Origin: an uncultured Planctomycetota bacterium
GTDB lineage: Bacteria; Planctomycetota; Planctomycetia; Isosphaerales; Isosphaeraceae
Length of the DNA: 64,000 bases
Assembly (NCBI GenBank): GCA_963845755.1
Contig: CAWJTV010000024.1
Coordinates: 157,352-221,351, forward strand
Direction: 5' to 3'
Within the stretch, counting starts at the first letter, position 1. Each line of letters starts with the position of its first letter. The notes beneath the pieces are model-generated. The model worked only from the letters and a program-made list of their open reading frames with translations. It was not told the origin of the DNA and made no database searches. Below, in pieces: positions 1 to 64,000 of this stretch. The translations under genes and the position numbers were made by a program.

Positions 1-1924
1 GGCGACGGCCAGCGGGGGAATGGCGACCTTTACGGGTCTGGCGGTGGACAAGGCGGGCAGCGGGTACACGATCGGTGTGTCCAGCGGCACGCTGACGGGC
101 CTGACGAGCAGCGCGTTCGCCGTGACGGCGGGCCCGCTGTCGGAGCTGGTGATCGCGAGCCAGCCGTCGGGTTCGGTGACGGCGGGCACGCCGTTTGGCC
201 TGACGGTGGATGGAGCGGATGCGTTCGGGAACGCGGTGCCGAGCTTCAACGGAGCGATCACGCTGTCGCTGTCGAACGACCCTGCGGTGGGCCCGCTGGC
301 GGGCTCCAGCGCGCTGAACGGGACCCTGAGCGGGACGGCGAGCAACGGGGTGGCGACGTTCCCGGGTCTGTCGCTGGACGTGGCGGCGTCGGGCTACACG
401 ATCGCGGCGACGACGTCGGGATTGAATCCGGGTGGGACGACACCGATCGACGTGGTGGCGGGGACGGCGACGCAATTGGTGTTGACGGTGGCGGCGCCGA
501 CGGTGATGACGGCGGGAGCGGACTTCGGCCTGGCGATCTCGGCGGAGGACGGCTACGGGAACGTGTTGACGGGATTCACGGGGACGATCACGCTGTCGCT
601 GTCGAACAACCCGGGGGATGCGACGCTCCGCGGGGGCGCGCTGTCGAAGCCGGCGGTGGGCGGGGTGGTGAATTTCGGCCCGGCGTTGACGCTGGACGAG
701 GCGTCGTCGGGTTATACGTTGCAGGCGACCAGCGGCGTCCTGACGAGCGTGACGACGGGCGGGATCACGGTGGTGCCGGGAGTGGCGACGCACCTGGTGG
801 TGGAGGCGGAGCCGCCGTCGTCGGTGACGTCGGGTCAGGGATTCGGGCTGGTGGTGGCGGCGACGGACCCGTTCGGCAACGTGAATCCGAACTACGCGGG
901 AACGGTGGTGGTGACGGCGCCGTCGGGTACGGGTGCGAGCGTGGGGGGCAAGACGACGGTGACGACCGTCGGTGGCGTGGCGAGGTTCGCGGGCCTGACG
1001 CTGAGCGGGGCGAGCGAGCCGGTGTCGTTGCAGGTCACCAGCACGGGCGTGGCGGGGACGACGACGACGGCGGTGGGCCTGGCGGGAGCATCGCAGTTGG
1101 CGTTCGCCAGCGGCGGAGTGAGCGTGGATGAGACGTCGGGTACGGCGACGTTGCAGGTGTTGCGGACCGGCGACCTGTCGGAGCCGGTGACGGTGGAGGT
1201 GTTGACGTCCGGGGGTACGGCGGTGGCGGGAGTGAATTACACGTCGGTGAACCAGGAGTTGACGTTCGCGGCGGGCCAGGCGTCGCAGACGATCGCGGTG
1301 CCGGTGAAGGACGCGGGAGTGCTGTCGCAGCCGTTGACGGTGAACGTGGTGTTGAGCAGCCCTGGGGGGAGCGGAGCGTCGCTGGGGAGTCCGTCATCAT
1401 CGACGCTGACGATCCTCAACGCCGGGCAGACATCGACGCCGACATCGACGCCGCTGGTAACGCTGGAGGGCGTGGAGATCGTCAAGAAGAAGGGGAAGGT
1501 GAAGGAGGTCGTGCTGGGGTTCAGCGGAGGCCTGAACGGATCCGAGGTGACGAGCATCGGCGAGTACGAGCTGCTGGTGGCGGGGAAGCATGGGTCGTTC
1601 ACGGCGAAGAACGCGAAGGTCCTGAAGCTGAAGTCGGCGGTGTACAACGGAACGACCCATACGGTGTCGCTGACGCCGAAGAAGGGATTCGTGCTGAAAA
1701 AGCCTGTGGAACTGATCGTCAATGGCGAGGGGCCGTCGGGTCTGGAGGACAGTTCGGGTCGGCTGATCGACGGCAACGACGACGGTCAGGCGGGGGGCAA
1801 CGCGGTGGCGGTCCTGACGCGTCAGGGAGCGAGGATCAGTGCCTTGACCGCGCGGATGGCGGCGGTGGATGCGATCCTCGCACAGGGTGAGCGGGTGGCC
1901 GTCACCAAAGTTCAGCGAATCTGA
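1..1924 (+). CDS. C-terminal part of a large surface protein (Ig-like repeats, Calx-beta, Lys-rich C-terminal domain); 5' end lies outside the window
   Basis: Thr/Gly/Val-rich repeats ('D-x-FGN', 'GVATF-x-GL'); Calx-beta-like 'VDETSGTATLQVLRTG...TAVAGVNYT...LTFAAGQ'; near-identical to 7803-9730. Confidence 0.85.
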   Translation, partial: ATASGGMATFTGLAVDKAGSGYTIGVSSGTLTGLTSSAFAVTAGPLSELVIASQPSGSVTAGTPFGLTVDGADAFGNAVPSFNGAITLSLSNDPAVGPLAGSSALNGTLSGTASNGVATFPGLSLDVAASGYTIAATTSGLNPGGTTPIDVVAGTATQLVLTVAAPTVMTAGADFGLAISAEDGYGNVLTGFTGTITLSLSNNPGDATLRGGALSKPAVGGVVNFGPALTLDEASSGYTLQATSGVLTSVTTGGITVVPGVATHLVVEAEPPSSVTSGQGFGLVVAATDPFGNVNPNYAGTVVVTAPSGTGASVGGKTTVTTVGGVARFAGLTLSGASEPVSLQVTSTGVAGTTTTAVGLAGASQLAFASGGVSVDETSGTATLQVLRTGDLSEPVTVEVLTSGGTAVAGVNYTSVNQELTFAAGQASQTIAVPVKDAGVLSQPLTVNVVLSSPGGSGASLGSPSSSTLTILNAGQTSTPTSTPLVTLEGVEIVKKKGKVKEVVLGFSGGLNGSEVTSIGEYELLVAGKHGSFTAKNAKVLKLKSAVYNGTTHTVSLTPKKGFVLKKPVELIVNGEGPSGLEDSSGRLIDGNDDGQAGGNAVAVLTRQGARISALTARMAAVDAILAQGERVAVTKVQRI

Positions 1925-1934
1925 TCGCGATAAT

Positions 1935-2045
1935 TCCCTTCCTCTTCGTAGGGGAAGGTGGCCCTTGGAAAGAAAGGCTGAAGGAGGAAGGCTGAGTCAT
2001 AACCGGGACGGCCTTGATTTAGCCTTCAGCCTTCCAGTCTTCCCC
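1935..2045. repeat. Intergenic palindromic element with AGGCTGA heptamer arms, related to 9731-9811
   Basis: TCCCTTCCTCTTCGTAGGGGAAGG, then AAGGCTGAAGG...AAGGCTGAGTC and a complementary arm TTAGCCTTCAGCCTTCC. Confidence 0.55.
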
Positions 2046-2243
2046 CAGATTCCAGGAATTCCTTCGTTTCGCGCGCCCCGTTCGCTGGACGAACGGCGCC
2101 TTCATGGGGTAGGGGGCACTGCAATCTGACGAAGGTTGTCCCGCGTGTGAGCGTACAGAATTCCGACCGGTGTCTTGGTAGGGGTCTGTGACCAGGTTCT
2201 TTCTCATTACCGGCACACTCAAGCTGGACCGAATGGAACGACC

Positions 2244-5200
2244 ATGAACGGCATTCTTTCATCTCGGGATCGTCGGTTGTCGGAGGTTCCGCGTGACTTC
2301 CAGGGATCGCGGCGGAGACGAGCGAGCGGCCATCGGCGTCAACGACTGGACTTCGATCCGCTGGAATGCCGGCGGCTGCTGAGCCTCACCAATCCCGTCG
2401 CCGAGTTCCCGCTCCGGACGTCTGGAGGCACTCCCCTCGGAGGCGCGGTAGACGGTAGTGGGAACATCTGGGTCCTGCTTTCGAACCAGAACATCGTGGA
2501 AGACAACGGTAGCGGAGGTACCGTCGCCCAGTACCATATCCCGACATACAACTCGCTCCAGGGTACTCCGACCGGCAGCGAGCTGGGCCTGATCACCTAC
2601 GACGCGGTCAACGGCAACCTCTGGTTCTACGAATCGAACAGCAACCAGTTCGGCAGCGTCAATCCGACGACCGGCGCGATCACCGAGTACCCCGCGATGA
2701 CCTACGCGGTCGATCCGCTGATCATGCAGATCACGGCCGGTCCGGACGGCAACATCTGGTTCACCGAGACGAACCTGAACCAGGTCGGGATGTTCGACGT
2801 GACGACGGGCCAGATCAGCCAGTTCACGATGCCGGTGCCGGACACGCAGCCGCGAGGGATCACGGTGGGCGGCGACGGCAACCTGTGGTTCACCGAGGGA
2901 GGCCTGAACAGTCTGGGGAGCCTGAACCCGTACACCCACGTGTTCAACAACTATCCCTACGAGCCGTCCACCTATTTCCAGGACGATGAGGCCTACGGGA
3001 TCACGGCGGGGGCGAACGACACCATCTGGTTCGTGCTGAAACAGGCCAACGAAATCGTCACATTCAGTACTCAAACTCTGACGTTCACGAATCGGTCTGG
3101 TCCTGTCCCCCCTCCTAACCCTCCCACCCCTCTGCCCCCCGCCAATCTCTTTTCGATCGCGGAGGGACCGGGTGGCAACATCTACTACACCGAGCCGACC
3201 TTCAATGGGATCGGGGCGACGACCGGCTTTTACGCGGCTCTGACCTTCCCCGGACCCCCCTCTCTCACCGAGGCCACGCCCAACGTGAATGGGGCCTTGC
3301 TACTGCCGACCACGGGCGCAGATATCTGGCTCACGGATCCCGCGGACGGTAACCTTCGTTATGTTGACGACAAGCCCACAGACGGCATCCAGCCCGCAGT
3401 CCCCACCGGGGAGACGCCTCCTACATTTCTCCCACCCGTGATTCCCGCTACCGACGCGAATGATGTCGTCAGCGTGGGCGGCACGCTGTACTATACCGAC
3501 ACCAACGATGTCAACGGCGTGATCGATGCGTTCAACCCGGCGACCCAGATCAACACCGTGTTCCCTCTCCCAGGATTCCCGCTGCCTCCACCAACGCCGC
3601 CGCCCCAACAACCCAACCAGATGGCCGTGGACGACAATGGGAACATCTGGTTCACCGAGACGGGTGTTAACGCGATCGGGGAGTTCATCCCCACGACCGG
3701 CGCGTTCGACCAGGTCAGCTTGACCTCGTTCAGCAGCAACCCCACCGGCCTGGCCTGGAACAGCATCGAACAGCTCTTCTGGATCACCGAGCCGGGCGCC
3801 AATCAGATCGTTAGCTACGACCCCAAGACCACCGGCAGCGCCGTCGCGCCGGTCCTGAACCCGAACCAGACGATCCAGGATCCCATCGACATCCTGGTCG
3901 ATCCCTCGACCGGGTATCTCTGGATCAGCGAGGGCTCGGCCGACAAGGTCATCGAGTACAGCCCGGTCGATGAGAGGATTCTTTATAGTTACACCACCAA
4001 GGGCAGCACCAATCAAATGGTGTGGGGCCCCGACGGCAACATCTGGTTCGGCGAATCGGGCTACGTGGGGGTGCTGAAGCCCGGGACGGGGATCGTCACG
4101 GAGATCCCGGTGAGCGGGACGGCGAATTATGTGGCGGTCGCCCCCAGCACCGACTCGAGTGGCCAGGCGATCTGGTTCACCGAGTCGGGCAGCAACCAGA
4201 TCGGCGAGATCGACGTCAACTCCCAGTCGCTGGTGGATTACGCGACGGCCCCGGACACCAACGCCAACGCGCTGGTCCTGGGCCCCGACGGCAACCTGTG
4301 GTTCACGAGCGGGGCGGGCGGCAATCCGGCCATGATGGGCGCGGTGGTGCTCAATCCCAACGACTTCGCCGCGAGCGTGGTCGTGACCTCGCAGCCGCCG
4401 AACGTCGAGCAGACGGTCTTCGGGGGCCGGACCTGGGGCTTCGGCACGACCGTGTCCATCGAGAGCGTGGGGGGCCAGGCCCCCGACCCGTTCATCCAGG
4501 CGGGGACGATTACCATTGCGCTGGATAGCAATCCCGGCAACGATACGCTGAAGCCGGCGTCGGGCCAGTCGCTGACCGAGTCGGTGGTGAACGGCCAGGC
4601 GATCTTCGATGGCATGACGATGGCCGTGCCGGCGCGGGGCTACACGATCCAGGCGACGTACAGCCTGGGGTTGAACGCGCCGGTGTCCCATCCGTTCGAC
4701 GTGGCGGGCCAGCCGACGAAATTGATCGTGACCGAGCAACCGACGCAGCCCGGTCAGCCGACACCGCCCCCGATCGAGGTCCAGGCCGGCGTGACCTTCA
4801 GCGTGGCCATCACCGCCGTGGACGCCCTGGGCACGGTCGTCCCCAACTTCGAGGACCCGATCATCCTGTCGATCGATAACAATCCGCCGGGTAACGGCGT
4901 CCTGAACGGCACGACGACGGTAGGCGCCCTCTGATGGCGCGGCGGCTTTCAACGACCTGACGATCGATCAGGCGGGCAACGGTTACACGCTCCAGGCGAC
5001 CGACGATCAGGCCCAGGCGGCCACGGTCTTGCAGAATCCGGCGGCGCCGGCGGTGACAGCCTCCTTCAACGTGATCCCGGGCCCGGCGACGCAGTTGGTG
5101 TACGCGGCCACCGGCGAGCCGGTGACGACGGCGACCGCGGGCCAGGATTTCGCGGCGTCGCCGCACCAGGTGGTGGTCGACGCCGAGGACCAGTTCGGCA

Positions 5201-8200
5201 GCATCGCCACCTCGTATAACGGCCCGGTGACGCTGGCGCTGGCGAACAATGCCACCGGGACGTTCGTCGGCACCCTGACGGTCAATGCGGTCCACGGGGT
5301 GGCGACGTTCAGCAACCTGGCGATCGACACGACCGGGACGTATCAGCTCCAGGCGACGAGCGCCAGCCTGACGCCGAGCACCTCGACGTCGATCGCGATC
5401 ACGGCCGCGGCGCCGGCGCAACTGGCCTGGACGACGGAGCCGCCGAGCCAGGCCACGGAGCTGGTGCCGCTGGGCGCGACGCTCGATGTCGAGGACCAGT
5501 ACGGCAACCTGGAGACGGGCTACACCCAGAACGTGTCGGTGTCGCTGGACCTCAACGGCCACGCCGCCAATGGCGAGCTGGGCGGGACGACGACGGTGGC
5601 GGCCACCGGCGGGGTGGCGACGTTCACCAATATCATCATCGATACGATCGGCAACCCGTACACGCTGATCGCCACCACCGGTGTCGCTCCGAGCACGGTC
5701 ATCATGTCAACCTCGAGTGCGATCAACGTGGTGGCGCCGCAACTGGTGGTGACGACCGAGCCGCCGTCGTCGGTGACGGCCGGCAGCGGGTTCGGCCTGA
5801 CGGTGACCGCGGAGACGTACCAGGGGACGACGGACACCTACGCGACTGGCAGCGTGGTGCTGTCGGTCAATTCGGGGCCGTCGGGCGGGGCGATCACGGG
5901 GACGAGCTCGGCGCCGTTCTCCAACGGGGTGGCGACGTTCAGCGGGGTGACGCTGGACAAGGTCGGCACCTACGTCCTGGAGGCCTCGAGCGGCAATGCG
6001 GTAACGGGCCTGACCAACAGCATCACGGTGGTTGCCGGTACGACGGCCGCGCAACTGTACGTGGTGTCGCAGCCGCCGACCAGCGTGCAGGCGGGAGCGA
6101 CGTTCAGCTTGGTGGTGGGCGCCGAGGACCAGTACGGCAACCCGACGCCGCTGACGGGGAGCGTGGCGGTGGCGATTGCGGCCAATCCGGGCGGTTCGAC
6201 GCTGGGCGGTACGACGCCGGTGACGGCCAGCGGCGGCGTGGCGACGTTCAGCGACCTGACGCTCAACAAGGTGGGCAATGGTTATACGCTGCAAGCGACG
6301 GCCGGGGCGTTGAGTGTGACCAGCCGTGGGATCGCCGTGACGTCGGCGGTGGCCAAGCAGTTGGTGTTCTCGGCCACGGGCGAGCCGGTGGCGACGGCGA
6401 CCGCGGGCCAGGACTTCGCGGCGTCCCCGCACACGGTGGTGGTCGACGCCGAGGATCAGTTCGGCAACATCATCACGTCGTATAGCGGCCCGGTGACGAT
6501 TGGCCTGGCCCACGGGGCGACGGGCGCGTTCGACGCCAGCAGCGTGCTGACGGTCAACGCGGTCAATGGCGTGGCGACGTTCTCCAAGCTGGCGCTCGAC
6601 ACGGCCGGGACCTATGACCTGTCGGCGACGAGCACGAGCGTGCCGGCCTTGGCCGCGGGTACCTCGAGCTCGATCACGATTACCTCTGGGACGGCTTCGC
6701 AACTGGCCTGGACCGTCGAGCCGCCGAGCAAGGCCGCCGACCTGGTCCCGCTGAGCGTCACGCTGACCGTCGAGGACCAGTACGGCAACCCGATCACGGG
6801 CTACGACCAGAATGTCACGATGGCCCTGGACCTCAACAGCAATCCCGACAACGGCAAACTGAGCGGGACGACGACGGTCGCGGCGTCCAACGGCGTGGCG
6901 GCTTTCACCAACATCATCATCGATACCACGGGGAATCCGTTTACGCTGATCGCCAGCAGCGGCGGTCTCACGTCGCCGCCATCCAGCGCGATCGACGTGG
7001 TGGCGCCGCAGTTGGTGTGGTCCACCGAGCCGCCGAGCCAGGTGGCGCACGGGTTCCCGTTCGGCGCGACGGTCGAGCTTCTGGACCCGTTCGGCAACCT
7101 GGAGACGTCCTATAACGGGAGCGTGACGGTGGCCCTGGATAACAAAGTGGGCAGTGGCACGCTGGGTGGGACGACCACGATCACGGCCAGCGGGGGCGTG
7201 GCAAACTTCACGGGCCTGACGATCAACGCCATCGGCAACGGTTACACGTTACAGGCCAGCAGCGACGGCGTGAGCACGCCGGCGTCGATCGGGATCGACG
7301 TGACGCCGATCCCGGCGGCGTCGCTGGAGGTGACGACGCAGCCGCAGTCGTCGGTGCCGGTGAATCAGGGTTTCAGCCTGAAGGTGACGGCGCTGGACGT
7401 GAACGGGGATGCGGACCCGGACTTCCACGGTAATGTGAGCGTGGCGATCACCGGCAGCCCGGGGAGTCCGATCCTGGCTGGTACGACGACGGTGACGGCC
7501 AGCGGCGGAGTGGCAAGCTTCTCGGGTCTGACGCTGGACACGGTGGGGAACTATACGCTGGACGTCACGAGCACGGGCCTGAGCCCGGTGACGACAGGAA
7601 CGATCGGCGTGACGGCCGGCGCGGCGTCGAAGTTGGTGGCGATGACGGAGCCGCCGAGCAGCGAGACGGCCGGCGGCGTGTTCAGCTTCAAGGTGGAGGC
7701 GGAGGACTCGTACGGGAACCTGGCGACGGGGTTCAACGGGACGGTGTCGGCGGTGCTGTCGGCCAACCCGGGGCACGCGACGCTGGGCGGCGGTACGGTG
7801 ACGGCGACGGCCAGCGGGGGAATGGCGACCTTTACGGGTCTGGCGGTGGACAAGGCGGGCAGCGGGTACACGATCGGTGTGTCCAGCGGCACGCTGACGG
7901 GCCTGACGAGCAGCGCGTTCGCCGTGACGGCGGGCCCGCTGTCGGAGCTGGTGATCGCGAGCCAGCCGTCGGGTTCGGTGACGGCGGGCACGCCGTTTGG
8001 CCTGACGGTGGATGGAGCGGATGCGTTCGGGAACGCGGTGCCGAGCTTCAACGGAGCGATCACGCTGTCGCTGTCGAACGACCCTGCGGTGGGCCCGCTG
8101 GCGGGCTCCAGCGCGCTGAACGGGACCCTGAGCGGGACGGCGAGCAACGGGGTGGCGACGTTCCCGGGTCTGTCGCTGGACGTGGCGGCGTCGGGCTACA

Positions 8201-9730
8201 CGATCGCGGCGACGACGTCGGGATTGAATCCGGGTGGGACGACACCGATCGACGTGGTGGCGGGGACGGCGACGCAATTGGTGTTGACGGTGGCGGCGCC
8301 GACGGTGATGACGGCGGGAGCGGACTTCGGCCTGGCGATCTCGGCGGAGGACGGCTACGGGAACGTGTTCAACGGGATTCACGGGGACGATCACGCTGTC
8401 GCTGTCGAACAACCCGGGGGATGCGACGCTCCGCGGGGGCGCGCTGTCGAAGCCGGCGGTGGGCGGGGTGGTGAATTTCGGCCCGGCGTTGACGCTGGAC
8501 GAGGCGTCGTCGGGTTATACGTTGCAGGCGACCAGCGGCGTCCTGACGAGCGTGACGACGGGTGGGATCACGGTGGTGCCGGGAGTGGCGACGCACCTGG
8601 TGGTGGAGGCGGAGCCGCCGTCGTCGGTGACGTCGGGTCAGGGATTCGGGCTGGTGGTGGCGGCGACGGACCCGTTCGGCAACGTGAATCCGAACTACGC
8701 GGGTACGGTGGTGGTGACGGCGCCGTCGGGTACGGGTGCGAGCGTGGGGGGCAAGACGACGGTGACGACCGTCGGTGGCGTGGCGACGTTCGCGGGCCTG
8801 ACGCTCGCCGGAGCGAGTGCGCCGGTGTCGTTGCAGTTGAACAGCAGCGGTTTGACGGGGACGACGACGACGGCGGTGGGCCTGGCCGGGCCATCGCAGT
8901 TGGCGTTCGCCAGCAGTGGGCTGAGCGTGGATGAGACGTCGGGGTCGGCGGCGTTGCAGGTGTTGCGGACCGGCAGCCTGAGTCAGTCGGTGACGGTGGA
9001 GGTGTTGACGTCCGGGGGCACGGCGGTGGCGGGAGTGAACTACACGTCGGTGAACCAGGAGCTGACGTTCGCGGCGGGCCAGGCGTCGCAAACGATCATG
9101 ATCCCTGTGAAGAACGCAGGGTCGCTGGCGTCGCCGTTGACGGTGAACGTGGTGTTGAGCAGCCCCGGGGGGAGCGGAGCGTCGCTGGGGAGTCCGTCAT
9201 CATCGACGCTGACGATCCTCAATGCGGGCCAGTCGGCGCCACCGCCGACCTCGACCTCGCCGGTGACGCTGGGGAGCGTGGAGATCGTCAAGAAGAAGGG
9301 GAAGGTGAAGGAGGTCGTGCTGGGGTTCAGCGGAGGCCTGAACGGATCCGAGGCGACGAGCATCGGCGAGTACGAGCTGCTGGTGGCGGGGAAGCATGGG
9401 TCGTTCACGGCGAAGAATGCGAAGGTACTGAAGCTGAAGTCGGCGGTGTACAACGGAACGACCCATACGGTGTCGCTGACGCCGAAGAAGGGATTCGTGC
9501 TGAAGAAGCCTGTGGAGCTGATCGTCAATGGCGAGGGGCCGTCGGGTCTGGAGGACAGTTCGGGTCGGCTGATCGACGGCAACGACGACGGTCAGGCGGG
9601 GGGCAACGCGGTGGCGGTCCTGACGCGTCAGGGAGCGAGGATCAGTGCCTTGACCGCGCGGACGGCGGCGGTGGATGCGATCCTCGCACAGGGTGAGTTG
9701 GTGGCCGTCACCAGAGCTCCGAAGCAGTGA
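2244..9730 (+). CDS. Giant planctomycete surface protein/adhesin: LExRxLL N-terminal motif, Vgb-like beta-propellers, many Ig-like repeats, Calx-beta; split by frameshifts at ~4930 and ~8370
   Basis: ATG 2244; Arg-rich leader then 'PLECRRLLS'; repeated 'GPDGNIWFTE'; ORFs 2175-4934, 5029-8934 and 8459-9730 join if one base is removed at each break, and the paralog at 1-1924 reads through the second break. Confidence 0.85.
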
Positions 9731-9766
9731 TCCCTTTCCCCCTCGTGGGCGAAGGCAGCCCCGGGA

Positions 9767-9811
9767 AAGGCTGAAGGCTGAGTCATCCGACCCGACTCAG
9801 CCTTCAGCCTT
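9767..9811. terminator. Perfect 18-bp stem-loop between convergent genes (probable bidirectional terminator or REP)
   Basis: AAGGCTGAAGGCTGAGTC (9767-9784), 9-nt loop, GACTCAGCCTTCAGCCTT (9794-9811). Confidence 0.65.
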
Positions 9812-10989
9812 GATCCTTCATCCGGTTGTACTTCTTGAGGATCTCTCTCAATCGTTCGTGTGGGATGGCATGAACGGTGTTTCCGTCGATTCCCTTCATC
9901 GTCTCTGCGGCGATCATCGCGTTAGCGATCGCTTCCTCGGTCGCGTTGACGGTCGCCTGGAGCAGGGGGTTGATCCGTTCATTGGGCAGCATGGTCAATT
10001 GGGCGGTGCCGGTCGTCTTGCCGGCCTCGGGGTTGGCCGAGGAGAACGCGATGAAGATGTCGCCCGAACTGTTCTCACCCCGGCCGCCCATGAGACCGAT
10101 ACCGATCGGCACACGTCTGGCCAACCGTTTGAGCTGATGGGGCAGGAGGGGTGCATCGGTCGCGACGACGACGATAATCGACCCCTGGCCCGAGTCGGCT
10201 TGCCCGCGTTCCGGCATCAGATCGGTGATCTCTCGGCCCACCGGGACGCCCGCGATTCGCAACGACTCGCGCCGGCCGTAATTCGCCTGGACCAGGACGC
10301 CGACCGTGTATCCACCTTCATCCGGCCCGATGACCCGGGATGACGTGCCGGTCCCCCCCTTGAAGCGATGGGCGACCATGCCGGTCCCACCCCCCACGTT
10401 CCCTTCGGCGATCCGTCCCGACCGGGCGCCGTCCAGCGCCGCGAAGACATGGTCCTTCCGCACGTGGAAGCCGTTGATGTCGTTCAGGAACCCGTCCCAG
10501 GTCTCGGTGACCAGCGGGAGGCTGAAATCGCCGGAATACTCCTGGCTCGCACCCTGTTTGACGTTCCACTCAATCACCGCGTCCCGGACGACGCCGACGC
10601 TGTGCGTGTTGGTGATCAGGATCGGCGTCCCCAGGCATCCGGATTCCTCGACCCAGGTGGTCCCGGTCATCTCGCCGTTGCCGTTGAGCGAGTACCAGGC
10701 GGCGAAGACCCGGCCGTGGTCGGACTTCCCCCGCGGTAGGATGGCCGTGACGCCCGTCCGGACCGGCCCTTTCCCGACGACGAGCTTCCCGTTACCGGAG
10801 ATTAGCGTCGTATAGCCGACCTCGACGCCCTTTATGTCGGTGATCGCGTTGAAAACCCCCGGCGAACCCTCGAACGGGATGCCGAGGTCCCGCGCGGGGC
10901 CTCGCCGGTTGCGCCAGGCAAGTCCTCACCGTGAAGACACAATGAACCGCGAGTATGAAGCTCAGGATGATTGAGTCATGAATTTTCAT
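9804..10989 (-). CDS. dmpA: DmpA/P1 family aminopeptidase with signal peptide; frameshift at ~10890
   Basis: 'NAITDIKGVEVG', 'GNGEMTG', 'EGNVGGGTGM', 'QGSIIVVVATDAPL', 'SSGDIF'; adding one base restores 'RPRARDLGIPF'. Confidence 0.85.
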
Positions 10990-11233
10990 GATTAACGTGC
11001 TTGGATTGGTTGCCTGGATTCGACCGCGGACTCGCGAGCGACGCGATGTCCTTGGCTTCGGGTGGCTCAGCTTAGCATCATGGGGGACAAGATGCCACCA
11101 ACGGCTCGCACTGTCGCGGGTCGCGCTATAGAATAAGGATGAGTGACCCATGCGTGATGTGGCGCGGAGTGCCAGCCCCAGCCTCCTCTTCGCCTTCCCC
11201 TGTCGACAAGCCTTTGATATAAGGGTCGAACCG

Positions 11234-11845
11234 ATGCCTGAGGCAAAGGGCCATGAAGGTCTCCAGGTCGATCGGGAGCATGAAGCGAGTCCACCGGCTA
11301 CAGGACAGGATCGGCCGGTTCCCTTGGACACTCTGCTTCTTGAGCTCGATGATCAGCTCGAACACATTGCGGCCAAGGCGTCGTACTACTCCGATGACGA
11401 CCCTTTGCTCTCCCGCATAGCGATGAGAGCTGTTCTGGAACTCGCCAAGCGCTGGCTGGAGGACACCGAGTCGGGGTCCACTCACGCCTCGAGTCGCGAG
11501 CGATCCACTGCGCGAATCGATGACGCATGGAGACGTGCCATGATTGAAGCCCAAGGACAGGCGCGGCGGGGCTCGTCGGCCGACGACGAAACGAAGGGTA
11601 CCGTGGATGTCTCCGTTGCAGCACTGGCCGAAGAGATGGCAACGTATCGACGCTGCCTGCCGGAGTTGCTTCGCGAGCACGAAGGCGAATTCGTCCTGAT
11701 CAAGGGAACCGAGATCGCTGGCATCTTTCCCGATCGTTCCGCGGGTCTCAGGGAAGGCTACCGTCGATTCGGTATTGTCCCCTTACTGGTCAGGCAGATC
11801 ACCGCATCCGATCCGGCAGTCTATCTCCCCAACGTGGTGCTCTGA
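11234..11845 (+). CDS. Hypothetical protein with C-terminal DUF5678-like domain
   Basis: 'LPELLREHEGEFVLIKG...GYRRFG..PLLVRQI'; homologous to the 56123-56394 product; start could be as early as 11150. Confidence 0.65.
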   Translation: MPEAKGHEGLQVDREHEASPPATGQDRPVPLDTLLLELDDQLEHIAAKASYYSDDDPLLSRIAMRAVLELAKRWLEDTESGSTHASSRERSTARIDDAWRRAMIEAQGQARRGSSADDETKGTVDVSVAALAEEMATYRRCLPELLREHEGEFVLIKGTEIAGIFPDRSAGLREGYRRFGIVPLLVRQITASDPAVYLPNVVL

Positions 11846-11849
11846 TCCC

Positions 11850-12296
11850 ATGCCGCGCCTCGAAGTTCCGGTCGGCCCGGACGGGCCGATTATCGACGTC
11901 AGGCTTTGGGTGAGCCCCGAGCAGAGTGACCTCTTGGTCTCCAGCGGTTTCCCGATTCCCCCACCACTCTCGGTCGCGGGGCTGGTGGACACGGGCGCCC
12001 AGTGGACAGCGATTCCGCGCCCGCTCGCCGAGGGGATAGGTCTCAATGTTTCTGATTGGAAAAAGCTCTGCTCCTCGGCTTTCGGCGATGAGGAGCGTGA
12101 GGCCCCGGTCTATCAGGTCCGCATGACCTTCGGATCCTTCGATGCGCCGGGTCCGCCGAATTGGCGGACCATCCTTGTCGTCGGAGTCACGACCATCGTT
12201 TCACCCGGGGCCATCGTCCTGATCGGACGGGATCTGTTGGGGACGTGTCGCTTCACATATGATGGCCGTAAGCGGCGTTTGATGATGTCATATTAA
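11850..12296 (+). CDS. Single-domain retropepsin-like (clan AA) aspartic protease
   Basis: 'GLVDTGA' catalytic motif and 'LIGRDLL' motif; ATG 4 nt after the upstream stop. Confidence 0.8.
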   Translation: MPRLEVPVGPDGPIIDVRLWVSPEQSDLLVSSGFPIPPPLSVAGLVDTGAQWTAIPRPLAEGIGLNVSDWKKLCSSAFGDEEREAPVYQVRMTFGSFDAPGPPNWRTILVVGVTTIVSPGAIVLIGRDLLGTCRFTYDGRKRRLMMSY

Positions 12297-12314
12297 TATT
12301 AACATTTGTAATGA

Positions 12315-12596
12315 TCAACGGTTAACCATTTTCACCCCGTGGGCGTCGTAGCGATTGCCGGCCACGGCCCGCCGGGGCAAGCCGTAGGCAACGACGGAAA
12401 CACCCAGCTCGCGCAGGGCCGGCAGCGTCTCGCCCTCGATGTCGCGGGTGAGCACGGCGTACTCGGTCTCCAGGGCCGCGATCGGGTGGACGGCATGCGC
12501 CCGTCGCACCGTCGCCGCCGACATCTCGGAAACACCGACGTGACGGACATACCCGGCTTTCACCAGCTCGGCCTTGCCCAGTTGGCGTTGCTCCAT
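12315..12596 (-). pseudogene. Collapsed aldo/keto reductase (two internal in-frame deletions)
   Basis: 'MEQRQLGK' + '[15 protein letters not shown]...[16 protein letters not shown]' + 'AVAGNRY...MVNR'; 93 aa versus about 330 typical. Confidence 0.75.
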
Positions 12597-12599
12597 CGT

Positions 12600-12830
12600 T
12601 CAGGCTCCCTCGACCACGGAATAGGTATTCGCCATCTCCCGCTTCAGCTTGCCGGCCTTGACCAGCTCTTCCCAGATCCCGGGCGGATGCCCGGGCGGGG
12701 GAGTAATTCCCGTGATCCCCGACTTCTTGCCGCCGCCCCGGCTCAGGCCGGACTCGTCGTCGAGCCGGGCCAGTTTCAGCTTCTTCTTGATGGCCTTCAG
12801 GGCCTTCTTGAGTTCTTCTTCCGTCGCCAT
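12600..12830 (-). CDS. Small basic hypothetical protein
   Basis: GGAGG RBS then MATEEELKKALKAIKKKLKLARLDDES; strong GC3 codon bias. Confidence 0.7.
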   Translation of the reverse strand: MATEEELKKALKAIKKKLKLARLDDESGLSRGGGKKSGITGITPPPGHPPGIWEELVKAGKLKREMANTYSVVEGA

Positions 12831-12874
12831 GGGGACCTCCGATCGCTCCGGGAACTCCTCGCGTCCGACTGGAC

Positions 12875-13972
12875 TCAATACGCATCCGCGCTGATGACTT
12901 CTCCGCCCTGGATGGTGCCGAGAGCCCTCCATGTCATGCCGTCAACCGTGGACTTGACGAACCGCACGCTGCCATCGGCGAGCAGGGCGTTGACGCCGCC
13001 GGGGTGGTAGCTCCGGGCGGTGATCGCTCCGTACAGCGGCTGGTCTCTGCTGATCAGGAGCGTCAAGATGTCGAGGTCGGCGAGACTGGTGGGGTTGATG
13101 GCCGCCTTGTTGGGCGGGAAGGCTGTGGTCATCCCCGTCTCCTGGGAGTTGCCGTCGACCCAGGCGGTGTGGCCCTGGCCCGGAGGGATGGCGTTGCACG
13201 CGGCGACCGAGGTGTATTCCGCCGCGACCGACAAGGGGTTGGCATAGGGGGAGGGCAGGGGGGCCGTCGGCGAGCTGAGGTTCGCCTCGGAGAACGGCCC
13301 GCCCACCTGGCAGAACGGATTGAGCGCCTTGACGTCCGTGGCCAGGAGCGTCTGGCTCGTGCCGTCGGTGAACTCGGCGATCCGCCGGCTCAGGTTGGGG
13401 CCGAAGACGCCGCGGGTGTTCGGTCCATTGTTGGCGCCGCTGGCGGACAGGGCGTTCCAGATGAACCAGTCGCCTTCGTTGAAGCCATAGCACGGCACGC
13501 GGGCATTGACGCCCGAGGGGAATGCCGTCAGACCCCCCAGGTTCGGGTCGCTCGGGCAGAGGAAGCAGGTCAGCGCCAGGCCCACCACCGTCGAATTCTG
13601 CACCGTGCGGTGCGTGAAGGAGAAGTTGATCGCGTTGAACGCGACCCCCTGTTCCATGAACGGCAGGATCCGGGCGTGAACGCTGAAGCCGTTGTAGCTG
13701 AACGCCCCGTTGATGATGGTGGCGATGTTCGACGGCGGAAACGCCCCGGTAATCCCCTCGTAGTTATGCAGCCCCAACCCGATCTGCTTCAGGTTGTTGG
13801 TGCACTGGATGCGACGCGCGGCCTCGCGGGCCGATTGCACCGCGGGTAGGAGGAGCGCAATCAGGACGCTGATGATCGCGATCACGACGAGGAGTTCGAT
13901 CAGCGTGAAACCCGCCGCCATCGTCCCCCTGGCGCGGGCGGTCTTCGTGCTCATGCTTTGGGCCCGCACCAT
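12875..13972 (-). CDS. DUF1559 prepilin-type N-terminal cleavage/methylation protein
   Basis: '[14 protein letters not shown]...[26 protein letters not shown]' and C-terminal '[16 protein letters not shown]'. Confidence 0.95.
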
Positions 13973-14053
13973 GGTTAAGGATGACCAACTCGGTCGCTAT
14001 TCCCTATTCTATCACGCCGAAACGGCCGCTGACACGCCCCATCCGCCCGGAGG

Positions 14054-15172
14054 TCATCCCGGGGATTTCAGGCCGGAGAGGAGTCGAACCGCGTTCTTGG
14101 AGTAGAGCTTCTCCAGCACGTCCTTGGGCAGGAAGACCCCGTAGATCATCCAGAAGCCTTGCCGGTGGTGTCCGCCGGCCGGGTCGAAGTATTCGTCATC
14201 GGTCTCCAGGAACCGATAATAGATCTGGTAGGCTTCGCGATTGGGCCGGGTGTCGGTCCCGAACATGACCCGATCTTGATACTTCAGGAAGAACCGGCGG
14301 GCCGAGTAGGGTTGCCGGCCGAGTTCGGAGATGCGGGCATCGATATCGACGTACATGTTCGGATACGCATCGAGCCAGCGCCCGACCTCGGCGAGATCTT
14401 CGCCGTCGTTGGCCATGTGGGCGCAGATGAACGTCGTATTCGGGTGGCGGGCGATCACCCTCATCCGCTGCGCATGCAGCTCGGAGCGCCTGGGGAAGTC
14501 CTTGCCGTGGAAGAGCCACTCGGGGTGTTCGTTCAGCTCGTGCCAGCGTTCGCTGAAGCGGTCGAGCGGCGTGAAGAACGCGCCGGGATCGCCCGTGTGG
14601 ATCTCGACCGGTCGCTTGTAACGGGCGCAAACCTCCCAGATCGGGTCGAGCTTCGGGTCGTCGACCGGCACGAGGCGGCCGTCCTTGTAGCGGGCGCCGA
14701 GGCCGAGTATCTTGTGGAACTTCAGGCCCTTGGCGCCGGCCTCGAAACTCTCGGCCAGCCGCGCGGCTTCGCGATCCGACCAGCTCGGCTCGTCGATGCC
14801 GGAGAAGTCGATCAGCGCATACGTCAGGAACCGGCCGGGGTGGGCCTCGTCCAGGGCGGCGATCGTCTCCTTGAGCTGCGGTCCCCAGCCGCCGTCGAGA
14901 TTGACCACAGTGCGGATGCCCGCCGCGTCCATCTCGGCGAGGTAACTCTGGACGCGCCGGGGTGTGAGGGTCGCCTTGCCGCCGCCGAGGTGGTTGTGCA
15001 CGTCGATGACCGGGAATGCCGGCTTGAGGACCTCGGTCGTCTTGGTGATCAGCATGGAACGCGGCTGCCAGTCGCGGAGTTTCAACTCCTTGATGTCGTC
15101 CTTCGCCTGGCCAAGAGTGATGCGGGGAGCCAGCAACCAAAGGGTGAGGAACCAACCGACGGATCGGGACAT
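14054..15172 (-). CDS. Amidohydrolase family protein, exported
   Basis: 'IDVHNH' metal motif, 'GLKFHK', 'MFGTD'; N-terminal signal peptide. Confidence 0.9.
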   Translation of the reverse strand: MSRSVGWFLTLWLLAPRITLGQAKDDIKELKLRDWQPRSMLITKTTEVLKPAFPVIDVHNHLGGGKATLTPRRVQSYLAEMDAAGIRTVVNLDGGWGPQLKETIAALDEAHPGRFLTYALIDFSGIDEPSWSDREAARLAESFEAGAKGLKFHKILGLGARYKDGRLVPVDDPKLDPIWEVCARYKRPVEIHTGDPGAFFTPLDRFSERWHELNEHPEWLFHGKDFPRRSELHAQRMRVIARHPNTTFICAHMANDGEDLAEVGRWLDAYPNMYVDIDARISELGRQPYSARRFFLKYQDRVMFGTDTRPNREAYQIYYRFLETDDEYFDPAGGHHRQGFWMIYGVFLPKDVLEKLYSKNAVRLLSGLKSPG

Positions 15173-15458
15173 GGCGATCCCCTCGCAGGGTCAGGGCTTC
15201 GGGTCCGGGTTTCCTTCGAGTCGCCCTCAGCTTCGGCGAAGCCAGGCGAGCCGTCAAGAGTTCAGTTTTCCGTGTTCAATGGGTAGAACCAAGGCGGAAC
15301 GAGGGCGACCTCAATCCGCGCGCGAGCATGCGGGAGCAGGCACTGCAACCCAGTCGGAAACTGCCCTCAGTTCGGTGGCCTGTCACCCAGGTCGCCAGCC
15401 GCATCGCATGATGGGCGCGAACGTGGCGACGGGATTGCGCCGAGGAGTGCGCGTGGGG

Positions 15459-16818
15459 TCAGATCAGTTCGCGTATCGGGTCTCGGCGGTCGAGGAGGAA
15501 GTGGGGGCGGTTCGTGGCGTCGTAGATCATGGTGTTCTGAACGTCGATGCCGAGCTGGTGATAGAGGGTGGCGAAGACATCCTGATAATGCACGGGCCGA
15601 CTCTGCGGTTCCTCGCCCAGGCGGTTGGTCGAACCGATGACCTGGCCCATTCGCATGCCGCCGCCGGCCAGGAGGGCGCAGGACGCCCTGGGCCAGTGGT
15701 CTCGACCGGCGGATTTGTTGATGCGTGGGGTGCGGCCGAATTCGCCCCAGGCGATGACGCTGACATCCTGGTCCAGGCCGCGGGCGTGCAAATCTCCGAC
15801 CAGCGCGGTGATTCCCTGATCGAACTTGTCGAGCTGAGGGGGAAGCTGGGCGAAGTTGCCGCCATGTCGGTCCCAACTGCCGAAGGAGAGGGTGACGCAA
15901 CGGGCGCCTGCTTCGACCAGACGCCGAGCCATCAGGAACTGGTCCATCCAGTGGGGGCCGGCGTCTTCGCCGAAGGCGGGGTCGGCACTGCCACGGCCGT
16001 AGCGATCTCGGGTTCTGGGGTCTTCGCGTTCGAGGTCGAGCGCTTCGGCCAGCTTGCTGGAAGTGAGGACCTCGAAGGCGGCGCGGTTGAAGGCGTCGAG
16101 TCCCTGGAAGGTGGCCTGTCGTTCGGCCCCGCGACGGAAGTCGTCGTAGCTGGCGAGGAGAGTTCGGCGGTCACGCAGGCGGTCCAGGGTATGCGCCGTG
16201 AAGTCGCATTTCGGTCATTTCGGGACCGTCGGGGAGAAACGGAGAGTGGGACATTCCTAGAAAGCCAGGGTCTCCCGGATTGGAATAAGGGAGATGTTTG
16301 GTCTTGATCGTGAGTCCGATCGACGGGGGTATGGCCGGATCGATGGGGCCCTGGAGCTTGGAGAGGACGGAGCCGAGCGAGGGATGGCCGTCCTGTTCGC
16401 CTCGTGGACCCCGGGGATAGCCGCTCAAGCACATGTCGGAATTGTGCTGATCGGGACTGCCGTAGAGCGAGCGAATGATGGTGAACTTGTCCATCATTCT
16501 GGCCAGGCGCGGCATGTGTTCGCAGATTTCGATGCCGGGGACGTTTGTGGGAATGGGGCGGAAGGAGCCGCGGATCTCGGCCGGGGCGTTCATCTTGAGG
16601 TCGTACATGTCCTGGTGTGAGGGGCCGCCGGACAGGTAGATCATGATGACGGCTTTGTGCGATCGCGGGCGCGGGCCCAAGGATTCCGTCGCCGCCTGGG
16701 CTTTGAGGACCTGGGGCAATGCCAGCCCACCCATGGCCAGGCCGCCGATCCTCAGAAAGTGGCGCCGAGAGTGGCCATCGCAATACGCCGCAGGTCTTTG
16801 GCCAAGGATGGAAAGCAT
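15459..16818 (-). CDS. DUF1501 domain protein; frameshift at ~16190
   Basis: 'SRRHFLRIGGL', 'LSGGPSHQDMYDLK', 'ARRLVEAGARCV', 'GEFGRTPRIN..GRDHWP'. Confidence 0.9.
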
Positions 16819-17344
16819 TGCGTGGTTCTCTCGAGAATGACACGGCGCTCTCGGTCGCGACTGGCGGGATCGTTTGGGCCCAGTCGGGTTACTTTCGTGA
16901 GATTCAAGCACGACTGTCCGGGACGGCTCGAGATCCTGTCATGGACCTCCGAATTCCTCGTGCCAGCTCACAGTGGAAGGTCATTCTGCGCAAGGAGTGA
17001 GGTCTGCCTGGGCCGTCGGATCGCTCGTGGGTGGAGCGGACATCGCTCGCTGTTACCCCAGTATCGACCTTATTTTAATCCGGTGTTGAATTTTTGTCAA
17101 ACATGCGATGCGTCGAGAAAACATCCGAGTCTCGCGGCTGGGCCGCGTCATCATCGTCGGCGTGATGGCCAACGTCCTGGTTGCGGTCGGCTGGCCGCTC
17201 GGGTTGCAAGCGCTGCCGACCCTCCCGGTCTTCCGGACGACCCCTCTCTTGGCAACTGAACTGGTCGGGCTGGACCAGGAGGGCCAGCGATCGCGTGTTA
17301 AGTTTATTGAAGTGGAATCTTCTTATCGATTCTTTCCCCTTTTT

Positions 17345-18517
17345 TCAGGGCTTGTCCTCGCGGAAGAGCAGGGGGGTCAAGTCGGTCAGGTAGCGGCGCC
17401 AGACCATCCAGGTGTGTGCGCCGGGCGTCTCCTTCGAGCTGAACTTGACGCCCTTCTCCTTCAGCCAGCCTTCGAGCTTTCGGTGCCGCTGGATCAGGAA
17501 GTCCTCGGTGCCACACGCCAGCCAGACTAGCCGGAACTTCGAGCCCGTGTCTTCGTTCAGCGACGGGAAGTGGCCGGCGTCGTCATCGCCATACATCACG
17601 AACGCGCCGCTGAAGGAGCCTACCCAGCCGAAGCGGTCGGGGTGGTTGAGCCCGATGTAGAGGGACTGCGCGCCGCCCATCGACAGCCCGGCGATCGCGC
17701 GCGCGTCGCGGCCCTTCGCCACGCGATAGGACTTCTCCACCCGCGGGATCAGCTCGTCGAGCACCGTTCTCGCGAAGTCCTCCAGGCTCTTGCGCTGCGC
17801 GGTCGGGTCGCGGAAGAGCCGGAAGATGGTCCCGGGGACGTCCGGAAAGGCGTACCCGAGCGGCATAACGACCAGCATCGGCCTCGCCTTGCCCCGGGCG
17901 ATCAGATTGTCGAGGATCACGTGGGCACGGCCGGCGTTCGTCCAGGCGCTGGCGTCATCGGTGATGCCGTGCAGCAGGTAGAGCACCGGGTACTCGTCCC
18001 GTCCGGCGGAGTCGTAGCCGGGCGGCGTGTAGACGTAGAAGTCGCGCCCCTCGCCGGCGGTAGCCGACTTGTAGAAGTGGTGGTGGAGCGTGCCCCGAGG
18101 GACGTCATTGACCTCCCAGCTCAGGTCCGAGGGGCCCGGGACGTGGACGAGGCTCTGGTTGCCGCCCATGACGATCGGCTTCACCAGCGGGTTGCCCGGG
18201 TCGGCCAGCCTGGTGCCGTTGACGTCGAAGCTGTAGGGATAGACGTCGGGGGGAAGCGGATCGGTCGTGAGGGTCCAGACGCCCTGATCGTCCTTCTGCA
18301 TGTCCGCGGGCCGGGCACCATCGCGGGCGACGGCCACATTCTTGGCATTGGGGGCGCGGAAGCGGAAGGTGACGCGTCCGTCCTTCTGGACCTCGGGCGA
18401 GCGTACCGGCACCATCGGGCCGCGCGGTCGGCCTTTCACGGGGGCCTGGCCCAGTACGACGGCTGGGGCGACCGCCAGGAGGGCCGCCGAGAGGAGGGAC
18501 AGGTTTACGGGTCTCAT
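17345..18517 (-). CDS. Exported esterase (CBM48-like domain + alpha/beta hydrolase, CE1/enterochelin esterase-like)
   Basis: 'VYTPPGYD', 'YPVLYLLHG', nucleophile 'GLSMGG', 'GAHTWMVWR'. Confidence 0.9.
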   Translation of the reverse strand: MRPVNLSLLSAALLAVAPAVVLGQAPVKGRPRGPMVPVRSPEVQKDGRVTFRFRAPNAKNVAVARDGARPADMQKDDQGVWTLTTDPLPPDVYPYSFDVNGTRLADPGNPLVKPIVMGGNQSLVHVPGPSDLSWEVNDVPRGTLHHHFYKSATAGEGRDFYVYTPPGYDSAGRDEYPVLYLLHGITDDASAWTNAGRAHVILDNLIARGKARPMLVVMPLGYAFPDVPGTIFRLFRDPTAQRKSLEDFARTVLDELIPRVEKSYRVAKGRDARAIAGLSMGGAQSLYIGLNHPDRFGWVGSFSGAFVMYGDDDAGHFPSLNEDTGSKFRLVWLACGTEDFLIQRHRKLEGWLKEKGVKFSSKETPGAHTWMVWRRYLTDLTPLLFREDKP

Positions 18518-18592
18518 TGCGATCGGCTCCTGTTGTGGAATGGGTCGTCGGACGACAATCACGGACGTCGGTTCACCGCGGTGCGGCCGGCG

Positions 18593-19081
18593 CTAGCGTT
18601 TCGCAGCCTTCGGTCCACGCGCCCCCTTCGCACGAGGGGGCTCGCCTTCCGGGCCATCGGGCGGGTTCATTGCCATCGCCACTCGTTCCAGCCCCTCGAT
18701 CAGCGAATCCATCACATCCGGCGGGAAGAGAGACTCCAGCTCCGCCCGAAGCCGGGCGCTCCGTTCCCATAAGGTTCTCTGCACTTGACGGCCGCGTCTC
18801 GTCAGGGACACGCTCCGCGCCCGGCCGTCCTCGGCGTGCCGCTTGCGCCCGACCAGCCCCCTCGCTTCCAGCCGTGCCAGCATCTGGCTCATCGTGTTCG
18901 GGTCCGATCCGGTCCGTCCCACCAGCTCCTTCTGGGTCACCCCTTCTCCCTCGGCCAGGGACGTGAGCAGGACGAACTGGTCGGCGGTCGGGCCGAGCGG
19001 GGCAAGCTCCGCGTTCGTCCGGCGGTGCAGCGCCAGGTAGGCGACTCGGAGCCGCATCGCGAGTTCGTGTCCGTTGGGCAT
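18593..19081 (-). CDS. MarR family transcriptional regulator
   Basis: 'TQKELV...DPNTMSQMLARLEARGLVGR....DGRARSVSLT..G' winged helix. Confidence 0.9.
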   Translation of the reverse strand: MPNGHELAMRLRVAYLALHRRTNAELAPLGPTADQFVLLTSLAEGEGVTQKELVGRTGSDPNTMSQMLARLEARGLVGRKRHAEDGRARSVSLTRRGRQVQRTLWERSARLRAELESLFPPDVMDSLIEGLERVAMAMNPPDGPEGEPPRAKGARGPKAAKR

Positions 19082-19109
19082 GTTCGCTCCTGGTCGAAAC
19101 GCGGTCGGG

Positions 19110-20282
19110 CTAATTGCGGAAGAGGCGGGGGGCGAAGTCGAGCAGGGCCCGACGCCACGTCTGCCACTCGTGGGCCGTCCCGGGCGATTCGAAGACGACG
19201 ACGTGCCTGATGCCGGCGTGATCGAGGCTCTCCTGCATCTTCCTGACGGCAACGAGGAACCGCTCCTCCTTGGTCCCAGCCCCGAGCCAGAGAAGGCGGA
19301 CCTTCGCGTGGAAGGCCGCCGGGTCGCTGTAGGCACCGTTGGCCGCCGTCTTCGCGTCGAATGTGCCGATAGGTGGCGGGCTGAACGCGCCGATGTAGGC
19401 GAACCTGTCCGAGTGGGCCGGCGCGATCTGGAGCGTCTGCATCGCGCCCATCGAGAGCCCGGCCATGGCGCGGTGCTCGGGGTCGGACATCGTGCGGTAG
19501 GTCGCATCGATCTTCGGGATCAGCTCGCCGAGGAGTACCTCCTGGAAGCCCCGAAAGTTGAACATCGGCGGCCCAGGCCGGGCGCCCTTGGCCGGCGCGG
19601 GTGCTGCGCCCGCCTTCGCGGCGTAGCCGTTGTCCATGACGACGATCATCGGCACCGCCTTCCGGACGGCGATGAGGTTATCGAGGATGAAGTTCGCCCG
19701 GCCCTGGGTCGTCCAGCCCCGTTCGTCTTCGCCGGCCCCGTGCTGGAGGTAGAGGACCGGATAGCGCTTGCCGGCGTCGGCATCGTAGCCCGGTGGCGTG
19801 TAAACGAACGCCCTCCGCGGCGAGCCGGTGACCTTGGAGTGGTACCACAGGCTCCGCACCTCGCCGTGGGGCACGTCTTTCGCGTCGTAATAGTCCGCGC
19901 CCGGCTCGGGCACCTCCACGCCGCTGGTGGGCTTGCCATAGCCGAAGAACGTCTCGCTGCCGGGGTCGTTGACCGGGACGCCGTCCACCACGAACCAGTA
20001 GTAATGAAAGCCCGGGACGGCCGGCGGTATGGTGATCGTCCAGGTCCCGTCGTCGGCCCGCTCCATCTCGTAAGGGCCCTTGCCGAGCCCGTTGTCGGCC
20101 CCGCCGGGCTGGACCTTGACGCTCTTCGCGTCCGGTGCCCTCAGCCGGAACGTGACCCGGTTGTCCGGGTGGATGCGCGGATACCCGGCGCGAGGCACGT
20201 TGGACGTCGCCGGCTTGGCGTCGTCGGCCCGCGCTCCGGAGAGGCCGCACGCCAGGAGTGCCAGGGCCAGGAGAGTCCTCAT
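19110..20282 (-). CDS. Exported esterase (CBM48-like domain + CE1-like hydrolase)
   Basis: 'YPVLYLQHGAGEDE', 'GLSMGA', 'GTAHEWQTWR'; signal peptide. Confidence 0.9.
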   Translation of the reverse strand: MRTLLALALLACGLSGARADDAKPATSNVPRAGYPRIHPDNRVTFRLRAPDAKSVKVQPGGADNGLGKGPYEMERADDGTWTITIPPAVPGFHYYWFVVDGVPVNDPGSETFFGYGKPTSGVEVPEPGADYYDAKDVPHGEVRSLWYHSKVTGSPRRAFVYTPPGYDADAGKRYPVLYLQHGAGEDERGWTTQGRANFILDNLIAVRKAVPMIVVMDNGYAAKAGAAPAPAKGARPGPPMFNFRGFQEVLLGELIPKIDATYRTMSDPEHRAMAGLSMGAMQTLQIAPAHSDRFAYIGAFSPPPIGTFDAKTAANGAYSDPAAFHAKVRLLWLGAGTKEERFLVAVRKMQESLDHAGIRHVVVFESPGTAHEWQTWRRALLDFAPRLFRN

Positions 20283-20361
20283 CCGATGCTCCCTTCCTCG
20301 CTCGGTGTCGGTGGGCCGCCTACGGCACGTCGGTCTCATGAGAAACCGAGCCTGGCGATAT

Positions 20362-20379
20362 TAGTACGGTGTCGTACTA
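20362..20379. promoter_or_regulatory. Perfect palindrome TAGTACG-N4-CGTACTA overlapping a TATAGT -10 box (minus strand); probable MarR operator
   Basis: About 80 nt upstream of the esterase-marR-esterase operon. Confidence 0.65.
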
Positions 20380-20458
20380 TACGAGATCGCCGTCGAGATA
20401 GCACCGGGGAGCCGAAAAAGCGAAGAAGTCTGGCGATGTTCCCTGGTCGAATACACTT

Positions 20459-22660
20459 CTATGGCAGGTACGCTTGGAACTTTGCCTGGAAATTGTAACG
20501 GTCGTTGGGGGCGGCATCACCGTTCAGGGTGAAGTCCGACCAGTCGCCGGTCTGCTGGGGGTTGTCGGCCCATTTGAAGTCGATCGCGGCCGGGAGGGTG
20601 GTGAGGCCGAGCGTCGCGCGGGGGATGGCGAGCTCGATCGCGTTATCCGCGGTCTTGAACGGAATCTCGACGGGCGAGCCCCATTCGAACTTCCCGCCGA
20701 TGTTCCGTTCGAGGGTCGTTCGGGAGGAGTCGCGGATCATCCGGTTGACCACGAAGTCAAAGCCGAGCCAGCCGGTCTTCGGGTTCTGGTCTGCGTCGAT
20801 GAACAAGAGCATCCAGTTCGGATCCGCGGGGCTGGTCAACTTGTCCTTCGTCCGAACGAAGAAGAAGACGGCCCGTGCGTCGAGGCTGATCTTCGCGGCC
20901 ACGATGTCATTGCGACCCGTCGTGTTGACGTAGTGCAGGCGTGTGCCCCATCCCGGCTGATCGCGGTGAACGGGGTCGCCGATGGTGTCGCGGAATTCCG
21001 GCTGGACGCGGGCCCAATCGTCGAAGCGGCCGTCGATCGTGATCGGCCGAGGCTCGACCGGCGGAATCGGGCGTGCCCCCTTGTAGCGCCGGATGTTCGC
21101 CGCCATCTGGTAGACGTAGTTGTCGCCGTGGCCTCCCCTCATCGGCTCGACATCGCGACTGAACTCCGCGTTGAACTCGTCGACGAACGTCACCGGCCCG
21201 CTGCCGTAGAGCGGCATGTGGGCCGGGGTGAATCGGCCCGCGATCCATTCGTTCCAGTTGGTGACGAAGACGAATGCCGGATCGATCTCCAGCGCCCGCC
21301 GCCACTGCTCGGCGAAATTCCGGCCGGAGCCGTCCCGCCCTTCGGGGCCGGGCTCCTTGCCGTCGTGGAAACTGCGGCCGTGAGCGCCGGGGTGAGTGAA
21401 CACGCTCAGCTTACCATCCGCCGCGTTCTGCGCGACCCCGACGGGGACCTCCTCGGGGATGCCCGGTACCTTGTAGAAGGCGTGCTGGGGGTAGACCTCG
21501 AGCCAACCCCACTGGCGGAGGCCGGTCGGTCCGACGAAGTAGTCCGGTTGGGGCTTACGGAAGGTGAAAAAGCGGCGGATCTGATCGGTTTGGTCGTCGA
21601 TCAGCTCGATTCGCAAGGTCCGTGCACCCTCAACGACCGCACCGTCAGCAAGAGCTTGACCCGACGCGGATCGGTCGCGGCCTGAAGGGCCGCTCCACCA
21701 GCCCACTTTGCCCTTGGGATTGGACATTTCCAGGTCATATGTACCGGCCGGCTGCGCGGGATTGGACTCGAGCGCGAGCCAGGCGTTATCCTCGAAACTT
21801 TCGAAGCGTCGCGAGGCGACCTGCTCGCGTTTCACGCCGTGCCTCCAGAGCGAGAGGGTGACGGCCGAATCGCGATGCGCCCAGGTCGGAGCCGCGGCCC
21901 CGACGGCGCGGAACGGCCGATCCACCGTGAACGTCTGCCCGAGCGTATGACCCGTCGCCAGTTCGACGGGAGTGGTGCGACGACCCTGCTCGATGCCCGC
22001 GCCGAGCCGTTCGGGGTCGGCGAGAATCAAGGGCTTTCCCTCCCAGCGGAACCAGAGATCCTCATGAAGACGCCGGTTATAGAGATCCTCCCAGAGCTCT
22101 CGCACGACCTTCCGGGGTTCCCCGAAGGGGCAGAGGAAGGCGATCTGCGGCACCCGATTCCCCTCGCGCTTCACCCGGTCGAAGACGCGGCAGAGCGTTT
22201 TCCAGGTTTGAGGATATGTGATTTGATTGGTGACGTCGAAGACGATCATGTTGACACCGGCGTCGGTCAACATCTGGGCGTGCTTGCGTAGGACGCTCTC
22301 ATCGTCCGATCGGTAGTAGCCGAAGATGGACTCGCCCCAGTGATGCGGGACGAACGCGGGTCCCCACAGCGGACTATTCGGGTTGCGGATTGCGGTCGGG
22401 TCCTTGACGAGGATCCTGGCGATGTCGAACGGTCCCGCGTCGCCGGCCTGGCCGAGCCAGAGGAAGTAAAAGACACCGACGAACTTGTTCGTCCGAGGAG
22501 GCCCGACCTTCTCAGCCAGGGGCAGACTTCGTCCGAGTGCATCGGTCGCGACCCAGGTATCACTGCGGATGTCCCGCGGTTCGTCGGCGTGCCCGGTCCC
22601 GGCCAGAACAACCGAAGTCATGATCGTGAGCCAAAGCTTCTGAGTTCGACGATTGCCCAT
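20459..22660 (-). CDS. Exported glycoside hydrolase-like protein (GH99/GH71-like barrel with accessory domains)
   Basis: 'VGVFYFLW', 'HHWGE..FGYYRSDD..VLRKHAQML', 'FVTNWNEW', 'FSRDVEPM'. Confidence 0.6.
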   Translation of the reverse strand: MGNRRTQKLWLTIMTSVVLAGTGHADEPRDIRSDTWVATDALGRSLPLAEKVGPPRTNKFVGVFYFLWLGQAGDAGPFDIARILVKDPTAIRNPNSPLWGPAFVPHHWGESIFGYYRSDDESVLRKHAQMLTDAGVNMIVFDVTNQITYPQTWKTLCRVFDRVKREGNRVPQIAFLCPFGEPRKVVRELWEDLYNRRLHEDLWFRWEGKPLILADPERLGAGIEQGRRTTPVELATGHTLGQTFTVDRPFRAVGAAAPTWAHRDSAVTLSLWRHGVKREQVASRRFESFEDNAWLALESNPAQPAGTYDLEMSNPKGKVGWWSGPSGRDRSASGQALADGAVVEGARTLRIELIDDQTDQIRRFFTFRKPQPDYFVGPTGLRQWGWLEVYPQHAFYKVPGIPEEVPVGVAQNAADGKLSVFTHPGAHGRSFHDGKEPGPEGRDGSGRNFAEQWRRALEIDPAFVFVTNWNEWIAGRFTPAHMPLYGSGPVTFVDEFNAEFSRDVEPMRGGHGDNYVYQMAANIRRYKGARPIPPVEPRPITIDGRFDDWARVQPEFRDTIGDPVHRDQPGWGTRLHYVNTTGRNDIVAAKISLDARAVFFFVRTKDKLTSPADPNWMLLFIDADQNPKTGWLGFDFVVNRMIRDSSRTTLERNIGGKFEWGSPVEIPFKTADNAIELAIPRATLGLTTLPAAIDFKWADNPQQTGDWSDFTLNGDAAPNDRYNFQAKFQAYLP

Positions 22661-22770
22661 GCGGACGTCCCCTCTCGCTGGATGCCTTATCCTACCCAAC
22701 GGGGCCGGTGGTGTCTCCACGCTCCAGCGCCGCAACACCGGAAGAATCGCGGTGAAGGCGACCTAGGAGT

Positions 22771-23589
22771 TCAGACATAGAAGTCGCGGAGCAGACGGGC
22801 GGCTGTTTCATCGAGCTGGTCGGAACGGCGGAGCTCTTCGAACTTCTCGAGCAGGTCGTGGGGGCGGAGGCGGTGTTTCGCGGCGCCCGAGACGTCGAAG
22901 ATCAAGCGGCCCTGGTGGGCCATGATCAGCCGATCGCCGAGCGAGGCGGCGTGGGCCATCGAGTGGGTGACCATCAGGGTGGTGAGATGCTCGCGGCGGA
23001 CGACCTGGTCGGTGAGCCGGATGACCTGCTCGGCGCTCTTGGGGTCGAGGGCCGCGGTGTGCTCGTCGAGCAACAGCAGCTCGGGGCGCCGGTAGGTGGC
23101 CATGAGCAGGGTCAGCGCCTGGCGCTGGCCGCCGGAGAGGCTGCCGATCGGGTTGTCGAGCCGGTCTTCCAGGCCCATCCCGAGCGGTCTGAGCCGGTTG
23201 CGGAAATCATCGACCTTGCTCCGGGACACCGCCCGGCCGAGGCCGCGGGGAAGGCCCCGCCGGGCGGCCAGGGCGAGATTCTCGGCGATCGAGAGCGATG
23301 GCGAGGTGCCGGCCAGCGGGTCCTGAAAGACCCGGCCGATCAGCCGGGCGCGGCGGTGCTCCGGCCAGTGGGTGATCTCCCGGCCGGCCAGGCGGATCGT
23401 ACCGGCGTCGACCCGGAACGATCCGGCGACCGAGTTCAGCGTCGTGCTCTTGCCCGAGCCGTTGGTCCCGATCACGACGACGAAGCTCCCCGGCTCGACC
23501 GTCAGGTCGACGCCCCGCAGGGCGCGGACCTCGTCGGTAGTACCGGGATTGAATGTCTTGCATACCCCGCGAAGCTCGAGCATCGCCAT
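22771..23589 (-). CDS. ABC transporter ATP-binding protein
   Basis: Walker A 'GTNGSGKS', signature 'LSGGQ', 'LLLLDEHTAALD'. Confidence 0.95.
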   Translation of the reverse strand: MAMLELRGVCKTFNPGTTDEVRALRGVDLTVEPGSFVVVIGTNGSGKSTTLNSVAGSFRVDAGTIRLAGREITHWPEHRRARLIGRVFQDPLAGTSPSLSIAENLALAARRGLPRGLGRAVSRSKVDDFRNRLRPLGMGLEDRLDNPIGSLSGGQRQALTLLMATYRRPELLLLDEHTAALDPKSAEQVIRLTDQVVRREHLTTLMVTHSMAHAASLGDRLIMAHQGRLIFDVSGAAKHRLRPHDLLEKFEELRRSDQLDETAARLLRDFYV

Positions 23590-23591
23590 GA

Positions 23592-24539
23592 TCAGACCCC
23601 CCCAGACGGTACGGCTCCGGGCCTGGGCCGGGTCCGGCCGGCGAACAGCTTGGGCAGTACGAGGGCCGCGAACACGAAGGCGGCCGTGATCAGTTTCAGG
23701 TCGTTCGGGTCCAGCCCCCAGCGCAGCGCCAGGGCCACCATCAGCCGGAACAGGAGTGACCCGAGTACGGCGCCGGAGATCGACAGGCCCAGGCCGCCGC
23801 TGCCGACCAGGGCCTGGCCCAGGATGACGCTCGCCAGGCCCCAGACGATCATGCCGATGCCCATCTGGATGTCGGCGAACCCCTGGTACTGCGCCAGGAT
23901 CGCGCCGGAGAGCGCGACCAGCGCATTGGACATCATCAGCCCGAGGGTGATCATCCGGCCCACGTCGACGCCGAGGGCCCGGATCATCCGGGGGTTGTCT
24001 CCGGTCGCCCGCATCGCGGTCCCGAGACTCGTCCTCAGGAAGGCGCGGAGCGCCCAGGCGAGGGCGGCGACGAGGAGTCCGGTCGCGGCCAGGTTGACCG
24101 CGTCGCGGAACCGGACCTCCCGGCCGAGGAGGCGGACGGTCTCGACCGGGCCCGACATCTTCGTGAGGGTGTCCACGAGGTCGGTGCCGATGGTCCGGGC
24201 GTCGAGGAGCGGGATGTTACTCCGCCCCATGACGTGGAGGTTGACCGAGTAGAGGGCGGTGGCGACGAGGATGCCGGCGAGCAGCCCGTTGATCCGGAAC
24301 CGGGTGTGCAGGACGCCCGTCGTCCCCCCGGCGAGGGCGCCGGCGAGCATCGCGGCGGCGGTGGCCGTCCAGGGGGCATAGCCCCGGACGATCAGGGCCG
24401 CGGCGACCGCCGCCCCGAGCGTCAACGACCCATCGGCCGTAATGTCGGGGAATGCGAAGATCCGGAAGCTGATGAACACCCCGAGCGCCAGCAGCGCCAG
24501 GATCAGCCCGACCGTCCACGATCCGATGAGCAGCGTCAT
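23592..24539 (-). CDS. ABC transporter permease
   Basis: Multi-TM; 'FPDITADGS', 'GTAMRATGDN', 'QYQGFADI.MG.G'. Confidence 0.95.
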   Translation of the reverse strand: MTLLIGSWTVGLILALLALGVFISFRIFAFPDITADGSLTLGAAVAAALIVRGYAPWTATAAAMLAGALAGGTTGVLHTRFRINGLLAGILVATALYSVNLHVMGRSNIPLLDARTIGTDLVDTLTKMSGPVETVRLLGREVRFRDAVNLAATGLLVAALAWALRAFLRTSLGTAMRATGDNPRMIRALGVDVGRMITLGLMMSNALVALSGAILAQYQGFADIQMGIGMIVWGLASVILGQALVGSGGLGLSISGAVLGSLLFRLMVALALRWGLDPNDLKLITAAFVFAALVLPKLFAGRTRPRPGAVPSGGV

Positions 24540-25802
24540 GACAACTCCGTCCCTCCTTCGGCTGCCAGAGGGACGTACCAGATGACCCCCCGGGTGAACG
24601 TGCTCTCACCAGCCCCGAGGATCGGCCGCGCGTCGCCGAGCAGGTGGAGGATAGTCTCGATCCGGCCGGGCTCGAACAGGTGCGAGACCGTCGCCGCCAG
24701 CTCGACCGCGCCGCTGGGAAGAGGCCGGTAAGGGATCACCGCCGCGTGGAAGTGGCCCTGGAGTTCCGGCGCCGACGCTCCCGAGAGCGGCCGGACGAAC
24801 GGCTGCCAGCGCCGGGCCGGCCTGCCGGGTCGCCACCCCGACGACCAGGGCCGTGCTCCGGGCGTGCTCGGGCTCCGGTGTGAGCGAGAGCCAGTCGCGC
24901 ACGTCGGGGTGGGCGAATGGGTCGAGCCGGTCGGGGAAACCGACCGGTGACCGCCTCAGCGCCGCGCCGACCAGCCCGTCGGTCTCGCCGGCAAGCACGA
25001 CGCCCACCACGTCGCTCCCGGCCTGGTCCAGACAGGCCGCGGCGATCTGGCTCAGAGGGACGGAGGCCCTGCCGGGGTCCCCCTTCGCCTCGAAGCGGAC
25101 CAAGGCCGCCCGTTCCACCGGGAACGCCAGCCCGTAGAGGAGGCGCACCCCGGGAACGAACGCGCCGGCCGCGTGCTCGAAGTCGGGCCGCCCCGGCCCC
25201 GCGCTCGGCCGGTAGGCCGCGACACCCGCGATGGCCAGGAACTCCCCGAATCGTTCGCGGCAGGCTTCGAAGGTCGGGCCCAAGGCGCCCAGGCCGAAGG
25301 CCACCGACCCCGGGACCGCCATCCAGGTCCGCTCGTCCTGCGCGTCGTATCCGCGCCCGGGGAGCCGCGCAGGGTCGCCGATCAGTTCGAGGCGCTCGGT
25401 CCCGCCACCGCTGGTTTTCGGGAAGACTTGCAGGGTCATGCCGTCCCGCTCGACCGCCTCGCAACGGGCCGCCGGCCTCGCCCCGGGTGCCGGGGGCGGC
25501 CCATCGTCGTGGAGGATCCGGGAGACGCCGGTCAGCCGGAGCACCTGGCTGACCGCTTCGGAGTCGGCCACGATCCGGAGTCGGCCGCCGATCTTCCGCA
25601 ATTGTTGGTGGTAGCCGAGCAGGAGGGCGATCCCGTTGGAGCTGAGGTAGGTGACGCCCGCCATGTCGAGCCGGACGTCCCGTGCCCCGCTCCGAATCAC
25701 CTCGTCGATCCGGTCGGCGAGGTACGACGACCAGGACGAGTCGAGACTCCCGACGAGGACCAATTCGGCGACACCATCGGCGCGGCGAATCTGGCAGTCC
25801 AT
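24536..25802 (-). CDS. STAS (anti-anti-sigma) domain protein with a long uncharacterised C-terminal region; frameshift at ~24803
   Basis: 'LDMAGVTYLSSNGIALL' STAS motif; the shifted frame continues 'PFVRPL...GHFHAAV' and ends overlapping the permease ATG. Confidence 0.8.
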
Positions 25803-25812
25803 GGCGCATCCT

Positions 25813-27834
25813 CTATGGCGTCGCGAGTCGGGCCGGAATCACCTCGTCGGCCGTCTTGACCCATTCGGTGGGGACCGAGACCCCGAGCCGCCGGGCGTTG
25901 TCAAGGTTGACCGAGCGGCTGATCTTGGTCGTGGCGTGGAACGGGAGCCGTGACGGGTCCTTGCCGCGGATCACCTCGGCGACGAGCAGGCCGGCCTCGC
26001 GGCCGTTCTCCGCGAAGTCGGTCCCCACGCCGAGCACAGCCCCTCCCTTCACGAGCGACGGCGAGAACGTGAAGAGCGGCGTCTTCGTCATCTCGCACGC
26101 GCGGGCGATTGCCGGGAACGACGAGTTACTCAGGTTGTCCGCGATCTGGCAGAGGACGTCGACCCCCGACTGGCAGAGCGTGAGGGCCGCGTCGCTCACA
26201 TCAGTCGGGCCGTTGACCGGCAGGCTCACCAGCTCGAGCCCTTCACGCTTGAGCGGCTCCTCGAATCCTTGCCGGCCCAGGACCGAGTTGACCTCACCGG
26301 GCGTGAACAGGGTGCCGACCCGGCGGGCCCTCGGCAAGACCTCGCGGACCGTCCGGGCCATCGCGGCGTAGGGGTACGCGAGATAGACGCCGCTCACGTC
26401 CGGCCGGTGGTCCGAGTCCGACTTTCCCGCACCCGCGGCGATGGGATCGAGCACGCCGGCAAAGACGACCGGCTTCCGATCCAGCTTCCGGAGCGCGGCC
26501 TGCAACGTCGGCGTGGAGATGCTGACGACCAGGTCGGTCTCGCTGCCGTTCAGCTCGTCGACCAGGGCGTTGAGCGTGGCGATATCCCCCTGTGCGTTGC
26601 GGTAGGTCGTCGTGTAGTCTTTTCCCTCGACGAGGCCAGCCTCCTTGAGACCTCGCCGGAACCCCCCGAGCACGTCCTCCAGGATGGGCGATTCGCTGTA
26701 CCCGGCCAGGCCGAGCTTCCAGGTCCGCGACGGCCGCCGCGCCTCGGGCGCCCGCGCGGCGATCTCCTCCCGTGGGTGGCGCCGGACCGGCCCCCCCTTT
26801 TCGACCACGACGTCGGCCTTGGCGTCGATCTCGGGAGGGACAGACCAGCCCCCGGTTTGCGCCGCGAGCGCGGGCCGGTTGATCCAGAACTCGGGCGGGA
26901 CTTCGTAGAGGATCGGCATGTCCGCGGGCGACTCGCCGTCCAGCACGCGAGCGGCCAGCCGACCGACCGACTCGCCGACCCGGTGATAATCCGCCCCAAG
27001 GTCGAACAAGGCCCCCCGCGAGGCGGACCCGGGGATGCTCGTGAATACCGGCACGCCCGCCGCTCGCGCCGGGCCGATCACGGCGTCGAGCGAGGTGAGC
27101 ACCGTGTTGTCGCCCCCGACCCAGATCGCCTCGACCCCGCGACCGACGAGCGAGGCGACCGCTTCCCGGACGGCCGCCGAGCCATCGACGTTCGCCTCCA
27201 ACAGTTCGATCCCCAGCTCCTTGCAGACCGTCCGGGCAAGCTTTGTGCACGCTTCCGAATTCGCCTCCGACGGATTCCAGGCGACCCCGACCCTCGCCAG
27301 TCGCGGGGCGAGCTGCCGGGCCATCCGGAAACCCTCGGCCACCGGCTGCATCGTCCCGAGGCCGACCATGTAGGGGGGGTGCTTCCTCGGGTCGTCCCGG
27401 GCGATGCCGACGCCGGCCACGACCGGGTCGCTCACCATCCCGAAGACGTGCGGGCGTTTCGCGTCCCGGTTGGCCCCGGCCACCGCCTGGAGGCTGGGCG
27501 TCGACAGGGTAATGACCAGCTCGTCGTCCCCCCCGACGATCGCCCGGGCGATCGTATTCGCGGTCGCGGCGTCCCCCTCGGCGCTGTAGCGGCGGACCCG
27601 GAGCGTCCGGCCTTCCTGGTATCCCGACTGCGCCAGTCCCGCCAGCACGCCTCGGACCCCCTCCTCCATGGTCGCCTGCGAGACGTGCTGGAACAACGCG
27701 ACCGAGCGGATCCTCCCGGGCGACCCCGTCCCTGCCTCGCCGCGCGGGCGCTCGCGGTCGGTCAGGAGCAACACGGCCGACGCCACCACGATCAAGGAGG
27801 AGGCGAGCCATAACCGAAGGAAACTCTTGATCAT
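25813..27834 (-). CDS. ABC transporter substrate-binding protein with two tandem ABC_sub_bind domains
   Basis: Two repeats of 'AEGD/AQGD...STP[ST]LQA...DP..AG...E.NS'. Confidence 0.9.
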   Translation of the reverse strand: MIKSFLRLWLASSLIVVASAVLLLTDRERPRGEAGTGSPGRIRSVALFQHVSQATMEEGVRGVLAGLAQSGYQEGRTLRVRRYSAEGDAATANTIARAIVGGDDELVITLSTPSLQAVAGANRDAKRPHVFGMVSDPVVAGVGIARDDPRKHPPYMVGLGTMQPVAEGFRMARQLAPRLARVGVAWNPSEANSEACTKLARTVCKELGIELLEANVDGSAAVREAVASLVGRGVEAIWVGGDNTVLTSLDAVIGPARAAGVPVFTSIPGSASRGALFDLGADYHRVGESVGRLAARVLDGESPADMPILYEVPPEFWINRPALAAQTGGWSVPPEIDAKADVVVEKGGPVRRHPREEIAARAPEARRPSRTWKLGLAGYSESPILEDVLGGFRRGLKEAGLVEGKDYTTTYRNAQGDIATLNALVDELNGSETDLVVSISTPTLQAALRKLDRKPVVFAGVLDPIAAGAGKSDSDHRPDVSGVYLAYPYAAMARTVREVLPRARRVGTLFTPGEVNSVLGRQGFEEPLKREGLELVSLPVNGPTDVSDAALTLCQSGVDVLCQIADNLSNSSFPAIARACEMTKTPLFTFSPSLVKGGAVLGVGTDFAENGREAGLLVAEVIRGKDPSRLPFHATTKISRSVNLDNARRLGVSVPTEWVKTADEVIPARLATP

Positions 27835-27988
27835 CCACGAGTCCGGGCGTGGGGAGGACGTACACCATTGCGGAGGCAGGGGATGGGCTCGGTCACGACG
27901 CCGGCCACGTCCACGTCAAATTAGATAGCAACCCTGCGTCATTGTCCAGTCGCGGGCTCCCCGAGGGCGGAACCGGACAGGGACCTCA

Positions 27989-28192
27989 TCAAGGCTGCGT
28001 CTGGGTGCTCGTTGCCTGTCTGAGCGGTCGCACGACTGTATCGGTTTTTCCCGTCTGTTTGACCGGCCGCCACACGGCATAATGCGCCGGTCGAGGGACC
28101 GACCTGGCCCTTTCGATCTGCATCCCGACCCAAATCGACAGGGCGATGACCGCGATCAAGGCTATGATCGAGCGTAGGCGATACTGTCGCAT
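27989..28192 (-). CDS. Small membrane-anchored hypothetical protein
   Basis: 'MRQYRLRSIIALIAVIALSIWVG' N-terminal TM of a type common in planctomycetes. Confidence 0.45.
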   Translation of the reverse strand: MRQYRLRSIIALIAVIALSIWVGMQIERARSVPRPAHYAVWRPVKQTGKTDTVVRPLRQATSTQTQP

Positions 28193-28279
28193 CGTTCATC
28201 CCGGCTGAGATTGCAAGAAGGCCGATCGGGGACGACTCCCGCGACCGGCCCTCGATTCGCGATCGGGTGGATTCCGGCT

Positions 28280-29524
28280 TCAGGCCAGGTGCCGATCGAC
28301 CCTGGGGAGGAGCTGGGCGAAGTCCAGCTTGTTGGGGCAGGCGTCGCGAGCGGCCTCGAGGTCGGCGCCGGACCAGTCGCGGGCCTCGAGAGCCAGTGCG
28401 GCGTACTGGCGGCGCGCCTCGGCGCGGATGCCATGGTGCTCGTAATAGGTGAGGAACCGCGTCAGGTCGCCCAGCTCGGCCTTGGTGCCGGCGGCGACCG
28501 AGCATCGGCCGTCGCAGTCGGCGCAGAGCGTGGGGCCGAAGGCCAGCGCGGCGTCGCGAAGCTGCTCGATCTCCGCGGTCTTCATCGGCTCGTAGCGGCG
28601 GGCAGCGTCGGCGTCCTCGCGGAGCTGGTCGGTCGTCTTGATCGAGACGCACGACCCGCTGATCCGCTCGTCGGTCCAGATCGCGTGCAACAGGCCCTGG
28701 TAGGGCGTCAGCTTCTTCTCCGCCAACATCGGTGCCCGGCGCACGACCTCCTCCAGGACGTTGATCTTGGGCCGCGAGGGGAACTGGCCAGCCACCTGCT
28801 TCATCGAGATCAGGCCGATTCCCTTGGCGTGGCAGGCGTCGAGCGCCTTGTTGAGCGGGGCGTCCTTGTCGAGCCACGGGGTGTACTGGAGCATGATCGC
28901 GTTGACGATCCCCCCCTCGGCCGCCGCCTGGATGATTGCGGCGCGGTCGCGGTGGTGAGTCGAGAAGCCGAGGAACTTCGCCTTGCCCGACTTGCGGATC
29001 GCCTCGGCCGTCTCCTTGAACTCCTGGCTCTTCACGAAGTTGATGGCGGCGTCAAGGCCGTGGTCGTCGCCCATGCCGTGGATGAAGAACAGGTCGATGT
29101 AGTCGGTGGACAGGGCTTCCAGCCGGCGGTCGAGCATGGCCAGCAGGTCTTTCGGGGTGCGCGGGTTGTCCTTGGTGACCAGGACGATCTCTTTGCGGAC
29201 ATCGGGATTCTGCTCGAGCCACCTCTTGAAGCCGGGCTCGGAGCCATAAGCCCTGGCGGTGTCGAACGTGCGGACACCCTGGGCGTACGACTGGCGGATC
29301 AGCCGCTCGAGGGTACCGCGTTCGCGCAGGGCCCCGGTGCCCATCTCGAGCATCGTGATCTCGAGGCCGGTCTTGCCGAGCTTCCGCTTGGGCAGGACCG
29401 GCGTCCTGGCGGGGGCATCCTGCGCCTCCACGGTGGAAGACGCACCCAGGGCCGCGGCCGTGGCCAGCGCACCGGCCTGGAGGAACGCGCGGCGGTCGGT
29501 GCCGCTGGTCTGGTCGTGGGACAT
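28280..29524 (-). CDS. Tat-exported aldo/keto reductase with C-terminal Cys cluster
   Basis: 'DRRAFLQ' Tat motif; 'FDTARAY', 'TDYIDLFFIH', 'CADCDGRC...CP'. Confidence 0.9.
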   Translation of the reverse strand: MSHDQTSGTDRRAFLQAGALATAAALGASSTVEAQDAPARTPVLPKRKLGKTGLEITMLEMGTGALRERGTLERLIRQSYAQGVRTFDTARAYGSEPGFKRWLEQNPDVRKEIVLVTKDNPRTPKDLLAMLDRRLEALSTDYIDLFFIHGMGDDHGLDAAINFVKSQEFKETAEAIRKSGKAKFLGFSTHHRDRAAIIQAAAEGGIVNAIMLQYTPWLDKDAPLNKALDACHAKGIGLISMKQVAGQFPSRPKINVLEEVVRRAPMLAEKKLTPYQGLLHAIWTDERISGSCVSIKTTDQLREDADAARRYEPMKTAEIEQLRDAALAFGPTLCADCDGRCSVAAGTKAELGDLTRFLTYYEHHGIRAEARRQYAALALEARDWSGADLEAARDACPNKLDFAQLLPRVDRHLA

Positions 29525-29585
29525 GGCTTTCGACTCCTCGATAGATAAAGAACTTCGATACGAGTCTGCGCTCCCTGACGCAGGG

Positions 29586-29642
29586 ATCATAGCACGCCCG
29601 GGCCGTTTTCGCACGACCGAGCTTCCCGGCAAGGAAGCCTCG
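29586..29642 (+). repeat. 57-bp imperfect direct repeat, copy A (contains an extended -10 TGCTATGAT for the AKR gene on the minus strand)
   Basis: 46/57 identical to 36312-36368 by manual ungapped alignment. Confidence 0.7.
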
Positions 29643-29684
29643 CCGGTGTCGGTTTACTATCGCACGGCCGGTCCCGGCAGGTCT

Positions 29685-32141
29685 TCAACGGCTTCGATAT
29701 TTGCTCTCGTGCCCGCCTTCGCTCTTCGTGCTCCCCGTCAACGCGGTCAGGAGTTTCTCGAGATCGCGGATGTCGACCGGCTTGACCAGGTGGCCGTCGC
29801 ACCCCGCTTCCCGCGACTGGACGCGGTCTCCCGCCTGGCCCCAGCCGGTGAGTGCGATGATGATGATGGGCCGTCCCCACGGCTGCTGGCGGATCCGGCG
29901 CACGGCCTCGTAGCCATTGAGGCGCGGCATCCCCACGTCCATCAGGATGACCTCGGGCCGAAATTCTTCGGCGGCCTCCAGCGACTCGAGGCCATCGTAA
30001 GCCGTGCGGACCTCGTTGCCGCGGAGCTTGAGCACCCTGGACATCGAACGGGCCGAGTCCTGGTTGTCGTCCACCACCAGGATGCGCCAGCCGCGGTCAT
30101 CGGTGGCCGGAGTGCGCTCGGGTTCGTCCTCGGCCACCCGTTCGAGGTGGGTCTCCAGGGCGGGTAACTGGACGGTGAACCGGCTTCCCTTTCCCGTGCC
30201 GGGACTCTCGGCCATGACGGTGCCGCCGTGCATCTCGACCAGCCCCTTCACCAGCGCCAGTCCGATGCCCAGGCCGCCGGTGGTTCGCTCGATGCTGCGG
30301 TCCACCTGCGCGAACATGTCGAAGATGCTGTGCAAGGACTCGGCCGGGATGCCGATCCCATTGTCGCGGACGGTGACGATGACATTCACCCCTTGTCGTT
30401 CGGCGGCGAGCCGGATGAGCCCCCCGCGCGGGGTGTACTTGGCGCTGTTGGTGAGCAGGTTGGCGAACACCTGGGCCAGGCGGGTCAGGTCGGCGTCGAG
30501 GCAGACCGGCTCCATCGGCAGCGACACGGTGAGTTCGTGCCCGGCCTCCTCAATGAGCGGGCGGGCGGTCTCCACCGCACTGCTGACGACGTCGGCCAAT
30601 AGCACCCGGGACCGGCGCAGATCCATCTTGTCGCGGTTGATGCGGGAGATGTCGAGCAGGTCGTCGATGAGCCGCACCATGTGCTCGAGCTGCCGCTCCA
30701 TCATCCCTCGGACCTGGGTCTCGATGGTGGCGTCGCCTTCCGCGAGCCGCATGATCTGGAGGCCGTTGCGCAGGGGGGCCAGCGGGTTCCTCAACTCGTG
30801 GGCCAGGAGGGCGAGGAACTCGTCCTTCCGCCGGTCCTGCTCCCGCAGGACGTCCTCCATCCGCCGCCGCTCCGTGACGTCGACGCCGGTGGCGGCCACG
30901 AAGAGGACGCGTCCCGCCTCATTCGTCACGGGGGCGAGGATGAGGTCCACCACCCGCTCGGAACCGTCGGCCACGAAGTAGTCGGTCTCCGTGCGGAACT
31001 GCCTCCCACCGGCCGCACGGAGGGAGGCCGCACGGACCATGTCCATCAGGGGTTCCGACCGGTTCCACCAGCCGCAGTCCCAGAACGGCTTGCCGATGAC
31101 CTCCTCGCGGCTGAACCCGCAGGCGTCGAGGCAGAGCCGGTTCGCCTCGACCACCGTGCCGTCGAGGGCCAGCACGCCCGCGAAGTTCGTCCCCTGCTCG
31201 AAGAAGGCCCGGAACTTGGCGTTCGCCTCCGCGGCTCGTGCCGCCTCCAGCGCCGCCCGCCGGTAGCGCTCCTCGCTCTCCCGCAGGGCATCCGCGGCTC
31301 GCTTCCGCTCGGTGATGTCGCGGGCGATCTTCGACGCGCCGATGATCTGGCCCGCGTCATCGCGGATGGGCGAGACCGTCAGCGAGATATCGAGGTAGCG
31401 GCCGAGCTTGGACATGCGGACCGTCTCGAAGTGCTCGATCCGTTCCCCGCGGCAGAGTCGAGCCAGGATCTCGCGTTCCTCGTCGTGCCGCTCGGGTGGG
31501 ATGATCAGGGTGATGGCTTGACCGACGGCCTCCTGGCGTGAGTATCCGAAAATTCGTTCGGCGCCGGCGTTCCATGAACGGATGACGCCGTCGAGCGTCT
31601 TGCTGACGATCGCATCGTCGGATGACTCGACGATGGCGGCCAGCCGCGCCCGCGCCACTTCCGCCCGCTTGTGCTCGGTGACGTCGCGGAAGACCAGGAC
31701 CGCGCCCAGGAGAGCCCCCGACTCGCCGTGCATGGGGGCGGCGCTGTCGTCGATGGGCCGTTCGGTCCCATCTCGGGCGATGAGGACCGTGTGGTTGGCC
31801 AGCCCCCGGATCCTCCCGTCCCGCAAGGTACGGAGGGCGGGGTTCTCGACCGGCTCGCGGGTGTGCGCGTTGACGATCTGGAAGATCTCTGGGAGGGGGC
31901 GGCCGGTCGCTTCGGCCAGCGGCCAGCCGGTCAGGGCCTCGGCGATGACGTTCAGGAACGTGACCCGGCCCTCGGCATCGGTGCTGATCACGCCGTCGCC
32001 GATGCTGGAGAGCGCGATCCGCAACCACTCCGACTGCTTCTGCAACGCGTCTTCGGCACGCTGGCGAGCGAGGAGAATGCTCCTGGCATTCTGCATCGCG
32101 ACGGAACGTAGCAGTTCCTCCTCGTCTTCGTGTGGAGTCAT
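29685..32141 (-). CDS. Cytoplasmic hybrid histidine kinase (3 PAS + HisKA + HATPase + receiver)
   Basis: Three PAS/PAC units, 'LAHELRNPL', 'NLLTNSAKY', 'DNGIGI', 'GLGIGL', 'ILMDVGMP'; ATG overlaps the upstream stop (TAATG). Confidence 0.95.
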   Translation of the reverse strand: MTPHEDEEELLRSVAMQNARSILLARQRAEDALQKQSEWLRIALSSIGDGVISTDAEGRVTFLNVIAEALTGWPLAEATGRPLPEIFQIVNAHTREPVENPALRTLRDGRIRGLANHTVLIARDGTERPIDDSAAPMHGESGALLGAVLVFRDVTEHKRAEVARARLAAIVESSDDAIVSKTLDGVIRSWNAGAERIFGYSRQEAVGQAITLIIPPERHDEEREILARLCRGERIEHFETVRMSKLGRYLDISLTVSPIRDDAGQIIGASKIARDITERKRAADALRESEERYRRAALEAARAAEANAKFRAFFEQGTNFAGVLALDGTVVEANRLCLDACGFSREEVIGKPFWDCGWWNRSEPLMDMVRAASLRAAGGRQFRTETDYFVADGSERVVDLILAPVTNEAGRVLFVAATGVDVTERRRMEDVLREQDRRKDEFLALLAHELRNPLAPLRNGLQIMRLAEGDATIETQVRGMMERQLEHMVRLIDDLLDISRINRDKMDLRRSRVLLADVVSSAVETARPLIEEAGHELTVSLPMEPVCLDADLTRLAQVFANLLTNSAKYTPRGGLIRLAAERQGVNVIVTVRDNGIGIPAESLHSIFDMFAQVDRSIERTTGGLGIGLALVKGLVEMHGGTVMAESPGTGKGSRFTVQLPALETHLERVAEDEPERTPATDDRGWRILVVDDNQDSARSMSRVLKLRGNEVRTAYDGLESLEAAEEFRPEVILMDVGMPRLNGYEAVRRIRQQPWGRPIIIIALTGWGQAGDRVQSREAGCDGHLVKPVDIRDLEKLLTALTGSTKSEGGHESKYRSR

Positions 32142-33202
32142 TAACCACCCCCGAGTCGTTCCCACGCAAGTTCCGTGCCGAGGACGCGAGCCCGGATCTT
32201 GGCGAAGGCCGTATCGCGGGTGGTGGACGTGTCGTCGCAGAACGGCGAGAAGCCGCAGTCGTCCGTCGTGCCCAGTTTCTCGGCCGGGAGGTACCGGGCC
32301 GCTTCGAGGACCCGGTCCCGGACTTCCTCCGGGGTCTCGATGCGCGGGTCGATCGGCGAGACGACACCGATGAAGACCCGCTGATCGGCCTTCATGTACC
32401 GGCGGATGATCTTCAGGACCCGGCCGCGGTCGCGCTCGCCGGCCAGCGCGATGTAGAAGTTCCCGACCATCAGCTCGAAGAGGCAGGGCAGCAGTTCGGC
32501 GTAGTCGACCTCCCCGCTGTGGGTGGAGTCGCGGTCGCTGCCGGGGCACGTGTGGACGCCGATGCGCCGGCGCTCCTCGGCGGAGAACCGCGCCAGCGCC
32601 AGGTTGTTCAGGTCGATGAAGCGGTGGAGGAGATCCCCGGACGGGTCGATCTTGACCGCCAGCCGACCCTCGGTGAAGTCGATCTGGACCTTGTGGGCAC
32701 CTTTCCGCAGGCAGTTGCGGACCTCGGTCTCGTGCTCGTGCAGCAGGTCATCGAGGAACTGCTCGCGCGGGTAACCGGGAATCTCCTCGGGCGGGTACAT
32801 GAGGCTCAAGGCCGACGGCGAGATGACCGCCTGCTTCACCGGCACATGGGCGTACTTCAGGGCCATGTCCAGGTACTCGTCCGCGTACCGCCGGTAGCGG
32901 AACGGGCCTTCGGTCAGCCGCAGCATCCGCCGCGTATGACCGGCCGAGAAGGGGATCTTGAACCCGTCCGGAGTTGTGTTCGGCAACCCCTGTACGGAAT
33001 AGGTCCAGAAGTTCTGGTACTTCCTCTGCTCGCCGTCGGTGATCACCGGCGAGCCGGTGGCCTCGAACCGCGCGATGGTGTCCCGGATCGCCTCCTCATA
33101 GAGCGGGTCCAAGCACGGGTCCGCGCCGTCGGTGGTCGTCAGCGCCTCGATCAGGCGAAGGGGTCTTGGTATACTTCCAATCGGCTCGGTGGGAATCGTC
33201 AT
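32141..33202 (-). CDS. Cobalamin-independent methionine synthase II family (single-barrel MetE-like) protein
   Basis: 'TEPIGSIPRP', 'ITDGEQRK', Zn ligands 'VHTC' and 'DDCGF'. Confidence 0.9.
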   Translation of the reverse strand: MTIPTEPIGSIPRPLRLIEALTTTDGADPCLDPLYEEAIRDTIARFEATGSPVITDGEQRKYQNFWTYSVQGLPNTTPDGFKIPFSAGHTRRMLRLTEGPFRYRRYADEYLDMALKYAHVPVKQAVISPSALSLMYPPEEIPGYPREQFLDDLLHEHETEVRNCLRKGAHKVQIDFTEGRLAVKIDPSGDLLHRFIDLNNLALARFSAEERRRIGVHTCPGSDRDSTHSGEVDYAELLPCLFELMVGNFYIALAGERDRGRVLKIIRRYMKADQRVFIGVVSPIDPRIETPEEVRDRVLEAARYLPAEKLGTTDDCGFSPFCDDTSTTRDTAFAKIRARVLGTELAWERLGGG

Positions 33203-33335
33203 CGATGTGACTCGCTGGTCTTCGCGGTTCGGCTTCGGAAAACCTGTTCCTGCCGCTTCGTGGAACGATGTTGATTCTAGCAAGTTGTCGCGTGAGAAGG
33301 CAGTTCACCTTCACCAAGAGGTCGAGTCTTCCCAG

Positions 33336-34061
33336 GTGTCTTTCCCCCTGGCTTTTCTGCGAGAGCGGTGCCGGCAGCCCGAGTTGATGGACCAACCTGG
33401 ACTGGAACTTGCCGACCATGCGCGCGCCCTCGAAGGCCTGGGACGAATCCACGCGCTGAGCGGGACTGTCACGGTACTCTGGCGCCCGATCGCCCGGATG
33501 GCGCGAACCCTGCGAGCCGAAGAGGGGACGCTCCGCGTCCTCGACGTGGCCACGGGAGGCGGCATCATTCCCCTCACCCTGGCGCGGTGCGCGGCACGGG
33601 CGGGGTTGGACGTGAGTGTTGATGGCTGCGACATCAATTCCCAGGCCGTCGAGCTGGCCCGGAAAGAGGCCGCGGCGTGGGGTGTCCCGACCCGGTTCTT
33701 CGTTCTCGATGCCTTGAGCCAGCCGCTTCCCCGGGACTACGATGTGGTGACCTGTTCCTTGTTCTTGCACCATCTTGACGAGACGGACGCCATCGCGCTG
33801 CTGGGCCGGATGGCCGCGGCGGCCCGACGGCTGGTGCTGGTGGATGACCTGGTCCGGAGCCGTTGGGGTTACCTGCTGGCCCAGGTCGGTTGCCGATTAC
33901 TCTCGGGCTCTCGAATTGTCCATGTGGATGGACCTCGATCGGTCGCTGCCGCGTTCACTCCCGGCGAGGCGCTCGCGCTGGCGGCAAGGGCCGGGCTCCC
34001 GCAAGCCGGGCTGATCCGCCACTGGCCGCAACGCTTCCTCCTGAGCGGGAGCACGACATGA
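33336..34061 (+). CDS. SAM-dependent methyltransferase
   Basis: 'PELMD', 'VLDVATGGG', 'SLFLHHL', 'DDLVRS'; GTG start estimated. Confidence 0.85.
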   Translation: MSFPLAFLRERCRQPELMDQPGLELADHARALEGLGRIHALSGTVTVLWRPIARMARTLRAEEGTLRVLDVATGGGIIPLTLARCAARAGLDVSVDGCDINSQAVELARKEAAAWGVPTRFFVLDALSQPLPRDYDVVTCSLFLHHLDETDAIALLGRMAAAARRLVLVDDLVRSRWGYLLAQVGCRLLSGSRIVHVDGPRSVAAAFTPGEALALAARAGLPQAGLIRHWPQRFLLSGSTT

Positions 34062-35230
34062 CGGAGCCCAGCCTGGCCCTTGCCGATGTCCCGGACCAGC
34101 TCTGGGACGTCATCGTCCTGGGAGCTGGTCCCGGGGGGGCCATCGCGGCCGGGCAACTGGCGCGGCGTGGGGCACGGACCTTGTTCGTGGACAAGAAGGC
34201 GTTCCCCCGCGGAAAAGTCTGTGGCGCCTGCCTGAACCTCTCGGCGCTGGACGCGCTGAGATCCGCGGGCCTGGGCGATCTGGCCGGCGATCTCGGCGGG
34301 ACGCCGCTCGAGGCGATGGAACTGGCATTCGCCGGCCATTCCATCCGCCTGAAATTGCCGGGAGGGATCGCGCTTTCGCGGTTGCAGTTCGATGCCGCAC
34401 TGGTGAATGCCGCCGTGGCCTCGGGCGCGACGTTCTTGCCGCAGACCGAAGGCCTGATTGGTCCGGTCCAGGGCGAGGCGCGGCGGGTCGCCCTGGTTCA
34501 AGATGGGCAGAGAGTCACGGCCCGGTCACGCGTCGTCATCGCCGCGACCGGCCTGGGGCAAGTCCGTTTCGTCGGTGAAGAAGGCGTCCGGAGCCAGCCC
34601 GCCGAGAGATCGCGAATCGGCGCCGGATGCCGTCTGAACATGGCTCCTGATTTCGACCGTGATGGCACCGTTTTCATGGCCGTGGGGCAGCGGGGCTATG
34701 TCGGCCTCGTGCGATTGGAGGACGGTGCGCTGAACGTGGCCGCGGCGTTCGAGAGGAGCTTACTCAGCGACTCGGGAAGCCCGGGGGCCGCGGCGAGTCG
34801 CATCTTGCTCGAGGCGGGTTTCGCGCCGCTGCCGGCATTGCGTGCCGCGGCCTGGCAGGGGACGATTCCCCTCTCGAGGCAAACCTGGCCGATTGCCGGA
34901 GAGCGGTTCTTCGTGCTCGGTGATGCCGCCGGATATGTAGAACCGTTCACAGGCGAGGGAATGGCCTGGGCATTGGGGGCCGGACTGGACGTCGCTCCGC
35001 TGGCCGAGCGAGGGCTCGACCACTGGGACCCATCACTCCCCCGAGCCTGGTTCCGGGTTCACCGCCGGCATGTCGTGCGCCGGCAACGTCTTTGCCGCGG
35101 CATGACGATCCTGCTCCGGCGGCCGTGGCTGGCCCGGGCCGCATTCGAGACAGCCATCCGGATCCCCGCAGTGGGCCGGATCATGATCCACTCCGTCAAC
35201 GCCGCCGGTCCTCCGCGGCCATCGAGCTGA
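34058..35230 (+). CDS. FAD-dependent oxidoreductase (geranylgeranyl reductase-like)
   Basis: 'VLGAGPGG', 'FPRGKVCG', 'GDAAGYVEPFTGEGM'. Confidence 0.9.
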   Translation: MTEPSLALADVPDQLWDVIVLGAGPGGAIAAGQLARRGARTLFVDKKAFPRGKVCGACLNLSALDALRSAGLGDLAGDLGGTPLEAMELAFAGHSIRLKLPGGIALSRLQFDAALVNAAVASGATFLPQTEGLIGPVQGEARRVALVQDGQRVTARSRVVIAATGLGQVRFVGEEGVRSQPAERSRIGAGCRLNMAPDFDRDGTVFMAVGQRGYVGLVRLEDGALNVAAAFERSLLSDSGSPGAAASRILLEAGFAPLPALRAAAWQGTIPLSRQTWPIAGERFFVLGDAAGYVEPFTGEGMAWALGAGLDVAPLAERGLDHWDPSLPRAWFRVHRRHVVRRQRLCRGMTILLRRPWLARAAFETAIRIPAVGRIMIHSVNAAGPPRPSS

Positions 35231-35234
35231 AAAC

Positions 35235-36312
35235 ATGAGCATGATCATCGCAGGGATGGGCACGGCCTTGCCGCGCCACCGAATCAGCCAGGCCGATGCC
35301 GCGCAGATCGCCAAGCAATACTCGTGCGAGACGGCCGCTCAGGAGCGGCTGTTCGCGACGCTCTACCGGCGGGCCGGCGTCGAGAGTCGCGGCTCCGTGG
35401 TCCTCGATCGCTCCGACGGTCCCCTGGACAGCCGGCAGTCGTTCTACAACGCGACGGCTCCCACAACACGACAACGCATGCTCATGTACGAGGGAGAAGC
35501 GCGTCCGCTGGCCGTATCGGCAAGCCGGGCCGCCCTGGACGACGCGGGGATCGAACCCGGCCGAGTGACTCACCTGGTGACGGTCTCTTGCAGCGGGTTT
35601 TATGCGCCGGGATTCGACATCGGGCTGGTCAAGCAGCTTCCGCTACCCAGCCGAGTGGCCCGGACTCATATTGGCTTCATGGGCTGCCAGGGGGCACTCA
35701 ACGGTCTGCGCGTTGCCCGAGCCTTCCTGGACGCGGATCCCTCCGCCTGCGTGCTGGTCTGCGCCCTGGAACTCTGCAGCTTGCATCATCAGTACGGCTG
35801 GGACGCCGATACGATCGTCGCCAATGCCCTGTTCGCCGACGGAGCGGCCGCCGTCGTGGCCGTCGCCCCGGAACGAGCCGGATCGAGACGGTACCAGGTC
35901 CTCGCTTCGGGCTCGACCGTGATCGACGATTCCGAGGATGCCATGACGTGGCGGATCAGCGATCACGGTTTCCAGATGACCCTCTCGCCGCGCGTTCCCG
36001 ACCTCATCGGCCAGCACCTCCGGCCGTGGCTGGAGGGCTGGCTGGCCGATCATCGCCTGAACCTCGCGGCGATCGGCACCTGGGCCGTTCACCCGGGGGG
36101 ACCGCGAATCCTCACGGCCGTCTGCGAAGCGATCGGGCTGGACCAGGCGGTCCTCGAGACCTCGCATCAAGTCCTGGCCGAACACGGCAACATGTCTTCT
36201 CCGACGATCCTCTTCATCCTCGATCGGCTGTCGCGGTCGGTGGCGCTCGAGGCCGTACCTGGCCCTCGCCTTCGGACCGGGGTTGACGGTCGAGGCGGCG
36301 CTGCTGGTCTGA
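35235..36312 (+). CDS. Type III polyketide synthase; frameshift at ~36245
   Basis: Triad 'FMGC', 'HPGG', 'GNMSS'; the alternate frame gives the conserved 'LAFGPGLTVE' ending at TGA 36312. Confidence 0.92.
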
Positions 36313-36368
36313 TCACATCATGGCCGGACCCTTTCCGGACGACCGACCTTCCCGGTGAGGAAGCCTCG
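36312..36368 (+). repeat. 57-bp imperfect direct repeat, copy B
   Basis: Matches 29586-29642. Confidence 0.7.
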
Positions 36369-36482
36369 AGGCGGACGGGATCGCCGGTCGCAACGTCCGG
36401 CCTCGCACCGACTAACCTCGATGTAACGGGCTGGGAGCCGGACTGATTTTCCGTTACGCTGGACTTCGAGGAGGGTTTTGCG

Positions 36483-37220
36483 ATGCCACTACTCGATCAC
36501 TTCCATCCACCGTTTGCTGACCGAAGATCGTGGGAGGGCTTTCACGGCCAGTGGACGGCAATGATTGTCATCGGCCTCAGCCGGAAACTGCCGCAACGCT
36601 ACGTCGCCGAGCCAGGGATTCACCTGGGCTCATCCATCGAGATCGACGTGGGGACTTACGAGGAGGAGGATGCCGGTTTCCTTTCAGTCGGCGAGCGGGA
36701 CAACGGCGGCGGGGTCGCGACTGCGGTCTGGGCTCCGCCAAGGCCGACGTTGACCGTCGCAACCGACCTGGGGTCCCTGGATGAGTACGAGGTGCGCGTC
36801 TACGATACCCAGTCTGGCCATCGGCTGGTGGCCGCCGTCGAGATCGTTAGCCCGTCCAACAAAGATCGGCCCGAACACCGTCGCGCCTTCGTTGCCAAGT
36901 GCGCAGCTTTGCTCCAACATCAAGTCTGCGTCGCGATCGTCGATCTAGTGACTACCCGCCATTCCAACCTGTATAGCGACCTGATGGAACTCATCGGCCA
37001 GACCGATCCCTCCCTGGGCGACGAACCTCCAGTTCTTTATGCCGTCGCCTGTCGCTGGAAGAGGAGTGGGGACAGCGGCCTCCTGGAAAACTGGATGCAT
37101 CCCCTGGAGCTGGGCCGGTCATTGCCGACCCTGCCGCTGTGGCTCGCGGAGAACCTGGCGGTCCCGCTGGAGTTGGACCCGAGTTACGAAGAGACGCGCC
37201 GCATCCTCCGCATCCCGTAG
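36483..37220 (+). CDS. DUF4058 family protein (Uma2/restriction-endonuclease-like fold)
   Basis: 'MPLLDHFHPP', 'LVAAVEIVSPSNKDR', 'LPTLPLWL'. Confidence 0.85.
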   Translation: MPLLDHFHPPFADRRSWEGFHGQWTAMIVIGLSRKLPQRYVAEPGIHLGSSIEIDVGTYEEEDAGFLSVGERDNGGGVATAVWAPPRPTLTVATDLGSLDEYEVRVYDTQSGHRLVAAVEIVSPSNKDRPEHRRAFVAKCAALLQHQVCVAIVDLVTTRHSNLYSDLMELIGQTDPSLGDEPPVLYAVACRWKRSGDSGLLENWMHPLELGRSLPTLPLWLAENLAVPLELDPSYEETRRILRIP

Positions 37221-37285
37221 ACCAGATTGTCGCGTTCCGGCCCTCAACGAAACCCGGGGTGTTTTGCAAGGACTTGTGCGCCGGA

Positions 37286-39269
37286 TCATCGCTCGGCCGG
37301 CGGATTAACGCCGGCCGCCTCGGCGCCGGCGAGCGACTGGAGGGGCGGGACGGGGCATCCCAGCGCGTCGGCGATGGCGCGGAGCAGCTCACCCTCCTCA
37401 AGGGTGACCCGGCCATCTGCGCCAATACACGCCGCGCAGGCGCTGAGGATTTGCCGCTTGAACGGCGGCACCGCGGCGTCGAGCGCGTCGAGCGCCTGAT
37501 CGAGAGCCTGGAGGTCCAGGTTGCGCGGCGGCAGCGCGGGATCGACTCCGGGCCAATCCAGTGCCTGGATTCCCAGAGCAAAGGCGTGCGCCGCGTTCGC
37601 CGGCTGCGCGCTGCCGATGTGGGCGAGAGTCCCCAGGACGTGCCGGACCGGTCCGATCAGGAGACTGGTCGATCGGACAACGCTTCGAGAGGGTGGAGTA
37701 TATCCGTAGTGCGGGGCCAGGTGACTGAGCAGCAGCCGGTGCAAGGCATATTCATAGAGGCTCACCTGGTTGTCCGCCTGGATGAGCTCGCGGACGCCGG
37801 CCGCGAACGCCTCGAATTGATCGCGCGAGAGCCGCCTCAGGGTCGGCACGACCATCGAGACGAGGGGGAGGCGCAGCTCGGGGCTCAGGTCGTGCACCAT
37901 CGTCAGGACCTTTTCGACCTCGCCGACCAGCGCCGGCTCCGCGGAGCTGGCGAGCCGGTCGAGCTGCGCGGCTTGCACAGCTTCGGAGTCGTGGTCGATC
38001 AGCAGGGCGAAGACGATCGCCCGGGCACCGAAGGGTTCATAGGCCAGGGTCTTGAGCGGGTCGGGCAGTGAGGTCAATACCGCCGAGGCGTAAGCGAGCT
38101 GTTGCGGTTCGACCGTGCCGATGCGGCTGACCACTTGTGCCGGGTTAAAGCGGAAAACCCCGCGGCCGGGCCGGACCTGCGGCTTGAGCGACGTGGTGGT
38201 TCGCGCTTCGTCCTGGGTCGGCTCGGCCGTGCCCACGCGGACCCGGGAAAAGTCTCCTTCGAACGAGGGATCGATGCGGCGGATCCGCTCGACCAGCGGG
38301 GGATGGGTGGCGAAGATCCCCAGGAAATGGCCGACTGCATCGCCGAAGAACAGATGATCGGCCTCCTGGGCCTCGGGTGCCCGGACGCGCGAACCTTCGG
38401 AAAGCGCGCCGATCTTCTTGAGGGCCCCGGCGATCCCGTCCGGATTGCGCGTGAACTGCACGGCCGACGCGTCGGCCAGGAACTCGCGCTGGCGGCTCAC
38501 CGCGGCCTTGATCAGGTTTCCGAAGATTACCCCGACATAGCCCAGCACATACAACGCCAGCCCGACCAGCGGCCAGGGATTCACCCCGCGTCGGTCGTCG
38601 TCGCGTCGGTCGTCGTACGAGTAGGCATTGGCCGTCGATCGGAAGATGATCCAGCCGGTCATGCTGATCACCAGGATCCCGTACAGCACGCCGATCAGCC
38701 GGAGGTTCAGCCGCATGTCGCCGTTGAGGATGTGGCTGAACTCGCTGCGCGATGACCCCCTGGAGCTCATCGCGATTGAGGTTCTGGATACAGCCGCGCG
38801 TGACGCCGATGACCGCGTCGCCCGGCGTGTATCCCGCGGCGAAGGCATTGATCCCGTCCTCATGCTCGAGGAGATACACCGGTGGCACCGGCGTGCCGGA
38901 GGCGATGGCCATCTCCTCGACGACGTTGAGGATCCTCCGCTCGTCGGGATCGGTGGTCTGGTGCGAGAGCGGGCGCCCGCCCATCATCTCGGCCACGCTG
39001 TGACCGCCGCCGGCCAGGGAGGCAATCCGGTACAGGCTGCCGCCGCCGATCAGGGCCAGCGTCCCCAGCGACACCATGACGAACAGGGCCGGGTCCCAGA
39101 GCGAGAGCACGGAATACCCCTGCGGGTCCTCGCGCGGCCCTGCCAGCAGGATCGCCCCCACCGCGATGGAGTACACCAGCAGGACGATCAGCACGACCGC
39201 CGCGATGAAATAGACGATCAGGAGGCCCGTCTTGCGCCGGGCGGTCTCCTGGTGTTGGAAGAAGTCCAT
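37286..39269 (-). CDS. M48 family (HtpX-like) membrane metalloprotease; frameshift at ~38745 inside the HExxH codons
   Basis: 'INAFAAG', 'LQGVIA(H)EFSH', 'SRQREFLADA', 'THPPL..RI'. Confidence 0.9.
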
Positions 39270-39293
39270 GGGGTTACTCGGTAGCCAGGGCGT

Positions 39294-39406
39294 AGTAGTC
39301 AGTAGTCAGTCGTCGGTAGTCATGAAGAGAACAAGTGAGTAGTTAGTGAAGAGGACAACATGATACGCCTGCCATCGTATGGTCCGCTAACTGACTACTG
39401 ACCACT
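39294..39406. repeat. Heptamer (CAGTAGT) tandem repeats forming an inverted pair between lemA and the M48 gene
   Basis: 39294-39310 AGTAGTCAGTAGTCAGT pairs with 39390-39406 ACTGACTACTGACCACT (16/17). Confidence 0.7.
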
Positions 39407-39412
39407 GATGAT

Positions 39413-40030
39413 TCAGAATGTCACCCGCGGCGTTTCGCGCTCCTTGGGCGATTCGGTCTCGAAGAGCTGGGCCGGGACGAATCCCGCCATGCCGGCCACC
39501 AGGTTGTTCGGGAACTTCTGGATCTCGGTGTTATAGCCGGTGACGGCGTCGTTGAACGACTGGCGGGCGAACGCGACCTTGTTCTCGGTTGACGTCAGCT
39601 CTTCCTGGAGGGCCAGCAGGTTCTGGTTGGCCTTGAGGTCGGGGTAGGCCTCGGCCAGCGCGAAGAGCCGGCCCAGCGCGCCGGAGAGTTGGGTCTCGGC
39701 CAGGTTGAGGCCGTTCATCGCCGTCGCGTCGCCCGGGGTGATCGCCGCGCGCTGGCTTGCGGTCACGGCGGAGTTTCGTGCGTTGATCACCGCTTCGAGC
39801 GTCTCACGCTCGTGCCTCATGTAGCCCTTGGCCGTCTCGACCAGGTTGGGAATGAGGTCGTAACGCCGCTTGAGTTGCACGTCGATCTGGCTGAAGGCGT
39901 TCTTGTACCGGTTGCGCAACGTGACCAGGCTGTTGTATACCCCGATGGTGAAGAGCACGAGCAGCACGACGACGACGGCCGGGACGATGAGGATCGTGGC
40001 CAGCGAGCTGAGCGCAAAAAGCACGGGCAT
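39413..40030 (-). CDS. lemA: LemA family protein
   Basis: 'QIDVQLKRRYDLIPNLVET.KGY', 'EAYPDLKAN', 'TENKVAFARQ'. Confidence 0.95.
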   Translation of the reverse strand: MPVLFALSSLATILIVPAVVVVLLVLFTIGVYNSLVTLRNRYKNAFSQIDVQLKRRYDLIPNLVETAKGYMRHERETLEAVINARNSAVTASQRAAITPGDATAMNGLNLAETQLSGALGRLFALAEAYPDLKANQNLLALQEELTSTENKVAFARQSFNDAVTGYNTEIQKFPNNLVAGMAGFVPAQLFETESPKERETPRVTF

Positions 40031-40365
40031 GAGGATTCGACTCCACAGGGGAGGTTCAGCGGGATCCACGGCTCGCGAGCATCGCGAGAGACCCTGCGAT
40101 GTGTTCGTACCGCGGCCCTCGATATTGAGAGAACGGCGCCGGGCGCGGGTCTCCCGGCCCGGCCTTCGGTGTCACGATTGTGACATCTCGAAAGGACGAA
40201 TTCGAGACCCTGGACGGTTCGATTCGAAGGGTCACTCCGGTGGCGCAGCCACCCTGTACGGATTGCGTGGGTGACCGTGCTGTCCTTGTCTTGCGCGCGC
40301 CGGGGTGCGATACTCGATTCCATGCGGATTCGTTCGCTCCCTCCACCCCAATCAGGACTCACTCC

Positions 40366-40860
40366 ATGACACGCCTCCTCGGCCACACCCTTGCCCTAGC
40401 CGTGCTCGCCCTTGCCGTCGGCTGTGGGGACGAGCCCTCGGCCAAGCCGAAGCTGAAAACGCGAGAGACCCTCAACAAGACCACCCAGAATGTCCTCGAT
40501 GCCAAGGCCGAGCTCGCCAAGGGCGCCGTGCTCGCCGCCACCGATATCGAGGTCGCCGACCCCCTCACCCAGTCCGCCTCCGCCTACCGCACCAGCGTGG
40601 CCAAACTCGCCAAGATGAGGGTCCAGCACGACATGGACATCTACGCGGCGCTCAACAACGACGAGAAGCCCAAGACCTACGAAGAGTTCATGGAGCAGAT
40701 CATCAAGAAGGGCAAGGCCGACGGCATCCAGCTCCCGATGCTGCCCTATTACCAGGAATACGGCTACGACTCCGATAAGAAAGAGCTCGTTGTCCTCGAG
40801 TACCCCGAGAAAAAGAAGGCGATGCAGGACCAGAATGACCGTGAGCTGGGCCGCAAGTGA
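40366..40860 (+). CDS. Hypothetical lipoprotein
   Basis: Lipobox 'LAVGC'; strong codon bias. Confidence 0.75.
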   Translation: MTRLLGHTLALAVLALAVGCGDEPSAKPKLKTRETLNKTTQNVLDAKAELAKGAVLAATDIEVADPLTQSASAYRTSVAKLAKMRVQHDMDIYAALNNDEKPKTYEEFMEQIIKKGKADGIQLPMLPYYQEYGYDSDKKELVVLEYPEKKKAMQDQNDRELGRK

Positions 40861-42305
40861 AGGAGGTCATGGTGGCCCGACAGCATCGGGATCCGACTCT
40901 CTTCTCATCGCTCGGGCATGCGGCGCCGGTGATCCTGACGGTGTTGACCCTGGCCGTTTGTGGGGCCGCCCCGGCGCCCGATCCCTCAACGCCGGCATTC
41001 CGGCCGAACGTCCTGATCATCCTCAGCGACGACCAGCGGACGGACACCATCGCGGCCCTGGGCAACCCGCACATCCGCACGCCGAACCTCGACCGGCTCG
41101 TGCGCCGGGGTACGGCGTTCACGCGGGCCTATTGTATGGGCTCGATGCAAGGAGCGGTCTGCGTGCCGTCGCGCGCCATGCTCCTGACCGGCCGGACGCT
41201 CTTCCACGTCGAGGACGATCTCGCGGGCCAGGCCACCTGGCCCGAAGCGTTCGCCGATGCCGGCTACACGACGTTCCTCATCGGCAAGTGGCACAACTCG
41301 TCCGGATCGGCCCTCCGCGCGTTTCAGGCAGGCAAGGCGATCTTCTTCGGGGGCATGGGCGATCCGTACAATCTGCCGTTCGAGGAAATCTCGCCGCAGC
41401 ATACCCTGGTCGAACTCCCGAAGAACGAGGACCATTCGGTCAAGCGGATGGCCGACGCCGCGGTCGAGTTCCTCCGAGGACGATCGGGAGCCGCGCCGTT
41501 CCTCTGTTACGTGGCGTTCAACGCGCCCCACGACCCGCGCCTGGCCCCGCAGTCCTACCACGACTGGTACAACGCCCGTCGGCCGCCACTCCCGGAGAAC
41601 TTCCTTCCTCGGCATCCGTTCGACAACGGGGCGCTGGAGATCCGGGATGAGGAACTCGCCCCCTGGCCGAGAACCCCGGAGGTCGTCCGCCAGCACCTCG
41701 CCGACTACTACGCGGCGATCGAGCATCTCGACGCCCAGGTCGGTCGCATCCTCGACGCCCTCGAGGCGAGCGGCCAGGCCGAGAAGACCCTCATCGTCTT
41801 CACCAGTGACCACGGCCTGGCGATCGGCAGCCACGGGCTCTTCGGCAAGCAGAACCTCTACGACCACTCGATGCACTCGCCCCTCATCATGGCCGGGCCG
41901 GGCATTCCCGGAGGCCGGCGGTTCGACGCGCTCTGCTACCTGCTCGACATCTTCCCCACCCTGGGCGACCTCGCCGCCGTTCCTGGTCCCGAGGGCGGCG
42001 AGGGTCGGAGCCTCGCCCCGATCATCGCGGGCCGGCAGAGAACCAGTCGCGACTCCCTCTTCACCGCGTATGCCGACACCCAGCGTGCGGTTCGTGACCA
42101 GCGCTGGAAGCTGATCGTCTATCCGAAAGTCCACGAGGTCCAACTCTTCGACCTCCGGAACGACCCTGGCGAGATGCATGACCTGGCGGAGGATCCGAGC
42201 CGCGCCGGCGAGCGCGAGCGCCTGGTCAACCTCCTGCGCGACTGGCAAGGGGGACTGGACGATCCGCAGCCGCGGGTCGTCGTGCCCCTGAGGGAGTCTG
42301 ACTGA
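40857..42305 (+). CDS. Formylglycine-dependent sulfatase
   Basis: 'RPNVLIILSDD', 'CVPSRAMLLTG', 'GKWH', 'FTSDHG'. Confidence 0.95.
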   Translation: MKEVMVARQHRDPTLFSSLGHAAPVILTVLTLAVCGAAPAPDPSTPAFRPNVLIILSDDQRTDTIAALGNPHIRTPNLDRLVRRGTAFTRAYCMGSMQGAVCVPSRAMLLTGRTLFHVEDDLAGQATWPEAFADAGYTTFLIGKWHNSSGSALRAFQAGKAIFFGGMGDPYNLPFEEISPQHTLVELPKNEDHSVKRMADAAVEFLRGRSGAAPFLCYVAFNAPHDPRLAPQSYHDWYNARRPPLPENFLPRHPFDNGALEIRDEELAPWPRTPEVVRQHLADYYAAIEHLDAQVGRILDALEASGQAEKTLIVFTSDHGLAIGSHGLFGKQNLYDHSMHSPLIMAGPGIPGGRRFDALCYLLDIFPTLGDLAAVPGPEGGEGRSLAPIIAGRQRTSRDSLFTAYADTQRAVRDQRWKLIVYPKVHEVQLFDLRNDPGEMHDLAEDPSRAGERERLVNLLRDWQGGLDDPQPRVVVPLRESD

Positions 42306-42344
42306 AGGGGAGGAATGGGCGGCTCTTGCCTTTCCGAGGGGGCT

Positions 42345-42363
42345 TGTTAGCATAGTGTTATCA
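42345..42363. promoter_or_regulatory. Putative FitA-type operator (TGTTAGCA-TAG-TGTTATCA)
   Basis: Imperfect palindrome 25 nt upstream of the antitoxin; half-sites resemble the TGCTATCA FitAB half-site. Confidence 0.4.
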
Positions 42364-42387
42364 AGCAGCTCTTGACCGGAGACGAAC

Positions 42388-42621
42388 ATGGCAACCGCGC
42401 TCGTGCGCGATCTGGACGATGAGGTATACGAGCGGCTCAAGGCCCGAGCGGCAGGCAACAACCGCTCGTTGGAGGCCGAACTCCGAGAGATCCTGGTGCT
42501 GGCCTCGAAGCAGGTCGATATGGCCAAGGCCCGAGCGGCGGCCGAGGCCATGCGGCGGCGGCTGGAGGGCCGCCCGCACAGCGACAGCGGAGAGATGCTC
42601 GCCGAGGAACGCCTGCGGTGA
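42388..42621 (+). CDS. FitA-like ribbon-helix-helix antitoxin
   Basis: 'VRDLDDEVYERLKARAAGNNRSLEAELREIL'. Confidence 0.9.
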   Translation: MATALVRDLDDEVYERLKARAAGNNRSLEAELREILVLASKQVDMAKARAAAEAMRRRLEGRPHSDSGEMLAEERLR

Positions 42622-43106
42622 GCGGATCACATCGTTCGGTGCCCCAGGGTGTGCCGGAGGCATCGACGCCACCGACGGCCGGTCCGATCCTCGTACTCGA
42701 CGCCTGCGTGGGGGTGAAGTGGTTCGTACCGGAGCCCAACTCCATCGAGGCGGTGCGCCTGCTCGACCCTCGGTTTGAGCTGCATACGCCATCGTATTTC
42801 TTCACGGAGGCGGCCAGTGTCTTGCAACGCAAAGTTGCCGTCGACCGCCGCCTGTCGGAGGCCGAGGGCCTCGATGCCTTCCAGCAACTCCGAATGGTCC
42901 CCATGACCATCCACGCGACCGAGGGGCTACTGGAGGATGCGTTTCGGCACGGTGTCCGCTACCGGCGTCCGGTCTATGACAGCCTCTACCTGGTGCTGGC
43001 TGCAGCGCTGGGGGGGCGCGTCGTGACCGCTGACCGCCGGTTCTATAACGGGGTCTACGGCGGCCCGCTTGACCATCTGGTGCTCTGGGTAGCCGACCCG
43101 CTTTGA
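42618..43106 (+). CDS. vapC: VapC/PIN domain toxin
   Basis: 'VLDACVGVKWF..E', 'VYDSLYLVLA', 'VTADRRF'; overlaps the antitoxin stop. Confidence 0.9.
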   Translation: MSGSHRSVPQGVPEASTPPTAGPILVLDACVGVKWFVPEPNSIEAVRLLDPRFELHTPSYFFTEAASVLQRKVAVDRRLSEAEGLDAFQQLRMVPMTIHATEGLLEDAFRHGVRYRRPVYDSLYLVLAAALGGRVVTADRRFYNGVYGGPLDHLVLWVADPL

Positions 43107-43313
43107 GCCGGAAACATGCACCCAGGACCCAGACGGTCGGCGCCGTTAATGAGCGGCAGTAGCCCCGTGGTCGTCCGCAGGCCGCATGGCCGGCCCCGTG
43201 GACAAGAGGGAGACTGGCAAGATGGCGACGAAAAAACTGTAACATCGGCTGGGCTCGGCCCGACTAATTTCGGCATCGCCACGGGTTCGTCACCGGTTTC
43301 AGGAGACTCAACC

Positions 43314-43817
43314 ATGACATCGCGACGACGGAGCACACTCGTTTCGAGCTTGGTCCTCACTCTGGCTCTGGCCGCGGGAGGCCGTGCCCGGGCGCAGATC
43401 GATCTCGACGACATCCCATGTATTCCTTATCCCACATTCGGCGGGTTCGACTTGGGCTACGTCGCCGGGACTGCCGCGGGAATCTTGCCTTTCGATTCCG
43501 GTTACGGCTCATTCGGAGTGGCGGGCTACGGCGGCTTTGGAGAGATTGGCGCGTTCCCCTTGAACGGCTATGGCTGGGGCATCAACAACCAAAGCCCGCA
43601 GACGACCAGTTCGTTTCAGCCGCGCTCTGACGTCATGACCGGAGCCCCAGGCCGGAGCGTTCGGGCACGTCGGATCCCTCGCAAACCCCGACGAGCCCAG
43701 GTGGCCCCGAGAACCATCGGACACGTGACCGTACCGAAGTCGGTGCGGCAGCCCGGCGAGTCCAGTTCGGCGTCGACTTTCAAGTACGACTCACTTTTGA
43801 ATTCAAGGAACCCATGA
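43314..43817 (+). CDS. Hypothetical exported Gly/Tyr-rich protein, possibly disrupted (C-terminus may be the ORF at 43831-43956)
   Basis: GGAG RBS, signal peptide 'MTSRRRSTLVSSLVLTLALAAGGRARA'. Confidence 0.5.
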   Translation: MTSRRRSTLVSSLVLTLALAAGGRARAQIDLDDIPCIPYPTFGGFDLGYVAGTAAGILPFDSGYGSFGVAGYGGFGEIGAFPLNGYGWGINNQSPQTTSSFQPRSDVMTGAPGRSVRARRIPRKPRRAQVAPRTIGHVTVPKSVRQPGESSSASTFKYDSLLNSRNP

Positions 43818-44046
43818 TGCCAATAACAAGATGTCAATATGCGAGCGAAAATTTATGAAGTCGGTCAAGACCAAGAACGTCACCGATGGTGACGCCCTCG
43901 ACCGGTTCGTCTTCGACCTGGACCAGGCACTCGACGCGATGACCAACGTTTACTGACCCAAGATCAGGCCGGCGATCCCATCCCACCATGGAGACGCGAA
44001 CGACCTCGGCTGTACCGCCCGACGAGTTCGAGAGGGAGACTCGTGC

Positions 44047-44898
44047 ATGCGTCAACAGATCAAACTTTTGGGGTTGCTGATACCGCTGCTGGTGGTGGTC
44101 GGGCCGGATCAAGCCGCGGCCGACGACGACCGCGACGAACCGAAGCGAATGGTCCTCGTGGAGCTCTACACGTCACAAGGTTGCGACATGTGCCCGACGG
44201 CCGAGAAAGTGCTCGGCGCGCTCGCCGAGCGGGACCGCCGGATCGTGCCGATCGCCTTCCACGTGGACTACTTCAACGATCCTTGGAAGGACGTGTTCTC
44301 CGACCCGCTGTACAGCCAGAGGCAGATGACCTACAACCAGCTCTACACCAAACCCAAGAACGCCGAGTACGGACTCTACTACACGCCGATGCTCATGATC
44401 GATGGCGAACAGTCGATCAACGGACGAGACGCCGCCTCAGCCCAGGCGGCGATCCGTCGGGCCCAGACCAAGAAACCCGCCGTGCAGCTCGACGTCGCCC
44501 TCGGCCTCAAGGGCGACGGGCTTTCGGGCACCGCCACGATCAAGGTGACCAGCCGGTCGGCTCGAACCGAAAAGTCGCCGCTCTTGGTCTGCGCCGTGCT
44601 CCGCGAGGACGGCGTGGTCACCGACATTCCCTCGGGCGAAAACGCCGGCAAGTCGCTGGTCGCGCGCTTCCCGGCGCGTCAGACGAGATACGAGTTCATC
44701 GAGCTTGACGGCAAGTCGCCCGCGACCCATCGGTTCTCGTTCACGATCGAGCCGACCTGGAACCGCCGGAATCTGCGTCTGGCCGTATTCGTCCAGGACA
44801 AGCGCACCGGCTTGGTCCACCAGACGACCGACCTCCCCTGGCGATCGACCCCGACCGCCGCGCCCTCGGCGGCCAAGGCTGCGCGCGGGACGCATTGA
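44047..44898 (+). CDS. DUF1223 thioredoxin-like exported protein
   Basis: 'LVELYTSQGCDMCP.A', 'AFHVDYF...WKD.FS', 'YTP'. Confidence 0.9.
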   Translation: MRQQIKLLGLLIPLLVVVGPDQAAADDDRDEPKRMVLVELYTSQGCDMCPTAEKVLGALAERDRRIVPIAFHVDYFNDPWKDVFSDPLYSQRQMTYNQLYTKPKNAEYGLYYTPMLMIDGEQSINGRDAASAQAAIRRAQTKKPAVQLDVALGLKGDGLSGTATIKVTSRSARTEKSPLLVCAVLREDGVVTDIPSGENAGKSLVARFPARQTRYEFIELDGKSPATHRFSFTIEPTWNRRNLRLAVFVQDKRTGLVHQTTDLPWRSTPTAAPSAAKAARGTH

Positions 44899-44955
44899 GA
44901 TCCCTCGTGGGCAGGACATCCGAAGGATCCCATCCTTATCGAGAAAGGAACTTCC

Positions 44956-45537
44956 ATGCCAGCTCCGAGACGATTGCTGACGCTCGCGATGACGGTCGTG
45001 CTGCTCGCCGCACCGTTCGCATTTCCCCAGGGCAATGGGAAGCCCGCGCCCGAGGAGCAGGCGGGCCTGAAGATCGGCGCGAAGGGGCCGAAGTTCACCC
45101 TCAAAGATCAGGAGGGCAAGGAACGCTCATTGGACGAATTCCTCAGAAAGAGTAAAGTCGCCCTGGTGTTCTACCGATCGGCCGACTGGTGACCCTTCTG
45201 CCGCAGGCAACTGGTCCAGTTGCAACGCGACCTCAAGTCCATCGAAGAGGCAGGGGTCCAGGTCGTCGGCATCAGCTACGACGACACGAAGGTCCTCAAG
45301 ACGTTCTCGGACCGCATGAAGATTGCCTTCCCGTTGCTCTCCGATCCTGGGAGTCAGACGATCGAGGCCTACCACATCCGGAACGAGGCTGCTCGAGGCA
45401 AGGCGGAGGGTGTGCCCCATCCGGGTACCTTCATCCTCGATCGCGAGGGCGTGATCCGCGCCAAGCTCTTCCTCGAAGGATATCGCGACCGGCACACGTC
45501 GGAAGCACTGATCAAAGCGGCGAAGGTCATCAAGTGA
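44956..45537 (+). CDS. Exported peroxiredoxin-like (AhpC/TSA, redoxin) selenoprotein with U-x-x-C motif; in-frame UGA at 45190-45192
   Basis: ORFs 44956-45192 and 45220-45537 are in one frame: 'LVFYRSADW*PFCRRQLVQLQ...GISYD...LLSD...HPGTFILDREG'. Confidence 0.85.
45207..45223 (+). promoter_or_regulatory. Putative bacterial SECIS upper stem-loop
   Basis: GCAACTG-GTC-CAGTTGC perfect 7-bp stem; G-first loop starts 21 nt after the UGA. Confidence 0.75.
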
Positions 45538-45588
45538 CCTCTCGACCGCCTCGAACAATCAGGCTGGGGGGCCAGGGGAGGTCTAGGG

Positions 45589-46302
45589 TCACTTCACCGT
45601 GATCAGCCGCAGGTCCTTGGGGAACGTTTCGATCACCAGGTCCTTGAACCGGACTTCTTGCGGCACTCGATTCGCGTGGAGCTGGAGCCCGATCGGTCCG
45701 GCCTTGATCCGGTGCGGTTCGGGATCGCTCCAGTTGACGACCGCCACGCCGTTGACCGCGACCTGGACGCGGTTGCCCAGGGCCAGGATCTCCAGGTCGT
45801 TCCAGTCGTGCTGCTTGCCCACTTTCTTGGCCGGTGCGGGGTTGACCGGCAGCAAGGCCCGGCCGAACAGGTCGTACATGCCCCAACCCGACGGGAACAT
45901 CACCAGGTGGCCGGCATAGGTCGCCGGGTCCCCTTGCTCGGTGGCGACCCGGCCCCAGAAGGCGATGCCCGAGTGCATCTCGGACTCCACCAGCTTGACC
46001 TTCGCGGTCAGGCGGAAGTCCGTGTAATTCTTCTCGGTGAGCAGGTAGGTGCTCACCGGCACCGGGGCGGTGTTCCTGCCCACGATCTCACCATCGTCAA
46101 CCGACCAATGTTTGAAATGGCCGGCCCAGCCGTTCAGGCTCTTGCCGTCGAACAGCCGGATCGTCTCGCTCTGCCCGGTCCTGGGCGCGACGACCGGCGC
46201 CGGGGCATTCGCCTGGGCCATCGCGTGGGGAATCACACCGGCCAGTCCCAGGGCCAGTGCCGTCGTCGCCGAGAGAACACAAGGACGGATCGAGCAAAGC
46301 AT
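45589..46302 (-). CDS. DUF1080 (3-keto-disaccharide hydrolase-like) protein
   Basis: 'LFDGKSLNGW', 'WSVDDGEIVG', 'DWNDLEI', 'GPIGLQLH', 'VRFKDL'. Confidence 0.9.
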   Translation of the reverse strand: MLCSIRPCVLSATTALALGLAGVIPHAMAQANAPAPVVAPRTGQSETIRLFDGKSLNGWAGHFKHWSVDDGEIVGRNTAPVPVSTYLLTEKNYTDFRLTAKVKLVESEMHSGIAFWGRVATEQGDPATYAGHLVMFPSGWGMYDLFGRALLPVNPAPAKKVGKQHDWNDLEILALGNRVQVAVNGVAVVNWSDPEPHRIKAGPIGLQLHANRVPQEVRFKDLVIETFPKDLRLITVK

Positions 46303-46409
46303 GAGCAGAACCTCGATAGTCTGTCTGCGGGTGCAAAACGACCTCTCCGGTCCTTTATCGTCCCAGGGGTACGTCCCGCATGCAAAGGAAAAATCGGAGG
46401 CTCAGGAGG

Positions 46410-46710
46410 GAGGCGCGGTCCATTTCCCCACCCATTCGCTCCATCCTCCTTTTCGTCGCCGTGACTCCGAACCAGCCGAGGCGGCGGGTGCCGGTGGAGA
46501 ACCGTTGCTCCATGATGCCGGGTGTGTCGCCCCGCGGGCAGCGAGCGGGTTGACCGGGATGCCGTCGACCACGAGCCAGTAGTGATTCGGAGTCCCAACG
46601 AGTCGGCCTACGACTGCACGATCTGATGAGAAACAGAGACTGGTGGTATTGGCAGGGTGTCGTACTATACTGGATCGGCGTCAGAGTATCACCGGGGAGC
46701 CCAAAGGGAG
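46410..46710 (-). pseudogene. Collapsed remnant of an esterase gene plus its promoter (paralog of 19110-20420)
   Basis: 'HYWLVVDGIPVN' matches 'YYWFVVDGVPVN'; 46601-46710 is homologous to 20313-20420, with a degenerate operator. Confidence 0.7.
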
Positions 46711-46740
46711 CTGTCCGAGCACGGCGTCCGGCCTTTGTAG

Positions 46741-47921
46741 GGCTCGCAATTCAGCAGGTCGGTCAGCACCTGGAAATGGCCCTCGATCCCCCAGCGGCCC
46801 CGGTACGCGGCGCAGCAGTCGATCGCCGAGACATCCTCGGGCAGGTTGGTCACCAGGATGATCTCCGTCTCCCCCTCCCGCGTCGGCTCGTCCAATTCCA
46901 GGATGATCAGCCGCAGGCGATGCGCCGCCCCGGGCGTCTCGGGATCGTCCACGAGGATCGGCTGCTCGTGGACCTTGCCGGTCGGGCAGCGCCCCCGCGA
47001 CTGCCGCGGCCCGGCTGGTTCGTAGGGCAACGTCGTTTGGTGCCGCCGTGCCAGGAAGGACCCGCCGGCTCGCGCGATGCGGAACAAGAAGGTGCGGACG
47101 CACAAGTTGCGGTCGAGGATCCACAGCTCGCCGGCCGAGACGGGGACTTCCTTGAGCAGGTTGCGCTCCTGGGTGTGGGCGTTCTCCTCCAGGATCAGAT
47201 CGGTGATCAAGCCGCTGGCCGGCTCGTAGATCGCCAGCGACTTGCCGGGCAGACAGGCCGACCAGGTGGTCCGCGTCGGGGTCAGGCGATGGTCGGTCCC
47301 GGCCAGGACGTTGCCGTCGAGGATGCGGGCGCAGTAGCCGGGGATCGGCTCCGGCAGCAGGCCCCCGCCGCCTTCGATCAGGGCGCGGCAGCGGATCGCC
47401 GTGTGGCGGACGACCGCGGCGGTGATGGCCGGGCTCAGGCGATTGAGCTTGCCGTAGAAGGCCGAGAGCGAGGCGATCAGTTGGAGCTGGCGCCCCAGGA
47501 ACGCCGAGCGGGTGGAGGGGTTGAACCCACAGACGACGTCGAGCATGACCAACACGAGGTGCTCGAGGGTAAACTCGCGGCAGTATTCGCCCTCGGCGGA
47601 CTGCTCGAAGAGGAGGTCGAAGGGGGTGCCCTGGAGGAGCCAATCCAGGGTGATACGGGTCATCACGGTGGCCGGGGACTCCTGAATGCAGGGATTGAGG
47701 ATGGCCGGGAGGTCCGCGATGAGTGGAGGGGCAGGGTCGAGGAGATCCAGCCGGGCGGCGGGGCGCGGGGGTGGCACCACCGGCTGGGAGGTCCGTCCGC
47801 AGCGCTTCGTCGGCCCATCGAGATCAATCAGCCTGGGAGACATAGGTAGCCCTCCGTGATCGGGAACGAAAACCATCCCAGCCAAAGAGGTTATAATAAT
47901 TAACTCAGCATGTTGGAAGGG
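46741..47921 (-). mobile_element. Truncated IS4-family element (transposase 47843 to ~46741)
   Basis: 'ILDGN', 'ILDRN', 'YRGRWGIE' (YREK-type motif); homology appears to stop after 'LLNCE'; ends approximate. Confidence 0.8.
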
Positions 47922-47982
47922 GTAGGTGGGTGAAACCCACCGGTATTCACGCCGCATTCTTGGTGGGTCTCACCCACCCTAC
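47922..47982. repeat. GTAG-type REP doublet (REPIN-like)
   Basis: GTAGGTGGGTGAAACCCACC...GGTGGGTCTCACCCACCCTAC: two hairpins in inverted orientation with GTAG/CTAC feet. Confidence 0.75.
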
Positions 47983-48131
47983 AAGATTCTCGGATAGTCT
48001 CAAAGAGGGAAGATGTCTGGAGACTGCCTCGACGAAACCCGAGGACGCCAATCGTGAATCGCACCACACTTCAGTATCGGGCCCAGCCTTGGATTGGTCG
48101 ATCGACTCCACAGTCTCCGGAGGATCCCGTC

Positions 48132-49551
48132 ATGAGAACACCAATACCTCTGGTGATCATGATAACCGCGCTCCTCGCGCCAACCGTCGGCCATGCCCAG
48201 ACGCCGCCGCCGGTGGCGAAGCCCGACAATCCGAGGCTGCCGGCCCCGGGCACCCGTGGGAATGCCGACAATGTCCCGTTCATCGGCCGTCGGGATCCCG
48301 GAAACAACCCGGTTCGCCTTGCCAGGGCGACCGGGCACGTGTCGAACTATGACGAGAAGAAGGTCCCACCCTACACGTTGCCGGACCCGCTGATCATGGC
48401 GAGCGGTGAGCGCGTTGACAGCGCCGAGAAGTGGTTCAAGGGGCGCCGACCGGAGATCCTCGAGTTCTACCGGACCGAGATCTACGGCCGCATTCCGGTG
48501 AACGCGCCCAGGGTGACCTGGGAAGTGACCGAGGTCAACAGCAGGGCACGCGATGGCGCGGCGATCCGGAAGCATGTCGTCGGCCGGATGGGGGACAGGC
48601 CGGATGCTCCGCGGATGAATCTGACGATGTTTCTGCCGGCCAGGGCAAACGGACCGGTTCCGATGCTCTTGAGCATCAGCTTTGGCTTTGGGGGGGGCGG
48701 AGGTGGCCAGGTTGCGGGCAAGGCCGCTGCTCCCAAGAGAGGCAAAGTCGCAGCGAAGCCGGCACTCGCTCCTGGCGGCGGCGCCCGGGGATTCGATGCC
48801 ATCGGCGAGGTCCTGAGCCGCGGCTGGGGATACACCACTCTGAACTACACCGACATTCAGCCCGACCGTGCCGACCGCTGGACGGAGGGGGTCATTGGGC
48901 TCACGCTGAAGCCAGACCAGTCGCGTCCCGCGCCGGATGAATGGGGGACGATCAGTGCATGGGCCTGGGGCATCAGCCGGTCGATCGACTACCTCGAAAC
49001 CGACAGAGCGGTCAACCCGAAGCAGATCACGATCACGGGCGTCTCGCGGCTCGGGAAGACGGTCCTCTGGGCCGGCGCAGGACGAGCGCGTGGCGGCCGT
49101 GTTCTCGGTGGTTTCCGGCGAGATGGGCGCGGCTTTGATCCGCCGCGACTGGGGGGAGACCCTCGACGACATGGCGCAGAACTTCCCCTGGCAGTTTGCC
49201 GGCAACCTCCAGAAGTGGGCAGGCAAGTGGAACGATCTGCCCGTAGATCAGCACATGCTGATCGCCCTGTGCGCGCCACGCCCGGTTTACGTGAACGGCG
49301 GTCTGACCGATCAGTGGAGCGACCCCAAGGGAGAATTCCTGGCCATGGCGGCAGCAGGGCCGGTGTACCGACTGCTCGGACTCAAGGATCTGGGCGTCAC
49401 CGAGCTGCCGCCGCTCGACACACCGGTCACAGGGGGCGATCTGGCCTTCCATTATCACAGCGGTGGTCACATGGCGGTCCCGGCCGACTGGAAGGCGTTT
49501 CTCGACTTCGCCGATCGTCATCTCCGCGCCCCGGGGGCGAAATCGCCGTGA
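48132..49551 (+). CDS. CE15 glucuronoyl esterase-like exported hydrolase; frameshift at ~49075
   Basis: 'NYDE.KVPPYTLPDPL', 'ISAWAWGISR.IDYL', 'GVSRLGK', 'LPVDQHMLIAL.APRP', 'WSDPKGEF'. Confidence 0.9.
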
Positions 49552-49567
49552 GACCTGCCCTGTCCAC
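49471..49567 (+). repeat. 97-bp direct repeat, copy A (3' end of the CE15 gene)
   Basis: First 44 bp identical to 55054-55097; remainder similar. Confidence 0.9.
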
Positions 49568-49955
49568 TTTCATGCCGCCCGCGGCCGACCCGTGAGCGGC
49601 GGCGCGAAGTGCCGGGTTGCCAACAGCGGCACCCCGCTGGTATGGTGAGCGAGCCGACAGGCCGGCCGCGAGCGGGGGCGGTGCTGCGACGAGGAAGTCG
49701 TCCTGTCCTGGGCGTCGGTTGCAAGCCTGTGCTTTACGCGCGGACCCTGTTGAGAGTCCTCTGCGTCAACAAACGCACTTCGATACCGGAGATGTTCCTG
49801 AGAATCGAGAGGCTCGCGGGGCTTTCCGTGCCAGAGCCGACCGGAGCACCGGTATAATGACTGATTGATCCGATCCGACTCCGCCGCAGGTCTGGACCTT
49901 TCAGGTAGAACAAGACTCGCTTCCGCAGGTGGACGGCACGAGTCGGAGGATGCTC

Positions 49956-52900
49956 ATGGACAACCGCGATGCCACGAACCGTGACCTGCTCGTTGGGCTG
50001 CTCGCCCTGCAAAACGGGATGGTCAACCAGGATGTGTTGATTCTCGCCTTTCGCGCCTGGACGCGCGACAAGTCGCGTCGGATCGCCGATATCCTGGCCG
50101 CTCAGGGGGCGATCGACGTCGGCGAACGAGACTTGCTCGAGGGGCTTGCCGTCAAGCACGTGGGTCGCCACGGCGACGACCCCGAGAAGAGCCTCGCCGC
50201 ACTGAGCCCTGGCACTTCCATCCGCGCAAGCCTCGCGAAGATCGGCGATCCGGACATCGAGGCCACGTTCGGCCACGCCGCCAGCGGCTCGGGCGCGACC
50301 GAAAACGACGCTGCCGAACGAACCAGTACCTACGCCGCTGGGACTGCGACCAGTGATGCCCAGCGGTTCCGCGTCCTCCGGCCCTACGCTCAAGGCGGCC
50401 TGGGCGCGGTCTTCGTGGCGCTCGACGCCGAGCTCAACCGCGAGGTGGCGCTCAAGCAGATCCTCGAACGCCACGCGGATGACCCCAACAGCCGCACGCG
50501 TTTCGTACTCGAGGCCGAGATCACCGGCGGGTTGGAACACCCCGGAATCGTGCCGGTCTACGGTCTCGGGAACTACGGCGACGGCCGGCCGTACTATGCC
50601 ATGCGGTTCGTCCGGGGCGACAGCCTCAAGGAGACGATCGCCGCGTTCCACGCCGACGAGACTCTCAAGAACGACCCCGGCCGCCGTTCGTTGACGCTGT
50701 GGAAACTGTTGCGGCGATTTGTCAACGTCTGCAACGCGATCGACTACGCCCACACGCGGGGCGTCCTGCACCGCGACATCAAGCCGGCCAATGTGATTGT
50801 CGGCAAGCACGGTGAGACGCTGGTCGTCGATTGGGGCCTGGCCAAGCCATTGGGTAAGGCGGAGCCCCGTGCGGCACCCGACGAACGGACGCTGATGCCG
50901 AACTCGGCCAGCGGCACGGCCGAGACGCTTCCGGGCTCAGCGATGGGGACTCCGGCTTATATGAGCCCCGAGCAGGCCGCCGGTGACCTCGACCGGCTCG
51001 GACCGAGGTCGGACATCTACAGCCTTGGGGCAACGCTCTACTGCCTCCTGACGGGCAAGCCTCCGTTCGAGGGCGACGATCTCGGTGCCGTCTTGCGGGC
51101 CGTCGGCAAGGGAGACTTTCCGCCGCCTCGACAGATCGACCCGGCGATCGATCGAGCGCTGGAGGCGGTCTGCTTGAAGGCGATGGCGTTGAAACCGGAC
51201 GACCGCTATGCGACGGCCCGAGCACTGGCCGACGATGTCGAGCGTTGGGCGGCCGACGAGCCGGTGACCGCCTGGCGTGAGCCGTTCGGGCGGCGGGCGC
51301 GGCGGTGGGCGCGCCGGAATCGCACGGCGGTCACCGCGGCGGCCGCGGCCGTGTTGATGGCGATTGTCGGCCTGACGGCCGTGCTGGCGGTCCAGGCCCG
51401 GGCGAACGCCGCGCTCACGGTCGCCAACACACGCCTCGAAATCTCCAACCAGCGTGAGGTCAAGGCCAACGCCGACCTGAAGGCGGCCAACGAGCGGGAG
51501 CGAGCCCGCTTCGCGCTGGCCCAGGAGGCGATCCGGACGTTCTACACCGGCGTCAGCGAAGACCTGCTCTTGAAGCAGAAGGAGTTCGAGACGTTACGCA
51601 CCAAGCTCTTGCGTGGGGCCCGCGAGTTCTACCAGAGACTCGAAGGGTTACTCGAGGGCCACAAGGACCGGGAGTCACGCCTGGCCCTGGGTCGTGCCTA
51701 TCACGACGTCGGTGAACTGACGAATTTGATCGGCTCACGCGAGGAAGCGCTGGCGGTCCATCAGCGCGCACTTGGCCTGTTCGAGGAGGTGATGCGCGAA
51801 GCGCCTGATGATCCGGAGCCGCGATACGAGGTTGGCAGGAGTTCTGTCGTCATCGGTTCCCTGCTGTCATCGTCCGCTCGACCCGCCGAGGGACTGGCAG
51901 CCGTCGAACGTGCTCGAACGACCCTCCGATCGCTGGTAGAAGCTGGCTTGGCCGACGACAGAATCCAAAGCGAGCTCGCCAACGCCGAGCATTATTATGG
52001 ATCGATCGTGGACGGAACGGATCGCTCTCACGAGCAACTGGGAGCCTACGAACGGGCGCGGGCCATTATGGAGGCGCTGGTCGCGGCGAATCCCTCGGTC
52101 GAGCGCTTCCGAATGGAGCTTGCATCGATTTGCGATAGCCTCGGACTCAGCCTGCGCAACGCCGGCCGCAATCGGGAGGCGAGCGCCGCGTTCGACCGGG
52201 CGCGCGAACTCAGCGAGGCGCTGGTCGTGGCCAATCCGACCGACCCCAGATCCGCCCACGAGCTGGCGCGGACCCTGGGCAACTGGACGAACAACTTGCC
52301 CGACGACGGCTCGAACGCCGTGGTGACCCCGACACTCGAACGGGTTCGCAAGCTGCTCGGGACGGTGGGCGAAGCCAATCCGACGAACTTGATCTTACAA
52401 GCCGACCTCGCGTGGATCGACACCCTGATCGGAATTCGCCTGACGAGCGCCAATCGGCATGCCGAGGCGATGGAGGCATACGAACGGGCGCTGGCGGCAC
52501 GGGAACGGCTGTCGAAGCTGAACCCCACGTTGACCCGACACATCGAGCAACGGATCGGCCTCCACCGCGTGATCGGCTCGCTCCATGAAAAGCTTGGGCG
52601 ACCAACCAATGCGCGGGCATCGTACGAACGGGGCCGAGTGATCGGAGAGAAAACAGACGAATCACACGCTGCCAGCCCGGGAATCCTCGAGGAACTGGCC
52701 TACGTTTACCAAGTCTGCGGTGACTTCGCGCTCGGCACCGGCGACCTCGCGGAGGCAACGGCGAAATACGAGCGGAAGCGGGCGACTATCGCCAGGCTGA
52801 TCGAGGCTCATCCCGCCGCGCCCAGGTACCGGAGCCAACTTGCCGACGGTATTCGACGCGTAGGAACCGTGCTACAGGTTGCCGGCCGCACGGCCGACGC

Positions 52901-53231
52901 GATCGCCCATTACCGCCAATCCCTCGCCGAACTGGAACGCCTGGAGACACCAACACCGACCGACATTTACGACATGGCGTGCTGTCGTTCGTTGATCTCC
53001 GGCGAAGCTTCGGAACCCGGCTCGGGAATGACCACCGCCGAGGGCGGGGCCGAGGCCGAACGGGCCGTTGTCGGCGTGCGCCGCGCCTTCGACGCCGGCT
53101 ACTCGAATCTTTCCTGGATTCGCACAGGCGACCCCGACCTCAAGCCGATCCGGTCGCGCCGCGACTTCCAGCTCCTCATGATGGACTTGATCTTCCCGGC
53201 CCAACCATTTGCCAAGACCGACCGACCTTGA
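49956..53231 (+). CDS. Ser/Thr protein kinase with TM segment and TPR-like repeats
   Basis: 'GGLGAV', 'VALK', 'HRDIKPAN', 'DWGLAK', 'GTPAYMSPEQ'; C-terminal 'DPDL..IRSR.DFQLL'. Confidence 0.95.
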   Translation: MDNRDATNRDLLVGLLALQNGMVNQDVLILAFRAWTRDKSRRIADILAAQGAIDVGERDLLEGLAVKHVGRHGDDPEKSLAALSPGTSIRASLAKIGDPDIEATFGHAASGSGATENDAAERTSTYAAGTATSDAQRFRVLRPYAQGGLGAVFVALDAELNREVALKQILERHADDPNSRTRFVLEAEITGGLEHPGIVPVYGLGNYGDGRPYYAMRFVRGDSLKETIAAFHADETLKNDPGRRSLTLWKLLRRFVNVCNAIDYAHTRGVLHRDIKPANVIVGKHGETLVVDWGLAKPLGKAEPRAAPDERTLMPNSASGTAETLPGSAMGTPAYMSPEQAAGDLDRLGPRSDIYSLGATLYCLLTGKPPFEGDDLGAVLRAVGKGDFPPPRQIDPAIDRALEAVCLKAMALKPDDRYATARALADDVERWAADEPVTAWREPFGRRARRWARRNRTAVTAAAAAVLMAIVGLTAVLAVQARANAALTVANTRLEISNQREVKANADLKAANERERARFALAQEAIRTFYTGVSEDLLLKQKEFETLRTKLLRGAREFYQRLEGLLEGHKDRESRLALGRAYHDVGELTNLIGSREEALAVHQRALGLFEEVMREAPDDPEPRYEVGRSSVVIGSLLSSSARPAEGLAAVERARTTLRSLVEAGLADDRIQSELANAEHYYGSIVDGTDRSHEQLGAYERARAIMEALVAANPSVERFRMELASICDSLGLSLRNAGRNREASAAFDRARELSEALVVANPTDPRSAHELARTLGNWTNNLPDDGSNAVVTPTLERVRKLLGTVGEANPTNLILQADLAWIDTLIGIRLTSANRHAEAMEAYERALAARERLSKLNPTLTRHIEQRIGLHRVIGSLHEKLGRPTNARASYERGRVIGEKTDESHAASPGILEELAYVYQVCGDFALGTGDLAEATAKYERKRATIARLIEAHPAAPRYRSQLADGIRRVGTVLQVAGRTADAIAHYRQSLAELERLETPTPTDIYDMACCRSLISGEASEPGSGMTTAEGGAEAERAVVGVRRAFDAGYSNLSWIRTGDPDLKPIRSRRDFQLLMMDLIFPAQPFAKTDRP

Positions 53232-53306
53232 ACATCTTGACGTCGGGATCGTATCGGCGCGTGCGCGGTGGCATCTCCGGCGGCTTGAAGGGCCGCAGGG
53301 GCCCAG

Positions 53307-53325
53307 CCCGGGGTGAAACCCCGGG
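53307..53325. repeat. REP-like hairpin CCCGGGG-TGAAA-CCCCGGG
   Basis: Perfect 7-bp stem; shares the GGTGAAACC core with 47922-47941. Confidence 0.5.
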
Positions 53326-53508
53326 ACTCGGGCGCCCCGCACCCCGCTCATTCAGAATCCGACGGCCGTGCGGTTAATACAGCGGCATCGTTGCGGTTCT
53401 ACTTCGAGAGCGGGGCGGAGATTTCGCCGCGGGATGCGCGAAGGTTCCCATCGTGAGGGCATTCGGCGTTTACCTGCGGCGCTCGGGCGGAATCCAGGAG
53501 ATCGTGGC

Positions 53509-54951
53509 ATGAAGATCCATATTTCCGATCTATGGCGTCTCGATGGCACGATCGATCGCCGGCCCTATTTCGTCCTGGGCGTTTCGTTGAGCCTGCTCAA
53601 GATGAGCGTCGACTACGTGGTCGCGACCCGGCTATTCGGCAGGACATGGACGCCGTTCGATTATGCCGTGCCGAGCCAGGTGGCTGGCTTGTTCTCGATG
53701 TCCCTGGCGGACCGTTGGTTCTTCCGCACGATGCTCTTCGTGTCATTGCCGTTCCTCACCTGTGGCGTCGCGCTGACGGTCCGGCGCCTGAAGTCCGCCG
53801 GCCTTCCTCTCTATGCCGTCGTGCTGTTTTTCGCCCCCTTGCCGTTAAACCTGCTCTTCTATCTCCTCCTCAGCGCGCTGCCGGCTCGGCCATCGAAGGA
53901 GTTCGCGGCGCCGATCGACGACGAATGGGGGCCGATCGGGCCGCCCAAGAAGCTCGGTCCGCTCGACCGGGCGATGCCCGAGGGCCGGACGATGAGCGCC
54001 CTTGCCGCGATCCTCTTGCCGCTTCCCTTTGCGATGTTGTTCACGGTCTTGAGCGTGAGCGTCTTGCGGAATTACGGCTGGGGCCTCTTCGTCGGGCTCC
54101 CGTTCGCCCTGCCCATGATCTCGGTGATCCTCTACGGATACCGCAAGCCCCGCCGCTTCGGGGAGTGTCTGGGACTCGGGATGACCTGGTTGGGAGTCGC
54201 CTACGGCCTGTTACTCCTCTGGGCTTACGAAGGGATCATCTGCCTGGTCATGGCCCTGCCCTTGGCGATTCCGGTCGTGCTCCTGGGATCGGCCGTCGGT
54301 TACCTGATCCAGGCGCGTCCCCTGGAATCGGCCGAGGCATCCCGGGTTGTGGTGATCCTGATCGCGAGCTTGCCGGCGATGATCGGGGCCGAATCGGCGA
54401 CCCATCCCGACGCGCCCCTGTTCGAAGTGAGCACCGCCGTGGAAGTCGACGCACCGGCGGAGCGGGTCTGGGAGCACGTTATCCGCTTCGATCCGCTGCC
54501 GGCTCCCCGCGATTGGGTCTTCCGCACGGGACTGGCGTACCCGCTGCGGGCGGAAATCCAGGGTCACGGCGTCGGGGCCGTGCGGCGCTGCGAGTTCTCC
54601 ACCGGCCCCTTCATCGAGCCGATCGAGGTCTGGGACGAGCCGCGGCTGCTCCGCTTCGCGGTCACGAGCAACCCGCCGCCGATGCGAGAGTGGAACCCAT
54701 TCGCCGAGATCCATCCCCCGCACCTCGACCACGCCCTCGTCGCGCATCGGGGCGAGTTCCGCCTGACCAGAATGTCCGGAGGCCGGACCCTGTTGGAAGG
54801 GACCACCTGGTATCGAAATCACATGTGGCCGTCCGCCTACTGGCGGCTCTGGTCCGATCCGATCATCCACCGGATTCATCGGACGGTGCTCGAGCACATC
54901 CGGCGTTCCGCCGAGGCCGCATCCCGACCGACCTTCCCAGGTCGGGAATGA
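53509..54951 (+). CDS. Membrane protein: DUF805-like N-terminus + C-terminal SRPBCC domain
   Basis: GGAG RBS; many TM helices; 'EGIICLVMA.P'; 'VDAPAERVWEHV', 'GVGAVRRCEFSTG.F.EPI'. Confidence 0.85.
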   Translation: MKIHISDLWRLDGTIDRRPYFVLGVSLSLLKMSVDYVVATRLFGRTWTPFDYAVPSQVAGLFSMSLADRWFFRTMLFVSLPFLTCGVALTVRRLKSAGLPLYAVVLFFAPLPLNLLFYLLLSALPARPSKEFAAPIDDEWGPIGPPKKLGPLDRAMPEGRTMSALAAILLPLPFAMLFTVLSVSVLRNYGWGLFVGLPFALPMISVILYGYRKPRRFGECLGLGMTWLGVAYGLLLLWAYEGIICLVMALPLAIPVVLLGSAVGYLIQARPLESAEASRVVVILIASLPAMIGAESATHPDAPLFEVSTAVEVDAPAERVWEHVIRFDPLPAPRDWVFRTGLAYPLRAEIQGHGVGAVRRCEFSTGPFIEPIEVWDEPRLLRFAVTSNPPPMREWNPFAEIHPPHLDHALVAHRGEFRLTRMSGGRTLLEGTTWYRNHMWPSAYWRLWSDPIIHRIHRTVLEHIRRSAEAASRPTFPGRE

Positions 54952-55053
54952 TGGTCGAGGTGACCTCCGAGAGCGGCTCCGGGGTGGTTCGATCGACACC
55001 ACGCTCTCCCGGGAATTCTTTTATGATAACATCAATACGTCTAGTGATCATGA

Positions 55054-55150
55054 ATGGCGGTCCCGGCCGACTGGAAGGCGTTTCTCGACTTCGCCGACGG
55101 CCATATCCGCGCCCCGGGGGCGCAATCGCCGTGAGACTCACCTGGTCCAC
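55054..55150 (+). repeat. 97-bp direct repeat, copy B (orphan CE15 3' end)
   Basis: Encodes 'MAVPADWKAFLDFAD.H.RAPGA.SP*' like 49471-49551. Confidence 0.9.
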
Positions 55151-55470
55151 GCCTTGCTCCTGAATACGCCGATGCAAGTGCGACGCCCTCCTGCTTGTCG
55201 AGGGTCTCATCAAAGGGAGGCCAAGTTCCCTTCTCGCTTGTTCCAAACCCTCAGCGACCTCTTCCTGCAATCGTGAGGAGATCACGGAATTTCCCGGCCG
55301 CGTAAATCCGCGTATCGTGGAATCTGTGGAACCGCGCCCGACTGCATGGAGCAATGTCGCACCGCGGCGGAGTCCGTCCTACTGCCCGCCGCCTTGATGA
55401 TTCTTCGGGCTTCGCGCCCAGGACCGGCGTTCGGTCTGACGATCGCCACAGGATTCAGGGGGCCCCGACC

Positions 55471-55698
55471 ATGGCCATCACACTCCGGACAGTTTCACCT
55501 GGTCACTCGGTCAACGCCACCGGCCGGGCCCTCCCGATGACCGACGAGGAGATTCGCGCACGGGCTGCGGAGATCGCCAGGGGCCTGGACGCTCTCGACG
55601 ATATGGGCGACGAAGAGGAGCAACGGCAGACCCTGGACGCGCTGATGGAGGCCATCGATGAGGAGCCCTTGTCCGCCCGCAAGCGGTTCCGACCATGA
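55471..55698 (+). CDS. Putative antitoxin of a PIN toxin
   Basis: Acidic 75-aa protein 'EEQRQTLDALMEAIDEEPLSARKRF'; ATGA overlap with the PIN gene; paralog at 57502-57729. Confidence 0.75.
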   Translation: MAITLRTVSPGHSVNATGRALPMTDEEIRARAAEIARGLDALDDMGDEEEQRQTLDALMEAIDEEPLSARKRFRP

Positions 55699-56014
55699 GG
55701 CTCGTGTTCCTCGACTCCGGCCCCTCGGCCTTCTGACTAACCCGCGAGGAAGATCGAAACCCGACCGGTGCCGTCAGTGGGTGAAAGATCTGGCAGCGGC
55801 TGGGGTCCGGGTCTTCGTCCCGGAGATCGCCGACTATGAGGTACGGAGGAAGCTGATCCACATCCGGGCAACGGCGGGCGTCCGGCGTCTCGACCAGGTC
55901 AAGGCCACGCTCGACTACGCGCCCCTTACGACCGACGCCATGCTGCTGGCAGCCGACCTGTGGGCGGCGGCGGACGGCGAAGTGCCCGGGAAACCATCCC
56001 GCCCTGACCGATGA
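55695..56014 (+). pseudogene. PIN domain toxin, frameshifted (~55722) and C-terminally truncated
   Basis: 'MRLVFLDSGP(L)GLLTNP...VPEIADYEVRR.L...AMLLAADLWA'; the distal acidic motif is absent. Confidence 0.8.
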
Positions 56015-56122
56015 CACGTCGAGTCCCATCCCTCATCATCGTTACGTTGTGTCGCGAGTTCTGTTACACTGAATTCCGTCGTTGCGTTGCCCGCAGAGCA
56101 GAATCCCGTGGGAGGGCTTCCT

Positions 56123-56394
56123 ATGGTCGAGAAGGCCAAACCTCGTACGAATCGGGGGGCGCGCAGGCGTCCTTGAACCGGGAACAAGCCGTCTATGAGG
56201 CGAACCTATCCCGGTGGCTCTCAGATCATGAGGGGGAATACGTCCTGATCAAGGGCGACCAGGTCCACGGGTTTTACGGGTCCCGAGACGAAGCCCTCAC
56301 CGCAGGGTACGCGCGATTCGGGATCGGGCCGCTCTTCGTGAAGCAGGTCTCGCCCTCCGAGCCGGTCTACCATATCCCCAACGCGGTCATCTGA
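56123..56394 (+). CDS. DUF5678-like small protein (start uncertain; ATG 56123 requires one more G in the run at 56154-56159)
   Basis: 'LSRWLSDHEGEYVLIKG...EALTAGYARFG.GPLFVKQV'; GGGAGG RBS before 56123. Confidence 0.7.
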
Positions 56395-56840
56395 TGCCAC
56401 TCAGCCGCGTCCCGATCGGAGTCGATGGGCCCGTGATCGACCTGGGAATCTGGATGGCTCGAGCGATGGCCCATGCGTCGATCGCGCGAGGGTTGGTGGT
56501 CCCGCCTCCCCAGACCATCCGCGCACTCATCGACACCGGAGCGGACCGAACTGCGATCCATCCCAATGCCTTGGCCCTGATCGCCTCGCCTCCTTCGGGG
56601 ACGATCCGGATCCGCCGACCGGGTCCCAGCGCCGCCGCGCGACGGGTTGACCTCCACGATGTGCGTCTCGCGTTCGGCGGGGCCCTGGTTTCGCCGACGA
56701 GAGGTCCCTGGATCGAGCTCGAATCGGCCGCCGTCGTTCCCGCCGACCCCGGCGTCTTGGCGCTGATCGGCCGCGACATGCTCGCGCACTGCCAGTTCGT
56801 GTACGACGGACTGAAAGGTGAGTTGCTGCTGGTCTGTTGA
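56394..56840 (+). CDS. Retropepsin-like (clan AA) aspartic protease
   Basis: 'ALIDTGA', 'LIGRDML', 'FVYDG'; TGATG overlap; paralog of 11850-12296. Confidence 0.85.
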   Translation: MPLSRVPIGVDGPVIDLGIWMARAMAHASIARGLVVPPPQTIRALIDTGADRTAIHPNALALIASPPSGTIRIRRPGPSAAARRVDLHDVRLAFGGALVSPTRGPWIELESAAVVPADPGVLALIGRDMLAHCQFVYDGLKGELLLVC

Positions 56841-56986
56841 CGCGAGTGGCCCCGACTCCCAGACGGGATCACACGGCTTCCCGTTCCCTGCGACGAAGGC
56901 CAGACCTCATCGACAGACCCAGTTGCGGCGCGGGAAGGGCCTCACGGATTATAACACCAGTGACCTCTTGATCCGGAGAGCGACAC

Positions 56987-57166
56987 GTGGACGAAATCAA
57001 TTGGGACGATCTCGACGAGGAATTCAAGAGATGCCACCCGCATTGATGAAGGTCTGGGACCGTTACAGGGATCAGATGCACCGCCGCGGCTTTGAGGCGG
57101 TCGATGTCTTGCAAGAACTCGCCCTGAGGGTATTCAATAAACGCGATCAATTTCGCGGCACGACAC
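56987..57166 (+). pseudogene. 5' remnant of an ECF sigma-factor-like gene cut by the MITE
   Basis: 'AVDVLQELALRVF...DQFRGTT' resembles sigma70 region 2; ends at the MITE boundary. Confidence 0.5.
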
Positions 57167-57461
57167 GGCCTTCCTGTAGCAGGTGGACCAAAAACAACGC
57201 TAAGGGCGTCCGTTCCGAATCGGGTCGTTTTCGGGACGCTCTCGAAAACAGCCCGAATCTTGCGGGAAAAGCCTCCAAACCCATCCCGTTTCCCATCCCG
57301 AAATCAAAGCCTCGAAACTGAGCGAGAGCTGTGAGTTTCGGGACGAAGGCCCGGCCGTGGCCGATCCCGCCAAAACACTGAGAAAACCGCTGGTTCCGAA
57401 CAACCTGGAAGGTAGCGGGGCGGCTTAGCGTTGCTTTCTGTCCGTTTACTACGGGATGGCC
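57167..57461. mobile_element. 295-bp non-autonomous element (MITE) with 38-bp Tn3-like terminal inverted repeats
   Basis: IRL GGCCTTCCTGTAGCAGGTGGACCAAAAACAACGCTAAG and IRR (rc) GGCCATCCCGTAGTAAACGGACAGAAAGCAACGCTAAG, 29/38 identical. Confidence 0.75.
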
Positions 57462-57505
57462 GTCAACAGTCCCAGGGTTCCTGTGTCGAGGATGATCAGC
57501 CTCAT
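57462..57505 (-). pseudogene. N-terminal stub of a PIN toxin cut by the MITE
   Basis: 'MRLIILDTGTLGLLT' matches the 55695 toxin start. Confidence 0.75.
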
Positions 57506-57729
57506 GAGCCGAACCGCGGCCGGTCGGACAGCCGGTCTTCATCGACGACGCGCATGAGATAGTCGAGGGTCTCGCGCTGCTCGACATCGTCGCCGATTCT
57601 CTCGATGGCGTCGAGTGCCACCAGGGCGAGTGCGTTCTGCCGACGGATCTCTTCGTCGGTGAGCTGGACGGCCCTGCCGCGATCATCGAACGATCGCAGG
57701 GAGGCCGCCGTCGAGGGGACCGTGGCCAT
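57502..57729 (-). CDS. Putative antitoxin of a PIN toxin (paralog of 55471-55698)
   Basis: 'GRAVQLTDEEIR...EQRETLDYLMRVVDEDRLSDRPRF'. Confidence 0.75.
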   Translation of the reverse strand: MATVPSTAASLRSFDDRGRAVQLTDEEIRRQNALALVALDAIERIGDDVEQRETLDYLMRVVDEDRLSDRPRFGS

Positions 57730-57888
57730 GCTGGTTTCCACCGTTTGGACGGGGCACCGAATGTCTGTCGACCCGATTCGCCTTTCTCAAGAATATTCGA
57801 AGGAGGATCGGCCGACAGTCGCCCGCGCCACCAACTCGACGGTAGCCATCAGGTCGTTCCGCCCAGCCGATTCTATCGGGAATTCCAT

Positions 57889-57970
57889 GCGAAGGCGTTG
57901 GGGGGGTCGCTAGAGATCGTCGCCCGGTACCCGGACTGGTCCTCGGTGCGGCTCAACCCATTCAAGGCCC
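57889..57970 (+). pseudogene. C-terminal remnant of an XRE-type antitoxin
   Basis: 'ALGGSLEIVARYPD..SVRLN.F' resembles the 'ALGG.LEIVARFPD' tail of XRE antitoxins. Confidence 0.45.
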
Positions 57971-58046
57971 CGGCCCAGGTCTTGACTGTTTTCATTCTGA
58001 AAACGATACTGTGGCTATCCTTGCCCGATGGGCTCCGGGGGTTGCC

Positions 58047-58337
58047 GTGCACATCATCTCGAAGAAGCGCCTGGTGTCGGCAGGAGAGAAACACCCGGAC
58101 GCCCTTCCGTCGCTGATGCGCTGGTACCGTGTGGCCAAGAAAGCTAGGTGGAATGACATCCACGAGACACGAGCCGACTTCCCGCATGCCGACCCCGTGG
58201 ACAAGTTCACTGTCTTCAACATCAAGAAGAACGATTACCGGCTCATCACGGTGATTCACTATGACCGGTTCAAGATCTATATCCGTGCCGTTCTGACTCA
58301 TGGCGAGTACGATCAAGACAAATGGAAGGATGACTGA
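58047..58337 (+). CDS. higB: HigB family toxin (mRNA interferase)
   Basis: 'MHIISKKRL', 'FPHAD.V..FTVFNIKKNDYRLI', 'VLTHGEYD..KWK'. Confidence 0.92.
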   Translation: MHIISKKRLVSAGEKHPDALPSLMRWYRVAKKARWNDIHETRADFPHADPVDKFTVFNIKKNDYRLITVIHYDRFKIYIRAVLTHGEYDQDKWKDD

Positions 58338-58359
58338 GGTTCCAGCAAAGGGTGATGCG

Positions 58360-58875
58360 ATGGCGACGAAGACCAAGACTACGAGCAAGACCAAGCCGAA
58401 AGGCCAGGAACGCGACTCCAATAGCTGTGGCAAACCTGCGACGAAACCCCGGCGCACGAAGTCCACCGCCTCGGGTGAAGCCGATCCGGCTTATCTCACC
58501 TTGATCCGGCGATACCCGTTGCGGCCGATCCGCACTGAGGCCGAACTGGATGCCGCCGCCGCGATCATCGACGAGCTGACCGGCTTGGACGACCTGTCTT
58601 CCACCGAGAGCGATTACCTCGACGTGCTGGGCGACCTCGTGGAGAAGTACGAGGACGAGCACGTGGAGATGCCCCACGTGAGCGATGCCGAGATGCTGCG
58701 GTCCCTCATGGACGAAAAGGGGGTCAGCCAGGCCGACGTGGTGCGCGGCACAGGGATCAGCAAGACCGTCCTCTCGCTCGTCCTGCACGGCAAACGGGAC
58801 CTGACCCGGGAACACATCGAGGTGCTCGCGAGGTACTTCGGAGTGAACCCGGCCGCGTTCCTGGGTCCGGCCTGA
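58360..58875 (+). CDS. higA: HigA family HTH antitoxin
   Basis: 'PLRPIRTEAELD', 'LVEKYEDEH', 'VSQADV....ISKTVLS.VLHGKRDLT.EHI..LA.YF'. Confidence 0.92.
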   Translation: MATKTKTTSKTKPKGQERDSNSCGKPATKPRRTKSTASGEADPAYLTLIRRYPLRPIRTEAELDAAAAIIDELTGLDDLSSTESDYLDVLGDLVEKYEDEHVEMPHVSDAEMLRSLMDEKGVSQADVVRGTGISKTVLSLVLHGKRDLTREHIEVLARYFGVNPAAFLGPA

Positions 58876-58945
58876 CGGACCCACCGGCCAGCCCGCCCGG
58901 CATTCATCAAGGCCACGCTCGACGACACGCCCCTGACGGCCGATG

Positions 58946-59044
58946 TCACGTGGGGGCATCGAAGACGCTAACACTACTGGTCTCGAAGAGGACGGCGCGA
59001 TTCCCGTGGCCGACATCCAGGATCGACAGCTCTGCCAAGGCCAT
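58946..59044 (-). pseudogene. N-terminal stub of a ComEC/Rec2-type metallo-beta-lactamase-fold hydrolase
   Basis: AGGAGG RBS, 'MALAELSILDVGHGNRAVL......VFDAP*'; abuts a PIN-gene fragment (58905-58945, similar to 55900-55940). Confidence 0.65.
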
Positions 59045-59048
59045 CCTC

Positions 59049-60110
59049 CTAGGCGGGCTGCGGCGTGAGCCGGAAATCGCGGAAAATCAGCTTCTCGGGG
59101 TCGGTCTCGCCGAGGCTGACGTCGGCCAGGAGCCGGACACCCGGCAGCAGTTGGAGCTGGATCTCGTCGGGCAAGATCGACTCGTGGAGCCGAACCGTCC
59201 GGCCGGGATCCCAGGATGGGACGGCGGCCTCGACCATCCGCTCGGCGTCGACCGTGGAGATGCCGACGACACGCACGAGGGATCGCCACAAGTCCGGTAC
59301 AGCGGCGGCAGACGCCGGGCTCGATCCGCTCGACCCGGTCTCAGGGGACGGTGGGCCCGGTTCTCCGACAGCCTCACCGAGCCGGCACCGGACCTGGAAC
59401 GGCTCGCTCTCGTATCGACTCAGAGCGAATGGATTCTTCGTGATGACGTGACAACGCAAGCGACACGAAATCTCCGCCTGCTCTCTCGGGAGCATCACGA
59501 CGGCCCAGGTCACGAGATCGCGGCCGAAGAGCGGTTCGTTGTGCCGGTCGAATCGCCACTCACACCGCGATGAACCGATGCCGACGGCGGAGACGTTCGG
59601 CGTGGCGACGGCGGCGCCGAGCTGGAGCCTGGCGTCCGCGTCGCGAGGGGCGAACAGGCTCAGGCCCTCGAATTCCATCCGAGCGGCATCCGAGGATAGG
59701 TTGCCCTCGATCGCGTCAACCTCGCCTGTGGCGGACAGCGTGCCGTGGACCATCGAATCCGCACGATCGATGAACTGGGAGGACGGAAATAACGAGACAA
59801 CCATGCAGGTTCCCGGGTTGTCCGAGTAATCGGCCTCGATCCCCAGGGATGAGGCATCCGCGTGTCCCCTGAGGCGGAGGATCGAAAACCGATAAGGGAT
59901 CAGCCAGAGCTCGAACCCGCGTTCCAGGATTTCCCGGCTGTGCGCGGCGGGCTTGCCGAATCGCTCGAACAGCGACCGCACGCGCAGAGCGAGCGAGGCA
60001 TCACCGACCCGCACGGTGAATGCCGGCGGCTCGTCAACCGGCGGCGTCCCGAACAACAGCCCCTGTTCCAATCCCTTGTTGAGCGGTTGATCGACGGGGA
60101 TTTCGATCAT
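59049..60110 (-). CDS. Hypothetical two-domain protein (beta-rich N-domain, Pro/Ser linker, ~80-aa C-domain)
   Basis: GGAG RBS before MIEIPVDQ; long ORF with coding-like composition; no family recognised. Confidence 0.65.
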   Translation of the reverse strand: MIEIPVDQPLNKGLEQGLLFGTPPVDEPPAFTVRVGDASLALRVRSLFERFGKPAAHSREILERGFELWLIPYRFSILRLRGHADASSLGIEADYSDNPGTCMVVSLFPSSQFIDRADSMVHGTLSATGEVDAIEGNLSSDAARMEFEGLSLFAPRDADARLQLGAAVATPNVSAVGIGSSRCEWRFDRHNEPLFGRDLVTWAVVMLPREQAEISCRLRCHVITKNPFALSRYESEPFQVRCRLGEAVGEPGPPSPETGSSGSSPASAAAVPDLWRSLVRVVGISTVDAERMVEAAVPSWDPGRTVRLHESILPDEIQLQLLPGVRLLADVSLGETDPEKLIFRDFRLTPQPA

Positions 60111-60492
60111 GATGGTCTCCGTGTGGGGCGGCAAACGGCTTCCTTCTGGGGGCGTTATCGAGGCTACCGCCCAGTTTAGTCGGAAGAGGATCGCCCTGCC
60201 ACCAGCGGGCCCCCACGACATCCTGGAGCAGGTCGAGCCCACCCGGCTGGCTTCAAGGCGATTCCTTCCTTGGGCAAGGCGAAACTCGGGTACACCTCGA
60301 GGCGTGGGTTGGCCGAGCTGACGAGCCGCCGTCGGCTCGCGACCTCTCACCCCAGCGTCACTCGGGGGCACGGGGCCCTCCATATCAAGAGCGAAACACG
60401 GGCGCGGGAGACGGCGAAGTGGCGGGGCTGGAACTTAACCTGCGTCCCAGGGGTGTACCTGCGACGGCAGAGTCGTTAATGCGCCCCGTCCC

Positions 60493-61991
60493 GAATGCCG
60501 CGAATTTAAGCTGCAACCTTGTTGTCCAGAAGCTCTTTACGTAGTTCTCTGCGGGGTTTGGTCATCAGATCGTACTGTTTCGGGCGGCGCTTCTTGACGC
60601 GCGGCTCGAATCGACCCTTCCGCTTGGGGACGGTCAAGATCACCGACAGATCCTCGTCCCCTTCGGCGCCCACCAGCCATCGCACTGCGTCGGTCACGCT
60701 CACCCGGTCCGCAGCCACGCCCTGAGCCTGCGCCGCCTGGCACGCCACCGATCGCACCAGGTTGTACACCAGGGCGAAGACCGCCAGCTCCTTCAACACG
60801 CCATCCACTGTCTTGCACTTCAGCACATCCATCTTCAACGTGATCTTCAAGTCTCTCAGATAAACTTCCACCTGCCATCGCCGGAAGTACAGATCCGCCA
60901 GCGCCTCCGCCGGGTACACCGACGCGTCCAGGAGCGTCGTCACCAGCGTCACCTCGCCGACACGGTATCCCGGCGTCGAGACCTTATATCGCAGCTCACG
61001 CACCGCGATCTCTTCTTGCAGTGACGCATACTCATCCTTGGTGATCCATCTCGGATCAGACTTGGGCTTGGACCAGATGACTACTTGATCGGATTCGCCC
61101 TGCGAGAGCACCCACCGCGAATGCGGACGGATCTTTGCCTCGTGCGGCTTCTTCCCCTTGCCCCGCACCGCCTGCGGCCGACCCGGAGTGAAGTCGATGA
61201 TCTGGCGCTGATGCGCGCGGAAGACCCCGTGCTGCTTGCGGTTCAGGAGGATGGCCAGGTGAGCGTATGAGCAAAAGGCGCGGTCACCCAGCGCGATGTC
61301 GCCGGGGTTCAGAGCGGAGGTGGCCACGGCGCATCGCGCCATCTCGTGCGAGCGGAGCGGCGCCGGCTCGACCCGCAGGAGCATGCCGGTGGCCAGGTCG
61401 AAGAGTGCCAGAAACTTGGCGACCGGGAAGCCGCATCCCCGCCGCTGGCCGCTGGGCTGGCCGAATGCCTCCTGCAGCTCGCGGGTGTCGGGCATCGAGA
61501 AGCTCGACCCGTCGAGGAGCCAGACCCGGTGGCCGTGCCAGGTCGATTGGGCCGTCGTCGCCGTCCGGACACTCGCGGCGATCCGCGCAGCAAGGCGGCG
61601 GAGGACCGCCAGGGGGAGCCGCTTCCGCGCGGCACAGTAGGCGGCATCGGTGAAGTTCCATCGGCCGAAGTGGACCACGTGCGAACAGGCGGTGTTGCCG
61701 TGAAGGATCTGGAGGATAAACAGATAGACGGTCGTGACCGGATCGAGCATCCGCTGGCGCCACGAGTATTTCTCCTGCTTGCATGCCTGCTCGATGGCCT
61801 CGCGAGAAAGCCCGTCGGCGAGGTCTTGCTTGAGACGGCCCAAGATGGTGACAATCCGTACCGGCACGGGAGGGCTCCTTCGGGGTCAGGGTGGCTGGGA
61901 CCTACCACCAGATTGCCCGGAGCCCCTCCTTTGCTCAAGATGCTACAACTTGTTTAGAAGGCAGGATTTGTGCACTAACTTCGTGGCATTC
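60493..61991 (-). mobile_element. Complete IS4-family element, 1499 bp, with 16-bp IRs and 11-bp target duplication
   Basis: IRs GAATGCCGCGAATTTA / GAATGCCACGAAGTTA (14/16); CGCCCCGTCCC at 60482-60492 and 61992-62002. Confidence 0.92.
60506..61867 (-). CDS. IS4 family DDE transposase
   Basis: 'LLDGSS', 'LGDRAF', 'LYFRRWQVE...RDLK'. Confidence 0.95.
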   Translation of the reverse strand: MPVRIVTILGRLKQDLADGLSREAIEQACKQEKYSWRQRMLDPVTTVYLFILQILHGNTACSHVVHFGRWNFTDAAYCAARKRLPLAVLRRLAARIAASVRTATTAQSTWHGHRVWLLDGSSFSMPDTRELQEAFGQPSGQRRGCGFPVAKFLALFDLATGMLLRVEPAPLRSHEMARCAVATSALNPGDIALGDRAFCSYAHLAILLNRKQHGVFRAHQRQIIDFTPGRPQAVRGKGKKPHEAKIRPHSRWVLSQGESDQVVIWSKPKSDPRWITKDEYASLQEEIAVRELRYKVSTPGYRVGEVTLVTTLLDASVYPAEALADLYFRRWQVEVYLRDLKITLKMDVLKCKTVDGVLKELAVFALVYNLVRSVACQAAQAQGVAADRVSVTDAVRWLVGAEGDEDLSVILTVPKRKGRFEPRVKKRRPKQYDLMTKPRRELRKELLDNKVAA

Positions 61992-62029
61992 CGCCCCGTC
62001 CCCCTTCTCGCCCCGTCCCTCTTTTCGCC

Positions 62030-63199
62030 CTATTCCTCGTAATCGCCGATGGTAAGACTCTTGAAGACAGACTGCCGAGAGAAACAGTTTGCAATATCAA
62101 ACATGTATTCGCACATTGTCTGACATGGGATTCGCTCAAGATAGCCGGTCCATCTTGCGACAGCGTGGTAGCGTCCGTCTTTCAAGGCTTCTACGAGCAC
62201 TCTGTTGTTATCGATAAGCTCCACGGTGTCTTTGTCGTGGCTGTCCAAAGTCCACAGCCCGGCTTGTCGCGTGCGATGCACCAGCTCGTTCCATTGTGGC
62301 ATAGTTATGTCTATTGACCTATCGATCGCGATCAATCCGGGGTTATCCACCCATACCCCGTCGAGGACGACGAACCTCAGTTTCACGGAATGGCCATCGT
62401 TCTCAACACGGACGCAAAAAGGGTGCCGATCGGGGTGCAGGCAAAGGAATCGGTAGACTTCAATCTTTTTGTCCTTGGGGGAGAGGTGCCACAAAGACGG
62501 CTCTTTCATCGCTTCCAGGTGCCTGCCGTATTCATCGCTCAGGAACGCGTCGATTGTTTTGTCTTTATTAAAATTCATGTCTGGGAAATATGAGCTGTTC
62601 TGCAACGCGAAAATCGGAATTGAGGCTGGGATGAGAACGCTCAATAATGCCAGAGACCAGATGATTTTGCCGCGGGTAACGACGCGACGGTGAGATACCT
62701 CACCTGGTGCCTGGCCACGAGTTCTGGGCCGGCGGCAATCGTGAATGACGCAAGCGATTGAGCCGCCGACGGCGGCCAGGATCAGAGTCGCGATCAGATG
62801 ACCTATGGCTAGTTCGTAACCATAAATCCCAACATCCTCAATTTTCAAATAGCTTTTATAAGATAGCGCCGCTTTTTTTATAAGTGTTGTCGTTGCCAAG
62901 AAGTGATTAACGGCAACTTGTTCATCCAGCTCGTCATAGGTGTTCTTGCCTGATTCGGGCCGCAATCCAAGGCCCAGGAACAGGTAAGACCAGCCGACAA
63001 CTGCAAATCCAAACCAAAATGCCGAGAGCGTCCCTCGGGAGAATCTAGCTGCCAATGCGGATACAAGTAAGATCCCGATGGTCGCTGTGTAGAGCGATCG
63101 AAACCACGTTTCGGAGCCGGAGCGGAACGCGGCGAATCCCACCGCAAGGACCAGTACCAGAGACATGAGCCCGACGATAGGGATGTGGAGACCTTTCAT
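62030..63199 (-). CDS. Hypothetical membrane protein, lower GC than its surroundings
   Basis: Several TM helices ('GLMSLVLVLAVGFAAFR', 'FWFGFAVVGWSYL') and a soluble C-domain. Confidence 0.7.
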   Translation of the reverse strand: MKGLHIPIVGLMSLVLVLAVGFAAFRSGSETWFRSLYTATIGILLVSALAARFSRGTLSAFWFGFAVVGWSYLFLGLGLRPESGKNTYDELDEQVAVNHFLATTTLIKKAALSYKSYLKIEDVGIYGYELAIGHLIATLILAAVGGSIACVIHDCRRPRTRGQAPGEVSHRRVVTRGKIIWSLALLSVLIPASIPIFALQNSSYFPDMNFNKDKTIDAFLSDEYGRHLEAMKEPSLWHLSPKDKKIEVYRFLCLHPDRHPFCVRVENDGHSVKLRFVVLDGVWVDNPGLIAIDRSIDITMPQWNELVHRTRQAGLWTLDSHDKDTVELIDNNRVLVEALKDGRYHAVARWTGYLERIPCQTMCEYMFDIANCFSRQSVFKSLTIGDYEE

Positions 63200-63273
63200 G
63201 GCGTTCCTCTATCTCCAGGTGGCAGATTGGTGTCGCTTCAATCGGAAAAATTAAAATTATTGATAATCATACT

Positions 63274-63929
63274 TCACCGCCCGACGGCCTTACTGACAGA
63301 CAACCGCAGTCCCACGGACGACATCACCTTCATCACGGTCGAGAATTCCGGGTTGCCGCCACTGTTCAGCGAGCGATAGAGGCTTTCGCGGGCCAACCCA
63401 GCCTCCTTGGCCACCTGGCTCATCCCACGTGCCTTGGCGATGCAGCCCAGCGCCTCGACCACGGTCGCCAGGTCGCCGGAGGCCAGAGCGTCATTGATCT
63501 CGGCGGTGAGTTCCTCATCGGTCTTGGAGGGGAACGACGAGGGTTTGGCTTCGACGAGCGGCGATTCCAACGCCTCCAGAAAGTGGGATTGCGTCGGCTC
63601 GACGGGCAGCCATTCCTCCGGTGTCGCTCGCGCGCGCAAATCTTCGACAAGCTCGCGATCGCACTGGGAGAGAAAGGCATTCCAATCCTGTGATGTCTTG
63701 AAGGTGACAGCCTGTTCGGCCGGGACCTTCATCAGCACGGCTTTCTTCCCGGCACGCACCAACCGCAGTACGTTGAGAGCCGTCCCGGCGCTCTTGCCGT
63801 CCCAGATCATGAGACCGAAGTCGGCCGTCTTCGCCATTTCCCGGTCCTTGGCTGCAAAGAAGTGAAACCCTTTCACATTCTTTGCCACCGCCACCTTGCA
63901 GGTTTCCCACAAGCCGAGATTGTTGCGTA
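63274..63929 (-). pseudogene. 5'-truncated fusion of a SLOG-like domain and an addiction-module antidote (HI1420-like HTH)
   Basis: 'RNNLG...KDREMA..ADFGLMIWDGKSAGT..NV' + 'ALGCIAKARGMSQVAKEAGLARESLYRSL...GNPEFSTVMKV'. Confidence 0.7.
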
Positions 63930-63978
63930 GGGGGGGGAAAGGGGACAGGGGGGGGAAAGGGGGGGGGGAAAGGGGACA
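63930..63978. repeat. G-rich AAAGGGG(AC) repeat cluster
   Basis: Three G-run/AAAGGGG units; complementary to GTCCCC(C)TT motifs at 61998-62025. Confidence 0.6.
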
Positions 63979-64000
63979 TAACGAATAAATTGTGCTATTC

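Follow-up and report, generated by a model that had tools for sequence, protein, structure and literature searches.

A gene split at an in-frame UGA in an Isosphaeraceae genome very probably encodes a Prx-like selenoprotein with a U-x-x-C motif

Selenoproteins that combine a peroxiredoxin-type domain with selenocysteine (Sec) in a U-x-x-C motif have been predicted in bacteria for about 20 years. A "Prx-like protein" is among the selenoproteins of the Sargasso Sea study (PMC1088965), Table 2 of the GOS study lists 225 selenoproteins under Prx-like 1 with pfam00578 and UxxC (PMC2398784), and a 2026 review gives a "Prx-like thiol:disulfide oxidoreductase" with PF00578 and the motifs UxxC and UxxU (PMC13188914). 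By these descriptions, the family has an AhpC/TSA domain in which U-x-x-C replaces T-x-x-U, common Cys homologs and a SECIS element just downstream of the UGA. The apical loop of bacterial SECIS elements is placed at a published distance of 16–37 nt past the UGA (PMC10778597), and a small loop containing G is described as their hallmark (PMC1088965). Selenoproteins, together with Sec genes, have been reported in two marine Planctomycetes (PMC4807772); the main text of that report has no occurrence of "peroxiredoxin", and its S9 Table may list a Prx-like protein.

The window analyzed here, a stretch of 64,000 nucleotides from an uncultured member of the Isosphaeraceae, contains a gene that shares all these features: a PF00578-type domain with predicted Sec in U-x-x-C, homologs with Cys in place of Sec and a SECIS-like hairpin shortly after the UGA. 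It is a member of the Prx-like UxxC family as matched by the published description, and neither this type of protein nor its mode of recoding is new. The published Prx-like sets, as far as their descriptions go, are mostly of marine or Deltaproteobacteria type, whereas the clade of the present gene is made up of Isosphaeraceae and other Planctomycetota, Verrucomicrobiota and a few others, and it has a signal-like N-terminus and a conserved hairpin of its own; its kinship with them at the level of subfamilies is putative. The literature search on selenoproteins of Planctomycetota/Planctomycetes, which covered texts outside the supplements, returned no published description of this clade.

A single reading frame across the UGA

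Translation with table 11 splits the gene into two open reading frames, the second of which begins with TTG (Table 1). The first-pass annotation had taken these to be one frame broken only by a TGA and followed by a perfect hairpin with its loop 21 nt past the UGA, and re-reading of the sequence bears out both the layout and the hairpin. The TGA is the sole internal stop between the ATG and the terminal stop codon, and read-through yields the active-site stretch F-Y-R-S-A-D-W-U-P-F-C. The Pfam domain AhpC-TSA (PF00578) extends across the TGA, covering residues 40–169 with an E-value of 2e-34 and 118.6 bits against a cut-off of 26. In comparisons with 13–14 orthologs, dN/dS is 0.09–0.64 over 50 codons upstream of the TGA and 0.10–0.19 over 110 codons downstream of it. 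These substitution ratios indicate purifying selection on both halves of the gene, within a single frame that runs across the TGA.

Table 1. Features of the locus, with positions counted from the first nucleotide of the window
Feature	Position	Strand	Basis or remark
RBS-like purine run AAGGA	44945..44949	+	6 nt before ATG; direct sequence reading
Whole candidate selenoprotein gene	44956..45537	+	193 codons from ATG at 44956, predicted Sec at codon 79, then TGA stop
Signal-peptide-like N-terminus, about residues 1–24	44956..45027	+	two Arg, then hydrophobic run LLTLAMTVVLLAAPFAF
First ORF under table 11	44956..45192	+	78 aa
UGA predicted to be read as selenocysteine (U79)	45190..45192	+	TGA/Cys column comparison across orthologs
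U-P-F-C predicted redox motif (U79...C82)	45190..45201	+	start of helix 80–91
SECIS-like hairpin	45207..45223	+	7-bp stem GCAACUG/CAGUUGC, loop GUC; in DNA GCAACTG 45207–45213, GTC 45214–45216, CAGTTGC 45217–45223
Second ORF under table 11	45220..45537	+	105 aa, TTG start
True stop codon TGA	45535..45537	+	no such hairpin recorded after it

The fate of the gene in public databases agrees with the expectation of the first-pass annotation that pipelines would split it. Among the best 120 database proteins, 73 comprise only a C-terminal part of about 108 aa, starting inside the peptide Q-L-V-Q-L-Q. The 47 full-length entries consist of 29 true Cys forms, 15 with W-W-P-[FY]-C, in which the TGA has been translated as Trp by gene callers, one with WSPFC and two without the motif. 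The gene is thus routinely split, truncated or given a Trp in public databases, and recognition of the UGA as a Sec codon would be a direct gain for annotation.

Conservation of the UGA and of the downstream hairpin

The ortholog search comprised the window's own genome and 60 relatives. The protein was found in 13 of the 61 genomes, namely in its own and, among 36 further members of the family, in 12, which together represent 13 genera; no match was found in the other 24 of these 36, same-genus G001 included, or in any of the 24 genomes from other families of the class. As 24 of 36 same-family genomes gave no match, the gene appears to be dispensable. A DNA comparison with G001 for the gene or its neighborhood gave only two matches of about 35 nt and thus yields no synteny information. 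Each of the 13 family orthologs has exactly one in-frame TGA, which the motif FYRSA.W-TGA-P[FY]C places at the same column in 12 of them (L036 is unmatched by this pattern).

A wider set was formed by the best 80 related loci of a scan that used one genome per species. At the column of the predicted Sec, 35 of these loci have TGA and 44 have TGC or TGT, the remaining one being truncated. The alternation of Cys and UGA codons that the first-pass annotation had suggested looking for among homologs is therefore present at a single column, and the 44 Cys codons agree with its placement of the TGA at the first Cys position of a W-C-P-F-C motif. According to the titles of the database records, the TGA forms belong to Isosphaeraceae and other Planctomycetota, Gemmataceae and Verrucomicrobiota (Chthoniobacterales and others), with one further form from a Sumerlaeota and one from a Blastocatellia MAG, and the Cys forms among the best 80 loci are mostly from Opitutaceae and Acidobacteriaceae. 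A quick maximum-likelihood tree was computed from 77 rows with the Sec/Cys column excluded; L082 and L110 (frame breaks), L124 (no motif) and L126 (contig edge) were omitted. On this unrooted tree the Sec/Cys label changes three times, at least two of the changes being forced by well-supported branches, and the protein of the window lies within an all-Sec clade of 19 Planctomycetota rows (SH-aLRT 95). As the tree is unrooted and many of its forks are open, we do not claim a direction for the changes between Sec and Cys.

The hairpin lies within the codons for Q-L-V-Q-L-Q. Its stem starts 17 nt past the T of the TGA, and 21 nt separate the A of the TGA from the first base of the loop; this spacing, the 7-bp stem and the GUC loop all agree with what has been published for bacterial SECIS elements. 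When folded as a single sequence, the region has a minimum free energy of -12.6 kcal/mol and a z-score of -0.91, and 29 of 200 dinucleotide shuffles are equally stable. Such stability is unremarkable in sequence with 64% GC, and the case for the hairpin therefore rests on comparative data. An Rfam scan of positions 45100–45320 at E ≤ 10 returned only noise (snoZ247, HDV ribozyme, AS1726), far below the gathering scores.

Of the 35 TGA loci, 33 show all seven pairs in register; of the other two, L078 retains 6/7 pairs and L082 has an intact hairpin displaced by a 2-nt deletion. In none of the 29 Cys loci that were scored are seven pairs in register (the range is 2–6, with 6/7 in four of them), 15 later-recovered Cys loci lying outside this count. 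The four Cys loci with 6/7 pairs suggest that the palindrome may partly reflect the peptide Q-L-x-x-L-Q. In alignment A1, which contains the window and 34 TGA loci (35 sequences), 244 of 245 cells (99.6%) hold standard pairs. Double-sided changes occur in two of the seven pairs, and there are no one-sided changes: pair 27–37 is G-C in 27 sequences and A-U in 8, and pair 28–36 is U-A in 23 and C-G in 12. In both covarying pairs the third position of a Gln codon is matched with the first position of a Leu codon, in one order or the other, and all of the changes are synonymous, so that in the absence of a constraint on the RNA these sites would be free to vary independently. The covariation score of A1 was reached by 0 of 500 shuffles, and sliding the partner strand by 1–3 columns reduces pairing to 0–49%. 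The G-G-U that leads from the last stem base into the loop is invariant or nearly so in A1, and the consensus hairpin of the clade reads GCARYUG-GUN-CARYUGC. A register that tracks the TGA, together with compensatory changes in the pairs, upholds the earlier interpretation of this hairpin as SECIS-like.

The element most readily compared with it is the SECIS of Escherichia coli fdhF, of which SelB binds a minimal upper stem-loop and the apex of which reads GGUC. Both have a short stem and a small G-U loop 16–37 nt past the UGA, within the coding sequence. Here the loop is a triloop, GUC or GUU, closed by a G-C pair, or a 5-nt GGUCC if that pair opens, and no bulged U was identified in the present hairpin, whose role in binding SelB is predicted by analogy. 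For Planctomycetota and Verrucomicrobiota this is a well-supported natural SECIS that could seed a covariance model for these soil phyla.

Selenocysteine machinery, further selenoprotein genes and alternative readings

The genome of the window (14.27 Mb in 49 contigs, 64% GC, 87.9% complete) contains selA (471.6 bits), selD (376.2 bits) and a tRNA-Sec (78.4 bits) that ARAGORN calls as SeC with anticodon TCA. The first-pass annotation had made its reading depend on the presence of the Sec machinery; this holds for selA, selD and the tRNA, and holds in part for selB, which at 298.5 bits is above its cut-off yet occupies three frames, being broken near residues 236 and 435. Among the relatives with the TGA form, 9 of 12 have both selA and selB above the cut-offs; in G004, G009 and G029 (TGA form, 73–76% complete) no selA was found at E ≤ 1e-40 and no selB above the cut-off.

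The broken selB bears on the most durable of the alternatives, that the gene is a relic, with gene and SECIS intact but a truly frameshifted selB, and that translation now stops at codon 79. The three frames in the assembly would fit such a history, and the sequencing runs, which span at most 0.16 of the selB stretch, leave its first break (about L004:1483–1503) outside the independent reads, four runs reaching the second break and not the first. The second break, however, is absent from an independent short-read contig of 151 nt that is otherwise identical and has one base fewer at L004:892, the position of this junction; the contig is a single one, of depth 2, from a soil metagenome and possibly from a close strain. 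With the SelB of an intact relative as query, the break in same-genus G001 lies elsewhere (residue 217/218), G032 and G035 have none, and both breaks of the window's own genome (G000) are single extra bases relative to G001. Frame loss near the C-terminus of the FdhA-type gene in the same assembly, and the similarly fragmented selA and selB matches in other relatives with few contigs and low completeness, also point to indel noise. Since the contig contradicts one break and G001 breaks elsewhere, the selB breaks are most likely assembly indels, although one of the two remains unproven. In a small tblastn sample taken for the frameshift rate of the assembly, almost only selA and selB were returned. 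Frames and hairpins have stayed intact in five Sec genes of this genome, and the low dN/dS downstream of the TGA applies to the window's copy itself, all of which makes the relic highly improbable.

The other four of these genes emerged from a crude screen of the window's own genome, which required coding-type GC at each of the three codon positions both before and after an in-frame TGA and was followed by a Pfam check of the read-through product. An earlier screen with strict GC3 filters, restricted to UxxC and CxxU, had left the present gene alone among plausible proteins. In each of the four, Pfam domains span an in-frame TGA: an FdhA-type molybdopterin enzyme with N-Q-A-R-T-U-H-S, an AhpC-TSA/Thioredoxin_8 protein with W-U-G-P-C, a T4_deiodinase-family protein with EF-hands and F-G-S-F-T-U-P-P, and a CMD/AhpD-like protein with C-H-Y-U (C-x-x-U). 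The families of all four are listed as selenoproteins in Table 2 of PMC2398784. The same genome thus appears to hide at least four more selenoprotein genes. Two other candidates of the screen, C43:89969 and C13:107579, were dropped for want of a Pfam match, the former also being without a hairpin, and a W-U-V-G-C candidate adjacent to the L026 and L029 orthologs is absent from the window's genome. In all five genes, the present one included, a 7-bp stem with a loop of 3–5 nt that begins with GU or GGU stands 17–31 nt past the UGA. A hairpin of this class, defined as a stem of at least 6 bp with a 3–5 nt loop starting with GU or GGU at 16–37 nt after a TGA, follows 241 of 36,313 sampled genomic TGA triplets (0.66%), a contrast that is illustrative and no clean test, the class having been defined after the hairpins were seen.

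These genes also weigh against the possibility that the UGA is read as Trp or Cys, by near-cognate tRNAs or under a reassigned code, with the hairpin serving only to stimulate read-through. Sec at residue 79 is predicted from sequence, and a W is given at its position in the 15 full-length database entries noted above. The position, however, alternates with Cys only, apart from the single WSPFC entry, as expected for a redox-active Sec; the genome has tRNA-Sec, selA and selD; and hairpins of the same class occur past the UGA in the FdhA-type gene and in other classical Sec genes. Reassignment of the code is excluded by the gene's own TGA terminator and by the TGA codons that end open reading frames throughout the window. 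We regard decoding as Trp or Cys as even less probable than the relic. Least credible of all is the view that a normal redoxin of the Cys type acquired the TGA by nonsense mutation or by a base-call error. WCPFC forms are indeed common (in 44 of 80 loci and in 29 of 47 full-length proteins) and the assembly does hold errors, but those seen are indels and not substitutions. The TGA recurs once per gene in 13/13 family orthologs and occupies the same column in 35 wider loci, which record titles assign to four phyla; a hairpin accompanies it, and the codons downstream of it are under purifying selection.

The original proposal of Sec recoding is thus sustained by the family-wide TGA, by the covariation of the hairpin and by selA, selD and tRNA-Sec in the same genome. 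Taken together, this comparative evidence argues that the locus is very probably a real, Sec-decoded and mis-annotated gene. The two open reading frames would then be one gene for a 193-residue exported protein of the thioredoxin/peroxiredoxin fold, in which the UGA at codon 79 specifies Sec. A ribosome arriving at the UGA would be offered the small G/U-containing apical loop of the hairpin 21 nt downstream, and, as in the established bacterial pathway, SelB·GTP·Sec-tRNA(Sec) would bind this hairpin and deliver Sec.

Type of protein, predicted export and possible role

The closest sequence matches in the PDB are proteins of the PrxQ/BCP type, 2cx3 (E-value 1.8e-16) and 3drn, followed by AhpE and ResA. 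When aligned with 2cx3 and 3drn, the protein has U79 at the Ser/Thr of the peroxiredoxin motif PxxxT/SxxC and C82 at the peroxidatic Cys, while the conserved Pro of peroxiredoxins corresponds to Ser74 and the catalytic Arg to Pro155. The latter is part of H-P-G-T-F (P-x-P-G-T-F), which is common to the homologs examined. Of the canonical peroxiredoxin signature, PxxxT/SxxC plus Arg, only the Cys at the peroxidatic position, C82, is retained. No curated NCBIfam model reached its cut-off: PrxQ scored 69.7 against 140 and 52.7 against 260, ResA (NF002854) 59 against 170, TlpA (NF047696) 24.6 against 230, DsbE (TIGR00385) 31 against 123.15, the SelL-related NF040769 58.5 against 120 and PrxU (NF040737) 40 against 270. 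An AlphaFold model built with 46 sequences has a mean pLDDT of 87.4, exceeding 90 from about residue 40, and places U79 directly before helix 80–91. In Foldseek searches with this model, PrxQ, BCP and AhpE structures are the top hits, with TM-scores by target of 0.78–0.90, and ResA-type structures are close (0.78–0.85).

The position of U79 on the Thr/Ser of peroxiredoxins and of C82 on the peroxidatic Cys indicates a thioredoxin-type UxxC, not a peroxidatic Sec. On the evidence of alignment and model, this is a protein of the peroxiredoxin fold with a thioredoxin-type U-x-x-C center and not a canonical peroxiredoxin. The first-pass description of a peroxiredoxin-like protein with U-x-x-C consequently stands as regards the PF00578 domain and the motif; a peroxidatic role for the Sec does not follow from it, the residue being at the Thr/Ser position.

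PrxU of the Eubacterium acidaminophilum type (NF040737) belongs to the same Pfam superfamily and is likewise a selenoprotein whose Sec precedes helix 1 in the active-site loop. That Sec is peroxidatic (TxxU), whereas the predicted Sec of the present protein stands three residues earlier, on the Thr, and the peroxidatic position is still taken by a Cys. The best matches in both sequence and structure are PrxQ/BCP and AhpE proteins (Aeropyrum pernix 2cx3/4gqf, Sulfolobus Bcp1 3drn, Mycobacterium tuberculosis AhpE 1xxu), in which Pro, Thr/Ser and Arg accompany the peroxidatic Cys; their counterparts in the present protein are Ser74, predicted Sec79 and Pro155. With ResA, TlpA and CcmG (DsbE), which are exported reductants of the thioredoxin fold, it shares a motif of the W-C-x-x-C type and, by prediction, export, but no genes for cytochrome c maturation or copper chaperones were seen beside the present gene.

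The case for export comes from the N-terminus. Within residues 1–24, two Arg are followed by a 17-residue hydrophobic run; hydropathy in a 12-aa window peaks at 2.62 over residues 7–18, against a maximum of 0.94 in residues 30–194, and 41 of the 47 full-length homologs have a similar N-terminal hydrophobic segment. The AlphaFold pLDDT over residues 1–30 is 52–53. Export of the protein is likelier than not on these indications, which combine a crude hydropathy measure with a model N-terminus of low confidence. A lipobox Cys is lacking, and the homologs examined do not conserve the twin Arg, which makes a Sec-type signal the likelier kind. The residue just before Q25 is a Pro, an unusual -1 residue for signal peptidase I. 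A DUF1223 protein is encoded upstream of the gene and a convergent gene of the 3-keto-disaccharide-hydrolase family lies downstream. Neither was retained as a partner: only five of the 35 TGA loci have the DUF1223 gene upstream, as do truncated L124 and one Cys locus, and none of the 80 loci has the hydrolase-family gene downstream.

If the protein functions as its parts suggest, the signal-like segment would send it out of the cytoplasm, where U79, at the N-terminus of helix 80–91, would act as the attacking nucleophile of a thioredoxin-type U-x-x-C center. C82, structurally at the peroxidatic-Cys position, would then resolve the adduct to give a selenenylsulfide, which might be reduced again by an electron supply of the envelope such as a DsbD-type protein. 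A gene of the DsbD_TM family (95.1 bits) is present elsewhere in the genome, so that a source of reductant in the envelope appears to be available, its pairing with the present gene being putative. As the Pro, Thr and Arg of peroxiredoxins are missing, we read the protein as a selenol/thiol-disulfide reductase, not a canonical peroxiredoxin; a GPx-like reduction of peroxides or sulfenic acids is a possible further activity. A specific role as a reductase or in the detoxification of peroxides has, in our estimate, an even chance of being correct.

The gene adds a UxxC selenoprotein, predicted to be exported, to organisms in which the use of selenium has been little studied. A broader and more tentative proposal, which we think possible but doubtful, is that in soil Planctomycetota and Verrucomicrobiota the whole clade works outside the cytoplasm as a peroxide/disulfide reductase based on a selenol, in which Sec with an in-frame SECIS is the older state and Cys has replaced Sec at least twice. 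To our knowledge, no exported selenoprotein other than metalloenzymes has yet been characterized in bacteria; should the proposal prove true biochemically, this would be the first, and the locus would provide a compact natural UGA-plus-SECIS cassette from high-GC bacteria. In such a reductase, the in-frame SECIS would fix the peptide Q-L-V-Q-L-Q.

Further in-frame-TGA candidates in the source genome

Beyond the Prx-like gene, the source genome (G000) contains several reading frames interrupted by a TGA (see table). The AhpC-TSA/Thioredoxin_8 protein at L138 is a candidate for a second redoxin-type selenoprotein of this genome, its UGA lying 31 nt before the perfect hairpin CACGAGC-GGUC-GCUCGUG. 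The FdhA-type oxidoreductase at L137, with the TGA in the context NQART-U-HSASV, has the hairpin GGUGCCC-GGUCU-GGGCGCC 18 nt downstream, and its read-through looks frameshifted in the C-terminal part. Two further candidates, the deiodinase-like L139 and the CMD/AhpD-like L140, are spaced 6 kb apart; in both, the UGA is followed at 17 nt by a hairpin with a stem of 7 bp and the loop GUU. Neither L141 nor L142 has a Pfam match; in L142 a hairpin with a stem of 7 bp and the loop GUC lies 23 nt downstream of the TGA, and no hairpin of this kind (7-bp stem, GU-type loop) was found after the TGA of L141.

In two relatives (L026, L029), the Prx-like ortholog is followed at a distance of approximately 570 nt by another redoxin-like ORF, with its TGA in the context L-L-I-Q-F-A-S-W-U-V-G-C-R; no counterpart of this ORF was found in G000.

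Coordinates of candidate in-frame-TGA genes, selB and window neighbours
Feature	Locus	Position	Strand
FdhA-type molybdopterin oxidoreductase, in-frame TGA	L137	G000:C9:260614	-
AhpC-TSA/Thioredoxin_8 protein, W-U-G-P-C	L138	G000:C11:21188	-
T4_deiodinase-family protein, EF-hand motifs, FGSFT-U-PPY	L139	G000:C41:618471	-
CMD/AhpD-like protein, C-H-Y-U	L140	G000:C41:612374	-
Candidate, L-C-Y-R-U-M-Y-G-S-C-P	L141	G000:C43:89969	+
Candidate, G-C-T-U-N-N-G	L142	G000:C13:107579	-
Redoxin-like ORF, in-frame TGA	L026	TGA at 2304 of reverse complement	-
Redoxin-like ORF, in-frame TGA	L029	2295-2297	+
selB, three reading frames (outside window)	L004	G000:C29:294580-296525	
DUF1223 protein, upstream neighbour	window	44047-44898	+
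422-aa ORF, immediately past downstream neighbour	window	46689-47957	-

Frame breaks in selB

The broken reading of selB is caused by two single extra bases, one of which (L004:892) is absent from an independent short-read contig, and in a same-genus genome (G001) selB is interrupted at a residue different from those in G000. These observations suggest that the G000 assembly and several few-contig, low-completeness relatives contain indel errors, which would split many genes.

Homologs and gene neighbourhood

Among the database proteins (P0002-P0121), 15 of the 47 full-length homologs read W-W-P-[FY]-C, in which the Sec codon is rendered as Trp by gene callers, and one entry reads W-S-P-F-C. 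Two Sec-form rows of the tree, L087 and L086, have notable positions: a locus titled Blastocatellia lies at very short distance among Chthoniobacterales rows, and a locus titled Akkermansia muciniphila clusters with other Verrucomicrobiota MAG sequences. Recent transfer could explain these placements, as could errors of binning or labelling.

The DUF1223 neighbour combines a signal-like N-terminus with a C-x-x-C motif (S-Q-G-C-D-M-C-P), and its gene adjoins the selenoprotein gene only in a Planctomycetota subset (5 of the 35 TGA loci).
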